A DNA stretch of 61,513 nt, counting the filler. It is 5 parts of 5 records of this genome, joined end to end, with 100 filler letters (N's around TTAATTAATTAA, not from the genome) between each part and the next. Parts side by side here need not be neighbours in the genome. Positions count along the whole stretch, not along the records: positions 1 to 7,990 come from DRR378314_848; 4 more parts are not named here. One strand, written 5' to 3'. Of the stretch, positions 1 through 61,513 are shown piece after piece. The stretch's first letter is position 1, and the number at the start of each line of letters is the position of its first letter. The notes beneath the pieces are model-generated. The model saw only the letters and a list, made by a program, of their open reading frames with translations, was not told where the DNA came from and ran no database searches. The position numbers were made by a program, and so were the translations under genes.

Positions 1-1765
1 GCCAAGCAATTCCCCCGCGAGCGCAGCGCCCAGCTTTGGTGTTCAGGTACTCCTCTCCCCAGCATGTCACCTGGGTTGGCTCGTTTCAAACAAGATAGAA
101 TGCAATGGCGCAAAAACGGATTTTGCAATGCGTCCGCTCGCACATCGCAGACCGCTTAGCGAAGAGTGCACCTGCGCGTGCAAGATGGCAGGGAGCGCCC
201 TGCTTGCACGTACATCGACAACAACGCGCTGCAGAATCTCGCGTCCAACCAGCTGAGCTGCGTTTGCGCGTGCCATTGCCGCTTTCTCACGCGACCGCCG
301 TCTCCTTTCGCTTCTGCTTATATTCGAGAGTACCGTGAAATCGAGTGCAGTATTCCCACTGCGCAATATGTCTGCGGTCGGCTCCTGCACACTTCTCGCC
401 ACCTAGCGTCAGAGTCCACTCGCGGAGCGCGCAGCCCAGCAGCGCTTTACCGAGGAGACGGACCCGCGCGTACGCACAGCGACAGCGCGGCTTGCTTCCA
501 GCTGGTGCGTTGTTCCCCCTGTGCCAGCGACCTGTCTTGCCAAGCGCAGTCCCGATGGGCACCGTCACGGAGCAAGAGAGGGTGCCACGCACGCAATTTT
601 CTACATGAGCAGAAAAAAAAGGAAAGAGAAAATCAAGATTGGTCGCAGAGCACCTCGGAGGAACAGCGGGAACGCCGTGCGACTGGCGGCGCCGCAGCGC
701 AAGTTATCTTTCCGCGCGAGCCAAGCAGTGGCGTGGTTTCGTTCACGCACAGCGAAGGTCGCCTCACTTGCGACACGGGGAAAACGGAGCACTTCAGAAA
801 CCTCGCACGCGTTCCACACACACTTATCCCACTGTATCTATTGGTACTTCATACGTGCTATGCATAATCTTGTGTAGCGAAGCCCGGAGCCGGTCCCGGA
901 GGGAGGTGCGAGAGCGCGCTGCGCGGGCACGCACAAGGCTTGAGCGAGCACAGGTCAAGCGTGGGCGTGTTTTCACACAAGTTTCAATTTTACTTGCGCA
1001 CAGCAGTAAGGACAGCCGTTCGCTTTGGAGAGGAAGCGACATCGTGCAGCCAAAAGGCGCACAGCTCCCCTTTCGCCAATTCCAGGCTTACTACTCGTGC
1101 CTCTTCCTTTCGGCCCACTTCTCTCACGCCATCGAAATGGCGGATATGGAGTGGCGTATTCGCGCAATCAGTGCCGCCGTTTGCCGAAAGGACGTCCATC
1201 GCACCTCGCGCGCCGCACAGCGAAACAGAGTCGCCCAGAGAGATTGCCGTCGCGACGCGCGCGTGTGTGCCAATGCGGGGGCGCAGTCCAATTTGGGAAC
1301 ACCGAGACGTGACCGATAAAGTAGTAAGGGTCTATTGTACTTCCACCGCGCCGCCGCGAAACTCGCGCCGGACTCCCTCTGAGCGCTCGACACTGTGCGC
1401 GAACCTGCGAGTGCGCAAATATCAAGCAGCGGTCATTTCCGTTTCTCGCTTTCCGTCGCAATCTCCCGAAACGAATCATCGACTAGAGAGCGCAATAGCA
1501 ACGTGTTGCTTCATTGTGTGCGTAGGACTAGGAGCGTGGGCTGCTCCTTGACGTTGAGGGTGTACGTGAGAGCGAACAGAAAACGAGCGCGCCCGTAGCA
1601 CGTTCGCGTCGCTCCATTTCTCACTGGAAGTCTTGTGCCTCACTTTCTACGAGGATATTTGTGCACCAGCGCAACCTGGTCACGTGCATTGGCACGTGCT
1701 AGCTATGTTTTAGGTGTTCCTGCTCTCGTGGTGTTTCTGTTGCCGTGGGAGCGGGCGCGTAGGCC

Positions 1766-3388
1766 ATGTTGCCGTCTGGCCTACCCGTGGTGCGATGGCG
1801 TGTCGCGAGCGTGGTTCGCGACGCCGGCGCGCTCCGGCTCGAGCGAAGCTCCCTGATCCGATTCTTAGCAAGTGGCTCGAAGAACGCAAGGCGAATTTCT
1901 CTCAATCGAGCAGCTATCCAACGATACAAAATTGAGCAAGTCCTGGAGTGTGGTATGGAGCTCAAGGTGCGCACCGTGAGGCACAGCGCGTTGCCCGCGT
2001 TCGTGCCGCGCTCGCTGCGCAACCACGCCCGAGGCGCCTCTGCCGTGCAGCGTGCGCTCTCCGCTCTGTCGCGCTCCCAGAGTGCTGTGCTCGACACAGA
2101 AGATTCCTTAGATTGAAAGCGCATTTGTGGAAATGTGTAAAGAAACGATCCTGCTCGCGCGCTTGTCATCATTTATGCTACTGGATGTGCCAGTTTCTTG
2201 CCTGCTTTGTTCGTCAGCAAACTTCGGAGTGCTCCGCTTTCGCGCACGGTACCGTACTCTTTCCACTGACAAAACGCGAATTTCCACGGCCATGCGCGCG
2301 CACCTGTGGCTCTCCCGCAATTTGCAGGGCACCGAAGTTAAGTCGCTGCGTGCGGGAAATTGCGACATTTCGGCCGCGGTTGCCATTGTGCGAGAAAAGG
2401 AGCTGTTTCTGCGTCAGTGCACAATACCGGAGTACGACGGAGGCCGCATTGGCCGGCACGGACCAGACCGCGAGCGCCGCCTCCTGGCTCATCGCCGCGA
2501 AATCCAACAAATGGAAAAGTTTCTCTCAGACCCAAATCACACGCTGGTACGTAGAATAGACATTCCTGGTCGCACATTCTGCGTTCGGGTAGGTGGGTGA
2601 GGCAGAGGTATCGATCACGATCTCTCTCTTCGCCAAAGAATGTGGGACTTCTCCTGTTGCTCACGTCACGGTTGTTGTCGAGAATCTCCCGTGTGTTTCC
2701 TTGTTCGAGACGCGCGTTTGCGTGTGTGCCCCTACAAAGTATTATTTTCTCAATTCTACGGCTTATGTACATGTCATCCTCTACTTCTGTAGTGAAATCA
2801 ATTCGCTGTTTGATATTTGCCTAGCGCAGTGCTGAGTCTATCATCGTGACACTGCACAGCATCGTTTTCCTGATCGCTCCGTTTCTCTCACGTCCGCTAT
2901 TCCATTTTTGCGCGGATTTGGCTTCGCTGCGATGATGGCTGTTAAACGACACTCCCTAGATACCAACAAAGGTCTATTTCAATGATAACGGAATCGCGAA
3001 AATCGAGCTCGGCTACTGTCTTGGTCGTCGCCAATCTGACACACGCGAGAATGAAAAGGTACGTGAATCTCGCTCTCTCGTCGTGTTTTGCCTGTTCTCG
3101 GATATCTACGGACGTGTTCTCGTGCTCTACGCGATACAATGTCGTTTCATAAAGCAAAATACCAGTTTGTCATAGGGTAATGAGGAAAGAGGAGTTCACG
3201 AAAGAGCGATTCCCTTCCATATGTTCTGATCGCACGGAGATTTTCTGTGTCGGGTTTCGGCACCGTTGTTCTCCTCGTTGCTCAGCGAATACTCATGATG
3301 GATTTATTTCCGTCGTTTTCGCGACGTTTCTTTTTCCGAGCAGGACAAAATGCACTCGAAAGCCGCTCGATCGGCGCGATCATTTTGA
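1766..3388 (+). CDS. smpB: SsrA(tmRNA)-binding protein SmpB, nuclear-encoded, intron-containing, with putative organellar targeting peptide
   Basis: Exons 1766-1966, 2328-2546 and 2960-3058 join in frame through phase-0 GT..AG introns (GTGCGC..TTTGCAG; GTACGT..CCCTAG). The product reads ...RISLNRAAIQRYKIEQVLECGMELK|GTEVKSLRAGNCDISAAVAIVREKELFLRQCTIPEY...HGPDRERRLLAHRREI...HTL|IPTKVYFNDNGIAKIELGYCLGRRQSDTRENEK. This matches the SmpB motifs NR.A...Y, EaG..L.GTEVKSLR.G, R.RkLL.H+REI, TL.P.k.Y and G++..DkRE. A third donor (GTACGT) is at 3059. The last exon 3344-3388 (DKMHSKAARSARSF*) is tentative. Confidence 0.9.
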
Positions 3389-4421
3389 ATTACAGTACTG
3401 GGAGGAAAATATTCCCTGTAGAACTTCGTCGTTCCTTCTCGTAGTGTTTGTTTGTCCTCTCTGTCGCGCAAACGTGGTTTCATGTCCCTTTTCTTGCTTC
3501 ATGACTTGCTCGTACTTGGTCATTTTTTCTTTTGTACTCTAGAGACACTGTATCGCTTTCCGATGGTGCCTTGGTAGCGACGGAACGTGTTCGGAGCGAA
3601 AGTGTGCTACGATTGGTCTTTCGTCGTGTGTTACCTGCTTTTTTCAGCTGTGTTTTCACAGCGCTTGAGGTCTCTCTTTGTCATTTCCCTTCACGGATCT
3701 ACTTCAAATACATTCCCGAATCCCCATCATACGAGTTCATGACCTTCACCATCTCCTGATTGAGGTCATCTCTGTGGAAGATAACGGGATTGAGTGCATG
3801 ACGTACGTTTTCTTCTTTGCGGCGCGATTTCGCGTAAATCTCGCACTTGTTGCGCTCTGAATCGGCGACATCAACAGCGGTTTTTGTGCGAGAAAAGAGC
3901 GTTTCGGTTCGAAACTCTTTTGCACAATGAGATCCACCTCCCTCGCCCTTCCACCACGCACAAGATTTATTCGCGAAACGAGGAGCAAAGAAGCTACGAT
4001 GCGCCGTAATCCATCGACTAGCACCCGTATTTGCTCCTATTTCTTGCTTTGGGGATAAAGAGGAACCGAAGGTGAAGCTGCAGACACGATCACGTTCCTC
4101 GTGTACGTCTCACGCTAATCTACACAAGTTTCGCACAATGTTGCACTCTCAAATCCTGCAAAAACAAATACGCGGAAGATAATCATCCCATTCATTCTTT
4201 ATCAGACATTTGACTATGAAAAAGTCGTTGGTAGTTCACAAAAGCGACAGAAAACAACAACAACCAAAACCAGCAGAAGTCCATATCATTCTAACCCTGA
4301 ATGTACTTTCCAAGTTCCCTATTGGAGATCAGTATCGAATACGAAAAAAAAAAAAACAATCAGCGAAACCAGACAGTCTCCTGTATCGATACTTTTCACA
4401 ATCGTCACGCCGTTGCGATCG

Positions 4422-7400
4422 CTACTGATCAACATCCATTGCATTCGCATCCTCTTTCTTTTCCGCTGCTTTTACGTCGTCCATATCAATATCGCCGGTC
4501 TTGAGCTTCTCCTCCAGCCGTTGGATTTCTTCCAGCGACGTTGCGTTTGCAATCGCTTCTTTGAGCTTGGCAATCGCCTCTTTGGAAGGCCCTTTGGCTA
4601 CGAAAAGAAAGAAACAAACATGAAAGACAACCACGAATAAGGAACGCTAGCAGGAGAGATATCGGAGAGAAGAACACGCGAAGGATGGATAACGAAATCA
4701 CGGACAATGATGGTGAGAGTATGGAGACAGAATCGACAGAGACTCCATTCCGCCTCGGAGCAAATACTACTACGACATTGTTCCACTACTCTTCGCTCCT
4801 TTGATCGTAATGTGAATCTGCACAGCAGCACAGCGCCATGCGTAGAGCTACTGCAAATCCGAAACGCGTTCTCACGCTCACCGAGACAACAAAAATCGAC
4901 GTATGTAGACGAAATGCTCGCAATGGCGATCGTAGAGCACGTCAGTGACATTCGTGATGAAACGACAACGTCCAACAACATTCCCCGTCATCTCTTTCGC
5001 CACGACTGTAATTTCTCATACTCGGGCGCGAAAACACTACACTCAAACCTTTCGCTCCTCCACCACTACTACAGCGTTCGCTTGAACGATTCTACAACGT
5101 ACATGCAGTATCATCCACGTCAAACGTTTTTGCTTGTTTGGATTCGTGCATTTGCTCCTGCAGTTCTTTCCCTTTACTCCCTCCAAAGAGCTTCTTGGCT
5201 TCTTGGCGTTCCGCATCTTTAACTTTACGAAAATCGAGAATGCGCAATTGAGGAAGCTGCAACGAGAAACGAATAGTGGTCAAAGCGAAAGAAAGTTTGA
5301 ATGTGATAGACGAATCGCAGAGATGGAAAAGCTGATTGCACATGATTGGAAGCGTGACGTACAGATTACGCGGAACAACCGACGAGCTATTGCTCCAACA
5401 AGAAGCGAAACTGAAACGAACTGTGTACAACACACTGTGTGTGAATGCGCGGCCGCCACGAATTATTGACGATAGATGTACGCTTCAGCACGGAGGGACT
5501 GACGCGCTTCACATGTGTATTTGCAGCTTCTTTAAGTGCCAGAGGACTAACTTGGTTCATCTCTTGCACTATCATGTTGGTTCACAGAGCAACTCTGCGA
5601 ACAAAAGAACACAAACACACGTCTTGCAATGGACTGCAGCGACATACATGCAGTCTATGGACCACGTAGAGGTGTGTTCTGTCCCTTTTGGATGCATCCG
5701 TACCTTGAATATAGTGTACAGACGGTAGTTCTCCCTTGTTCGGATCGGATTCTCCAACAGGCTTAATCGAATGAGGCTTTTGAAGCCGGAAAGCGCATCA
5801 ACCGCCTCTGCTCCATCAGAAATAATAATAATAAACATCGGTATTTGCAACAGAGCATTGGATCATTAGATATATGGTTCGAAACGTAACAGTAAAAGCG
5901 GTCCGGCGGGGGAGAACCGAATTCCAAGCGAAAAATAGAAGCGACACCATTCTTTACACTTCATCATCGTGTCACTGCACGTTCTCCACATTGTCTACAA
6001 CAGAGCTGAATGCATTCTTCTCTCGTACGCCAAACGTTCCTCACCGTCTTCTATATTCCTTACAACACTATAGATAAAAAGAATACCTAGGAAACGCACC
6101 AAAGTCGCGGATACTGTTCCCTGACAGAACAAGTGTTTCCAACGCGGTCAAGTTACGAGCCAGATTCGGCGCAATCGACGTGATGCGGTTACGACTTGCC
6201 AAAATTGTACGCAATCGCTATGGTGAGAAACGAAGACAATAAAAGCAGATGAAAGAGGAGCACACACGTTAAGAATGAGAATACATACCAGTACGATCCG
6301 AAAGAGCAAAGACGGAGCAAGGAAATGAGTACAAACAAAAAGTGTGCTTGATGGTTTCTCCCTCTCATCCGCGTTACAACAACCGCGAAGAGACGCACTT
6401 TCTGCACTTTCTACACCGGAAAACCAGCACACAGACGCGACGAAAGAAGTACCAAAGCCATCGCACAGCCAACTATGCATCAGTATCAACCGCTGCGCTC
6501 GTCGCGGGAATACATGGAAACTTGTGATTCAGTACCTGAAAACGAGGAATGTTTTCTAGTCTCGCGATTTCATTCTCGGAAATGTCAATTGTGTCAAACT
6601 GGTCTTTCGCAGCACCGAGATTCTCGATCACAGCGATTTTGTTTCCTGCAATCGCATGCGCAAACCAAACGCACAGCAATTCACCGAGGCCAAGGATAAG
6701 ACACGCATTGATTATAATGACATGAGAAACGGGGGGTATTCAGTCTTGCTGAGAATGCCGGAAGCGCAGCGAAACGCTTCGTGGGAAGAAGAGCAGCGCA
6801 GCACCGTCGAGCGGTTCCGCTTCCGCGCGCGAACCTCACGGTGTACGACGACGCCGTACAGTTCTCCATACTCGAACTACTTCCCCACCGCAACACCGCG
6901 CCCCTTTCTCTCTCTCGCTCTCGTGAATAGATTTCTACTCTTGCAATGTGTGCAGATGCACTGTGTTGCGACACCGCCCCGTAATCCCGTGCGGTACGAA
7001 ATCGGTGGAGTGGCGTTTGCGCCACAAGGCGATATGGGGGCCCGCGAGCCACCTGAACGCCGCAACACCACAGGAAACAACAAGCGCAAATTACTGAAAG
7101 GCACGCAAAATCAAAGACACTACACTATTTTCATCTGAAGTACAAGAACGGAAAATAGTTTTAGAAATAGCGAAGGGTGGAATATCCGGCGTGTTTCGTC
7201 GTGGAATACAGCCGGGAATGTACGCGAGGAGAAGAGCAGCAGCACACGAACGCGCACAGCAACAAGCCGAAGCGGAGCGCGAAGACCCGCGTACTAGCGC
7301 CAAACGAATCACAAACGCCTTGCTCCCCCGTTTGAAAGAGCGAGCAGACTCTTTGAAACGATCCGCTTCATATGATACAATTATTCAAAGGCTTCCAGAG

Positions 7401-7918
7401 CGGTCTACGGTGTAATTGCGTTCATAGGTCCGAGGCGGCGGCGCGGTGCGCAGTCACGGTCTCCCTCGCGCGTTCTCTCTCACTCTCTCTCTCGAGCAAA
7501 CGCGGCGTTTCCGCGCCTTTCGCGCCGCACACGCACGCTATTCCCCGCAGAAACGCCCGAGCGCCACAAAGCCACCACATATTGGACATCTACGTCTCAC
7601 ACGTCGTATTCTCCTCATATGCGCCTTCCCGGTACTTTTTTCTTTCTCTCTCTCTCTCCCCCTCCTTTTCTCGCTCTCGCTCGCTCGCGCTTGTGCGGAG
7701 CGGCGCGCGGGCGGAGCCCCCGCGGGGGCGGCGCGCGCACGAACGAGCGCACGAGCACACGCACAAAAGCCTCAGACAGAGCCGCAATGACGTGCAGAAC
7801 GCAGAATTTCCATACTGACAAGAAGATAAGGAAACGTACCGCGCAAATCGAGCTCGCGTTCGCGAATAGGATTCACAAACTGCGGCGATTTCGCGATGAG
7901 ATCCGCGGTGAGACGCAT
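4422..7918 (-). CDS. SNRPA1: U2 snRNP protein A' (Lea1/SNRPA1), leucine-rich repeat spliceosomal protein, 6 exons
   Basis: Exons (minus strand) 7918-7840, 6645-6536, 6217-6100, 5807-5704, 5256-5103 and 4597-4422 join with consistent phases through GT..AG introns: 741 nt, 246 aa. Translation: MRLTADLIAKSPQFVNPIRERELDLRGNKIAVIENLGAAKDQFDTIDISENEIARLENIP...LSLLENPIRTRENYRLYTIFKLPQLRILDFRKVKDAERQEA...IANATSLEEIQRLEEKLKTG, which is typical U2A'. Confidence 0.95.
7645..7658. repeat. (TC)n microsatellite in intron 1 of the U2A' gene
   Basis: TCTCTCTCTCTCTC. Similar CT runs occur near 6907-6916 and 7474-7493. Confidence 0.7.
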
Positions 7919-7990
7919 CGCGGCGCGCGGTGGTCGGGGAGCAAGGGGCGCGGTGCAGTGCGCGCTCGCACGGCACTCGCAAACATCGAC

Positions 7991-8090
7991 NNNNNNNNNN
8001 NNNNNNNNNNNNNNNNNNNNNNNNNNNNNNNNNNTTAATTAATTAANNNNNNNNNNNNNNNNNNNNNNNNNNNNNNNNNNNNNNNNNNNN
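7991..8090. other. Artificial contig-joining spacer
   Basis: 44 N + TTAATTAATTAA (stops in all six frames) + 44 N. Confidence 0.98.
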
Positions 8091-8120
8091 TTGTGCGAGC
8101 GGGCCTCGCCCGCGAAAGGC
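8091..8120 (+). repeat. REP-like extragenic palindrome
   Basis: TTGTGCGAGCGGGCCTCGCCCGCGAAAGGC with hairpin GCGGGC-CTC-GCCCGC. It aligns over 30 nt with the reverse complement of 40553-40582. Confidence 0.7.
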
Positions 8121-8178
8121 CGGCAAGCCGGCCGGCAGGATCCCAGAGGCGCCTCCCTGGAGGGTCACACCGGGCGGT

Positions 8179-9183
8179 CTACCGACCCGCCGCCCGACGC
8201 TCCTCCTCGATGACTTGGACCAGTTCCTCGACCGGCAACGCCCGACTCCGATGCGCTCCGGTCCCGGCCCACAGGCTCTTCCATTCGACGCCGGCGGCCT
8301 TGCGCAACGGCGAGGTGAGCCGGTGCTGGTCCGGGTAGGGCGCCACCTCGGTGGGCGCCCGCCCGTCCATCCAGGCGTTGGCGATGCCCCGCGCCCAGCG
8401 CCCGGACACCGCCCGGGTCACCGCGGTGGCGTCCGGCCCCGCGTCGGCCAATGCCTGGCGCCAGCCCTCGGCGGTGCCGGCCTCCGGGCAGCGCAAAAAC
8501 GCCGTGCCCAGCTGGCCGGTGGCCGCGCCGGCGGCCATCACCCGCGCCACGTCGGCGCCGTCCATCAGGCCGCCGGCGGCGATCAGCGGCGTCGCGATGT
8601 CCTGGCAGGCGCCCAGCAGCGCGTCCAGCGGCTGGCCTTCGCCTTGCGGGTCGGCCCCGCCACGGTGGCCGCCGGCTTCCTCGCCCTGCAGCACGATGCC
8701 GTCGACGCCGTCGCCGGCCAGCGCCAGCGCCTCGTCACGGTGCGTGGCGGTGCCCACCAGGGTGATGCCGCGCGCCCGGCAGGCCGCCATCATCGATTTG
8801 GGCAGGCGCCCGAAGGTCCAGGAAAACACCGCCGGGCGCGCCTCCAGCATGGCCTCGAACTGCTCACGGAAATCCGGCAGCGGCGGAAAATCATCCGGCA
8901 CCGGCACGCCGGCCTGCCGGTAGCAGGGCGACAGCGCCTTCAGGGCCGCCCGCCATTCCGCGTCGGTGGCGTCCCGTTCGGCGGGAATAAACAGATTGAT
9001 GGCGAAAGCGTCGCCGCCCGCCGCCCGCACGCCCTCGGCGGCGGCCATGATGGCGTCGCCGCTTAAATAGCCGGCGCCCACCGAGCCGAGCGCGCCGGCG
9101 CGGCTGGCGCCGGCCACGACGTCAGCGGTGGACAGGCCGCCGGCCATCGGCGCCTGGATCAAGGAGTAGTCTTGGAACGCCAT
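8179..9183 (-). CDS. Nitronate monooxygenase family flavoprotein
   Basis: Motifs LIQAPMAGG, QGEEAGGHRG, IAAGGLMDG, GTAFLRCPEAG, TRAVSGRWARG and SLWAG. Confidence 0.92.
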   Translation of the reverse strand: MAFQDYSLIQAPMAGGLSTADVVAGASRAGALGSVGAGYLSGDAIMAAAEGVRAAGGDAFAINLFIPAERDATDAEWRAALKALSPCYRQAGVPVPDDFPPLPDFREQFEAMLEARPAVFSWTFGRLPKSMMAACRARGITLVGTATHRDEALALAGDGVDGIVLQGEEAGGHRGGADPQGEGQPLDALLGACQDIATPLIAAGGLMDGADVARVMAAGAATGQLGTAFLRCPEAGTAEGWRQALADAGPDATAVTRAVSGRWARGIANAWMDGRAPTEVAPYPDQHRLTSPLRKAAGVEWKSLWAGTGAHRSRALPVEELVQVIEEERRAAGR

Positions 9184-9206
9184 GGCGCCTCCGGTGTGCT
9201 AACGGT

Positions 9207-10172
9207 TCAGGATTTCGGTTGCGGCAGCGAGTAGGGCAGGTCCAGCGGCTCGGCGTGCAGCGGCTGGTCACCATGGTAGAGCTCGCCCTCGTGGGTCACG
9301 CGCAGCGCCGCCAGTGCCACCGGGGCCGGCGCGCCCGGGGCGCTGTCGACCACTTCGCCCACCGCCTTGCCGTCGGCGTTACGCAGGCTTTCCCCGGCCT
9401 GCAGCGGCGGCCCCTGGTACTGAAAGGCGCGCATCCGCTGCTTGAGCTTGCCCTTGAAGTGCATCCGCGCCACCACTTCCTGGCCGGTGTAGCAGCCCTT
9501 CTTGAAGCTGACGCCGCCGAGCACGTCGTAATTCAGCACCTGGGGCAGGAACAGGTCCTCGCCGCCGGAGAACACCTGGGCCTCGCCCGCCAGAATGTCC
9601 TGGAAGCGGGCGCCGTTGCTGTCCACCAGGGCGCGCTCGGCGCTCAGCGCCTGCCAGTGGGCGCCCAGCAGGCCGGGGGCCGCCACCAGCAGCGCCACGT
9701 CCGCATGGGCGTAGCGCAGCACGGTGATGCCGTCGCGGTGGGCGCTCTGCCCGGCGCCGGGCACCGGCAGGCCGGCCTCGGCGAGGGTGCCGTCGACGCC
9801 GCCGCTGAGCTGCGCCACCGCCAGTTCCGGGTCAGGCTGGAAATCGGCCTTGGCGCGCAGTTTGTATTTCTCGAAGCAGCGCAGGGTGTCGTCCACCCGG
9901 GCCTGGGGCACCACCAGCAGGTAGCCGCCGGGCATCGCCGCCACCCGGGCGCTGACCAGCCCCCGGCCCTTCAGGGAAAGGTGCATGGCCAGCCGCTGGG
10001 CGCCTTCGTCGATGTGCTTGAGGTCGGCGGTGATCTGTCCCTGCAGATAGTCGCCGGCTTCGTCGCCGGTCACGCGGATCACCGCCAGGTGGTCGCAAAG
10101 CGCCAGCGCCGGTTGCCGCACGCCGCCCGCGCTGGGTTGCTGATCGCCGAGAATGGCTTGCCAGGTGCTCAT
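9207..10172 (-). CDS. ygfZ: Folate-binding Fe-S cluster repair protein YgfZ
   Basis: Signature VSFKKGCYTGQEVVARM and YLQGQITAD. Start set at ATG 10172 because the longer ORF overlaps sdhE. Divergent from sdhE, as is usual. Confidence 0.93.
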   Translation of the reverse strand: MSTWQAILGDQQPSAGGVRQPALALCDHLAVIRVTGDEAGDYLQGQITADLKHIDEGAQRLAMHLSLKGRGLVSARVAAMPGGYLLVVPQARVDDTLRCFEKYKLRAKADFQPDPELAVAQLSGGVDGTLAEAGLPVPGAGQSAHRDGITVLRYAHADVALLVAAPGLLGAHWQALSAERALVDSNGARFQDILAGEAQVFSGGEDLFLPQVLNYDVLGGVSFKKGCYTGQEVVARMHFKGKLKQRMRAFQYQGPPLQAGESLRNADGKAVGEVVDSAPGAPAPVALAALRVTHEGELYHGDQPLHAEPLDLPYSLPQPKS

Positions 10173-10314
10173 AATGCCCCTTTCCTTAGAATATCGAGCT
10201 TGGAAATAGCGAGTGCCGCGCCAGAGTTTGGGGCGCATGGCTGTAAACCAAGGCCCATGATGATAGATAATCCACCCCTGATCTGTCAGTCCATCAGCCA
10301 AAGAGGCGCCATCA

Positions 10315-10590
10315 ATGACACCCCCGGAATCCCTTGATATCGCCGAACAGAAGCGACGTTTCCACTGGCAATGCCGGCGCGGCGCCTCCGAGGTGGAAGT
10401 GGTGCTCAACGCCTATCTGGAGCGTTTTTTCGAGGTCGACGACGATGAGCGCCGCGCCCGCTTCGCCCGCCTGCTGGAATGCGAGGACGTGGACCTGCTG
10501 GAATGGTTCACCCGGCGCTCCCAGCCCGAGGACCCGGAATTGCGCGCCTTCGTCGCCGAGTTGCTCGACCGTGTGGCCCAGAAGGGTTGA
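10315..10590 (+). CDS. sdhE: Succinate dehydrogenase/FAD assembly factor SdhE (YgfY)
   Basis: RFHWQCRRGASEVE...FARLLECEDVDLLEWF, lying between ygfZ and nadB. Confidence 0.9.
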   Translation: MTPPESLDIAEQKRRFHWQCRRGASEVEVVLNAYLERFFEVDDDERRARFARLLECEDVDLLEWFTRRSQPEDPELRAFVAELLDRVAQKG

Positions 10591-10954
10591 GCTGGCCGGC
10601 TCCCGCTACCCGCGGCGGTTGCGGTGCGCCGCGCTCGGCCTGGGCGCGGCGGCGATCCTGCTCAGTGGCCTGCCGCTGAGCCTGGCGGCGCTCACCGGGC
10701 TGGCCGCGCTGGTGGCGGCGCGCCGCTGGCGCCCGGCCACGCCGCGCAGCGTGGACGTCACCCCCGGCGCCGTGCGGCTGAGCCTGCGCGACGGCCGCCG
10801 GGTGACCCTGACGCCGCCGTTCCGGGTGATGTTGCGCGAGCACTGGCTGGCCCTGCACTGCCCGCGCCGGGGCTGGGTGTGGGTGTTCCCGGACCAGGCC
10901 GGCCCGGCGGCGCTGACGCCGCTGCGCCAGGTGCTCTACCTGCAGCGCCGCTGA
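10571..10954 (+). CDS. YgfX-like small inner membrane protein
   Basis: GTG start overlaps the end of sdhE. It has two hydrophobic segments and a C-terminal FPDQ...LRQVL. Its position directly after sdhE matches ygfX. Confidence 0.65.
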   Translation: MWPRRVELAGSRYPRRLRCAALGLGAAAILLSGLPLSLAALTGLAALVAARRWRPATPRSVDVTPGAVRLSLRDGRRVTLTPPFRVMLREHWLALHCPRRGWVWVFPDQAGPAALTPLRQVLYLQRR

Positions 10955-12571
10955 TCAGGGCCGTCCCGGCACCAGCACCGAATCCTTGCCGACCGGGTCC
11001 GCGTCCGGGAATTCACGCATGAAGTGCAGGCCCCGGCTTTCCTTGCGCTGCAGCGCCGAGCGAATAATCAGATCGGCGATCACCACCAGATTACGCAGCT
11101 CCAGCAGGTCGTTGCTGATGTGGTAATTGCTGTAATACTCGGTGATTTCCTTCTTCAGCATCTCCACCCGGTGCTGGGCCCGCTCCAGGCGCTTGGTGGT
11201 GCGCACGATGCCCACGTAGTCCCACATGAAGCGGCGCAACTCGTCCCAGTTGTGGCTGATCACCACGTCTTCGTCGGAGTCGGTCACCTTGGAATCGTCC
11301 CAGGGCGCCGCCTCGCGGGGCTCGGGCAGGTCGTGCAGATGCTCGCCGATATGCTCCGCCACGGCACGGCCGTAGACGAAGCACTCCAGCAGGGAATTGC
11401 TGGCCATGCGGTTGGCGCCGTGCAGGCCGGTGAAGCCGGTTTCGCCGAGCGCGTACAGCCCGGGCACGTCGGTGCGCCCGTCGCGGTCGATGATCACGCC
11501 GCCGCAGGTGTAATGCGCCGCCGGCACCACCGGAATCGGATCGCGGGTGATGTCCAGCCCCAGCTGAAGGCACTTGGCGTACACGGTGGGGAAGTGCTCG
11601 ATGATGAAATCCGCCGGCTTGTGGCTGATGTCCAGATACAGGCAGTCCGCGCCCAGACGCTTCATTTCATGATCGATGGCGCGCGCCACCACGTCCCGGG
11701 GCGCCAGCTCGGCGCGCTCGTCGAAGCGCGGCATGAAGCGCTCGCCGTTGGGCAGCAGCAGGCGGCCGCCTTCGCCGCGGATCGCCTCGGTGATCAGAAA
11801 GCTCTTCGCCTTGGGGTGGTACAGGCAGGTGGGGTGGAACTGCATGAATTCCATGTTCGCCACCCGGCAGCCGGCGCGCCACGCCATGGCGATGCCGTCG
11901 CCGGTGGCCACGTCCGGGTTGGAGGTATACAGGTACACCTTGGAGGCGCCGCCGGTGGCCAGCACCACCGAGCGCGCCAGAATCACGTCGGTTTCGCCGG
12001 TTTTGATGTTGTGCACATAGGCCCCGCAGCAACGACGCTCTTTACCTTGTTGCCCGTCGGGGCTGTTGTGCTCCTGCAGAATCAGGTCCACGGCGACCCG
12101 GTGCTCAAAAAGCTGTACATTGTCGCGCTCCTTGACGCGGTCGATCAGCGTGCTGGAGATCGCCACCCCGGTGGCGTCGGCGGCGTGGATGATGCGCCGG
12201 TGGCTGTGGCCGCCCTCGCGGGTCAGGTGGTAGGGCAGGGGATTGGCCTCCGAGCCCTCCAGGCGGGTAAAGTCCACCCCTTGGTCGATCAGCCAGCGAA
12301 TCGCGCGCGGCCCGTTTTCCACCGTGTAGCGCACCGCGTCGTCATGGCACAGGCCGCCGCCGGCCAGGTGGGTGTCGCGCACGTGGCTTTCCAGAGAGTC
12401 GTCGCTGTCGAGCACCGCGGCCACGCCGCCCTGGGCGTAGTAAGTGCTTGCATGGGTGAGTTCACCCTTGGACAGCAGCGCCGCCTGCACGCCGTCGGGC
12501 AGGCCCAGGGCCACGGTAAGGCCGGCGGCGCCGGAGCCGATGATCAGAACGTCGTAGCGGAAGGTGGCCAT
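10955..12571 (-). CDS. nadB: L-aspartate oxidase
   Basis: Motifs [41 protein letters not shown] and [16 protein letters not shown]. Divergent from rpoE. Confidence 0.97.
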
Positions 12572-12719
12572 GAAGCCTCTTTAGCTGGGGAAATGTTGAA
12601 CCAATGTGAAAACCGGTGCTTCCGGAGGCGCTAGTATAGCCGCCCGTGGAACACCTGATACAATACCGCGTTTTACCCTCCGCCAGGCTGGGAACAGTGA
12701 TACCTTGACGGGAGCCCCG

Positions 12720-13304
12720 GTGTCAGACGAACAGTTGGTCAAGAAAGCCAAGAGCGGCGATCAGCGCGCCTTCGAGGTGCTGGTGCTCAAGTACCAGCAG
12801 CGTATCTTCGCGCTGATCAGCCGCTATGTGCGTGACCACGACGAGGTCCAGGACGTCGCCCAGGAAGCCTTTATCAAAGCCTGGCGCGCGCTGCCCCGTT
12901 TCCGTGGCGACAGTGCCTTTTACACCTGGCTCTATCGGATCGCCGTGAACACCGCCAAGAACCATCTGGTGTCGTTGAGCCGCCGTCCGCCGGGCTCCGA
13001 CCTGGATGCCGCCGAGGCGGAACAGTACAGTGGCGCGGAGGTGCTCCATGAAATTGGAACCCCGGAGTCGCATCTGTTGTCCGATGAGTTGGAGGCAGTT
13101 ATCCACAAGTCCATCGAGGAGCTGCCCCAGGAGCTGAGGACCGCCGTCACCTTGCGTGAATTCGAAGGTCTCAGCTATGAGGATATCGCGGCGGTCATGG
13201 AGTGCCCGGTGGGAACCGTTCGTTCCCGCATTTTCCGGGCCCGTGAAGCCATCGATGAAGCGGTGCGTCCCCTGCTCGGGTCGCAGCGCGGCGACAGAGG
13301 GTGA
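12720..13304 (+). CDS. rpoE: ECF sigma factor RpoE/AlgU
   Basis: DVAQEAFIKAWRAL..FRGDSAFYTWLYRIAVNTAKNHL and CPVGTVRSRIFRAREAID. GTG start follows GGAG; TTG at 12705 is an alternative. Confidence 0.96.
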   Translation: MSDEQLVKKAKSGDQRAFEVLVLKYQQRIFALISRYVRDHDEVQDVAQEAFIKAWRALPRFRGDSAFYTWLYRIAVNTAKNHLVSLSRRPPGSDLDAAEAEQYSGAEVLHEIGTPESHLLSDELEAVIHKSIEELPQELRTAVTLREFEGLSYEDIAAVMECPVGTVRSRIFRAREAIDEAVRPLLGSQRGDRG

Positions 13305-13308
13305 GGAC

Positions 13309-13938
13309 ATGAACAGGGACTACGAAGCGCTTTCCGCCTTCCTGGACGGCGAAACCAACGAACTGGAAACCCGGCGCGTACTGCGCGACCTGGACCAGGC
13401 CGATATCGCGACCCTGGGTCGCTGGCAACTGGCCAGCGATACCCTGCGCGGGCACGCCAGCCGGGAAGTGCCGCCGGCGTTCAACGCACGGCTCTCCGCC
13501 GCCCTGGCGGCGGAATCGAAGCCCGCCAAGCGGGCCGGCATGATGGGCGGCTTTGCCCGGGTGGCGGTGGCCGCCTCCGTGGCCGCCGCCACCGTGATCG
13601 GCTGGCAGTACTGGAGCGTGCCCGCCGGCAACGGCGCGGCGGCGCCCACCATGGCCGCCAATGACGGCGCCGCGCCGTCCGCGCCCACCGGCAGCGCCAC
13701 CATCGGCGCCACCCCGGTGGCCGCCGAGCAGCGCCTGACGCGGCCGTTCGGCGAGACCTCCCTGGTGGCGCAGGGCGCCCGCCAGGGCGAGCGCGCCACC
13801 GGCACCGTCAACACCGCCCAGCCGCGGGTGAACGCCATGCTGCTGCGCCACAGTGAATTCACCGCTCGCCACAGCAGCCAGGGCATGATGCCCTACGCCC
13901 GCCTGGTGAGCATGGACGCCCGCAACGGAGCACGCTAA
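13309..13938 (+). CDS. rseA: Anti-sigma-E factor RseA/MucA
   Basis: EALSAFLDGE N-terminus, TM segment VAVAASVAAATVIGW, C-terminal LLRHSE. Directly follows rpoE. Confidence 0.9.
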   Translation: MNRDYEALSAFLDGETNELETRRVLRDLDQADIATLGRWQLASDTLRGHASREVPPAFNARLSAALAAESKPAKRAGMMGGFARVAVAASVAAATVIGWQYWSVPAGNGAAAPTMAANDGAAPSAPTGSATIGATPVAAEQRLTRPFGETSLVAQGARQGERATGTVNTAQPRVNAMLLRHSEFTARHSSQGMMPYARLVSMDARNGAR

Positions 13939-13942
13939 CGAA

Positions 13943-14917
13943 ATGATGCGGACCCTCGCCCTCGGCCTCGCCCTGGCCGCCCCCCTCGCCGCACCCGTCG
14001 CGATTGCCGACCCCACGCCCGCCCAGGCGCTGCTGGAGGAGATGACCGAAGCCTCCCAGCAGCTGCAGTACCGGGGCCGCTTTCTCTATCAGCTGGGCGG
14101 CGAGGTGAGCACCATGGAGCTGAGCCACGCGGTGATCGACGGCAAGCAGTACCAGCGCCTCACCCACCTCGACGGCCGCCTGGTGGAAGTGCTGCAACTG
14201 GGCGATGAAGTGGTGTGCCTGCACCCCAACGGCACCCTGACCCGCATCAATGACAACGACACCGGCCTGCTGGCGTTCCGCGACCGCCTGTCCTCATCGA
14301 TTCCCGAACAATACAACGTGCTGGTGGACGGCGACGGCCGCGTGGCCGGCCGCGTCACCACCCGCATGCGCGTGGCGCCGCTGGACAACCACCGCTACGG
14401 CTACCGGCTGTGGGTGGACCGCGACAGCAGCCTGCTGCTGAAATCCGAAATGGTGGACGCCAGCGGCCTGGCCGTGGAGCGCGTCGAGTTCGTGTCCCTG
14501 GATCTGGAGCCGGGCCTGGAGCGTTCCGATTTCCAGCTGCCCAAGGTGATCGCCGAGCGCTCCCTGGAGAGCGTGGCCGCGGCCAGCCCCGAGCGCGTGC
14601 ACGTGGAAGCCGGCTGGCTGCCGTCCGGCTTTGAAGCCGCCGACCGCGACTGGCGGCGGGTGGCGGACCTGCGCCAGCCGGTCACCGCGCAAAGCTACAC
14701 CGACGGCCTGGCCACCTTTACCCTGTTCGTGGAGAGCGTGGCCAGCGATCAGGTGGAAGAGGGCGTCAGCCGCGTCGGACCCACCGTGGCGATCAGCCGG
14801 GTGCAGAACCTGGACGAGCGCGTCTACCTGATGACCCTGGTGGGCGAAATTCCGCAGCCCACCGCCGAACGCATCATGGAAGCGGTGGCGATTCGCGCCA
14901 CGGACAAACGGCCATGA
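13943..14917 (+). CDS. rseB: Sigma-E regulatory periplasmic protein RseB/MucB
   Basis: Signal peptide; GRVAGR, DNHRYGYRLWVDRDSSLLLKSE, YTDGLATFTLFVE, LVGEIP. Confidence 0.92.
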   Translation: MMRTLALGLALAAPLAAPVAIADPTPAQALLEEMTEASQQLQYRGRFLYQLGGEVSTMELSHAVIDGKQYQRLTHLDGRLVEVLQLGDEVVCLHPNGTLTRINDNDTGLLAFRDRLSSSIPEQYNVLVDGDGRVAGRVTTRMRVAPLDNHRYGYRLWVDRDSSLLLKSEMVDASGLAVERVEFVSLDLEPGLERSDFQLPKVIAERSLESVAAASPERVHVEAGWLPSGFEAADRDWRRVADLRQPVTAQSYTDGLATFTLFVESVASDQVEEGVSRVGPTVAISRVQNLDERVYLMTLVGEIPQPTAERIMEAVAIRATDKRP

Positions 14918-15402
14918 TAGAAGAGCAGGGGCGCGTGGTGGCCCGTGAGCCCGGAGCGATCTGGGTGGAAACGGTGCGCGCCGGCACCTGCTCGTCGTGC
15001 CAGGCCCGCCAGGGCTGCGGGCACAGCGTGATCAACCGCCAGGCCGCCGGCCAGCGCGCCCGCCTGCGGGTGGTCACCGATCTCAGTTTTCGCGACGGCG
15101 ACCCGGTGGTGATCGGGGTGCCGGAAAAAGCAGTGCTCTACGGCGCCCTCTGGGTGTACGCCCTGCCGCTGGCGCTGCTGTTCGGCGGCGCCCTGCTGGG
15201 CGACGCGCTGTCGCTGACGCTGGCCGGGCGCGCCGTGGACGGCGCCGCGCTGTTCGGCGTCGGCGGCCTGCTGCTGGGCTTCCTGATCACCCGCCTGCAC
15301 GGTCGCCGTGTCGCCGGCGCCGGGCGCTATCAGCCGCGCGTGCTGAGCCGCCCGGGCGGCGCCGACGCTGAAACCACGATCCGGGTGCGGCCCGCGCGCT
15401 GA
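14914..15402 (+). CDS. rseC: RseC/MucC family protein
   Basis: MIEEQGRVVA, CSSCQARQGCG and two TM segments; fourth gene of the operon. Confidence 0.9.
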   Translation: MIEEQGRVVAREPGAIWVETVRAGTCSSCQARQGCGHSVINRQAAGQRARLRVVTDLSFRDGDPVVIGVPEKAVLYGALWVYALPLALLFGGALLGDALSLTLAGRAVDGAALFGVGGLLLGFLITRLHGRRVAGAGRYQPRVLSRPGGADAETTIRVRPAR

Positions 15403-15442
15403 CCCGGCCTGAACCTAGAACAGGGTAGAAGGGAGCCTTTCC

Positions 15443-16930
15443 ATGGGGATAACGCATCGTATTGTGTTGATGCTGGCCTTGGCCGGCGTGCTCGCCGCCT
15501 GCGGCCAGGACACCGACAACACCACCAAGCAGGACACCAGTGACAGCCGCGACACGGCGCCGGCCCGCGCCGACGCCGGTGACGGCGAGCCGCTGGTCAC
15601 CGGCCTGCCGGACTTCACCGCCCTGGTGAAGAAAGAAGCGCCGGCGGTGGTCAACATCAGCACCGTCACCCGCCGCGAGCGCAGCCAGCAGTCGCAGCTG
15701 GACCAGCTTCCCGAAATGTTCCGCCGCTTTTTCGACGAGTTCGGCGGCGGCCCGGGCGGCCCCGGTGGCGGCCCGGCCCCGCGCTCCGAAACGGAGTCGC
15801 TGGGCTCCGGCTTCATTATCTCCAGCGACGGCTATGTGCTGACCAACTACCACGTGGTCGGCGAAGCGGACGAGATCGTGGTGCGTCTGCAGGACCGCCG
15901 TGAACTGGACGCCGAGCTGATCGGCTCCGATCCGCAGAGCGACCTGGCGCTGATCAAGGTGGACGCCAGCGACCTGCCGGTGGTGGACATCGGCTCCTCC
16001 GACGACCTGCAGGTGGGCGAATGGGTGCTGGCCATCGGCGCGCCGTTCGGCTTCGACAGCTCGGTGACCGCCGGCATCGTCAGCGCCAAGGGCCGCAGCC
16101 TGCCCACCGACAACTACGTGCCCTTCATTCAAACCGACGTGGCCATCAACCCGGGCAACAGCGGCGGCCCGCTGTTCAACCTCAACGGCCAGGTGGTCGG
16201 TATCAACTCGCAGATCGTCAGCCGCTCCGGCGGCTACATGGGCCTGAGCTTCGCCATTCCCATCGACCTGGCCATGGACGTGGCCGACCAGCTCAAGGAA
16301 ACCGGCGAAGTCAGCCGCGGCTGGCTGGGCGTGCTGATCCAGGAAGTGGACCGCGATCTGGCCGAATCCTTCGGCCTCGACAAGCCCATGGGCGCCCTGG
16401 TGGCCCAGGTGCAGAGCGGCTCGCCGGCGGCGGAAGCCGGCCTGCAGCCCGGCGACGTGATCATCGCCTTCAACGGCCGTGAAATTCAGCGCTCCGCGCA
16501 GCTGCCCAAGTGGGTGGGCGCCCTCAAGGCCGGCACCGAGGCGGAAATGACCGTGGTGCGCGACGGCGACGAAAAGACCCTGGAAGTGACCGTCGGCGAG
16601 CTGCCGGACAACCCCCAGGCGGGCATGGCCGGCCAGCCGGACCAGGACCAGGGCGAGTCCGACAAGCTGGGCCTGGAAGTGCGCGCCGCCAGCGCCGCCG
16701 AGCTGGCCCGGGTCAAGGCCGACCACGGCGTGGTGATCACCGGCGTCCAGGACGGCCCCGCCGCCCGCGCCGGGCTGAGCAGCGGCGACCTGCTGGTGAG
16801 CCTCAACGGCAAGCCGGTGGACAGCCTGGACGCCTACCGGGAGATCGCCGCCGACCTGCCCGACGAGGGCACCGTGCCGGCCCTGGTCAACCGCGACGGC
16901 AATGCCCGTTTCGTCGCCATCAAGCTCTGA
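15443..16930 (+). CDS. DegP/DegQ (MucD-like) HtrA serine protease with two PDZ domains
   Basis: GSGFIIS, LTNYHVV, SDLALIK, IQTDVAINPGNSGGPL. N-terminal lipobox LAAC. Confidence 0.94.
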   Translation: MGITHRIVLMLALAGVLAACGQDTDNTTKQDTSDSRDTAPARADAGDGEPLVTGLPDFTALVKKEAPAVVNISTVTRRERSQQSQLDQLPEMFRRFFDEFGGGPGGPGGGPAPRSETESLGSGFIISSDGYVLTNYHVVGEADEIVVRLQDRRELDAELIGSDPQSDLALIKVDASDLPVVDIGSSDDLQVGEWVLAIGAPFGFDSSVTAGIVSAKGRSLPTDNYVPFIQTDVAINPGNSGGPLFNLNGQVVGINSQIVSRSGGYMGLSFAIPIDLAMDVADQLKETGEVSRGWLGVLIQEVDRDLAESFGLDKPMGALVAQVQSGSPAAEAGLQPGDVIIAFNGREIQRSAQLPKWVGALKAGTEAEMTVVRDGDEKTLEVTVGELPDNPQAGMAGQPDQDQGESDKLGLEVRAASAAELARVKADHGVVITGVQDGPAARAGLSSGDLLVSLNGKPVDSLDAYREIAADLPDEGTVPALVNRDGNARFVAIKL

Positions 16931-16946
16931 CCCGGCATCATCGGGG

Positions 16947-16972
16947 CTGTGGGAGCGGGCCCGCTCCCACAG
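16947..16972. repeat. Perfect 26-bp palindrome (collapsed REP pair, possible terminator after degP)
   Basis: CTGTGGGAGCGGG-CCCGCTCCCACAG, followed by CCGCTCGCACAG, a REP half in reverse orientation. Confidence 0.75.
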
Positions 16973-17063
16973 GCCGCTCGCACAGGATTATCCACTGGCG
17001 CCCTAATCCGCTAGAATCGCGCTCCATTGTGTCTTCTTTCATTTCCGGCTCTGGCGGGTATAC

Positions 17064-18863
17064 GTGACCGACATTACGCACATTCGCAATTTCTCCATCA
17101 TCGCGCACATTGATCACGGCAAATCCACCCTGGCGGACCGCTTCATTCAGGTTTGCGGCGGGCTGTCCGACCGCGAGCTCAAGGAGCAGGTGCTGGATTC
17201 CATGGATCTGGAGCGCGAACGCGGCATCACCATCAAGGCGCAGAGCGTGACGCTCTACTACACCGCCCGTAACGGTGAGACCTACCAGCTCAACTTCATC
17301 GACACGCCCGGCCACGTGGACTTCTCCTACGAGGTGTCCCGCTCGCTGGCCGCCTGCGAGGGCGCGCTGCTGGTGGTGGACGCCGCCCAGGGCGTGGAAG
17401 CGCAGTCGGTGGGCAACTGCTACACCGCCATCGAGCAGGACCTGGAGGTGCTGCCGGTGCTCAACAAGGTGGATCTGCCGCAGGCGGAACCGGACCGGGT
17501 CGCCGAGGAGATCGAGGAGATCATCGGCCTGGACGCCACCGACGCCTGCCATGTGTCGGCCAAGACCGGCCTGGGCGTGGACGACCTGCTCGAGCAGCTG
17601 GTGGAGCGCATTCCGGCGCCGGCGGGCGAGCGCGACGCGCGGCTGCAGGCGCTGATCATCGATTCCTGGTTCGACAACTACATGGGCGTGATCTCGCTGG
17701 TGCGGATCCGTTACGGCCGCCTCAAGAAGGGCGACAAGATCCACGTTAAATCCACCGGCCAGAACCACGTCGTCGACAGCCTGGGCGTGTTCACCCCCAA
17801 GCGCAAAGAGACCGACATCCTGGAAGCCGGCGAGGTGGGCTGGGTGAGCGCCACCATCAAGGACATCCACGGCGCGCCGGTGGGCGACACCCTGACCCAC
17901 GCCAAGACGCCGGACGTGGAAATGCTGCCCGGCTTCAAGAAGGTCAAGCCGCAGGTCTACGCCGGTATGTTCCCGGTCAACGCCGACGACTACGAGGACT
18001 TCCGCGACGCGCTCTCCAAGCTGGCGCTCAACGACGCCTCGCTGTTCTACGAGCCGGAAAGCTCCGACGCCCTGGGCTTCGGCTTCCGGGTCGGTTTCCT
18101 GGGCATGCTGCACATGGAGATCATCCACGAGCGCCTGGAACGGGAATACGACCTGGATCTGATCACCACCGCGCCCACCGTGGTCTACGAGCTGATCCTC
18201 AACGACGGCTCCACCCTGTACGTGGACAACCCGTCGTCGCTGCCGGACAGCAACCTGATCGAGGAATTCCGCGAACCGATCGCGCGGGTCAATATCCTGG
18301 TGCCGCAGGAGTACGTGGGCAATGTGATCACGCTGTGCACCGAGCGCCGTGGCGACCAGATCAACATGCAGTTCCTGGGCAAGCAGATCGCGCTCACCTA
18401 CGACATTCCCATGGCGGAAGTGGTGCTGGATTTCTTTGACCGCCTGAAGTCCGCCAGCCGCGGTTACGCGTCGCTGGAATACTCTTTCGAGCGCTTCCAG
18501 GACACCAAGCTGGTGAAGGTGGACGTGCTGATCAACGGCGACAAGGTGGACGCCCTGGCGATGATCTGCCACCTGGACCAGTCCGCCCATCGCGGCCGTG
18601 CCCTGATCGAGAAGATGAAGGAGCTGGTGCCGCGCCAGATGTTCGACGTGGCGATCCAGGCCGCCATCGGCAGCAAGATCATCGCCCGCCAGACCGTCAA
18701 GGCGCTGCGCAAGAACGTCACCGCCAAGTGTTACGGCGGCGACGTGTCGCGCAAGAAAAAGCTGCTGCAGAAACAGAAAGAAGGCAAGAAGCGCATGAAG
18801 CAGGTGGGTAACGTGGAAATCCCCCAGGCCGCGTTCCTGGCCGTACTCAAGGTGAACGACTAA
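17064..18863 (+). CDS. lepA: Elongation factor 4 (LepA)
   Basis: [51 protein letters not shown]. Confidence 0.98.
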
Positions 18864-19655
18864 ATGGATATCGATGTGGGAATGTGGCTGACCCTGGCGC
18901 TGTTCGTCACGGTAATCATCTGGCTGGCGGACAAAGCGCTCAAACTGCGCCAGCGCAAAGGCATGATCGGCAACACGGTGGAGACCTCCAATTCGCTGAT
19001 TTCGGTGCTGTTCATCGTGCTGGTGATCCGCTCTTTTATTGTCGAGCCGTTCACCATTCCCTCCGGTTCCATGTTGCCGACCCTCAAAGTTCATGATTTT
19101 ATTCTGGTCAACAAGTTCTCCTACGGACTGCGCCTGCCGGTGACCAACACCAAGATCATCCCGCTGGGCGAGCCGGAGCGCGGCGACGTGATGGTGTTCA
19201 AGTACCCGGAAGACACCGGGCAGAACTTCATCAAGCGGGTAGTGGGGCTGCCCGGCGACCGCATCGCGGTGCGTGACAACGTGCTCTACGTCAACGGCGA
19301 GGCGGTGCCCCGTGAGCTGGTCGGCCGCGAGCGCAACTCGCAGGTGTGGCGCCGTGAATACGTCGAGACCCTGGGCGAACAGCCGCATTTGATCTGGCAG
19401 GAAGGGCGGGTCAATCCGTACAGCGGCGACGCCATGATTCCGGAGCGCACCCAGGGCGAATGGCAGGTGCCCGAGGGCAGCTACTTCGTGATGGGCGACA
19501 ACCGCGACAACAGTAACGACAGCCGGTTCTGGGGCGTGGTGTCCGAGGACCTGGTGGTGGGGGAAGCCTTCCTGATCTGGATGCACTGGGACCCGATCTT
19601 CTCCTGGCCGAGCTTCTCCCGTAATGGGGCGATCGATAAAGTGGAGGCAGAATAA
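18864..19655 (+). CDS. lepB: Signal peptidase I
   Basis: EPFTIPSGSMLPTL, FIKRVVGLPGD, MGDNRDNSNDSRFWG. Confidence 0.97.
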   Translation: MDIDVGMWLTLALFVTVIIWLADKALKLRQRKGMIGNTVETSNSLISVLFIVLVIRSFIVEPFTIPSGSMLPTLKVHDFILVNKFSYGLRLPVTNTKIIPLGEPERGDVMVFKYPEDTGQNFIKRVVGLPGDRIAVRDNVLYVNGEAVPRELVGRERNSQVWRREYVETLGEQPHLIWQEGRVNPYSGDAMIPERTQGEWQVPEGSYFVMGDNRDNSNDSRFWGVVSEDLVVGEAFLIWMHWDPIFSWPSFSRNGAIDKVEAE

Positions 19656-20035
19656 TGATCACAGGTCCTTCCCGTCAGCGCGGGCTTTCCCTGATCGGCT
19701 GGGTGGTGGTGCTGATCATCCTGGCGGTGTTCGGCACTGCCGCGTTTCGCATGGTGCCCGCCTACATGGAATACAACACCATCCGCTCGGCGATCAATTC
19801 GGTGCTCTCCGACAGCAAGACCGCGCTGATGTCCGAGCGCGAAGTCTACGACGCCATCGGCAAGCGCTTTACCATCAACCAGGTGAACGCCATCGGCGTG
19901 CGTGATCTGGATATCCAGAAAGCCGGCGGGCAGTTGTCCGTGGGCGTCGATTACGAAGTCCGCGAGCCGATGTTCTACAACGTCTTCGTGGTGATGGAGT
20001 TCGACCACACCTTCAGCAAGAATATTGGTCAGTAA
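19655..20035 (+). CDS. DUF4845-like protein with pilin-like N-terminus
   Basis: RQRGLSLIG followed by a hydrophobic helix, then VPAYME and YEVREPMFYN. Conserved position between lepB and rnc. Confidence 0.8.
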   Translation: MITGPSRQRGLSLIGWVVVLIILAVFGTAAFRMVPAYMEYNTIRSAINSVLSDSKTALMSEREVYDAIGKRFTINQVNAIGVRDLDIQKAGGQLSVGVDYEVREPMFYNVFVVMEFDHTFSKNIGQ

Positions 20036-20715
20036 TGGATGATCTGGATCGTCTTACCCGCCGTCTCGGCTATCAGTTCAAGGATCCGGCGCTGCTGCAA
20101 CTGGCGCTCAGCCACCGCAGCGTCAGCCGTCGCCGCAACAACGAACGGCTCGAGTTTCTCGGCGACTCCCAGCTCAGCCTGATTATTTCCTCGGAGATTT
20201 TTCACCGCTTCCCGGAAGCCGCCGAAGGCCAGCTCACCCGCATGCGCGCCTTCCTGGTGCGTGGCCAGACGTTGGCGGAAGTGGCCCGGGAGCTGGGCGT
20301 GGGCGAGTACCTGATTCTCGGCGGCGGCGAACTGAAAAGCGGCGGCAACCGACGTGATTCGATCCTCGCCGACGCCCTGGAAGCGCTGATCGGCGCCATC
20401 GTCATCGACGGCGGCGAAGACGCCTGCCGCGACGTGGTGCTGAAATGGTTCGCCGACCGCCTGGAGCAGATCTCCCCGCAGAGCGTGCGCAAGGACGCCA
20501 AAACCCGCTTGCAGGAATGGCTGCAGGCGCGCAAGCATGAGTTACCCGCCTACGAAGTGCTGTCGGTGACCGGACAGGCGCCGAAACAGACCTTCGAAGT
20601 GGCTTGCAGCCTGCCGGATCTGTCCCGGCAATTCACCGCCAGCGGCGCCAGCCGCCGCCGCGCCGAGCAGCAGGCCGCGGAACAGGCCCTGGACTGGTTG
20701 GAGCAGTCAGCATGA
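20035..20715 (+). CDS. rnc: Ribonuclease III
   Basis: NNERLEFLGDS, ILADALEALIGA, dsRBD KDAKTRLQEWLQ. Confidence 0.97.
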   Translation: MDDLDRLTRRLGYQFKDPALLQLALSHRSVSRRRNNERLEFLGDSQLSLIISSEIFHRFPEAAEGQLTRMRAFLVRGQTLAEVARELGVGEYLILGGGELKSGGNRRDSILADALEALIGAIVIDGGEDACRDVVLKWFADRLEQISPQSVRKDAKTRLQEWLQARKHELPAYEVLSVTGQAPKQTFEVACSLPDLSRQFTASGASRRRAEQQAAEQALDWLEQSA

Positions 20716-21608
20716 GCGACACCCGTTGCGGCGTGGTGGCCATCGTCGGCCGCCCCAATGTGGGCAAATCCACCCTGATGAACCATCTGATCGGCGAGAA
20801 GGTGAGCATTACCTCCCGTAAGCCGCAGACCACCCGTCACCGGATCCACGGCATTCTCAGCCGCCCCGGCTATCAGATCGTGTTCGCCGACACGCCCGGC
20901 ATCCACACCGGCCAGGAGCGCGCCCTCAACCGGGCAATGAACGACGCCGCCCAGTCGGCGCTGTCCGACGTGGACGTGATCTGCTTCATGGTCGACGCTC
21001 TGAAATGGACCGAAGGCGACGAGCACGTGCTTGGCCTGCTGCAGCGCGCCGGCGACACGCCGGTGATTCTGCTGGTCAACAAGGTCGACAACCTGACCGA
21101 CAAATCCCTGCTGCTGCCGCACCTGGAAAGCCTGGCGGCGCGCTTCGCCTTCGCCGAGGTGATCCCGGTGTCGGCGCTGCGCGACCACAACCTGGACGTG
21201 CTTGAGAAAGCGCTCTCCAGCCGCCTGCCGGAGGGGGATTTCTGGTTCGACGACGACCAGCTCACCGACCGCAGCCTGCGCTTCATGGCCGCCGAGATCA
21301 TCCGCGAAAAAGTGGTGCGCCAGCTGGGCCAGGAAGTGCCCCACCAGATCACCGTGGAAATCGACATCTGGGAAGACGGCCCCAAGGTCACCGACATCGC
21401 CGCCACCATCCTGGTGGAGCGGCGCGGCCAGAAGAAAATCCTGATTGGCGACAAGGGCTCGCGCATCAAAAGCATCGGCACCCAGGCCCGCGAGGACATG
21501 GAACGCCTGATCGACCGCAAGGTGATGCTCACCCTCTGGGTCAAGATCAAAGCCGGCTGGTCCGACGACGAACGCGCCCTGCGTTCGCTGGGCTATGACC
21601 ACCGCTGA
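20712..21608 (+). CDS. era: GTPase Era
   Basis: GRPNVGKSTL, SRKPQTTR, DTPG, NKVD and a KH domain. ATG overlaps the rnc stop (ATGA). Confidence 0.97.
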   Translation: MSDTRCGVVAIVGRPNVGKSTLMNHLIGEKVSITSRKPQTTRHRIHGILSRPGYQIVFADTPGIHTGQERALNRAMNDAAQSALSDVDVICFMVDALKWTEGDEHVLGLLQRAGDTPVILLVNKVDNLTDKSLLLPHLESLAARFAFAEVIPVSALRDHNLDVLEKALSSRLPEGDFWFDDDQLTDRSLRFMAAEIIREKVVRQLGQEVPHQITVEIDIWEDGPKVTDIAATILVERRGQKKILIGDKGSRIKSIGTQAREDMERLIDRKVMLTLWVKIKAGWSDDERALRSLGYDHR

Positions 21609-22272
21609 GACCGGCGGCCCGAACGGCCTCGCCCCGGCCTGGCTGTTGCACCGCCGCGCCTTCCGCAACACCAGCCTGATCGTCGACCTGTTCCTGCCCC
21701 GCCAGGGCCGGGTCGGCGCGGTGGCGCGCGGCGGCCGCCGGGATGCCTCCCTGGCGCCGTTCGCGCCGCTCTGGGTGGACCTGAAAGCCGGCGGCGAGCT
21801 GTTCACCCTGCGCCAGGTGGAGCCGCGCGGCCCCGGCCTGGCCCTGCACGGCCGGGCGCTCTACTGCGGCTTCTACGTCAACGAGCTGCTGGTGCGCCTG
21901 CTGCACCGCGACGACGCCCACCCGGACCTGTGGCCGGTGTACGAACGCACCCTGGCCGAGCTGGCCGGCGACACGCCCCTGGACATCACCCTGCGCCGCT
22001 TCGAAATGATGCTGCTGGAAGATGTCGGCTACGGGCTGGCGCTGGACCACGACCTGCAGGGCGAGCCCCTGGACCCGGCCAGCCGCTACCGCTGGGAAGG
22101 CGGCGAAGGCCTGCGGCCCGCCGTCGAGGGCTACTACGGCGAGCACCTGCTGGCCCTGGGCCGCGACCAGTGGGACGCGGACGTGCGCCGCACCGCCAAG
22201 GCGCTGCTGCGCGAGGCGCTGGCCCCGCACCTCGGCGACCGGCCCCTGCGCAGCCGCGAACTGTTCCGCTAG
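21595..22272 (+). CDS. recO: DNA repair protein RecO
   Basis: AWLLHRRAFRNTSLIVD, LYCGFYVNELL, LRRFE..LL..GY, RPLRSRELF. Confidence 0.94.
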   Translation: MTTAETGGPNGLAPAWLLHRRAFRNTSLIVDLFLPRQGRVGAVARGGRRDASLAPFAPLWVDLKAGGELFTLRQVEPRGPGLALHGRALYCGFYVNELLVRLLHRDDAHPDLWPVYERTLAELAGDTPLDITLRRFEMMLLEDVGYGLALDHDLQGEPLDPASRYRWEGGEGLRPAVEGYYGEHLLALGRDQWDADVRRTAKALLREALAPHLGDRPLRSRELFR

Positions 22273-22326
22273 AGCGGTTCTGCTACCATTCCCCCAACCT
22301 TTGAATCCGTTGCTGGAGCACCCCCC

Positions 22327-23079
22327 ATGTCCGTTCTTCTCGGCATCAACATCGATCACGTGGCCACCCTGCGCCAGGCCCGCGGCACCCGCTACCCGGA
22401 CCCGGTGCAGGCCGCGCTGATCGCCGAGCAGGCCGGCGCCGACGGCATCACCGTGCACCTGCGCGAAGACCGCCGGCACATTCAGGACCGTGACGTGGAG
22501 CTGCTGGCGCACACCCTGCAGACGCGCATGAACCTGGAAATGGCCGCCACCGAGGAAATGGTCGGCATTGCCCGCCGCATCGGCCCGGCGCACAGCTGTC
22601 TGGTGCCGGAAAAGCGCGAGGAACTGACCACCGAAGGCGGCCTGGACGTGGTCGCCAACGAAGACTGGATCCGTGATTGCTGCGCGCGGCTGGCGGACGC
22701 CGGCATCGAAGTGTCCCTGTTTATCGACGCGGACCCGGCGCAGATCGAAGCGGCGGTGCGCTGCCGGGCACCGGCCATCGAGATCCATACCGGCCACTAC
22801 GCCGACCTCACCGCGCCGGAAGCCCGCGACAAGGAGGCGGCGGCCCGCGAGCTGACCCGTATCCGCGACGCGGTGGCGCTGGGCCGCGAGGCCGGGCTGA
22901 TCGTCAACGCCGGCCACGGCCTGCACTACCACAACACCCGCGAGATCGCGGCGATCCCGGGCATCAACGAACTGAACATCGGCCACGGCATCATCGCCCG
23001 GGCGGTGATGACCGGCCTGGACGAAGCGGTGCGCGCCATGCGTGTGCTGATTGACGGTGCCGCCGGCAGCGCCCTTTAG
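22327..23079 (+). CDS. pdxJ: Pyridoxine 5'-phosphate synthase
   Basis: [44 protein letters not shown]. Confidence 0.97.
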
Positions 23080-24543
23080 TCAGGTGCCGCAGAAGGTGCG
23101 TAGCACCTGCTCGTCGGGCGCCGGCGGCTGCCGGTAGGGGTCGTCCGGCCCCCGGTCCCGGTAGGGGTCGTCCAGCGCCGCCAGCAGCGCCTTCACCGGC
23201 GCCAGGTCACCGTCACGCACCGCCGCCGACAGCGCCGCCTCCACCTGGTGGTTGCGCGGAATCACCGCCGGGTTATGGCGGCCCATCAGCGCCCAGGCGT
23301 CCTCCTCGGCCTTGCCGTTGCGGCCCAGCCGCGCCTGCCAGCGCCGGTGCCAGTCGCCGAACTCGTCGTTCTGGAACGGCTCGCCCGGCGGCGTGGCGCC
23401 GCCGATCAGATCGCGGAAGGTGTTGGTGTGGTCGGCGTCGTGGCGGGCCATCCAGTCGAGCAGGTCGGCGGCCAGGGCGGCGTCGCCGTCCTCCTCGCCG
23501 AACAGCCCCAGTTTGCCGCGCATCATCACCAGCCAGCGCTGCGCGTAGCGCTCGGTGTGGCTTTTGATCAGCGCCTCGGCGGTTTCCACGGCGCGGTCGG
23601 CGTCGTCGTCGATCAGCGGAATCAGGGTTTCCGCGAAGCGCGCCAGGTTCCACTGGGTGATCACCGGCTGGTTGCCGTAGGCGTAGCGGCCGCGTTGATC
23701 GATGGAGCTGAACACGGTCTCCGGATGGTAGCGGTCCATGAAGGCGCAGGGGCCGTAGTCGATGGTCTCGCCGGACAGGGCCACGTTGTCGGTGTTCATC
23801 ACGCCGTGGATAAAGCCCACCCGCATCCATTCGGTGATCAATGCGATCTGCCGGTCCATCACCCCTTCCAGCAGCGCCAGCGCCGGCACCTCGGCGCCCG
23901 ACCGGTCCGGGTAGTGGCGCTTGAGGGTGTAGTCCACCAGCGTTTCCAGCAGCGTCGTGTCCTGGCGGCCGGCGGCGTACTGAAAGGTGCCCACGCGCAG
24001 GTGCGAGGCCGCCACCCGGGTGAGGATGGCGCCGGGCTGGGCGGTGTCGCGCAGCACCTGCTCGCCGGTGCCGACCACCGCCAGCGCCCGGGTGGTGGCC
24101 ACGCCCAGGGCGTGCATCGCCTCGCTGATGATGTACTCGCGCAGCATCGGGCCGAGAGCGGCGCGGCCGTCGCCGCCGCGGGAAAACGGCGTGCGCCCGG
24201 AGCCCTTGAGCTGGATGTCGCGGCGCTGGTCGTCCGGGGTGAGCTGCTCGCCGAGCAGCACCGCGCGGCCGTCGCCGAGCATGGTCGGGTTGCCGAACTG
24301 GTGGCCGGCGTAGGCCTGGGCCAGCGGCTCGCCGCCGGGCAGCGGCCGGTTGCCGCCCAGCAGGGCGGCGCCGGTGTCGCTGTTCAGGGCTTCGGCGTCG
24401 AGCCCCAGCTGCGCCGCGAGCTCGCCGTTGAACAGCAGCAGCTCCGGCGCCCGCACCGGCTGCGGGTCACAGAACGCAAACAGGGTCTCGGGCAGGCGGG
24501 CGTAGCTGTTGTCGAACCGGAAGCCGAACGGGTTGGCGGACAT
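23080..24543 (-). CDS. selO: Protein adenylyltransferase SelO (YdiU family)
   Basis: AQAYAGHQFG, LGDGRA, QLKGSGRTPFSRGGDGRA, GFIHGVMNTDN, TIDYGP; C-terminus TFCGT. Confidence 0.95.
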   Translation of the reverse strand: MSANPFGFRFDNSYARLPETLFAFCDPQPVRAPELLLFNGELAAQLGLDAEALNSDTGAALLGGNRPLPGGEPLAQAYAGHQFGNPTMLGDGRAVLLGEQLTPDDQRRDIQLKGSGRTPFSRGGDGRAALGPMLREYIISEAMHALGVATTRALAVVGTGEQVLRDTAQPGAILTRVAASHLRVGTFQYAAGRQDTTLLETLVDYTLKRHYPDRSGAEVPALALLEGVMDRQIALITEWMRVGFIHGVMNTDNVALSGETIDYGPCAFMDRYHPETVFSSIDQRGRYAYGNQPVITQWNLARFAETLIPLIDDDADRAVETAEALIKSHTERYAQRWLVMMRGKLGLFGEEDGDAALAADLLDWMARHDADHTNTFRDLIGGATPPGEPFQNDEFGDWHRRWQARLGRNGKAEEDAWALMGRHNPAVIPRNHQVEAALSAAVRDGDLAPVKALLAALDDPYRDRGPDDPYRQPPAPDEQVLRTFCGT

Positions 24544-24616
24544 GCGGGTGCTCCATGAAAGAATGACTGCTACCCAAGGGTAACAGACTCCACCACCCGG
24601 GCCGTGACGGCGAGGC

Positions 24617-27331
24617 CTAAAGCCGCGCCGCCTGGCCGTACTGGCGCACGCTTTCGATCTCCGCCAGCAGGGCGGCCACCAAGTGCTCCAGGCGGCCGTC
24701 GTCGACCTCGGTCTTGAGGCCCTCTTCCAGCTCCCGGGCGGCCCGCTCCAGCCGTGGCGTGCCGCAGTAGCGGCAGGCGCCGTGCAGCTTGTGCACGCGC
24801 TCCAGCAGGGCGTCCCGGTTGTTGCTCTCGGACAGGGCGTTAATGCCGGGCGCGTCCTGCTCCAGGCTGGCCAGCAGCATGCTGAACATGTCCCGGGCCA
24901 GGTCCTCGCGGCCGCCGGCGCGCTGCTTGCCGAGCGCCTCGTCCACCACCAGGTCGGTGGCGGCCGGCTCCGGCGCCGCCGGCGCCTCTTCCGCGACCGG
25001 TTCGGCCTCCGCGCCGTCGGTGCGGGTCCAGCGCTCCAGGGTGTGGCGCAGCTGCCCCTCGGTGATCGGCTTGCTCAGGTAGTCGTCCATGCCCGCCGCC
25101 AACAGCGAACGCCGCTCGCTCTCCAGGGCGTGGGCGGTGAGCGCAATGATCGGCGTGCGCAGCCCTTCGCCTTCGCGCTCGCGCATCTGCCGGGTGGTTT
25201 CCAGGCCGTCCATGCCCGGCATCTGCACGTCCATGAACACCAGATCGAAGGTGCCCCGGGAAAACGCGGTAAGCGCTTCCTCACCGCCGGCGCAGGGCAC
25301 CACGTCAACGCCCATCTCCTCCAGGAACACCCGCGCCAGTTTCAGGTTGCCGGGGTGATCGTCCACCACCAGCACCCGGGCGTCCAGCGCGGCGCCGCCG
25401 CAGGCCGCGCCGGTGCACGCCGGCTCCGCCAGGCCGCCCAGTTCGAGCAGGCCGTCGCGCAGCCGCCGGCGGGTGGGCGGTTTGCCCAGCACCCGGCACT
25501 GTTCGGCGTGGCCGCTGAGCTGGCCGGACAGGGCGTCGGCGTGGGCGGTGAGCACGATCACCGGCTTGCCGGTGGTGTCCAGCAAACGCTCCACCAGCGG
25601 CGTCAGCCGTGACGGGTCCGGCAGCGACGCCGGCGCTGCCAGCAGGAAATAATCGGTGCTCTCCAGGGTGTCGGTCTCCAGGTGGTCGTGCAGCTGCTCC
25701 AGGGCCTGCAGCTCGGTCACCTGCATCCGCCAGCCGCTGAGCATGTGGTACAGCGCCAGGCGGGCGTGTTCGTTGGCCTCCACCAGCGTCACGCTGAGGC
25801 CCTTCAGGGCCACCGGGGCGGGCTCCGGCTCGCCGCTGCCGTCGCGCTCCGCGCGCACCGTGAACCAGAAGGTGGAGCCGCGTCCGGAGGTGCTGTCGAT
25901 GCCGATCTCGCCGCCCATGCCTTCCACCAGCCGCTTGCAGATCGCCAGGCCCAGGCCGGTGCCGCCCTCGCGGCGGCGGGCGCTCTGGTCCACCTGGGTG
26001 AAGGCGTTGAACAGGTTCTTCTGCAGGTCCGGCGACAGGCCGTTGCCGGTGTCGGTGATGGTGATCTTGACCACCGCCTCGGCGCCGCGCTCTTCCTCGA
26101 GCATGGCGCGCACCACGATCGACCCGCGCTCGGTGAACTTGATCGCGTTGCTGACCAGATTGGTGAGTACCTGGCGAATACGCAGCGGATCGCCGAGCAG
26201 GCCGGTGGGCACGTCGGAGTAGATGATCGCCGCCTGCTCCAGGCCCTTCTCCTGGGCCATCGGCGCCAGCATGGTCTGCACGTCCTCGATGATGTCGTGC
26301 AGATCCAGCGGAATATGTTCCAGTGACAGCTTGCCCGCCTCGATCTTGGAGAAGTCGAGAATATCGTTGATGATCGACAACAGCGATTCGGCGCTCTTGC
26401 GGATGGTGCCCAGATAATCCTGCTGGCGGGGCGACAGGGTGGAGCGTTCCAGCAGGCGGGTGAAGCCGATGATGCCGTTCAGCGGCGTGCGGATTTCATG
26501 GCTCATGTTGGCCAGGAATTCCGATTTGATCTGGCTGGCCTTGAGCGCTTCCTTGCGCGCCATATCCAGCTCGATGTTCTGAATCTCGATGGTTTCCAGG
26601 GTCTCGCGCAGGTCCTGGGTGGCCTGGTCCACGTTCTGCTGTAGCTCGGCCTGGGCCTCGTCCAGGGCCGCCACCATGTTGCCGAGGGCGTCTTCCAGCT
26701 CCTTGAGCTCGCCCTGGGCGCCCGCCGGCGGCGGCGGGCTCAGGTCGCCGTCGCGCACCCGCCGCACCGTGTCCAACAGCGAATCCACCGGCTGCGTCAG
26801 CCGCTTGGCGAAGCGCACCGCCGGCATCACCGCCAGCAGCACCAGCACCACCACCACGGCGATCATCGTCAGCACCGCTTCCAGGATCTCGATGTACTGC
26901 CCCTGCCGGGAAAACTCCACCGTCAGCAGCCGGTTGCGCTGGCCGGGCAGGGCGCGCACCAGCTGCCAGCTGGAATCGGTGACCAGCCGGCGGCCGCCGC
27001 CCTCCAGACGCTCCGCCTCCTGCACCGGGCGCAGCCGGGGCCCGGCGTGGGACTGCCAGCCGGACTGGTTGTCCAGCAGCGAGGCGGCGCGCACGTCCGG
27101 CTCCTCCAGCAGGGCGCGCAGCAGCGGCTCGTAGGCCGGCTGCTCGGCCTCGCCCAGCGCCGCCAGACGGGCGGCGTAGCTCTCGATGATCAGTTGCTGG
27201 CGGTGGGCGGTGTCGGCGCGCACTTCCACCATCCGGTGGACCAGCGTGTAGCCGCCGATCACCAGCGCCGCCAGGAAGGCGGGCAGGGCGGTCATCACCA
27301 GAATGCGCGTGCGCAGGCTCGAATGGGCCAT
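24617..27331 (-). CDS. barA: Unorthodox hybrid sensor kinase GacS/BarA
   Basis: Two TM segments, [40 protein letters not shown], receiver FMDVQMP and HPt [12 protein letters not shown]. Adjacent to cysM. Confidence 0.93.
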
Positions 27332-27452
27332 GGTTCCCCTGAAAATCTCTGTTCTGATTATGGTGGCGGTTTCAGTGCCGCCATTATGCCGCAGTTGGCG
27401 AGCGGCGCATCCCGCCCTGTCACGGCCCCGGAGTTAAGCTACAATGCGCCCC

Positions 27453-28367
27453 ATGACCTACAAGACCATTGAATCCACGGTGGGCCACACGCCACTGGTG
27501 CGCCTGCAGCGCCTGCCGGGGAACACGACCAACACCATTCTGGTGAAGCTGGAAGGCAATAACCCGGCCGGGTCGGTCAAGGACCGGCCGGCGCTGAATA
27601 TGATCATCAAGGCGGAACAGCGCGGCGAGATCAAGCCCGGCGATACCCTGATCGAGGCCACCAGCGGCAATACCGGCATCGCTCTGGCGATGGCGGCGGC
27701 CATGCGCGGCTACAAGATGAAGCTGATCATGCCGGCCAACCAGAGCCAGGAGCGCCGCGACGCCATGGCCGCCTACGGCGCCGAACTGATCTCGGTGACC
27801 AAGGAAGAGGGCATGGAAGGCGCCCGCGACCTGGCCCAGGCGATGCAGGCGCGCGGCGAGGGCCGGGTGCTGGATCAGTTCGCCAACCCGGACAATCCGT
27901 TGGCCCATTACGAAAGCACCGGCCCGGAAATCTGGGAAGAGACCGGCGGCGCGATCACCCACTTCGTCAGCTCCATGGGCACCACCGGCACCATCATGGG
28001 CTGCAGCCAGTTCTTCAAGGAGAAGAACCCGGAGATCCAGATCGTCGGCCTGCAACCCACCGACGGCGCCTCGATTCCCGGCATCCGCCGCTGGCCCGAG
28101 GCCTACCTGCCGAGCATCTTCGACGCCGCCCGCGTCGACCGCGTGATCGACATGGGCCAGGACCTGGCGGAGCGCACCATGCGCCGGCTGGCCCGCGAGG
28201 AAGGCATCTTCTGCGGGGTCTCCTCCGGCGGTTCCGTGGCGGCCGCCCTGCAGCTGTCCGAGGAACTGGAGAACGCCGTGATCGTGGCCATCGTCTGCGA
28301 CCGGGGCGACCGCTATCTGTCCACCGGCGTCTTCAATGAGGCGGGCAACGCGGAGGCCGGCCAATGA
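27453..28367 (+). CDS. cysM: Cysteine synthase B
   Basis: KLEGNNPAGSVKDRPA, EATSGNTGIALA, SSMGTTGT, IPGIRRWP, CDRGDRYLSTG. Start may be 27444. Confidence 0.96.
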   Translation: MTYKTIESTVGHTPLVRLQRLPGNTTNTILVKLEGNNPAGSVKDRPALNMIIKAEQRGEIKPGDTLIEATSGNTGIALAMAAAMRGYKMKLIMPANQSQERRDAMAAYGAELISVTKEEGMEGARDLAQAMQARGEGRVLDQFANPDNPLAHYESTGPEIWEETGGAITHFVSSMGTTGTIMGCSQFFKEKNPEIQIVGLQPTDGASIPGIRRWPEAYLPSIFDAARVDRVIDMGQDLAERTMRRLAREEGIFCGVSSGGSVAAALQLSEELENAVIVAIVCDRGDRYLSTGVFNEAGNAEAGQ

Positions 28368-29143
28368 ACGTGCTGGTGTTTGATATCGAGACGGTGCCCG
28401 ACCTGGAAGGCGGCAGCCGCATTTACGACCTGGACGGGCTCAGCGACAAGGACACCGCCAGCGCGCTGTTCAATCTGCGCCGCCAGGAAAACGGCTCCGA
28501 GTTTCTGCGCCTGCACCTGCACCGGGTGGTGGCGATCTCCGTGGTGCTGCGCTCCGCCCAGGGTGTGAAAGTCTGGTCCCTGGGTGACGAGGACAGCACC
28601 GAAAAAGAGCTGATCGAGCGCTTCTACGACGGCATCGACCGCTTCACCCCGCAGATCGTCAGCTGGAACGGCGGCGGCTTCGACCTGCCGGTGCTCAACT
28701 ACCGCGCCCTCAAGCACGGCGTGGTGGCGCGCCGCTTCTGGGAAACCGGCAACGAAGACACCAGCTTCCGGTTCAACAATTACCTGAGCCGCTTCCACCA
28801 GCGCCACCTGGACCTGATGGAGCAGCTCGCCATGTTCAACGGCCGCGCCAACGCGCCGCTGGACCAGATCGCCACCCTGCTGGGCTTCCCCGGCAAGATG
28901 GGCATGAGCGGCGCCAAGGTGTTCGACACCTTCCAGGCCGGCGACCTCAAGGCGATCCGCGACTACTGCGAAACCGACGTGCTCAACACCTGGCTGGTGT
29001 TCCTGCGTTTCCAGATGCTGCGCGGCGAGCTCGACGCCACCGGCTACCAGGCCGAGCTGGACCTGCTCCGGGACTACCTGAAAGCCGAAGGGCATCCGCA
29101 CTTCCTGAGCTTCCTGGAAGCCTGGGAAGCCGCGGGCAATTAA
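28364..29143 (+). CDS. PolB-like 3'-5' exonuclease (DEDD family)
   Basis: VFDIETVPD, SWNGGGFDLPVL, HLDLM, IRDYCETDVLNT. Confidence 0.9.
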   Translation: MNVLVFDIETVPDLEGGSRIYDLDGLSDKDTASALFNLRRQENGSEFLRLHLHRVVAISVVLRSAQGVKVWSLGDEDSTEKELIERFYDGIDRFTPQIVSWNGGGFDLPVLNYRALKHGVVARRFWETGNEDTSFRFNNYLSRFHQRHLDLMEQLAMFNGRANAPLDQIATLLGFPGKMGMSGAKVFDTFQAGDLKAIRDYCETDVLNTWLVFLRFQMLRGELDATGYQAELDLLRDYLKAEGHPHFLSFLEAWEAAGN

Positions 29144-29166
29144 CAGTTAACAGTTAACAGTTAACA
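29140..29166. repeat. Tandem heptamer repeat (TTAACAG)n, truncated by the contig end
   Basis: TTAACAG three times plus TTAACA, beginning at the exonuclease stop codon. Confidence 0.9.
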
Positions 29167-29266
29167 NNNNNNNNNNNNNNNNNNNNNNNNNNNNNNNNNN
29201 NNNNNNNNNNTTAATTAATTAANNNNNNNNNNNNNNNNNNNNNNNNNNNNNNNNNNNNNNNNNNNN
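29167..29266. other. Artificial contig-joining spacer
   Basis: 44 N + TTAATTAATTAA + 44 N. Confidence 0.98.
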
Positions 29267-30465
29267 AGGATGATCGCCACGCCCCAGTTGCCGACCCCGA
29301 AGCCGAGATCCATCTGCAGGCCGAAGATATCCAGCTCGCCGCTCTGCAGGAACACCAACAGGTGGAAGATCGGCTGGGCCAGGAACCACAGCCAGCCGTA
29401 GTCCACGGTCATGTTAAAGCCGGGGCTGATCGCTTCCAGGCGATCCTGGATCTTGGGACCGGTGTAGAACTCCGCGTAGAACACCTTTTCCTCGCCGGGC
29501 TGAACTTCCGCCGAGGCGGACACGAAGCGCAGCAGGTATTCGTTGCGGTTCTCGCGGTACAGGGTGGAGTAGGTGTAGCGCCCCTGGGCATCGGGAATCC
29601 AGGCGGACACGAAATAGTGCTGGAGCATGGCAATCCAGCCACCCTCCTGGGTGAGCCGCAGCGGCTCGTCCTGCATGTCGTCGAACGGCAGCTTGTTGTA
29701 GGGCTTGTCCTGGCTCCAGTACGCCGCGCCCAGGTAGGTGGGCATGGGAATAAAGCCCTGGGTGCTTTTGCCCGGGTCTTCGCTGCCGTCCCGTTTGATC
29801 TGGCCGTAGAGCGCGCCCTGCCAGGCCTCGCCGCTGTTGTTGCGGACAATATGGCTGACCCGGACCAGGTAGCTGCCGCGCTCGAAGGTATAGCGTTTGA
29901 TGATCTCCACCCCGCCGCTCTGGCTCAGGGTGAGATCCACGTTGAGTTCTTTCTCGCCGTCCTGCAGGCGGTAGCGGTCCTGCCCGGCCTGCCAGGTGGG
30001 GCGGCCTTCGGCGGTGTCGGTGCCGTTCTTGCCGACCAGCCCGCTTTGCGCCACATAGGTCCGGCCGGCGTCGTTCTGCAGCAGAACGAACGGCTGATCC
30101 GGGGTGTCCGCGTGGCGCGGGTATTCGGGCAGGGCCACGCGAACGATGTCGCCGCCCAGGGGATCGATCTCCAGGGCCAGCACATCGGTATTCACTTCAA
30201 TGCGCTGCTCGGCGTCACCGCTCTGGGAGTCCGGGGCCGGCGCCTCGGCCTGCTGCTCGCCGGCGGGTTCCGGCACGGTGCCCTCGGCGCTGTCCGGCTG
30301 CGGCAGCGGGTCGCTGTCATTGGCGGGGGCGGTGTCGTCGGCCAGGGTTTGTTCCTGGGCCACCGGCGTGGTCTGCGGGGACATATAGTCCCGTTGCCAC
30401 GCCTGGATCATCAGGTAGGAAACAACGGCAATACCAGTGATCACTAACGCGCGAGGGATATCCAT
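29267..30465 (-). CDS. yidC: Membrane protein insertase YidC (3' part cut by the contig end)
   Basis: N-terminal TM segment, periplasmic domain (GWIAMLQHYFVSAWIP), TVDYGWLWFLAQP, VGNWGVAII. Follows rnpA. Confidence 0.96.
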
Positions 30466-30507
30466 AATTCGATTGGGTTCTGGCGAGAAAAAGCGGACGG
30501 CAGTTTC

Positions 30508-30894
30508 TCAGTCTTGCCCACGCTTGGCAAGCAGCTTGTCCAGCAGCTCGGACAGGGCCGGTGTCAACGAACGCCCCCCTTCCTTGGGACAAGGGCCCCG
30601 CAGGAGCACGATCAGATCCAGGCCGGCCAGCTCATGCTGGCGCAAACGGAACTGTTCGCGGGCACGGCGCTTGATCGCGGCGCGGTCCACGGCGTGGCGT
30701 GCTTTACGACGGCCGATCACCAGACCCAGTCGTGCCTGGGGCAGGTCGTTACGGCGGGCAAGAATGAGAAAATAGCGGTCGGAGACCCGCCAGTCTGGGG
30801 CGTTGAACACGGCCTGGAACTGGGCGCCGTCAAGCAGGCGCTGTTCTCGGGTGAAGCGGAAGGACGGGGTATCGGGCGCTGACACTGGCACCAT
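30508..30894 (-). CDS. rnpA: Ribonuclease P protein component
   Basis: FTREQRLL...FQAVF, ARLGLVIGRRKARHAVDRAAIKRRAREQFR. Lies between rpmH and yidC. Confidence 0.92.
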   Translation of the reverse strand: MVPVSAPDTPSFRFTREQRLLDGAQFQAVFNAPDWRVSDRYFLILARRNDLPQARLGLVIGRRKARHAVDRAAIKRRAREQFRLRQHELAGLDLIVLLRGPCPKEGGRSLTPALSELLDKLLAKRGQD

Positions 30895-30933
30895 GGCGAA
30901 AACGGAAGACAGCGGTCAGCGCCGGCGGCTGAC

Positions 30934-31068
30934 TCAGGCTGTCAGCCGTTTACGACCTTTGGCGCGACGTGCCGCGACGATTTTGCGGCCATTTTTGGTG
31001 GCCATGCGGGCACGGAAACCGTGGTTACGCTTACGCTTGATGTTGCTCGGCTGGAATGTCCGTTTCAT
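30934..31068 (-). CDS. rpmH: 50S ribosomal protein L34
   Basis: Hand translation gives [44 protein letters not shown] (44 aa, below the ORF-track cutoff). Confidence 0.97.
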
Positions 31069-31164
31069 GGCGTCATCCCCAAATAGGAAGTCATGGGCTT
31101 AAGAGGCCGCGGATAATAGTCGTGCGGGGGCTGGCTGTCAACCGGGCTTTCCGGAGCGGGTCGG

Positions 31165-31470
31165 GGTGTTACTAAAAGAATTAAATATTTATATGTTTTT
31201 AGTAGCAGTGGTAATAGTAAGGGAAGGCCGATTCTGTGGATAAGCGGGAAAAAGCCATATAAAGCAATGATTTAGCCTGTTGGCAACTGACGTATAACTG
31301 TGTGTAAGTCACGGGGACGAACGGGGGACAGTCGGTGGTCAATTGGGGACGGAATTGATCCACCTGGTTATCCCCAGAGTTGTGAGCCCGGGTGCGCACA
31401 GGGTTACCGCCGTAGTTATCCACAGGAAAAGTGAAAAGAAAAAGGTCCCGGGAGCTGTGGATAATTGGCC
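31165..31470. promoter_or_regulatory. Chromosomal replication origin oriC (AT-rich unwinding element, DnaA-trios, DnaA boxes)
   Basis: rpmH-dnaA intergenic region. Perfect DnaA boxes at 31235-31243 (-), 31416-31424 (+) and 31456-31464 (-); near-match TTATCCCCA at 31368-31376. AT-rich tract at about 31169-31200 and TAG-type trios at 31200-31220. Confidence 0.88.
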
Positions 31471-31525
31471 GGACGGGGGTATAGAATGCAACGTCTTATT
31501 CACCATCGACGGTAAAGGCGGGGAT

Positions 31526-32929
31526 GTGTCCGAGGAGCTTTGGAATCGCTGTTTGACTCGGCTGGAAGACGAACTGCCGTCCCAGCAATTCAACATGTGG
31601 ATCCGGCCGTTACAGGTGACGGCTTCCGAGGATGGCGGAGAATTGACGCTTTTCGCGCCTAATCGCTTCGTGGTCGACTGGGTTCGCGACAAATACGTGG
31701 AACGTATCAGCGAGGTGCTGGGCGAGCTGAAGAGCGGCCCCCTGCCCCAGTTACGGTTGGAAGTGGGCAGCTCCCGGGCCGCCCCGGCGCCCCGGCAACC
31801 GGAAGCCGGTGCCGCCCGTGGCCGCCCCGCCGACAGCCGCGCGGCGCCGGTGATCGAGCCCCGCGCCAAGGCGGTGTCGCCGGAGCTGGGCGGTGCCGCC
31901 AAACACCGCAGCAATCTGAATTCGGGCTTCACCTTTCTGACTTTCGTGGAAGGCAAGTCCAACCGCATGGCCTGCGCGGCGGCCCAGCAGGTGGCGGAGA
32001 ACCCGGCCAGCCACGGCTATAACCCGCTGCTGCTGTACGGCGGTGTGGGGCTCGGTAAGACCCACCTGATGCATGCGGTGGGCAACGAGCTGATGCGCCG
32101 CAACCCCAACGCCAAGGTGGTCTATCTGCACAGTGAGCGGTTCGTGGCGGACATGATCTCGGCGTTGCGGAATAAGACCATCAACGAGTTCAAGCGCTTC
32201 TACCGTTCGGTGGACGCCCTGCTGATTGATGATATTCAGTTTTTTGCAGGTAAGGAGCAGTCCCAGGAGGAGTTTTTCCACACCTTTAATGCGTTGTTGG
32301 AAAACGGGCAGCAAATCATCCTGACATGCGATAAATTCCCTAAGGAAGTGGACGGCCTTGAGGAACGGCTGAAAAGCCGGTTCGGGTGGGGGCTGTCGCA
32401 ACCGCTGGAGCCGCCGGAGTTGGAGACGCGGGTCGCGATCCTGAAGAAAAAGGCGGAAGAGGCGCGGGTCGAGCTGCCCAATGACGCGGCCTTCTTTATC
32501 GCCCAGCGGATCCGTTCCAATGTGCGGGAGCTGGAAGGCGCGCTGCGCCGTGTGATCGCCCATGTGCGCTTCACCGGGGCGCAGATCGATATCGGCCTGA
32601 TCAAGGAAGCGCTCAAGGATCTGATCGCCCTGCAGGCCCGCCAGATCAGCATCGACAATATCCAGCGCACGGTGGCGGAGTACTACAAGATCAAGGTGCC
32701 GGACCTGCACTCACCGCGGCGTACCCGCTCGGTGGCCAGGCCGCGCCAGGTGGCGATGGCGTTGTCCAAGGAGTTGACCAGCCATAGCCTGCCCGAGATC
32801 GGGGAAAGCTTCGGCGGCCGGGACCACACCACGGTATTGCATGCCTGCCGGAAGGTGCTGGAGCTGCGCGAATCCAATCCGGAAATAGAAGAAGATTATC
32901 AAAACCTCCTGAGGACCCTGACGTCCTGA
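31526..32929 (+). CDS. dnaA: Chromosomal replication initiator DnaA
   Basis: GTG start ([10 protein letters not shown]...FNMWIRPLQ), [37 protein letters not shown]. Confidence 0.98.
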
Positions 32930-32955
32930 CGGATCAACTGAAACGGGAAAGCGAC

Positions 32956-34056
32956 ATGAAATTCTCCATCAACCGTGAACAACTGCTCAAACCGCTACAG
33001 CAAGTTGCCGCGGTGGTCGAAAAACGCCAAACGCTGCCGGTTTTGTCCAATGTGCTCATGGAAGTGGGGGACGGCCAACTTTCCTTGACCGGCACCGACC
33101 TGGAACTGGAGCTGGTGGCGCGGTTGCCGCTGGAAGGTGAACACCAGGCCGGTGAAACCACGGTGCCGGCCCGCAAGCTGGTGGACATCGCCAAGAGCCT
33201 GCCGGCGGAGGCGGACATCCGCTTCGAGGTGGACGGCGAGAGAATGCTGGTGCGCTCCGGCCGCAGCCGTTTCTCCCTGGCCACTCTGCCCGCGTCCGAG
33301 TTTCCCAATCAGGAAGAGGACAACAGCGGTTCGGTGCTGGAGATCGCGCCCCATACCCTGCGTCAGTTGATCGACCATACCGCTTTCTCCATGGCCCAGC
33401 AGGACGTCCGCTACTACCTTAACGGCATGCTGTTCGAGCTGCGCTCCGGTATGCTGCGGGCGGTGTCCACCGACGGTCACCGCCTGGCGCTGTGCGACGC
33501 GGCCCTGGAAGGCCAGAGCGAGGAAGCCGGCGTGATCCTGCCCCGCAAGGGTGTCATGGAGCTGGCGCGGATCCTGTCCGACGCGGCGGAGAACGCACGC
33601 CTCACCCTGGGCCGTAACCACATTCGCATTGTAGCCGGATCGATTACCTTTACCTCCAAACTGGTGGACGGCAAGTTCCCGGAGTACGAACGCGTGATTC
33701 CCAAGGACGGCAGCCGGGTGGTGATGGCTGATCGGGAAACGCTGCGCCAGGCGCTGAGCCGGGTGGCGATTCTTTCCAACGAGAAGTATCGCGGTGTGCG
33801 GGTGCAGCTTTCCGAAGGCAGCCTGCGTATCGTCGCCAACAACCCGGAGCAGGAAGAAGCGGAAGAGGAAGTGTCCGTGGACTACCAGGGTGGCCCCCTG
33901 GAGATCGGCTTCAATGTCAGCTACCTGCTCGATGTCCTCAACACCATGGACGGCACCCAGGCCCGCCTGGAACTGGGCGACAGCAACAGCAGTGCTCTGA
34001 TCACCGATCCGGAGCACGAGGCGGCCATTTATGTGGTTATGCCGATGCGCCTCTAG
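32956..34056 (+). CDS. dnaN: DNA polymerase III beta sliding clamp
   Basis: MKFSINREQLLKPLQ, TDLELE, QQDVRYYLNG, STDGHRLA, YVVMPMRL. Confidence 0.98.
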   Translation: MKFSINREQLLKPLQQVAAVVEKRQTLPVLSNVLMEVGDGQLSLTGTDLELELVARLPLEGEHQAGETTVPARKLVDIAKSLPAEADIRFEVDGERMLVRSGRSRFSLATLPASEFPNQEEDNSGSVLEIAPHTLRQLIDHTAFSMAQQDVRYYLNGMLFELRSGMLRAVSTDGHRLALCDAALEGQSEEAGVILPRKGVMELARILSDAAENARLTLGRNHIRIVAGSITFTSKLVDGKFPEYERVIPKDGSRVVMADRETLRQALSRVAILSNEKYRGVRVQLSEGSLRIVANNPEQEEAEEEVSVDYQGGPLEIGFNVSYLLDVLNTMDGTQARLELGDSNSSALITDPEHEAAIYVVMPMRL

Positions 34057-34128
34057 GGCGCGCCCCCTGCCAAGCACCGGCGCCTGCTTTCAGCGGGCGC
34101 CCACTCTTCCCCGCCTTCTTGCCCTTTC

Positions 34129-35229
34129 ATGCTAGCTGATCTGCGACTCACGGATTTCCGTAACTATCAGCAGGCGGAGCTTTCGCCGGCGCCGGGACTG
34201 AATCTGATTGTCGGCGCCAACGGCAGCGGCAAAACCAGTCTGCTGGAAGCCATCTACTTTATCGGCAGTGGCGGCCGCTCCTTTCGCGGCGGCCGGTTGT
34301 CCCGGCTGGTCCGCGACGGCGCCGACGCCGCCACCCTGTTCGCCCGCGTGGAGATTGGTGAAAACCATCACCGGCTTGGCATTCGCCGCGCCCCCGGCGG
34401 CATCCAGTCGCTGAAGCTCAATGGCGCCACGCCAGGTGCCCTGAGCGATGTGGCCGCCCTGCTTCCTGTGCTGGCGTTGCACCCCCAGTCGGTGGAGTTG
34501 ATCTTCGGGCCCTCCGCTCTGCGCCGGCGGTTTCTGGACTGGGGAATGTTCCACGTGGAACATTCCTTCCTGCCGGTGTGGAAGGAAGCCAGCGCCGCCC
34601 TGAAGCAGCGCAATGCCCTGCTGCGCAGCGGCCGGGTAACCCCCCGGGAGTTGGGCTATTGGGACCAGAAACTGGCGGCCAGTTCTGATAGTATTGAACG
34701 GTTACGTGATGGGTATCTGCAGCGGCTGAAAAGCCGCTGGCTGGAAGCGATGGCGTTGCTCGCTCCGGAGATCAAAGGCGGGCTGGTTTTGCAGACCGGG
34801 CGCCGGGAGGGCGAATCCTATCTGGACGCCCTGGCCCGCTCCCGCGATGAAGATTTGCGTCGCGGGTTTACCCACACCGGCTTTCACCGTGCCGAGCTCA
34901 AGATCACGGCGGGTGGCAGCCTTGCCCGGGACCGGGTGTCCCGAGGCCAGGCCAAGATCATGACCTACGGCCTGGTGCTGGCCCAGCTTCCCCTGATCCA
35001 GGAGGCCGGGAAGGTCTGCACGCTGCTGGTGGATGATCTGGGCTCTGAACTGGATCAGACCCACCGGGCCACGTTGCTGGGGTTTCTGGCGGCGGGATCA
35101 CACCAAACATTGATAACGGCGGTGGACAGGGAGCACCTGGACCCCGCTTTTGATGAGCATAAGGGCGCTGCGGCCCGAATGTTCCACGTGGAACATGGCC
35201 GTGTTCAGCGGATATCGGACGATCCATAA
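34129..35229 (+). CDS. recF: DNA replication/repair protein RecF
   Basis: DFRNY, GANGSGKTSLLEAI, RRRFLDWG, SRGQAK, LVDDLGSELD. Lies between dnaN and gyrB. Confidence 0.96.
   Translation: MLADLRLTDFRNYQQAELSPAPGLNLIVGANGSGKTSLLEAIYFIGSGGRSFRGGRLSRLVRDGADAATLFARVEIGENHHRLGIRRAPGGIQSLKLNGATPGALSDVAALLPVLALHPQSVELIFGPSALRRRFLDWGMFHVEHSFLPVWKEASAALKQRNALLRSGRVTPRELGYWDQKLAASSDSIERLRDGYLQRLKSRWLEAMALLAPEIKGGLVLQTGRREGESYLDALARSRDEDLRRGFTHTGFHRAELKITAGGSLARDRVSRGQAKIMTYGLVLAQLPLIQEAGKVCTLLVDDLGSELDQTHRATLLGFLAAGSHQTLITAVDREHLDPAFDEHKGAAARMFHVEHGRVQRISDDP
34547..34562. promoter_or_regulatory. parS (ParB-binding centromere-like site) inside recF
   Basis: TGTTCCACGTGGAACA, a perfect palindrome matching the parS consensus TGTTNCACGTGAAACA; it extends to 24 bp (34543-34566). 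Confidence 0.9.
35180..35195. promoter_or_regulatory. Second parS site at the 3' end of recF
   Basis: Identical TGTTCCACGTGGAACA. Confidence 0.9.
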
Positions 35230-37653
<2,424 letters not shown>

Positions 37654-37692
37654 AAAAAACAGAAGGGAGCAACCGGGCGGGCGCCCGGTTGC
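37654..37692 (-). terminator. Intrinsic terminator between convergent gyrB and the hns-family gene
   Basis: Stem GCAACCGGGCG/CGCCCGGTTGC (37669-37692) with a T-rich run downstream on the minus strand. Confidence 0.65.
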
Positions 37693-37713
37693 CTGGCTCT
37701 CAAACCGGCGGGG

Positions 37714-38076
37714 TTAAACCGCGAAATCTTCCAGCTTGGCGCCGTTTTCCAGGGCTTCGCGCAGCCACACCGGGCGCTTGCCACGGCCGGTCCAGGTTTG
37801 CGAGCTGTCGTTCGGGTTGCGGTATTTCACCTTGGCGGGCTTGCGAACGCCTGCTTTCTTCTTGCGGGCGGTGGTTTTGCGAGCCGCCTTCTTCTGCCGG
37901 CTGGCTTTTTCCTGCAGCAGGTCATCCACGGAAACGCCGAGATCCTTGGCGATCTTGGAAATTTCCGCCTGGGCGCTTTTCACCGCGTCGAGACGTTTCT
38001 TCTCGAGCTTTTTCTCAGCCTGCTTGATCAGTTTTTCCAGTTCCGCGACAGAAAGATCGTCAAGATTGATAGTCAT
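37714..38076 (-). CDS. H-NS family nucleoid-associated protein
   Basis: N-terminal coiled coil and C-terminal KYRNPNDSSQTWTGRGKRPVWL DNA-binding motif. Confidence 0.93.
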   Translation of the reverse strand: MTINLDDLSVAELEKLIKQAEKKLEKKRLDAVKSAQAEISKIAKDLGVSVDDLLQEKASRQKKAARKTTARKKKAGVRKPAKVKYRNPNDSSQTWTGRGKRPVWLREALENGAKLEDFAV

Positions 38077-38147
38077 TTTCGGTGGTCCTTAATAGATAGG
38101 GTCGGCCTTGTGCGGGAAACTGTAGTTATTATTAGAAAAAAACGCAA

Positions 38148-38906
38148 TTACGCTTTCGGGGTTTTGGCCGGTTCACCGGGATAATGTTCAAAAATCCATT
38201 GTTCCGCCAGCCGGGTAACGGTTTTTGCGTCTTTATCCTCGGTATTAATGGGCGGGCTGATACGCAAAATAATTTCACCGGGCAAGCGCAGCCAGGAACG
38301 GGCCGGCCAGCAATCGCCGCTGTTATGACTGATCGCCACCACCGGCACCTTGTTACGGCAGGCGAGTAACGAACCGCCGTGATTAAAATGGCCCAAAGTA
38401 CCGGGTTTCTGTCGGGAGCCTTCCGGATAAATCACCACCGGAATGCCGTCCTTAAGACGCTCGGCGCCCTGCTCCAAAACCGCTTTCAGTGCCGCCCTGC
38501 CCTTGCCGCGATCAATGCGAATCGGATTAAGCAGCGCCAGGCCCCAGCCGAAAAACGGCAGCCACAGCAGTTCCCGTTTCAGCACCGTGGCCTGGGGTGA
38601 GATCAATAATTGCAGATAAAAGGTTTCCCAACTGCTCTGGTGGTTGGCGATTATCACCATCGGCCCGTCCTGCAAATGCTCGCGGCCCTCCACCCGAATA
38701 CGCACGCCGTTGAGACGGCCGAGCAGCCACATGGCGAAGCGGGTCCAGATATTCACAAAACGGTAACGTTGATCGCGGGGGAGAAACCAGCCAATCAGCA
38801 GGCAGTTGAGACCATGGACAATGCCCACCGCGTTGTAGATAACGAAAAACAGCACACTGCGAATGCGGATGCCCCAACTGGGCGGGCCACCGGCGGGTTC
38901 TTTCAT
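38148..38906 (-). CDS. 1-acyl-sn-glycerol-3-phosphate (lysophospholipid) acyltransferase, PlsC family
   Basis: IANHQSSWET, LKRELLWLPFFGWGL, IDR, IYPEGSR. Overlaps the end of gmhB. Confidence 0.9.
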   Translation of the reverse strand: MKEPAGGPPSWGIRIRSVLFFVIYNAVGIVHGLNCLLIGWFLPRDQRYRFVNIWTRFAMWLLGRLNGVRIRVEGREHLQDGPMVIIANHQSSWETFYLQLLISPQATVLKRELLWLPFFGWGLALLNPIRIDRGKGRAALKAVLEQGAERLKDGIPVVIYPEGSRQKPGTLGHFNHGGSLLACRNKVPVVAISHNSGDCWPARSWLRLPGEIILRISPPINTEDKDAKTVTRLAEQWIFEHYPGEPAKTPKA

Positions 38907-39457
38907 GAAGGGTCCTTGAGAAACTGATCGACGAACCCGGCCAGGGAATCGTAAACATCCACCGGGCCCAGGGTTTCCGGCAAGCCTTTGTCGAGGGTGC
39001 GCCGGCCCTTGCCGGTCAGCACCAGCACCGGGCGGCAGCCGCGCGCGACGCCGGCTTCCAGGTCCCTCAGACTATCACCAACCATGGGGACACCGGTGAC
39101 ATCGCCATACTCGGCAACAATTTGGTCAATCAGTCCCGGCAACGGTTTGCGGCAGGCGCAGCCGTCGTCCGGACCGTGGGGACAGAAAAACACGCCGGAA
39201 AGCCGGGCCCCGGCGCCCTCCAGGTGGGCCGCCATGGTGCGGTGAATGGCGTCCAGGCCGGCCTGATCGAAATAGCCCCGTGCCAGCCCGGATTGGTTGG
39301 TGGCCACCACCACGCGGTACCCGGCGTGGTTAAGCCGGGCGATGGCGGCCGCGCTGCCGGGCAGCGGGCGCCACTCCTCGGGGGTTTTGATGTAGGCGTC
39401 GGAGTCTTCGTTAATCACCCCGTCGCGGTCGAGAATAACCAGTTTGGATGCGTTCAT
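38903..39457 (-). CDS. gmhB: D,D-heptose 1,7-bisphosphate phosphatase (HAD family)
   Basis: ILDRDGVINEDS, ATNQSGLARG, CPHGPDDGCACRKP, VGDSLRDL. Confidence 0.93.
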   Translation of the reverse strand: MNASKLVILDRDGVINEDSDAYIKTPEEWRPLPGSAAAIARLNHAGYRVVVATNQSGLARGYFDQAGLDAIHRTMAAHLEGAGARLSGVFFCPHGPDDGCACRKPLPGLIDQIVAEYGDVTGVPMVGDSLRDLEAGVARGCRPVLVLTGKGRRTLDKGLPETLGPVDVYDSLAGFVDQFLKDPS

Positions 39458-39488
39458 GGGCGGCAGTATATCAGGCCCGGGCACCGTA

Positions 39489-40283
39489 TCAGGCCATGGT
39501 GTCGACGATTCCGCCTTCCACCCGCAGGGCCGCCCCGGTGGTGGCGGACGCCTGGGGCGAGGCCGCGTACACCGACATATTGGCCACCTCTTCCACTTCG
39601 GCCACCCGCTGGATGATCGAGCTGGGGCGCGCTTCCTGGATAAACTGCTTCTCCATTTCCTGCTCGGACAGGCCGCGCTGCTCCGCCATGCTCTTCAGCA
39701 TCTTGCGCACGCCCTCGGAGCGGGTCGGCCCGGGCAGGATGGCGTTCACCGTGACACCGGTACCGGCCAGCACCTTGGCCAGGCCCCGGGAAATGGACTG
39801 CACGGCGGTTTTGGTCATGCCGTAGTGGACCATTTCGGTGGGAATATTCAGCGCCGATTCGCTGGACAGGAACTGAATGCGGCCCCAACCCCGGTCGCGC
39901 ATGCCCCGGGCATAGTGGCGGGACAGCCGCACCGCGCTCATCACGTTGATCTGGAAGAACCGCTCCCAGTCGTCGTCGTCGATATCGAAGAAGCCCTTGG
40001 GCTCGAAGATGCCCACGTTATTGACCAGGATATCCGCGTCCGGATGGGCGTCGATCAGCGCCTGGCAGCCGTCGGCCCGGCCCAGATCGGCGGCGACGCC
40101 CTCGATGCCGTCGCTCTTGGTCTCCTGCTTGAGAGCGTCGATCGCCTGGTTCACCCGTTCCTGGGTGCGGCCGGTGATCACCACGTCCGCGCCGGCCAGG
40201 GCCAGGCCGCGGGCGATACCGAAACCAATACCGGCGGTGGAGCCGGAAACGATCGCTTTCTTGCCTGAGAGGTCAATGCGCAT
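39489..40283 (-). CDS. Short-chain dehydrogenase/reductase (SDR)
   Basis: SGSTAGIG, ILVNNVGI, catalytic YGMTK, VNAILPGPT. Confidence 0.92.
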   Translation of the reverse strand: MRIDLSGKKAIVSGSTAGIGFGIARGLALAGADVVITGRTQERVNQAIDALKQETKSDGIEGVAADLGRADGCQALIDAHPDADILVNNVGIFEPKGFFDIDDDDWERFFQINVMSAVRLSRHYARGMRDRGWGRIQFLSSESALNIPTEMVHYGMTKTAVQSISRGLAKVLAGTGVTVNAILPGPTRSEGVRKMLKSMAEQRGLSEQEMEKQFIQEARPSSIIQRVAEVEEVANMSVYAASPQASATTGAALRVEGGIVDTMA

Positions 40284-40452
40284 GGGGACTCCTTCGAGTT
40301 AAGCGGAATTACCCTATGCAGTGGCGCCGAGGTGAGAACTTCTCAAGGGCCAAGCCCCACAAATCTTGCTTCGTAGACGCCCATTGCGGTGTGCTCCCAA
40401 TGGAGGTTCGATCTCGGTGCCGGTGTCCAGGACTGTGTGAGGCAGGGAGCCG

Positions 40453-40552
40453 NNNNNNNNNNNNNNNNNNNNNNNNNNNNNNNNNNNNNNNNNNNNTTAA
40501 TTAATTAANNNNNNNNNNNNNNNNNNNNNNNNNNNNNNNNNNNNNNNNNNNN
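40453..40552. other. Artificial contig-joining spacer
   Basis: 44 N + TTAATTAATTAA + 44 N. Confidence 0.98.
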
Positions 40553-40582
40553 GCCTTTCGCTTGCAGGGCAAGCTCCCACAA
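40553..40582 (-). repeat. REP-like extragenic palindrome
   Basis: Reverse complement TTGTGGGAGCTTGCCCTGCAAGCGAAAGGC, hairpin GCTTGC-CCT-GCAAGC. Same family as 8091-8120. Confidence 0.72.
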
Positions 40583-40589
40583 GGCCCGC

Positions 40590-41105
40590 CTAGAAGTTGA
40601 GGACGCGGGCGCGCTCGGCGGTGTCGCGGCTGTGCACGCTGAGGATCAGCTGATCTTCCAGGGCGAAGCGCTCCTCGAGCATTTCGGTGAGCCGGGTCAG
40701 CCGCTCGGGCAGCACCTCCAGCTGGCTCAGGCAGTGGTCGTCGGTGTCGAAGTCCTCATTGAAGGCCAGCGCCTCCTCCGTGGAGGGGTCCAGCTGATGC
40801 AGAATCCGCGAGGCCAGATTGATGGTCCCGCCGCGGTGGGCGGCGCCCAGGCGCGCCTCGCGGACCAGTTCCTGGTAGATCTCGAAGTGGCCGGCGCTGA
40901 TGTAGTCCATCAGCAACTGGCAGAATTCGCGCACCTGATTCTGGATCGAGCCGGGGCGCTGGAAGCCCTCCAGGCCCTGGATCGAGCAGAGCAGAACCAG
41001 CAGGCGGCGGCGTTGCTCCAGCCAGGCGTGCAGCAGGGCTTCAATGCGCCGCCAGCGGTCCAGGGCGGCGGACGGGTGCAGAGCCGGGGAGTGGGGCGTG
41101 GCCAT
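40590..41105 (-). CDS. rsd: Regulator of sigma-70, Rsd/AlgQ family
   Basis: WLEQRRRLLV, FCQLLMDYISAGHFEIYQEL, LEERFALEDQLI. Confidence 0.92.
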   Translation of the reverse strand: MATPHSPALHPSAALDRWRRIEALLHAWLEQRRRLLVLLCSIQGLEGFQRPGSIQNQVREFCQLLMDYISAGHFEIYQELVREARLGAAHRGGTINLASRILHQLDPSTEEALAFNEDFDTDDHCLSQLEVLPERLTRLTEMLEERFALEDQLILSVHSRDTAERARVLNF

Positions 41106-41325
41106 GGGGTCGCTCCTTGCGGTATCGCGCGCTTTTCATTGGACGGGTATTGAGGCTAGCGCCGCTGTTCGCGGCGAGGCAATGGCGATCTCCCGGCACC
41201 GGCGGCGCCGGCCGGCGCGGCGGGAGAAAACGGCTTTTCGATCAGAGGCTTACCGTGAAAGACCGTTTCTTCATTAGAGGCGGGGCTTTAGGAGAGCGGG
41301 CGAATAACGCCGCCGGCCGCGGCGT

Positions 41326-42039
41326 TCAGCCCGGGAACAGCCAGGGGCTGATCAGCGGCCACAGCCAGGGCAGCGCCAGCGCCGTGACCAGGCCGGTCAG
41401 GCCCAGGGCCAGGCCGGCGAAGGCGCCGGCTTTCTCGCTGAATTCGAACGCCCGGGCGGTGCCGATGGCGTGGGCCACCAGGCCCAGCGCGAAGCCGCGA
41501 ATGCGGTCGTCCTTGACCCCCAGCACGCGAAACACCAGGCCGCCCACCAGCGCGCCGACGATCCCGGTGATGGCCACCGCGCCGGCGGCCAGGGACACAT
41601 AGCCGCCGGTGCTTTTCACCACCTCCACCGCGATCGGCGTGGTGATCGATTTCGGCGCCAGCGAGCCCACCACCGCCTCCGGCGCCCCCAGCAGCCAGGC
41701 CAGATAGATGGAAATGCCGGCGGCCAGCGCCGCGCCGATAAAGGTGGTGATCAGGATCGGACGCCACACGCTGCGCACCGTGTGCAGCTGGCGATAGAGC
41801 GGCCAGGCCAGCGCCACGGTGGCCGGCCCGAGCAGGAAGGAGAGCACCTGGGTCTGGTCGCGGTACTCGTTGTAGGACACGCCCACCAGGGGCAGCACCA
41901 CGATCACCGGGATCGAGGCGACGATAAAGGGGTGGAACAGCGGCAGGCTGTGCACCTTGCCGTACAGCCAGGTGGCCATGCGGTAACTGGCCAGGGTGAG
42001 CAGCAGCCCGAACAGCGGCGAGTGAACCAGATCAGCCAT
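41326..42039 (-). CDS. LrgB/CidB family membrane protein
   Basis: LLGPATVALAWPLY, SLAPKSITTPIA, GLVAHAIGTARA. Confidence 0.92.
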   Translation of the reverse strand: MADLVHSPLFGLLLTLASYRMATWLYGKVHSLPLFHPFIVASIPVIVVLPLVGVSYNEYRDQTQVLSFLLGPATVALAWPLYRQLHTVRSVWRPILITTFIGAALAAGISIYLAWLLGAPEAVVGSLAPKSITTPIAVEVVKSTGGYVSLAAGAVAITGIVGALVGGLVFRVLGVKDDRIRGFALGLVAHAIGTARAFEFSEKAGAFAGLALGLTGLVTALALPWLWPLISPWLFPG

Positions 42040-42406
42040 CGGCACGGCCTCCTCGCTGGCCGGCTTTGCCGCGCTCGCGCAGCAGCAACTTGAGCAGCAG
42101 GGTGACCAGCACCAGCGCCAGGATGGTACCGAAGATCACCGCCACGGTGAGCGCCAGCGCGTAGTCGCTGTAACGCTCCCACTGCAGCACGATGCCCACG
42201 CCGAGCGGAAAGATCAGCAGGCTGATATGACGGATCAGGGCGCCGGAGGCGTCCGCCACCCGGTCGCTGTAGGGAACGCTGAACATCAGCGCCAGCAGAA
42301 GCAGCACCATGCCCACCACCGGGGCGGGCAGCGGCAGGCCGGTGAAATGAATCACCAGCTCACCGAGAAATTGAAACAGAAGCAGAATCAGCAGGCCGTC
42401 GACCAT
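42032..42406 (-). CDS. CidA/LrgA family holin-like protein
   Basis: FQFLGE, LPAPVVGMVLLL, ISLLIFPLGVG. Overlaps the start of lrgB. Confidence 0.9.
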   Translation of the reverse strand: MVDGLLILLLFQFLGELVIHFTGLPLPAPVVGMVLLLLALMFSVPYSDRVADASGALIRHISLLIFPLGVGIVLQWERYSDYALALTVAVIFGTILALVLVTLLLKLLLRERGKAGQRGGRADG

Positions 42407-42463
42407 CGGGCGGATCTCCCAAACGCAAAGACCCGCGCCGAAGGTGCGGAGAAGGCGGCTCGC

Positions 42464-42967
42464 TCAGCCCCGGCGCGGGCGCAGCAATTGTATCAGAGCC
42501 ACCACCAGCACGCCCCCGAACACCACCAGCGACCAGCCGGGAATGGTCAGGCCGAGGAAACGCCAGCTGATTTCGGCGCATTCGCCGGAGCCGGACAGCA
42601 CCTGGGTGAGCACGTCGGTGAGCGGGAAGGCGTCCAGCATGTAATCCAGATTGGGGCCGCAGGCGGGCACCTCGTCGGCGGGCAGGCTTTGCAGCCACAG
42701 GTGGCGCAGGGCGATGCCGGCGCCGGCCAGGGTGGCGATGGCGGTCAGCAGCGCGTAGATACGCACGCCGACGCCGCGCGGGCCGTGCAGGGTGGCGACC
42801 AGCAATACCGCCGCCACCACCATCAGCGCAATGCGCTGAAAGATGCACAGGGGGCAGGGTTCCAGGCCTTCGACATGCTGCATGTAGAGCGCGCCGGCAA
42901 GCGCCGCCAGGCAGCCAAGCAGGGTGAGTCCGTTAAGCGCACGGGGGCTGGGAAGAAGGGACGACAT
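42464..42967 (-). CDS. dsbB: Disulfide bond formation protein DsbB
   Basis: [37 protein letters not shown]. Confidence 0.94.
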
Positions 42968-43015
42968 GGTTGTTTTTCCTTGTTTGAATCCGGCAAGCGT
43001 CAACGCACCCTAAGC

Positions 43016-43054
43016 AAAACCCCGCCGCCGGACAAGCGGCCCGGCGGCGGGGTT
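43016..43054 (-). terminator. Intrinsic terminator after the rmf-like ORF
   Basis: 14-bp stem AACCCCGCCGCCGG/CCGGCGGCGGGGTT ending in TTTT on the minus strand. Confidence 0.75.
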
Positions 43055-43073
43055 CTGGGGGGCTCTGTTACCT

Positions 43074-43265
43074 TCAGACGCTGCGCGAGGCGGCGGGTTC
43101 CCGGTGGTGATGCCAGGCGGCGGCGCCGGCGTCCCAACCTTGCACCCACCACTCCTCCAGCGCCTCATCCTGGTAAGGACACTGGTCCACGCGACCGCCG
43201 GCCATGCCCCACATGCAGCCGCGGTTGTAGGCTTTTTCGAACGGATCGGATGACGGATCAAACAT
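43074..43265 (-). CDS. Ribosome modulation factor-like small protein
   Basis: 63 aa: FEKAYNRG..G..G...DQCPY......WW.QGW..G, the RMF pattern A..RGY.AG..G.....CPY......W..GW. Strong RBS (AAGGAGG) and its own terminator. Confidence 0.7.
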   Translation of the reverse strand: MFDPSSDPFEKAYNRGCMWGMAGGRVDQCPYQDEALEEWWVQGWDAGAAAWHHHREPAASRSV

Positions 43266-43361
43266 AACTATCCCTCCTTCAACGGGGGCAGACTAGCACC
43301 GCTGAAGGTCGTCGCTAGTACCATTGATGTACAGAAAACGACCATTCGTCAGAATATAGGC

Positions 43362-44945
43362 TTAGCCGCGGAAATAGGCCTCCAGATACGCCTCGAACGG
43401 CATCTCCGCTTCCGCTTCCACCGCCTGTTGCTCCGCCAGGCTGTCTTCGGCGAGGCGCCGCCATTCGGTTTCCAGGTTGGTGTCCAGCGGCCGCGAGCGG
43501 AAGTGATCCCGGTGCGCCAGCGCCTGGTTCATGGCGAAGTCGAAAAAGCTCTGCTGCCGGCTTTCCAGCTTGTCGAGGATGCGCCCGGACGGGGTGGCGT
43601 CGGGCTCCAGAAGTTTCTCCCGTTGCAGTTCCAGGGCGTCCCGGTAGAGCCGGCCGTGCTGGCCGTCATGGCCATGGCAGCGGTCGAACAGCTCGGCGAT
43701 GGGCAGCATCTGGTCGAGCTTTTCCAGCCCCCAGTTACGCAACGAGACCGACTTGCCCCAGTTGTTCAGCTGCACGCCGGTGTTGCGGCCGTCGTAGACC
43801 ACCCGGCGCAGGTTCTCCTTGCTGGCGTCCAGGTCGCAGTGTTCCAGGCGCGGTGATTCGCGCAGCAGGCAGTAGGTGGCGAACAGATCCAGGAAACGGA
43901 TCTCCTGCTGATTGATGCCCACCGGCTCGAACGGGTTGAGGTCCAGGGCGCGGATCTCGATGTATTCGACGCCGCGCCGCTGCAGCGCCAGGGTGGGGCG
44001 CTCGCCGCTGTTGATGGTGCGTTTCGGGCGGATCGACGAGTAGTACTCGTTCTCGATCTGCAGGATGTTGGCGTTGAGCTGCTGGTAGCGGCCCTGCGCG
44101 TCGCGCACGCCCAGCTTCTGATACACCGGGTCCGGCGTCTTCATGGCGTGGGTCAGGGTGCGGACATAGTCGTCCAGATTGTTGTAGCTGATCGCCAGCG
44201 ACGACTGGGCGTTGTTCTGGTAGCCCAGGTCGCTCATCCGCAGGCTGGTGGCGTTGGGCCGGTAGAGGCTGTGGTCGAAGCGCTCCAGCAGCTGGTGTTC
44301 GCGGCCGGCCAGGAACGACGAGCACAGCGCCGGCGAGGCGCCGAACAGATACACCAGCAGCCAGGAATAGCGCTGGAAGTTTCGGGTCAGGTCGAAATAG
44401 CGCTGCGAGATATAGTCCCGCAGCGGGGCCTCGCTGCCCTCCAGCTCGCGGTTGATGCGCCAGAACTCATCCGGGAACGAGAAGTTGTAGTGGATCCCGG
44501 CGATGGTCTGCATCTTGCGCCCGTACCGGTGGCCCAGGCCGATGCGGTAGATGTGCTTCATGCGGCCCACGTTGGAGCTGCCGTATTCCGCCACCGGCAC
44601 GTCGTTGTCGTTGGCGATCATGCAGGGCATGGAGTTCACCCACAGCAGTTCGTCGTCGATGTGCCGGTAGGCGTAGCGGTGCAGATTCTCAAGAAACTCG
44701 ATCGGCTGCTGCAGGTCGGTGCTGGGCGGGGTGATGAATTCCAGCAGCGATTCGGAATAGTCCGTGGTGATATACGGATGGGTCAGCGCCGAGCCCAGCT
44801 CCCGGGGGTGCGGAGTGTGCGCGAGCAGGCCCTGGTCGGTGATCCGCAGGCTTTCCTTCTCGATGCCACGGCGAATGTGAGCCAGGGTGGCGGCGGCTTC
44901 GGAATCCAGCAGTGCCTGGATTCGCTGGCTGAGCGTATCGGTCAT
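43362..44945 (-). CDS. gshA: Glutamate-cysteine ligase
   Basis: RGIEKESLR, ITTDYSESLLEFITP, MQTIAGIHYNFS, ATSLRMSDLGY, LQIENEYYSSIRPK. Confidence 0.97.
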   Translation of the reverse strand: MTDTLSQRIQALLDSEAAATLAHIRRGIEKESLRITDQGLLAHTPHPRELGSALTHPYITTDYSESLLEFITPPSTDLQQPIEFLENLHRYAYRHIDDELLWVNSMPCMIANDNDVPVAEYGSSNVGRMKHIYRIGLGHRYGRKMQTIAGIHYNFSFPDEFWRINRELEGSEAPLRDYISQRYFDLTRNFQRYSWLLVYLFGASPALCSSFLAGREHQLLERFDHSLYRPNATSLRMSDLGYQNNAQSSLAISYNNLDDYVRTLTHAMKTPDPVYQKLGVRDAQGRYQQLNANILQIENEYYSSIRPKRTINSGERPTLALQRRGVEYIEIRALDLNPFEPVGINQQEIRFLDLFATYCLLRESPRLEHCDLDASKENLRRVVYDGRNTGVQLNNWGKSVSLRNWGLEKLDQMLPIAELFDRCHGHDGQHGRLYRDALELQREKLLEPDATPSGRILDKLESRQQSFFDFAMNQALAHRDHFRSRPLDTNLETEWRRLAEDSLAEQQAVEAEAEMPFEAYLEAYFRG

Positions 44946-45017
44946 GGGCCTATCCGACAGGGAGGTTGATCGCGCGGCCTGCCAGTATGGCAGGCCCGGG
45001 GCCGGTTAACATCAGGG

Positions 45018-47360
45018 TCAGCCGCGCTTGTTCTTGTCTTCGAACGCCTTCGCGAAGGCCGCGCCCAGGGCGCCCTGCGCCGCCGGTTTCTGGCCGCCGC
45101 CCGACTGGCCGCGACCGCCGCCCTTGGGCTTGCCGCCCCGGCCACGGGGGCGGCCGGCGGGGGCGTCGGCGCTTTTCGGCTGGTCCTGGTGGCGTTCGTC
45201 CAGGCGCATGGTCAGGCTGATGCGCTTGCGGGGCAGGTCCACCTCCATCACCTTGACCTTGACGATGTCGCCGGGCTTGACCACGTCGTGGGGGTCTTCC
45301 ACGAACTTGTCGGCCAGGGCGGAGACATGAACCAGGCCGTCCTGGTGCACGCCCACGTCCACGAAGGCACCGAAGTTGGTGACGTTGGTCACCGAACCTT
45401 CTAGCAGCATGCCTGGCTTCAGGTCGTTCAGCGTCTCCACGCCTTCCTTGAACTCCGCCGCCTTGAATTCCGGGCGCGGGTCGCGGCCGGGCTTTTCCAG
45501 CTCGCTGAGAATGTCGGTGACGGTGGGCAGGCCGAACACGTCGTCGGTGAAGTCCCCGGCGTTCACTTTCTTCAGGAAGGGCGCGTCGCCGATCAGGTCT
45601 TTGAGCGGCCGGCCGTGTTTTTCCGCGATGCGCTCCACCAGCGGGTAGGCTTCCGGGTGCACTGAAGAAGCGTCCAGCGGGTTGGCGCCGCCCATGATGC
45701 GCAGGAAGCCGGCGGCCTGCTCGAAGGTTTTCTCGCCCAGGCGCGGCACCTGCTTGAGCGCGCCGCGATCACTGAAGGCGCCGTTCTTCTCGCGGAAGGT
45801 AACGATGTTGCCGGCGATGGTGGTGTTGAGGCCGGCGATGCGCGCCAGCAGCGGCGCGCTGGCGGTGTTCACGTCCACGCCCACGGCGTTCACGCAGTCC
45901 TCCACCACCGCGTCCAGGGAGCGCGACATCTTCACCTGGCTGACGTCGTGCTGGTACTGGCCCACGCCGATCGACTTCGGATCGATCTTCACCAGCTCCG
46001 CCAGCGGGTCCTGCAAACGCCGGGCGATGGACACCGCGCCCCGGAACGACACGTCCAGGTCGGGGAACTCCCGCGCCGCCATTTCCGACGCGGAGTACAC
46101 CGAGGCGCCCGCTTCGGACACCATGATTTTCTGGATATTACGGTCGCTGAGTTGCTTGACCACCTCGCCGGCCAGCTTGTCGGTCTCGCGGCTGGCGGTG
46201 CCGTTGCCGATGGCGATCAACGACACATCGTGCTTGGCGCAGAGTTTGGCCAGCGTCGCCAGGGACTGATCCCACTGCTTCTTGGGCTGGTGCGGGAAAA
46301 TGGTGGTGTGTTCCAGCAGCTTGCCGGTGGGGTCCACCACCACCACCTTGACGCCGGTGCGCAGGCCCGGGTCCAGGCCCATGGTGGCCTTGGGGCCGGC
46401 GGGCGACGCCATCAGCAGGCTTTTCAGGTTGCGCGCGAACACCTGGATCGCTTCTTCCTCGGCCATTTCGCGCACGCGGCCGAGCAGCTCGGTTTCCAGG
46501 TGGGTGTTGAGTTTGATCTTCCAGGTCCAGCGCATCACCTCGCCGAGCCAGTCGTCGGCGGCGCGGCCTTCGTGACGCCAGCCCGCCACCTCGGTGACCA
46601 TCGCTTCGCAGGGGTGGGGCTGGGCGCTTTCCAGCTCCTCGGGCAGCACCATGGAGACGTGCAGCACGCCCTCGTTGCGGCCCCGGAACAGCGCCAGCGC
46701 GCGGTGGCTGGGAATGTTCTTGAGCGCTTCCTGGTGTTCGAAGTAGTCGCGGAACTTGGCGCCCTCTTCTTCCTTGCCGTCGGCCAGCTTCGCCTGCACT
46801 TGGGCCTTTTCCCACAGGAAGGTGCGCAGCCGGGTGAGCAGCTCGGCGTTTTCCGCGAAGCGCTCCATCAGAATCTGCTTGGCGCCGTCCAGGGCGTCCT
46901 TGGCGGTGGCGATCTTGTGCTCTTCGTTCAGGTAGCCGGCGGCGGTCTGCTCCGGATCCTGGCCGGGATCGTCCAGCAGCGCGTCGGCGAGCGGTTCCAG
47001 GCCGGCCTCGCGGGCGATCTGCGCGCGGGTGCGGCGCTTGGGCTTGTACGGCAGGTAGAGGTCTTCCAGGCGGGTTTTGGTGTCCGCTTCCTGGATCGCC
47101 TTTTCCAGTTCCGGGGTCAGTTTTTCCTGTTCGGCGATGCTTTTGAGGATGGTCTCGCGGCGCTCTTCAAGCTCGCGCAGATAGCGCAGCCGCTCTTCCA
47201 GTGTACGCAACTGGGTATCGTCCAGACCGCCGGTCACCTCCTTACGGTAGCGGGCGATGAACGGCACCGTGGCGCCTTCGTCCAGCAGGGCCACGGTGGC
47301 CGCCACCTGCCGGGGCTGGGCGTTGATTTCCTGGGCGATCAGTTGTTCGATGCTTTGCAT
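45018..47360 (-). CDS. tex: Tex (YhgF) transcription accessory RNA-binding protein
   Basis: [39 protein letters not shown]-terminal S1 domain ([17 protein letters not shown]). Confidence 0.96.
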
Positions 47361-47502
47361 GGAAGAGTCCTGGCTTGCACGGCGGCGCGCGCGGTATGGC
47401 GCCGCTTTATAACGAAACGACCGGAATCATAGGGAATGACTCCGGCCGTTCATAGATTGACGTGACGGGGCGGGCTATGGTTGCTGCGGGGAGCGCCGGG
47501 CT

Positions 47503-47865
47503 TCAGCCCAGCACGCGCTTGATCATCGCCGCCAGTTCCGGCTCCTGGGCCGGCTTGACGATGTAGCCGGCGGCGCCCTGGCGCTCACCCCAGACTTTGT
47601 CGGTTTCCTGGTCCTTGGTGGTGACCAGAATCACCGGAATCCCGCCCAGCTCGGCGTCCTTATTGATCTTGCGGGTGGCCTGGAAGCCGTTCAGCTCCGG
47701 CATCACCACGTCCATCAGGATCAGGTCCGGCTTCTGCGCACGGGCCTGTTCGATGCCCTCCAGGCCGTTGCTGGCGGTGATTGCCTCGTGCCCCTGATTT
47801 TCCACCATCTTGACCAGGTTGGTCAGTTGCGTGGGTGAGTCGTCCACCACGAGAATCTTGGCCAT
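47503..47865 (-). CDS. Single-domain response regulator, PilH-like
   Basis: MAKILVVDDSPT, PDLILMDVVMPELNGFQATR, VTTKDQETDKVWGERQGA..Y.VKP. Confidence 0.88.
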   Translation of the reverse strand: MAKILVVDDSPTQLTNLVKMVENQGHEAITASNGLEGIEQARAQKPDLILMDVVMPELNGFQATRKINKDAELGGIPVILVTTKDQETDKVWGERQGAAGYIVKPAQEPELAAMIKRVLG

Positions 47866-48077
47866 CTTTGTCTCCTTCGGAACCCATCGGCGGGCGCATG
47901 ATAGCAGGCCCGGGGGCAAAGGTAAGCCGATCCGTTCCGCCACCAAGCGCCGCATGGCGTCACCGGTTCGCGGCGGCCGGTAATCTTTCTATACAATCCA
48001 GATTTGCCTGCCGGACGCGCGGCGGGTACACCGGGCCTCCGGGATCCATTCCCGTAGTCCTTTCGGCGAGGAGCACC

Positions 48078-48788
48078 ATGAGCGAACAAGTGGAAAAGAT
48101 TCTGGTGGTGGACGATGACGCCCGCCTGCGCGGTCTTCTGCAACGGTTCCTGGAAGAGCAGGGCTACGCCGTCAAGGCGGTGGCCGACGCCGACCAGATG
48201 GACCGGGCGCTGTCCCGCGAGATCTATTCGCTGATGGTGCTGGACCTGATGCTGCCCGGCGAGGACGGCCTGTCGATCTGCCGTCGCCTGCGCGACGACG
48301 ACAACCGCCTGCCGATCATCATGCTCACCGCCAAGGGCGACGACGCGGAACGCATCGAGGGCCTGGACGCCGGCGCCGACGACTACCTACCCAAGCCGTT
48401 CAACCCCAAGGAGCTCAGCGCCCGCATTCGCGCCGTGCTGCGCCGCCATGTGCGGGAAGTGCCCGGCGCCCCCAGCAAGGACGAATCCGTGGTGCGTTTC
48501 GGCCCCTGGAGCCTGGACCTGGGCAACCGCACCCTGGCCCGCGAGGGCGAGCCGCAGCCGCTCACCACCGGCGAGTTCGCGGTGCTCAAGGCGCTGGTGC
48601 AGAACGAGCGGGAACCGCTCACCCGCGACAAGCTGATGAGCCTGGCCCGGGGCCGCGAATGGTCCGCCATGGAACGCTCCATCGACGTGCAGGTGTCGCG
48701 CCTGCGCCGCCTGCTCGAGGACGACCCGTCCAAACCGCGCTATATCCAGACCGTCTGGGGCGTGGGCTATGTGTTCGTGCCGGACTGA
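48078..48788 (+). CDS. ompR: Response regulator OmpR (AmgR-like)
   Basis: KILVVDDDARLR, LDLMLPGEDGL, LTTGEFAVLKALV, ERSIDVQVSRLRR, YIQTVWGVGYVFVPD. Confidence 0.95.
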   Translation: MSEQVEKILVVDDDARLRGLLQRFLEEQGYAVKAVADADQMDRALSREIYSLMVLDLMLPGEDGLSICRRLRDDDNRLPIIMLTAKGDDAERIEGLDAGADDYLPKPFNPKELSARIRAVLRRHVREVPGAPSKDESVVRFGPWSLDLGNRTLAREGEPQPLTTGEFAVLKALVQNEREPLTRDKLMSLARGREWSAMERSIDVQVSRLRRLLEDDPSKPRYIQTVWGVGYVFVPD

Positions 48789-48811
48789 ACGCCGGCGGGT
48801 AGAATCCCTCC

Positions 48812-50128
48812 ATGCCCAACTTCCTGCCCAAAAGCTCGTTCGCCCGTTCGGCGCTGATCATCGGTCTGGTGATCGGCCTCAGCCAGGGCATCACCCTGTG
48901 GTTTTTTGCCCGCAACGCCTATCTGCCGGGCATCCGGGAATACGCCCGCCTGACCGCCCTGCAGGCGGAGCTGGTGTTCCAGAGCGAGGGCGACGCCAGC
49001 CTGTCTCGGCAGCTGGGCGAGACCACCGGCATTAACGCCGGCACGCCGCCGGAACTGCGCCGCCCGGAAAGCCTGATTCTGTCGCGCCCGGTGGTGGAGC
49101 GGTTCCGCGACGAAGTCTCCGAGCTGCTCGGCGAGGCCGCCACCGTGCGCCTGGAAGACGAGCGCCAGCCGGTGCTGTGGGTCACCGCGCCGTCGTTCGG
49201 CGACCGCTGGTTGCGGGTGCCGATGGCTTTCTTCCGCGACTACGACCGCTACCTGCTGCTGGGCTGGGGTGTGACGGTGCCGCTGCTGGCGGTGATCGGC
49301 GGTCTGCTGATCGCGCGCAGCCTCAACCGGCCGCTGCGGCGGCTGGCGCGGGTGGCGCTCAAGGTGGGGCGCGGTGAAGCGGTGCCGGTGCTCGACGACA
49401 GCCTCGGCCCCACCGAGATCCAGGCGGTGAACCGCGCCTTCAACCGCATGACCAGCCAGCTTCAGCAGTCCCAGCGCGACCGCGCCCTGCTGCTGGCGGG
49501 GGTGTCCCACGATCTGCGCACGCCGCTGACCCGGCTGCGGCTGTCGGCGGAATTCCTCAACGACGAGGAGATGTCCCAGGGCATCATCGCCGACATCGAG
49601 GACATGGACGCGATTCTCGATCAGTTCATTTCGTTTATCCGCGACGGCGCCGACGAGCAGCCCGACTACGAAAACCTCAATGACCTGATCGACGAGGTGG
49701 CCGCCAAGTACCCCGGGGAGCAGCTGCGCATCCGGCAAAAAGACCTGCCGCGGCTGATGCTCAAGCGGCTCACCGTCAAGCGCATGCTTTCCAACCTGAT
49801 CACCAACGCGCTCAAGTACGGCGCCGCGCCGGTGGAGATCGACACCGCCCTGGACGACAACGCCCTGGTGCTGGTGGTGCGCGACCACGGCAAGGGCGTG
49901 CGCGAGGAGGACATTCCCTTGCTGCTGCAGCCGTTCTCCCGGGGCGAGAAGGCGCGCACCCTGAGCGGCAGTGGTCTGGGGCTGGCCATCGTCAAGCGCA
50001 TCGTCGACATGCACCACGGTGAGATGGCATTGGACAACCACCCCCACGGCGGCCTGCGGGTGACCATCCGCTTCCCGCTCACCGGGCAGCTGGTGCAGCC
50101 GGAGACGCTCTCCGCCGGGGTGCGCTAG
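48812..50128 (+). CDS. envZ: Sensor histidine kinase EnvZ (AmgS-like)
   Basis: Two TM segments, HAMP, LLAGVSHDLRTPLTRLRL, NLITNALKYG, GSGLGLAIV. Confidence 0.92.
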   Translation: MPNFLPKSSFARSALIIGLVIGLSQGITLWFFARNAYLPGIREYARLTALQAELVFQSEGDASLSRQLGETTGINAGTPPELRRPESLILSRPVVERFRDEVSELLGEAATVRLEDERQPVLWVTAPSFGDRWLRVPMAFFRDYDRYLLLGWGVTVPLLAVIGGLLIARSLNRPLRRLARVALKVGRGEAVPVLDDSLGPTEIQAVNRAFNRMTSQLQQSQRDRALLLAGVSHDLRTPLTRLRLSAEFLNDEEMSQGIIADIEDMDAILDQFISFIRDGADEQPDYENLNDLIDEVAAKYPGEQLRIRQKDLPRLMLKRLTVKRMLSNLITNALKYGAAPVEIDTALDDNALVLVVRDHGKGVREEDIPLLLQPFSRGEKARTLSGSGLGLAIVKRIVDMHHGEMALDNHPHGGLRVTIRFPLTGQLVQPETLSAGVR

Positions 50129-50129
50129 C

Positions 50130-51323
50130 TCAGTCCGGACATTCCGCCGGCGCCGGCTCCAGGGCACGGCCGGCGAAGAAGATCAGCAGACCGCCGGCGG
50201 CCAGCGCCGCCCCCACCAGACCGCTGCTGGACCAGGGCACGCCCTGGGCGATCACCACGCCGGCCAGCCAGGCGCCCAGCGCATTGGCCATGTTGAAGGC
50301 GGCGTGGTTGAGCGACGCGGCCATGGTCTGGGCGTTGCCGGCCACGTCCATCAGCCGGGTCTGAATGGTCGGGCCCAGGGCCATGCTGGTGCCCACCAGG
50401 GCGACGAACAGCAGCCCCGTCCACACCTGGTTGGCGGCCACGAAAAACAGCGTCTGCACCACCAGACACCAGATCAGAATCAGCGGAATCGCCTTGAGCA
50501 GGTTCCAGTCCGCCACCCGCGCGCCCACCAGGGTGCCGATGATGGTGCCCACGCCGAAGATCGCCAGCACCACCGGCCCCAGGGATTCCGCCATGCCGGC
50601 CTGCTGGGTAAGCGTCGGCATCACGTAGCTGAACACCGCGAACATGCCGCCGAAACCGATGCTGGCGATGCCCAGGGTGAACAGCACCTGCTGGTTGACC
50701 AGCGCGCCCAGCTCGCGCAGCGGGCTGGCGTCCGGGTCGCGGGGCACGAAGGGTACGAACAGACGCACCATCAGCGCGGTGGCGAGGGCGATGCCGCCCA
50801 CGGCGGCGAACGCCACCGGCCAGCCGAACTGGTTGCCGGCCCAGGTGCCCAGCGGCGCGCCAAGCAGGATCGCCACGGTCAGCCCCATCATCACCCGGGC
50901 CACCGCCCGGGCACGCTGATCGGACGGCACCGCGGCGGCGGCCACCAGCGCCGCCACGCCGAAATAGGCGCCGTGGGGCAGCCCGGCGATAAAGCGCAGG
51001 CCGACGAACGACCAGAACCCGGGCGCCAGCGCACTGGCCAGATTGCCCAGCGCGAACACCAGCATCAGACCGATCAGCAGTTGCCGTTTCGGCACCTTCG
51101 CCGCCAGCGCGGAAATCAACGGGGCACCCACCACCACGCCCAGGGCGTAGCTGCTGATCGCGTAGCCGACCTGCTGCGGCGACACCGAAAGGTCGCCGGC
51201 GATGCGGTTCATCAACCCCATGATCACAAATTCGGTGGTGCCGATGGCGAAGCCGCCCAGCGCCAGGGCGAGCTCGGCAAGACGGGGGTGTGAGGCGACC
51301 GGCCGGGTGGCGGAAACGGACAT
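50130..51323 (-). CDS. MFS transporter (DHA1/AraJ-like)
   Basis: LALGGFAIGTTEF, ISSYALGVVVGAP, RFIAGLPHGAYFG and about 12 hydrophobic segments. Confidence 0.92.
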   Translation of the reverse strand: MSVSATRPVASHPRLAELALALGGFAIGTTEFVIMGLMNRIAGDLSVSPQQVGYAISSYALGVVVGAPLISALAAKVPKRQLLIGLMLVFALGNLASALAPGFWSFVGLRFIAGLPHGAYFGVAALVAAAAVPSDQRARAVARVMMGLTVAILLGAPLGTWAGNQFGWPVAFAAVGGIALATALMVRLFVPFVPRDPDASPLRELGALVNQQVLFTLGIASIGFGGMFAVFSYVMPTLTQQAGMAESLGPVVLAIFGVGTIIGTLVGARVADWNLLKAIPLILIWCLVVQTLFFVAANQVWTGLLFVALVGTSMALGPTIQTRLMDVAGNAQTMAASLNHAAFNMANALGAWLAGVVIAQGVPWSSSGLVGAALAAGGLLIFFAGRALEPAPAECPD

Positions 51324-51442
51324 GCGCGGGCTCCGGATGGGTGGAAAGCCGCGCATTGTCGCAAAGCGGGGTGAACAAACGAAGTCGGTTTTGTCTATCG
51401 GTGAAACAGCCCGCCGCGACCCGTGGTCACGGCGGGGCAGGG

Positions 51443-53419
51443 CTATTGCAGGGCGTCCGCCGGCACCAGCGGGATGTTCACCCGCGACGGCATCGCCGGG
51501 GTGCTATACACGGTGAGCAGGCCGAGCAGCCCCTGCAGCAGGTCCGGCAGCGGGCTCAGGCCGTGGGGCAGGTCGCTGGCGCCGACGCTGATGCGCAGCC
51601 GGTGGCCGGCGGGGATCACGGCGCTGGTGGGGAACACCTCCACGTCGGCGCGGAACGGCTGCAGCGGCCCCACCGGTTGTTGCGATTCGGCGGTGAACGG
51701 GTGCCAGGGTTGTACCAGCTTGCCGTTCATAAAGCGCGAGCGGGTGGCGTCGAAATCACTCATCGAGGCCATCTGGATGCCGTTGCTCAGCTCCCGGGAC
51801 AGGCCGTTGGGGTCCACCACGCTGACCCGCACCACCACGTTGCTGTCCAGCGCCGTGGTGGAGGCCCAGATCTGCCCGCCGATGGGGCCGTTGATGGCCA
51901 TGTCCTCTTCCATGGGCTCGCTGGTGTAGACCGCTTCCAGCAGCTCGGTGACGTTGTTCTGCGCCTGGCACGGCGGCGTGATCAGGCCCAGCACGCCGGC
52001 GGTCCACTGGCTGGCGCTGGCCGAGCACAGGCCGTTCACCGGGGTTTGCAGCAGCGAGGTGCGGCTGTCACCGGTGGGCGCCTCGCGGCGGATCTCGCCG
52101 AACAGCGGCAGGCCCGGTTTGCCGTGCAGATAGAACACCTCGGCGCGCGCTTGCGGGTGGGGCCAGTCCTCGGCGGTGACGTAGCGCTCCGCGCCGGTGT
52201 AGTACTGGGTCACCGGCGGGTAGTCGCCGGCGCCGGTGTCCATGCCTTTCAGGTACTGGTCGAACCAGGCCAGGCGGATGTTGGCCAGGGCGGGCACGCC
52301 GTCGGCGGGCAGGCCGGCGCCGGAGGAGCCGTCCAGATGTTCCCAGGGGCCGATCAGCAGCTTGCTGGTGGTGCCGTTGTTCTTGAGGCCTTCGTAGATC
52401 AGCGGTTCGCCGCGCTGGAAGATGTCGCGCAGGCCGCCGACCACGAAGGTGGGCGCGGTGATCTTGTCGATCTGCTCCAGCGGCGAGCGCTGGCGCCAGA
52501 AGTCGTTGTCGTACTTGTTGTCGTCGCCGATCAGGGCGCCGCCCACCACCGGCACCGGGAACTCGGTGAGGGTGCCGGTGAGATGATCCAGCAGGGTGTT
52601 CAGGTAGTAACCGGGCTCGTCGTTCTCCAGCCCCACCGGCGTGGGAATGATGCCCAGGCCGGTGACCAGCGCCACCCACAGCGGGATAAAGCCGGCGTTG
52701 ATCTGGCCGCCGCTGAACACGATGTCCCGGTAGGCGTCGCCCATCGGCACGATGGCGAACACGGCGTCCACGCCGTCCGGGCGCTGGGCGCCGGCCAGCA
52801 GCCCGGTGATGCCCATGTAGGAGGCGCCGTTCATGCCGATGGTGCCGTTGCTCCAGGGCTGGTCGTCGATGTAGTCGAGCAGCTCGCCGATGTCCTGATG
52901 GTCCACCTCGCTGAACGCCTGCCAAGTGCCCTCGGAGGCGCCGGTGCCGCGCATATCGACAATGATGTAGGCGTAGCCGCGCTTGACCAGATAGGGGTCG
53001 GCGGCGCCGATGGCGCCCAGGAACTGGTTGTAGCCGGTGAAGGTGGCCACCACCGGGAAGGGACCGTCGGCGGGCTCGCCGTTTTCGCCGGCGGGCAGCG
53101 TCACCGTGACCGACAGCCGGATGCCGTCGCGCAGGGTGATCAACTGCTGGGGCAGGTCCACCGTGCCGGGGTATTCCTCGGGGCGCTCATAGGGCGCGTC
53201 CCAGGTCAGGTTCACCGGCTCGGGCTGCGGGTCCGGTTCGGGCTCCGGCGCCGGCGGTGTGGTCGGCGCCGGTGCCTCCGGGTCGCCGGCGTTCGCTGTT
53301 TGCGGGCCCGGTCCGGCGCTGTCGCTGCCGCCACCGCCGCAACCGGCGAGCGCGAAGAGGGTCAGGAAAAACAGAACGGGCAGCGGAAGGTGCTGCCCCG
53401 CGTGGCGAAGAAGAAGCAT
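51443..53419 (-). CDS. CocE/NonD family serine hydrolase, predicted lipoprotein
   Basis: LRDGIRL, VDMRGTGASEG, QPWSNGTIGMNGASYMG (GxSYxG nucleophile), LLIGPWEH, GHRLRISV. Lipobox LAGC followed by a Pro/Glu linker. Start may be 53437. Confidence 0.9.
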   Translation of the reverse strand: MLLLRHAGQHLPLPVLFFLTLFALAGCGGGGSDSAGPGPQTANAGDPEAPAPTTPPAPEPEPDPQPEPVNLTWDAPYERPEEYPGTVDLPQQLITLRDGIRLSVTVTLPAGENGEPADGPFPVVATFTGYNQFLGAIGAADPYLVKRGYAYIIVDMRGTGASEGTWQAFSEVDHQDIGELLDYIDDQPWSNGTIGMNGASYMGITGLLAGAQRPDGVDAVFAIVPMGDAYRDIVFSGGQINAGFIPLWVALVTGLGIIPTPVGLENDEPGYYLNTLLDHLTGTLTEFPVPVVGGALIGDDNKYDNDFWRQRSPLEQIDKITAPTFVVGGLRDIFQRGEPLIYEGLKNNGTTSKLLIGPWEHLDGSSGAGLPADGVPALANIRLAWFDQYLKGMDTGAGDYPPVTQYYTGAERYVTAEDWPHPQARAEVFYLHGKPGLPLFGEIRREAPTGDSRTSLLQTPVNGLCSASASQWTAGVLGLITPPCQAQNNVTELLEAVYTSEPMEEDMAINGPIGGQIWASTTALDSNVVVRVSVVDPNGLSRELSNGIQMASMSDFDATRSRFMNGKLVQPWHPFTAESQQPVGPLQPFRADVEVFPTSAVIPAGHRLRISVGASDLPHGLSPLPDLLQGLLGLLTVYSTPAMPSRVNIPLVPADALQ

Positions 53420-53639
53420 GCTGGTGTCCCCTGGCATTATTGGATTAATGGGGAAGCCGACCGGCCTGGGCTAGTCAGTTGTTTGTCTATGCAAGGTTAC
53501 CCAGTGGCGGCGCCGGTCACTGTTGGCACGATGGTGCGAATCGGTGACGAAGCTTGGGTTTATGTGGCGCTGTGTAACAGCGGGATCACTGGTATGCTGC
53601 TTCGCCACCCGTTTCCGCTTTGCCGACAGGAGAAATCCG

Positions 53640-54842
53640 ATGACCGACGACCACGCTTCCGATCCCCGCCGCCGTTATTCCGCCCCGGTCGTGGACGGCG
53701 TGGGCAAGGCACCCAGCCGCTCCATGCTGCGCGCCACCGGTTTCACCGACGAGGATTTCACCAAGCCGCAGGTGGGCATCGCGTCCACCTGGAGCCGGGT
53801 GACGCCGTGCAACATGCACATCAACACCCTGGCGGACGAAGCCGGCCGGGGCGCCGACGCCGCCGGCGGCAAGAGCGTGATCTTCAACACCATCACCGTG
53901 TCCGACGGCATCGCCAACGGCACCGAGGGCATGAAGTACTCGCTGGTGTCCCGGGAAGTGATTGCCGATTCCATCGAGACCGTGGCCGGCTGCGAGGGCT
54001 TCGACGGCCTGGTGGCCATCGGCGGCTGCGACAAGAACATGCCCGGCTGCCTGATGGGGCTGGCGCGGCTCAACCGGCCGTCGGTGTTCGTCTACGGCGG
54101 CACCATCAAACCGGGCAAGAACCACACCGACCTGATCTCCGTGTTCGAGGCGGTGGGCGCCCACGCCAAGGGCGACAAGTCACTGATCGAAGTGAAACAG
54201 GTGGAGGAAGAGGCGATCCCCGGCGCCGGCTCCTGCGGCGGCATGTACACCGCCAACACCATGGCCAGCGCCATCGAGGCCCTGGGCATGAGCCTGCCGG
54301 GCAGCTCCGCCCAGAACGCCGAGGACAACGACAAGCTGGAAGACTGCCGCGCCGCCGGCGAGGCGGTGCTCAAGCTGCTCGATCGGGACATCAAACCCCG
54401 CGACATCCTCACCCGCGAGGCGTTCGAGAACGCCATCACCGTGGTGATCGCCCTGGGCGGCTCCACCAACGCGGTGCTGCACCTGATCGCCATGGCGCAC
54501 ACCGTGGACGTGGCGCTGTCCCTGGAGGACTTCACCCGCATCGGCAAGAGGGTGCCGGTGCTGGCGGACCTGCGCCCCAGCGGCCACTACATGATGAGCG
54601 AGCTGGTCGCCATCGGCGGCATCCAGCCGCTGATGAAAACCTTGCTCGACGCCGGCCTGCTGCACGGTGATTGCCTCACCGTCACCGGCAAGACCCTGGC
54701 GGAAAACCTGGAAAACGTGGCGCCCTACCCGGAAGAGCAGGACATCATCCACGCCCTGGACCAGCCGATCAAAAAGGACAGCCACCTGCGCATCCTCTAC
54801 GGCAACCTGGCGCCCACCGGCGCGGTGGCCAAGATCACCGGC
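53640..54842 (+). CDS. ilvD: Dihydroxy-acid dehydratase (3' part cut by the contig end)
   Basis: [63 protein letters not shown]. Confidence 0.96.
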
Positions 54843-54942
54843 NNNNNNNNNNNNNNNNNNNNNNNNNNNNNNNNNNNNNNNNNNNNTTAATTAATTAANN
54901 NNNNNNNNNNNNNNNNNNNNNNNNNNNNNNNNNNNNNNNNNN
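54843..54942. other. Artificial contig-joining spacer
   Basis: 44 N + TTAATTAATTAA + 44 N. Confidence 0.98.
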
Positions 54943-56907
54943 AAGCAAGATTCTTCACGCTCAAAGGGTCGGTTGTTTTATGTCATTGTGTCCGCCTGAA
55001 CGAGGACGGCGCGGCTGCTGCCGGTGCAGCGCCTGCTGACTTCGCCGCGGACAGAGAGCGCCATCTATTTCACGATGGACGCTGCAAGCTTAGAGAGCCG
55101 CGTGTTTCCTTCGGGATGGTCTGCCGCATCTCTTCGTAAAGCAGCCGTTGTGGTAAGACGCCAAGTGATGATGTAGAAGGCCTGCCAATGCACCAGTGCT
55201 CATCGCGCGCGTCGAAGGAGCCTGGCTAGGTGGCCGGACGCCGCAACGTTAATTTGGCGCAGTTGAACCGTGCGCTGCATACTATCGGCGCATGATCCTC
55301 GCTGGAGATGAAAGTATTCCATATCCGATTTGCTTCTATGTTGTGCTTTGGCTTGCTAGGCGAGCGTCCTGTGCAATTCTGGTCGAATTACCGAAGCTTT
55401 AGTGCGCCGTACGTGCTGTACTTTTATGCACTTGTTTATCTTGGCGGGACGTGCTGCAATGGCGCGGAGCTTGCGAGAACTCTTCTGTTCCCTTTTTCTT
55501 GTTGGAAGCCTCAGAAGTAGCTCCGTTGCACCGTTGTCATTCAGACTGGAAAAAAAAAACGCTTTGGGGCGAATCCTTCTGCCACCCTTTCATCACTACT
55601 GCTCAGCGCTTCTTCGCGTGTGATTGATATTCGAGCGGGCGCGTAATTTTCGCACTCTTACAACGTGCTGCTCGCGTTCGCTTGCTATCGCCTGCACGTG
55701 CAGGAGCGAGATCCGCTGTGGCCGCCAAGTCCGGCGTCGCGACTCGCGCCCCCACTGCGCAGGTCGCTGCTCATGTTGGCCCTGGCGTATCTTGTCTTGA
55801 ATTCAACTCTCTACCTGTTCTCTTGATTTGAATAGTCATCGGTGAGATACGGCGTTGTTGGCTATATGCTAATCTGTACGTGCGCTTCAGTGCGCAACAT
55901 ACGGTTTCCAGTTCAACGTGCCGCGCCAAAGTGGAGAGAGTCGCCACGCACGTGTACTCGTTTATGAAATGAAACATGGTTCCCCTTGCCCAAGGCAAAG
56001 CGCATCGGCGCTTCTCCACGTAGGTCATGTAGCGCCTGAAGTAGTTTGAAAGCTGCAATAGCCGTCTTGTGCAGTGCAAGGGACTCTTTCTGTCGCAGAG
56101 GCGCCGAGCGAAACGCACAGCTAGTGGTCGGTACGGTGGAATCGCAGCAGCTCCGGTGCTGCAGTGCTTTGCTTTTGCTGCAATAGAGATAAAACAAGCG
56201 CGAGCAACAGAGGGCTGCAATCCCAGAAAGATGCAGTTCAACCACATGGGAATATTGCCACAAGATTTACACGTGTAAGGCAACTGTTGTGAGCGTGGAA
56301 GCATGCGTGCAGCACGACAGATTGTCTGCGTGCACGCGAGGACGACGCGCGTGGCGACCGCTTGCCGGCGTGGAAGCCCCTCTCCGCAAAGGTGCAAGCG
56401 CGGCGGAACGAATCACCAGCCCAGCTTCCCGCGCACAAGAGGATAGCGACAAAAACGGGCACTCATTCCTGATGATGATACAAAATAATCCAGAGGAGTA
56501 CCCGTGTGAACCACCCCTGCGCTTCCAGCGCCTTATCACGCGGAAGGAAACGTTTCGTGCGCTCGGCCAGCAAGCGAGTCACCCTGCCGCACGCTGTTGC
56601 TGCTCGAGAAGAGTGGCACGGCGTACGCTTTGTTCTCCGCAGCTGCTCACCTTTTCCGGGATTCCGGAGTGTCAAACAGTGCAAGTTCTGCAGCAATAAA
56701 GCTTCGATCGAGATGCTCGTGAACGTGTCCGGATTCTGCCCCGGAATATTGCACGGAGCGGAAGCGGAGAGGTTGAGTGGTGGCCGTCGTCTTTTCCAGC
56801 GAAGCGCCGCGGTTGTCGGCGGGAAAGGCGTCGTCTTGCACTCCCTTGCGCCGTCACGGCAACAGAGGACGATTCCATTCCCCCGTGCATACATGTCACC
56901 CGCGTAC

Positions 56908-57105
56908 CTTGCACAAAAACGCCCCGCGTATGACGGAAATTCATCTGCTCGAGATATTCAATGATCAGACCATGCACCAAGGCATGCTCCGGTACGACTT
57001 CAGGGCGCGGTTCGTTTGGGAGCTGCAATGCACGGAAGACCTCGCCCTCGAGCCGCGCGCGCATGCGGCCCAGGGTTCCATCTTTCTCGAGTAGCTCCTC
57101 CACAG
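56908..57105 (-). CDS. CEP20: Internal exon of a FOR20/FOPNL (CEP20)-like LisH centriolar protein
   Basis: VEELLEKDGTLGRMRARLEGEVFRAL...EPRPEVVPEHALVHGLIIEYLEQMNFRHTRGVFVQ resembles the FOP/FOR20 TOF-LisH region (LE..G.L....A.IRAEVF.AL...PRP....EN.LI.ELI.EYL.F..Y..T.SV). Bounded by CCGCAG| and |GTACGC. Flanking exons are not resolved. Confidence 0.78.
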
Positions 57106-58438
57106 CTGCGGCATACGACAGACGGGCGCTCTCTACGTAAGCCTGTGTAATATTTTGATTGATTCTAAGCGATGAATCTATGAAATCCCGTTATGAGGAT
57201 TGTGGCTGTGAATGAGAAAGGGAAAGCGGGGTGGAGAGGCGAACGCTACTCTGCAGCGTTGCTATTCCTCATGCCTCAGTGCTGGCGGAGCACCGACCCA
57301 GCTTCCCGCCGCGATTCCCCGTTTCACCGAAGTACGCCACAGTAACTGTGAAAGGTTGTGCCTTGGATGGGTGCCTTGGTTTGGTAAGATCATGGGTATA
57401 CAGGCTACAAACCGTTTCTGAGAAGAAAATTCACGCCCATCCTGCCAAGCACGGGCGCGGAACGGGGGAAACCCTGTGCCCCGCAAAGGGAGTGCACGCG
57501 CAGTGCGTATCGTGCGATACGATAGGAAACGAAAGGCCTCAGTCTGCCAACACACCCTTGCGAAGATCGTCCAGCGATGCCATAGGCAAACTCCGATGGC
57601 GCTCTGATTGTTCTGATTCTACGCCCTGCGTACCCGTCGTCGCTGATCTGGAAAACAGAAATGGAGAAAAGGGAGTGTGAACACGCACCCGATGCAAACG
57701 CCCACCGCTTTCGATGAAGGAATTGTGGCGCGCTTCGCCTTCACGACAGTCGTGTTTTCGCTATCGCAGAAAGTTGCGGTATGTCGTCGTGCCGACGTCG
57801 GTGCGGTGGGGAAGAAGCGGCGTGTTTGAGCTCCAGGCTCTGTACCACGCCGTCGGAATGTTCGACGCGCTCCAAGCCATTACCTTTCCGATGGAAGCGC
57901 GCTTATCGCGTTTCCGACTGGCTCGCTTCCAAGCGCGACAAACAGCAAAATGACGCGCCGACAACGAAGAGCTGCACGAGCCGTAGCGAGGCAGCGCTTT
58001 AGCCTTGCGCGCGCGTTGCCCGAGCAGGAAGAAGAAGAATGCGCGCAGCTTTCGCGTTGCGCTCTACGTCCCACACTTTCCCAAAATTGGGGATGGCGCA
58101 TGGAAGACTGGCAGGCCGGCCCTCGGGAAACGGCCACAGACTTCTCAGGACAGGCCACTGCGAACAGATATCGAGGCAAGTATCCTGTTCCTTATTTGCC
58201 TCTGGATTATTGTACATCGTACATACTATTACAAGTACAATTTAGTGATATGCGACCAAAGAGCAGGCGTTTATTTGCTCATGCACGGCTTGCCGCGCGC
58301 TTCCCCCTGGGCGCTATCGCCGAGCATACCCACGCAGTACGTCAGGACCCCGCCATAGCCAGCATCTCCGCGGGGCATTCGTGAAACAATGCTGAGCTCA
58401 TTCTGCACAAACCACCACAACCAAGGTGTCCGTGCACG

Positions 58439-61400
58439 TCACTTGTCAGGCTGCCCTAGTGCTAAAAGATCTTCAAACGCGCTTGCGGTGCGGTTCGCAG
58501 ACCCGCCTTCCGATGCATCGGCACCATCGCTATCTGAATCCGAGTCGCCTAACGAGGCGAGCAGCGTAGCCGCAGCGCGCGCCTGAGGATTCGCAGCGGC
58601 ACACGCGGAAGGCAGCGTCGATCGCCCCGTGTTACCGACACTGCTGGAACTAGAATGCAGTGTACGCTCACAGGCTATTTCCATTTTACCACGATCTCGA
58701 GTGAAAAGCGTGTCTTTGCTGTGTCCCTGCTCCGGAGCGGCGTCGCGCTGCGCAGCTACGTGTCCCGCACGGGCTTCCATCTCCGGTGCTACTTTAACGA
58801 AGGTGACGCGGTTGGCTGTCGCGCATTGCGAGTCATGATCGTCAAATGTAGAGTGAGACCGCACATTGCCTCCGGTATCTATGGGCGCTAGATCTAAAGC
58901 ATTTGGGACAGGTGCTCGTGCGGTGCTTGCGTCCGAGCTCGCGTCCTCTGCGGGTGCGTGAATCGCGTTGTCCGACCCTGCCTGCCCATCCACGGCATCA
59001 ACCGCATGCTCGCTCCGGCCCAGGTCGGCGTATTGATCCTTGCACTCCACAGCATCGCTTTTTGCGATAGTGCTCCCATGTGCACACGGTGAATCAGAAG
59101 CCAAATCGTCGCTCTGGGAACTCGACGGCGCACTGATACGCGCTGTGCGTGCCCACGCCGCCACATCGTGCGCGCCGGCAATCGTACCGTGCGCCGATAT
59201 GAATCGCAGCACGCTGCCCCACGTTGGATGTGCCTGTAGATTCCTTCGGTGTCCGCACACAAGCAAGTGATTCTTTGCTCGGGTGATTGCCACGTTCAAG
59301 CGGTTCGGCGACACCGTAAACCCCACGCCCTCGGTACGTACACAGGCGAGGATAATGATGTCGCGCTCCGCGCCCTGGAACGCATCAACTGTCGACACTT
59401 GGATTCTGCAGGATTGGGAGTCGCCTGGCAGCGGAGCGCCTCCTAGACCGTGCGACCGGTCTTGACCAAGGAGAGATCTCAGAAGTGCGACCTGTGCCTT
59501 GTACAAAGCAATTATGCCAATCTGACTCTCTTCTATCCCAGCCTGTACGAAGCGCTGCGCCAGCTGCGCCACGAACCGCGCCTCTGCCGGGTTGGTCACG
59601 CTCGCGCCCCCACGGCTGCGCTCCTCCGCTCCGTTTGCGACGTCAGCAAACACAAGAGGCCCCAGCCCTTCGAGCAACGCGTGCCGATCGTCTGCGCTGA
59701 CCCCACAACGGAGACGCCGCTCATAGAATAGTAGGTTGGACAGAGTGCAAATTTTCGGATGGCAGCGGTACTGCGTGCGCAGCATGCTGACGGGTGTTCC
59801 GTTCTGCGCAAGACGGGCGAACAACGCGCGCCCAAGGCCTTCCTCGTCGTTGCGGCACTGCACGCCGAGCGTCGGAGGCAGCTGCAGAGGGTCGCCTACT
59901 AAGATCGCACGTGAGGCGCCGGCGCGCGCAAGAGGTAGAAGCGAGGATGGCTCGGACATTTGTGACGCTTCGTCGAGCACAACAAGCGGGAAGTCTGCGC
60001 CATTCATCACGGGGAACGAGGACGCGGCACACGTCACTCCCACTACGCGATAGGACTTGAGAAGCGCTTCGCGCGAGCGCGAGGCCTTGTGGACCAGAAA
60101 CTCGCGCAGCGCCGCCTGAACGCACGACCGATCTGCTGTCGAGAGCGAAGCGTCTGCTGCCATCTCGCGAAGTGCCTTTTCTGTGTCCGAGTCGGCATCT
60201 TTTCCTTGCCCGCGCACCGCCTGGGGCAGAATCGCCTTCGCTATCTTCCGTATCGACCCTACCCGCGCAAACTGATCGTACCCAGAGGCGAGCAGCCTGA
60301 GGAGGATATTATCAACAGCCACATTCGTAAGTGATGAGACCAGCAGCCTCCCGCTGTCGTTGCCATCTTCGTCCCATATTTGGGAAAGCAGTCGAATAAT
60401 GGCGACTAAGAGCGTTGATTTCCCGGCACCGAATACTCCATGCACGAGCATCACGGAATCGCGATGGGAGTGTCCAGCTTGCGGTGGTTCTCCGCTGGCG
60501 CGGAACCAAGCGACAACTCGACGCATTACCTCGCGCTGATCATCGTTCACAGAAAACAGTACGCACACGCGCGACAAGATCTTATTGAGATCGTCGCGCG
60601 AGAGATGGCGCAGCTGGAACGCGTCTTCGCCGTGTGTGCGGCAGGCAAACGCCGACACGTCACGCGACGCGGCGCCTGATCCGACAAGCGCGGGGAGAAG
60701 CGGCAATCGTTGCCCGAGGCCCGAGCGAACGCACTCGAGCATAGAGAACTCGCTGGCGACTTCGCCTACACGCAGTGCATACACTTGTTGTGGCGATTTC
60801 CAGCTCACTGATCGGAAAACAGCTGCTGCCGCTGCAGCGGCAGTGCGGCCTTCCGCGGCAAGATTGCTCTCTGTGCCGTCGGCAGGGAGAAGCTGCATCA
60901 TGGATTTGGACGACAGGCCGTGCCAAGCTCCGCGGAAGAACACAGTGTCAGTGGGAGCAAATGGAAAACACTTCGATACAATCCATAGATCGTCTTTACT
61001 ATACGATGATGCACGCTCCTTTTCGTGATTCGGTACTTGGAGGAAGTATTTTACGGTGCGCGCTGCGCCGCTATCCTCGCCATCGCTGTCAGACGAGCTG
61101 CCGCGCTTCCGCCGCCGCGCGAAACGCATCGCCTGCGCTTTTTCCCAGTCGTCGTATTTGCGCGACACAAACAGCATCGAGCTGACGTATAGATTGACTC
61201 CCCGCCGCCGCAATGACTGTAAATTCTCTCGGGAAGGCGCCTGTGGCGCATGATGTACAAGTGCACGCGCAGCCTCCACGATACGCAGGTTCAGCTCCTC
61301 GACCAGCGCAGCCGCCATCGTGTTCTCGTACACTGTGCCGGAGGGAAAAGAGTCCGGTATCGTGACGCTCCGTTCAGCAAGTTTGGACGACGAAGCAAGA

Positions 61401-61513
61401 GATTGTGAGGATGGGTAGCGAAGAACAGCGACAGTACGCGCATGCTTGAGTGCCTGTAATGCACTTGGTGGCTTCTGTGGAATTGCCGGCGCCGTTGGAG
61501 TCGATGCGTTCAG
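58439..61513 (-). CDS. ZGRF1-like DNA2/NAM7 (Upf1-like SF1) helicase, 5' partial
   Basis: The frame is open from the window end (61513) to the stop at 58439. Motifs: LVHGVFGAGKS, SSLTNVAVDNIL, LDEASQMSEP, LVGDPLQLPPT, LRTQYRCHP, VSTVDAFQGAERD, RLNVAITRAK. Upstream SSYSKDDLWIVS and VHGVFG are as I recall for ZGRF1. Confidence 0.88.
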   Translation of the reverse strand: MNASTPTAPAIPQKPPSALQALKHARTVAVLRYPSSQSLASSSKLAERSVTIPDSFPSGTVYENTMAAALVEELNLRIVEAARALVHHAPQAPSRENLQSLRRRGVNLYVSSMLFVSRKYDDWEKAQAMRFARRRKRGSSSDSDGEDSGAARTVKYFLQVPNHEKERASSYSKDDLWIVSKCFPFAPTDTVFFRGAWHGLSSKSMMQLLPADGTESNLAAEGRTAAAAAAAVFRSVSWKSPQQVYALRVGEVASEFSMLECVRSGLGQRLPLLPALVGSGAASRDVSAFACRTHGEDAFQLRHLSRDDLNKILSRVCVLFSVNDDQREVMRRVVAWFRASGEPPQAGHSHRDSVMLVHGVFGAGKSTLLVAIIRLLSQIWDEDGNDSGRLLVSSLTNVAVDNILLRLLASGYDQFARVGSIRKIAKAILPQAVRGQGKDADSDTEKALREMAADASLSTADRSCVQAALREFLVHKASRSREALLKSYRVVGVTCAASSFPVMNGADFPLVVLDEASQMSEPSSLLPLARAGASRAILVGDPLQLPPTLGVQCRNDEEGLGRALFARLAQNGTPVSMLRTQYRCHPKICTLSNLLFYERRLRCGVSADDRHALLEGLGPLVFADVANGAEERSRGGASVTNPAEARFVAQLAQRFVQAGIEESQIGIIALYKAQVALLRSLLGQDRSHGLGGAPLPGDSQSCRIQVSTVDAFQGAERDIIILACVRTEGVGFTVSPNRLNVAITRAKNHLLVCGHRRNLQAHPTWGSVLRFISAHGTIAGAHDVAAWARTARISAPSSSQSDDLASDSPCAHGSTIAKSDAVECKDQYADLGRSEHAVDAVDGQAGSDNAIHAPAEDASSDASTARAPVPNALDLAPIDTGGNVRSHSTFDDHDSQCATANRVTFVKVAPEMEARAGHVAAQRDAAPEQGHSKDTLFTRDRGKMEIACERTLHSSSSSVGNTGRSTLPSACAAANPQARAAATLLASLGDSDSDSDGADASEGGSANRTASAFEDLLALGQPDK

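What the first reader, a model, noticed from the sequence alone, without database searches (positions are those of the whole stretch)
1766..3388. Hidden intron-split nuclear smpB: organellar trans-translation in a microbial eukaryote
Seen: three exons in different genomic reading frames join at phase-0 canonical splice sites into an SmpB. The first intron falls inside the most conserved motif (ECGMELK|GTEVKSLRAG). The gene lies tail-to-tail with the spliceosomal U2A' gene and uses the same donor pattern, so it is nuclear rather than bacterial contamination. Established: SmpB acts with tmRNA (ssrA) in ribosome rescue. Among eukaryotes, organellar ssrA with nuclear smpB is known from only some lineages (mitochondria of jakobids and oomycetes, plastids of several algae). 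Inference: this eukaryote has an organelle-encoded, possibly two-piece, tmRNA. If the host is outside the known lineages, this is a new instance of mitochondrial tmRNA-SmpB rescue. No ssrA is visible in this window.
Basis: partly seen in the sequence, partly recalled or inferred. Interest (0 to 1): 0.92.

Follow-up and report, generated by a model that had tools for sequence, protein, structure and literature searches.

The report
Intron-split nuclear smpB, oomycete-type
A real, spliced and expressed nuclear gene for the ribosome-rescue protein SmpB sits on a small eukaryotic contig inside a mostly bacterial assembly; it is related to the mitochondrial SmpB of oomycetes, a known kind of gene, but the host organism could not be identified.

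Summary
Positions 1766-3388 (+) encode a 187-aa SmpB. It has four exons, not three. A 1245-nt contig of a public run carries the spliced form at 100% identity. Exon 2 alone passes Pfam SmpB. The spliced protein matches a bacterial SmpB profile as one domain.

The window is five contigs joined by N spacers. Three are bacterial. smpB lies on a 7990-base eukaryotic contig, convergent with a five-intron U2A' gene.

The best hit among 1.84 billion representatives is the SmpB of Aphanomyces invadans. In trees the window groups with oomycete SmpBs against all sampled bacteria (97/93, 99/93, 91/92). It probably shares one intron position with them. The 43-residue N-terminus is arginine-rich and has no signal-peptide core.

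Most likely this is a mitochondrion-targeted SmpB that works with an mtDNA-encoded tmRNA. Neither ssrA nor localisation could be tested, and the host is unidentified. Verdict: a new member of a known kind, of moderate interest.

The parts
1406..3709 (+). extent of the smpB transcript as seen in one assembled contig (5' UTR 1406-1765, 3' UTR 3389-3709); true ends not known
   Evidence: record 2 (1245 nt): pieces 1406-1964, 2326-2545, 3342-3709 listed. The 98-nt piece between the second and third joints is implied by the joints and by the contig length.
1766..1966 (+). smpB exon 1: ATG, 43-residue arginine-rich N-terminal extension, then the first 24 residues of the SmpB domain
   Evidence: Own-profile hit 18.9 bits, profile positions 14-44. 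No Pfam hit alone.
1967..2327 (+). intron 1, 361 nt, GTGCGC...CAG, phase 0, inside the ECGMELK|GTEVKSLRAG motif
2328..2546 (+). smpB exon 2, 73 codons, core of the SmpB domain
   Evidence: Pfam PF01668 E 2.1e-16, 60.6 bits, positions 25-96/143. Aligns to PDB SmpB chains, e.g. 5zey_C residues 37-109.
2547..2959 (+). intron 2, 413 nt, GTACGT...TAG, phase 0; position probably shared with oomycete-like smpB genes
2960..3058 (+). smpB exon 3, 33 codons, last strands of the domain and start of the tail (GRRQSDTR)
   Evidence: Pfam PF01668 E 6.5e-05, positions 98-129. PDB 7ljp_A residues 113-143.
3059..3343 (+). intron 3, 285 nt, GTACGT...CAG, phase 0
3344..3388 (+). smpB exon 4: 14 codons of the basic C-terminal tail plus TGA
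4422..7918 (-). convergent neighbour: U2A'-type LRR_9 gene, six exons, 239 aa; introns 4598-5102, 5257-5703, 5808-6099, 6218-6535, 6646-7839
   Evidence: Joints. Splice sites. Translation. LRR_9 hits at profile positions 29-62, 65-101, 106-138 and 139-173 on successive exons. The name U2A' is from recall of the human protein; the tool result is LRR_9.
7991..8090 (.). spacer with two runs of 44 N: end of the eukaryotic contig that bears smpB; bacterial DNA follows

Best explanation
This is an expressed nuclear gene of an unidentified eukaryote. It has three spliceosomal introns and encodes a full-length SmpB with a roughly 43-residue N-terminal presequence.

It belongs to the same clade of eukaryotic SmpBs as the mitochondrion-targeted SmpBs of oomycetes. 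Most likely the protein is imported into the mitochondrion. There it would bind the tRNA-like domain of an mtDNA-encoded, probably reduced, tmRNA. It would deliver alanyl-tmRNA to the empty A site of mitoribosomes stalled on broken mRNAs, with its basic C-terminal tail probing the vacant mRNA channel.

Shown here: the gene model, splicing, expression, family membership and kinship to oomycete SmpBs. Inferred: mitochondrial import, the existence of ssrA, and the rescue activity.
For: Gene model and expression. A 1245-nt contig of run X1 is made of exactly the four exon blocks, with GT..AG joints and 0 mismatches in the pieces listed. The ORF is intact, with phase-0 junctions.

Family. Pfam SmpB matches exons 2 and 3 collinearly. 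PDB SmpB chains align collinearly. The spliced protein gives one 166.5-bit domain over profile positions 15-158 of 173. It aligns end to end with 26 database proteins, bacterial or bacteria-like, at 33-42% identity, tail included.

Eukaryotic setting. The convergent six-exon LRR_9/U2A' gene uses the same donor type. The region has no match in G001.

Kinship. In a full HMMER scan, 987 proteins scored E<=0.001. The best is P0256 (E 1.5e-14, 54% identity), named SsrA-binding protein of Aphanomyces invadans. P0381 is from Albugo laibachii. Hudson et al. 2014 (PMC4131195, passages read) list Albugo and Phytophthora SmpBs as mitochondrion-targeted. Shared motifs are GNCDISAA, GRH.P, LG.C and DTR in place of DKR.

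Trees. {window, P0259, Aphanomyces, Albugo, two fragments} separates from 43 bacterial rows at UFBoot 97 / SH-aLRT 93. {window, Aphanomyces, Albugo} separates at 99/93. With 16 more SmpBs from the class of an alphaproteobacterial MAG, support is 91/92. Holding the window with the Planctomycetota-like group costs 16 lnL, p-AU 0.034.

Intron position. Three ORF fragments, two of which (P0258, P0401) sit next to Albugo in the trees, lose homology at the column of the window's intron 2. They continue with VR, VS or VR, as a GT donor read in frame would give.

N-terminus. It has 9 R/K against 2 D/E. The maximum 15-residue Kyte-Doolittle hydropathy is 0.77, so there is no signal-peptide core. The two oomycete presequences look alike.
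Against: No ssrA was seen, and none could be looked for in this organism's organelles.

No targeting predictor was available. The presequence reading rests on composition only.

The trees lack jakobid, malawimonad, amoebozoan, cryptist, algal and cyanobacterial SmpBs. Their bacterial rows were chosen as best hits of exon 2. The eukaryotic rows have long branches, so attraction is possible. Support falls to 91/92 with more rows. The AU test is marginal, and its group was named after seeing a tree.

By plain identity the nearest named bacteria are Planctomycetota MAGs (55-57% over exon 2 residues 1-60), about as close as Aphanomyces (54%).

The kind of run X1 is 'RNA?', a guess, and X1 may be the same sample as the window.

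The shared intron is inferred from protein fragments, not from DNA.
Confidence: 0.68

Rival explanations
1. It is a plastid-targeted SmpB of an alga whose plastid genome encodes ssrA, as in red algae, diatoms, cryptophytes and eustigmatophytes.
For: Nuclear plastid-targeted SmpBs are the commoner eukaryotic kind: nine algal cases against three oomycete cases in Hudson et al. 2014 (PMC4131195, passages). The host is unidentified. No cyanobacterial or algal SmpB was in my trees.
Against: The best hit of a full scan is an oomycete SmpB, and the window groups with oomycetes, which have no plastid (my knowledge). The N-terminus has no hydrophobic signal-peptide core, which import into complex plastids needs (that requirement is established knowledge, not tested here). 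Burroughs and Aravind 2019 (PMC6514570, passage) find algal SmpBs nearest to cyanobacteria.
Confidence: 0.08
2. It is an SmpB kept without a tmRNA partner: a relic on its way out, or a protein with a tmRNA-independent role in the organelle.
For: ssrA was not seen. Hudson et al. 2014 (PMC4131195, abstract and passages) describe bacteria that keep one partner without the other. DKR is changed to DTR, and the tail is somewhat shorter: 18 residues after DTR against 24 in P0001.
Against: The ORF is intact, spliced and expressed. The core motifs GTEVKSLR and P.RERRLLAHRRE and the basic tail are conserved. DTR is shared with Aphanomyces, and Albugo's tail is as short. Oomycetes do have mt ssrA (PMC4131195, PMC10352661 passages). 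The window's branch is not long (0.58-0.67 with P0259 in the set; 1.14 without it).
Confidence: 0.12
3. It is an independent, fairly recent transfer of smpB from a Planctomycetota-like bacterium into this eukaryote's nucleus, with later intron gain. The likeness to oomycete SmpBs would then be convergence or long-branch attraction.
For: The highest identities to named bacteria are Planctomycetota MAGs (57% and 55% on exon 2; 43-44% over 136 columns). Shared motifs include ECG..L.GTEVKSLRAG.C and TIPEY...RERRLLAH. The eukaryotic group does not nest in the sampled alphaproteobacterial class.
Against: The trees put the window with the oomycetes. The constrained tree is 16 lnL worse, p-AU 0.034. 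There is an exact shared GNCDISAA, a shared DTR, and a probably shared intron position. A common Planctomycetota-like source for the whole eukaryotic clade is not excluded and would not conflict with the main reading.
Confidence: 0.1
4. It is bacterial contamination or a chance run of open frames, not a eukaryotic gene.
For: The window is mostly bacterial: contigs at 8091-54842 match G001 at 94-99%.
Against: The region has no match in G001. Three GT..AG introns are removed in an assembled transcript. The profile scores are far above shuffles. The neighbour is an intron-rich U2A'-type gene. G001's SmpB is 25% identical.
Confidence: 0.01

Closest known systems
Oomycete nuclear-encoded, mitochondrion-targeted SmpB (Aphanomyces invadans P0256; Albugo laibachii P0381; Phytophthora entries in Hudson et al. 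2014, PMC4131195)
   Same: A nuclear gene giving a single SmpB domain of about 180-190 aa with an arginine-rich N-terminal extension of about 35-45 residues. Shared motifs are GNCDISAA, GRH.P, LG.C and DTR. It forms one clade with them in four trees. One intron position is probably shared.
   Different: The window lies outside the sampled oomycete group, which holds together at 100/99. It keeps more bacterial-like residues: GTEVKSLRAG and IPEY where oomycetes have [AP]SEVKS and IPVW. The host's genes carry many long introns (285-1194 nt, five in a 239-aa U2A'). From my own knowledge, that is unlike oomycetes. The host is unidentified.
Jakobid tmRNA-SmpB (Andalucia godoyi; Gray et al. 2020, PMC7050145)
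   Same: A nuclear SmpB paired with a structurally reduced mtDNA-encoded tmRNA, read as an ancestral mitochondrial trait kept patchily among protists.
   Different: Andalucia's SmpB is described as alphaproteobacteria-affiliated (passage read). The window's group did not join 16 SmpBs of an alphaproteobacterial class. Most Andalucia nuclear genes lack introns (passage read). No jakobid SmpB sequence was available to me for a direct comparison.
Algal plastid-targeted SmpB (Thalassiosira, Cyanidioschyzon, Guillardia and others; PMC4131195, PMC6514570)
   Same: A nuclear gene, an organelle-targeted SmpB and an organelle-encoded ssrA.
   Different: Those are reported as nearest to cyanobacteria, and in complex algae they need a signal peptide. 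The window has no such hydrophobic N-terminus, and its best hit is an oomycete.
Bacterial SmpB (PF01668; PDB 5zey_C, 7ljp_A, 1j1h_A)
   Same: The same domain from end to end, including the basic C-terminal tail, at 33-42% identity to 26 database proteins, bacterial or bacteria-like.
   Different: This gene has three spliceosomal introns and an N-terminal presequence, has DTR in place of DKR, and is not encoded next to ssrA.

Membership tests
SmpB (Pfam PF01668) | Profile match above the curated cut-off | tested here: met
   Exon 2 alone scores 60.6 bits against a cut-off of 27. The spliced protein could not be handed to the Pfam tool, because a joined sequence may not be typed. My own profile of 78 bacterial SmpBs gives 166.5 bits.
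SmpB (Pfam PF01668) | Collinear coverage of the whole domain in one chain | tested here: met
   Pfam positions 25-96 (exon 2) are followed by 98-129 (exon 3). The own profile is covered over positions 15-158 of 173 as one domain. Exons joined in the wrong order break into three pieces.
SmpB (Pfam PF01668) | Basic C-terminal tail after the G-K-K-x-x-D-K-R motif | tested here: met
   GRRQSDTR is followed by 18 residues, 6 of them K or R. K is changed to R, and DKR to DTR as in Aphanomyces.
SmpB (Pfam PF01668) | Oligonucleotide-binding beta-barrel fold | not tested
Sequence alignment to solved SmpB chains is collinear.
SmpB (Pfam PF01668) | A tmRNA partner in the same genetic compartment | not testable with these tools
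   No tmRNA is in the window. The own assembly is not held. No organelle DNA of the host could be reached.
Nuclear-encoded mitochondrion-targeted SmpB (oomycete type) | Nuclear gene with spliceosomal introns, transcribed and spliced | tested here: met
Nuclear-encoded mitochondrion-targeted SmpB (oomycete type) | Groups with oomycete SmpBs to the exclusion of bacteria | tested here: met
   Support is 97/93 (49 rows), 99/93 (46 rows), 91/92 (59 rows) and SH-aLRT 94 (84 rows). Sampling limits and long branches apply.
Nuclear-encoded mitochondrion-targeted SmpB (oomycete type) | N-terminal mitochondrial presequence | tested here: inconclusive
   The composition fits: net charge +7 over 43 residues, no hydrophobic core, like the oomycete N-termini. 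No predictor or localisation data were available.
Nuclear-encoded mitochondrion-targeted SmpB (oomycete type) | mtDNA-encoded ssrA in the same organism | not testable with these tools
   No mitochondrial DNA of the host could be reached.
Algal plastid-targeted SmpB | Signal peptide plus transit peptide (complex plastids) | tested here: not met
   The maximum mean Kyte-Doolittle hydropathy over 15 residues is 0.77 in the first 43 residues. A transit peptide of a primary plastid is not excluded by this.
Algal plastid-targeted SmpB | Cyanobacterial affinity | not tested
   No cyanobacterial or algal SmpB could be obtained for the trees. None of the named hits is cyanobacterial.

The most novel reading that the evidence does not exclude
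The host lies outside every lineage with known organellar trans-translation. It is clearly not a crown oomycete, and its ZGRF1-like helicase has no relative above 48% identity among the 120 best hits from NCBI, UniRef, EukProt and other sources. Its smpB shares a clade, and probably an intron, with oomycete smpB and with an unnamed 331-aa eukaryote-like SmpB (P0259). That would mean a nuclear, mitochondrial-type smpB, and hence mitochondrial tmRNA, far older and more widespread than the oomycetes. Its bacterial source would be nearer to Planctomycetota-like SmpBs than to the mitochondrial ancestor.
Probability: 0.3. Interest if true: 0.6.

Novelty: new member of a known kind. Interest (0 to 1): 0.38.

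Why it matters
Trans-translation in mitochondria is an ancestral bacterial trait kept only in scattered protist lineages. Each new holder helps to date its losses and points to an mtDNA that should carry a hard-to-find reduced ssrA.

Here the gene is verified down to its splice junctions. It ties an unidentified, apparently poorly sampled eukaryote to the oomycete type of SmpB. If the host proves to be outside the oomycetes, the shared clade and shared intron would push this nuclear gene back to a deeper ancestor.

There is also a practical point. The gene was invisible to prokaryotic gene calling in a bacterial-looking assembly, and the window is a mix of organisms.

Tried and rejected
- The own assembly is not held, so neither the host's other contigs nor its organelles could be searched.
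- Pfam on exon 1 alone gave no family at E<=1.
- Sequencing runs: no RNA holder is listed as RNA on record. The single holder X1 is 'RNA?' by guess.
- Word-index searches with exon 2 found no eukaryotic relative. In the 'longer' mode, 547 proteins scored E<=0.001 among 743 candidates; the 120 listed came from ncbi, ena, jgi and Logan, none from EukProt, and the few that carry a name are bacterial. With the length floor moved to 182 aa, only 6 proteins appeared, all bacteria-like with over-long called starts.
- A metagenome scan with exon 1 matched 598 pattern stretches, none a relative.
- The protein atlas gave only generic SmpB and helicase clusters and no help on taxonomy.
- Host identification failed. 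The ZGRF1-like helicase's best hits are 44-48% identical and come from Gefionella, Mastigella, Physarum, choanoflagellates, chytrids and animals. That is too distant and too mixed to place the host. I first thought of coccidians from the look of the DNA. No apicomplexan appeared among the 120 best helicase hits, so I dropped that idea.
- Of 20 long or top SmpB hits looked up by name, 2 were oomycetes, 4 clusters carried only bacterial or generic names, and 14 had no name.
- Hafez et al. 2013 is not held.
- Literature searches for SmpB with apicoplast, Toxoplasma, alveolat* and stramenopile found nothing on such a gene outside the known cases.
- Structure prediction and complex prediction were not run. 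The spliced protein is not accepted, and no binding claim needs them.
- The supplement of Gray et al. 2020 (Table S3B, a list of eukaryotic tmRNA and SmpB sequences) could not be seen. It may already hold this lineage.
Full report
WHAT THE WINDOW IS. The 61,513-base window is not one molecule. Four 100-base spacers, each with two runs of 44 N, lie at 7991-8090, 29167-29266, 40453-40552 and 54843-54942. They cut the window into five contigs.

Contigs 2-4 (8091-54842) have 60-73% G+C. They match pieces of an unnamed 3.5-Mb prokaryotic genome, G001, at 94-99% identity.

Contig 1 (1-7990) and contig 5 (54943-61513) have 46-60% G+C and carry intron-bearing or eukaryote-type genes. The stretch 1500-3600 has no match in G001. 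The window's own assembly is not held. So the finding sits on a 7,990-base eukaryotic contig that travels with bacterial contigs in one assembly.

THE OBSERVATION. Joining 1766-1966, 2328-2546, 2960-3058 and 3344-3388 gives a 564-nt reading frame of 187 codons plus TGA. Every exon length is a multiple of three, so all three introns are phase 0. The introns start GTGCGC, GTACGT and GTACGT and end in AG. A stop lies two codons upstream of the ATG.

One public run (X1; Logan contigs; kind 'RNA?', a guess) holds the region. When laid on 1-7900, it gives a 1245-nt contig made of exactly the exon blocks from 1406 to 3709. The joints skip 361, 413 and 285 bases, all GT..AG after the stated shifts, and there are no mismatches in the pieces listed.

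The same run shows five CT..AC joints in the convergent gene on the minus strand. X1 may be the sample the window came from, so it is not independent for the sequence. A spliced form, however, can only come from RNA or a processed copy.

IS IT SmpB.
- Pfam PF01668 matches exon 2 at E 2.1e-16 (60.6 bits, cut-off 27, profile 25-96 of 143).
- It matches exon 3 at E 6.5e-05 (23.3 bits, profile 98-129).
- Exon 1 alone gives nothing.
- Solved SmpB chains align collinearly. Exon 2 aligns to 5zey_C residues 37-109 and to Thermus 1j1h_A residues 28-89. Exon 3 aligns to 7ljp_A residues 113-143 and to 1j1h_A residues 101-132.

A joined protein may not be typed into the tools. I therefore built a profile from 78 bacterial SmpBs in a script and scored the spliced protein there. 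It gave one domain of 166.5 bits, covering profile positions 15-158 of 173 and residues 38-182 of 187. The exons alone scored 18.9, 98.6, 14.6 and -0.9 bits. Exons joined in a wrong order broke into three pieces. Five shuffles scored -0.3 or lower. The profile's members were found with exon 2, which flatters exon 2's score but not those of exons 1 and 3.

The spliced protein aligns end to end with 26 database proteins, bacterial or bacteria-like, at 33-42% identity. The alignment includes the motif GRRQSDTR (bacterial GKK..DKR) and an 18-residue basic tail.

G001's own intronless SmpB is only 25% identical (40 of 158 aligned residues). The gene is therefore not a copy from the co-assembled bacterium.

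Two details of the finding need correcting. There are four exons, not three. Exons 1, 3 and 4 share one genomic frame, and only exon 2 differs.

THE NEIGHBOUR. The minus-strand gene (CDS 4422-7918) splices into a 239-aa protein. Its exons hit Pfam LRR_9 at successive profile positions 29-62, 65-101, 106-138 and 139-173. I recognise it as U2A' from recall of the human protein; the tool result is LRR_9.

Its donors are GTACGT, GTACGG, GTGCGT, GTACTG and GTACGT, the same GT(A/G)CG flavour as in smpB. The two transcript contigs end 476 bases apart (3709 and 4186), tail to tail as described.

WHO ARE ITS RELATIVES. Word-index searches with exon 2 returned no eukaryotic relative: the hits came from NCBI, ENA, JGI and Logan, none from EukProt, at 56% identity or less, and the few named ones are bacterial.

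The exhaustive HMMER scan of 1.84 billion representatives gave 987 proteins at E<=0.001 and 3 at E<=1e-10. The best is P0256 (E 1.5e-14, 54% identity). Name look-ups identify it as the SsrA-binding protein of the oomycete Aphanomyces invadans. P0381 is from Albugo laibachii.

Of the 20 proteins I looked up, these two were the only named eukaryotes. Four clusters had bacterial or generic names, and 14 had none.

Hudson, Lau and Williams 2014 (PMC4131195; abstract and passages read) list Albugo and Phytophthora SmpBs as nuclear and mitochondrion-targeted partners of the oomycete mitochondrial tmRNA.

The window shares with Aphanomyces an exact GNCDISAA, as well as GRH.P, LG.C and DTR for DKR. 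An unnamed 331-aa protein, P0259, has a serine-rich N-terminal extension and an insertion of about 20 residues, and carries similar motifs.

TREES (IQ-TREE, LG+C20+F+G4).
- 84 rows, quick search: the window, P0259, Aphanomyces, Albugo and two fragments form one group at SH-aLRT 94.
- 49 rows, careful search: the same six against 43 bacterial rows at UFBoot 97 / SH-aLRT 93. The four oomycete-type rows hold together at 100/99, with the window outside them.
- 46 rows, without P0259 and the fragments: window, Aphanomyces and Albugo at 99/93.
- 59 rows, with 16 SmpBs from the class of an alphaproteobacterial MAG: 91/92. The eukaryotic group does not nest among those 16.
- Forcing the window to join the Planctomycetota-like rows costs 16 log-likelihood units, p-AU 0.034. 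This is marginal, and the group was named after I had seen a tree.

Limits of the trees:
- The bacterial rows are mostly the best hits of exon 2.
- The eukaryotic rows have long branches.
- By plain identity, two Planctomycetota MAGs are as near as Aphanomyces (57% and 55% over exon 2 residues 1-60).

A PROBABLY SHARED INTRON. Three ORF fragments from other organisms (P0258, P0401, P0327) match SmpB up to the column of the window's ...HTL and then lose homology. P0258 and P0401 sit next to Albugo in the trees; P0327 was not in any tree. The fragments continue with V-R, V-S and V-R, which is what GTNCGN or GTNAGY donors give when read in frame. The window's own read-through gives V-R-R. This suggests an intron at the same phase-0 position. 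It is an inference from protein fragments, because their DNA could not be fetched.

WHICH COMPARTMENT. The first 43 residues precede the start of bacterial SmpBs. They hold 9 R/K against 2 D/E, and 11 A/L. The highest 15-residue Kyte-Doolittle mean is 0.77, so there is no signal-peptide core. The Aphanomyces and Albugo N-termini look the same.

This fits a mitochondrial presequence. It argues against the signal peptide plus transit peptide that complex plastids require. No predictor was available, so this remains an inference.

HOW IT MOST LIKELY WORKS. By homology, the mature protein binds the tRNA-like domain of tmRNA. It escorts alanyl-tmRNA with EF-Tu into the empty A site of a ribosome stalled at the end of a broken mRNA, and its basic tail occupies the vacant mRNA channel. 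This is established for bacterial SmpB.

Jakobid mitochondrial tmRNAs are reduced and have lost the mRNA-like region (the title of Jacob et al. 2004, as cited in PMC7050145; Fig. 4 legend of PMC10352661). In such mitochondria rescue may proceed without tagging.

Shown here: gene, splicing, expression, family and kinship. Inferred: import, partner RNA and activity.

WHO IS THE HOST. This is unresolved. Contig 5 carries a single open frame of at least 1024 codons for a ZGRF1-like superfamily-1 helicase (AAA_11/AAA_12). Among its 120 best hits, none exceeds 48% identity. The best by E-value is from the malawimonad Gefionella okellyi (44%). It is followed by a Logan protein, Mastigella, Physarum, choanoflagellates, chytrids, animals, Spongospora and Diphylleia.

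No close relative of either protein is in the collections searched. The many long introns are, from my own knowledge, unlike oomycetes.

COMPARISON WITH WHAT IS KNOWN.
- Nuclear, organelle-targeted SmpB is a known kind of gene (PMC4131195).
- Mitochondrial ssrA is reported in jakobids, oomycetes and Palpitomonas, with unannotated cases and co-occurring nuclear SmpBs in 'a few other eukaryotes' (Gray et al. 2020, PMC7050145, passages; their Table S3B is a supplement I could not open).
- It is also reported in cryptophytes, haptophytes, malawimonads and amoebozoans (Lang et al. 2023, PMC10352661, Fig. 4 legend).
- Horvathova et al. 2021 (PMC8134430, one passage) call the tmRNA-SmpB complex an ancestral trait kept in scattered protists.

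My searches of the held library for SmpB with apicoplast, Toxoplasma, alveolat* and stramenopile found nothing beyond these cases.

VERDICT. This is a new member of a known kind, and interest is about 0.38. It would rise if the host proves to lie outside the lineages already known to keep organellar trans-translation.

Noticed in passing
window 7991-8090, 29167-29266, 40453-40552, 54843-54942: The window is a chain of five contigs joined by 100-base spacers (44 N, 12 bases, 44 N). Contigs 1 and 5 are eukaryotic. Contigs 2-4 are bacterial, 94-99% identical to pieces of G001. The second contig alone maps to three different G001 contigs (C2, C58, C27).
   Followed up: yes
window 8091-8148: A repeat of about 58 bases at the start of the first bacterial contig matches more than 50 places in G001 at 77-100% identity, often in close inverted pairs. 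It looks like a REP-like dispersed element of that bacterium.
   Followed up: no
window 32036-32116 (-): This is the only Rfam match at gathering level in the window: AsdA (antisense RNA of dnaA mRNA), 53.8 bits against a threshold of 52, in a bacterial contig. It is barely above threshold and may just reflect conserved dnaA sequence.
   Followed up: no
window 58439-61513 (-): A single open frame of at least 1024 codons, running off the window's end, encodes a ZGRF1-like superfamily-1 helicase (AAA_11/AAA_12). The best relatives are only 44-48% identical, the top one from the malawimonad Gefionella okellyi. This was the only handle on the host's identity, and it was not decisive.
   Followed up: partly
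window 213-600 and 1205-1253 (-): A contig of run X1 with the highest depth figure (110.9) joins these two blocks across a 604-base CT..AC intron and continues into 108 bases not found in the stretch laid (1-7900). None of the three frames gives a convincing protein. It may be a UTR or a non-coding RNA.
   Followed up: partly
protein P0259 (from; not in the window): An unnamed 331-aa SmpB has a roughly 160-residue serine-rich N-terminal extension and a roughly 20-residue insertion. In two of the three trees that hold it, it joins the window's SmpB, weakly (90/25; 69/26). It looks eukaryotic. Its source organism could not be looked up, and it may mark another lineage with organellar SmpB.
   Followed up: partly
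window 1406-1765: The smpB transcript contig starts about 360 bases upstream of the ATG, so the 5' UTR is long. I did not examine upstream ATGs.
   Followed up: no
window 56672-57190 (-): An open frame of 172 codons contains a stretch that from memory resembles the LisH/FOP dimerisation motif of centrosomal proteins. Pfam gave no family at E<=0.1.
   Followed up: partly
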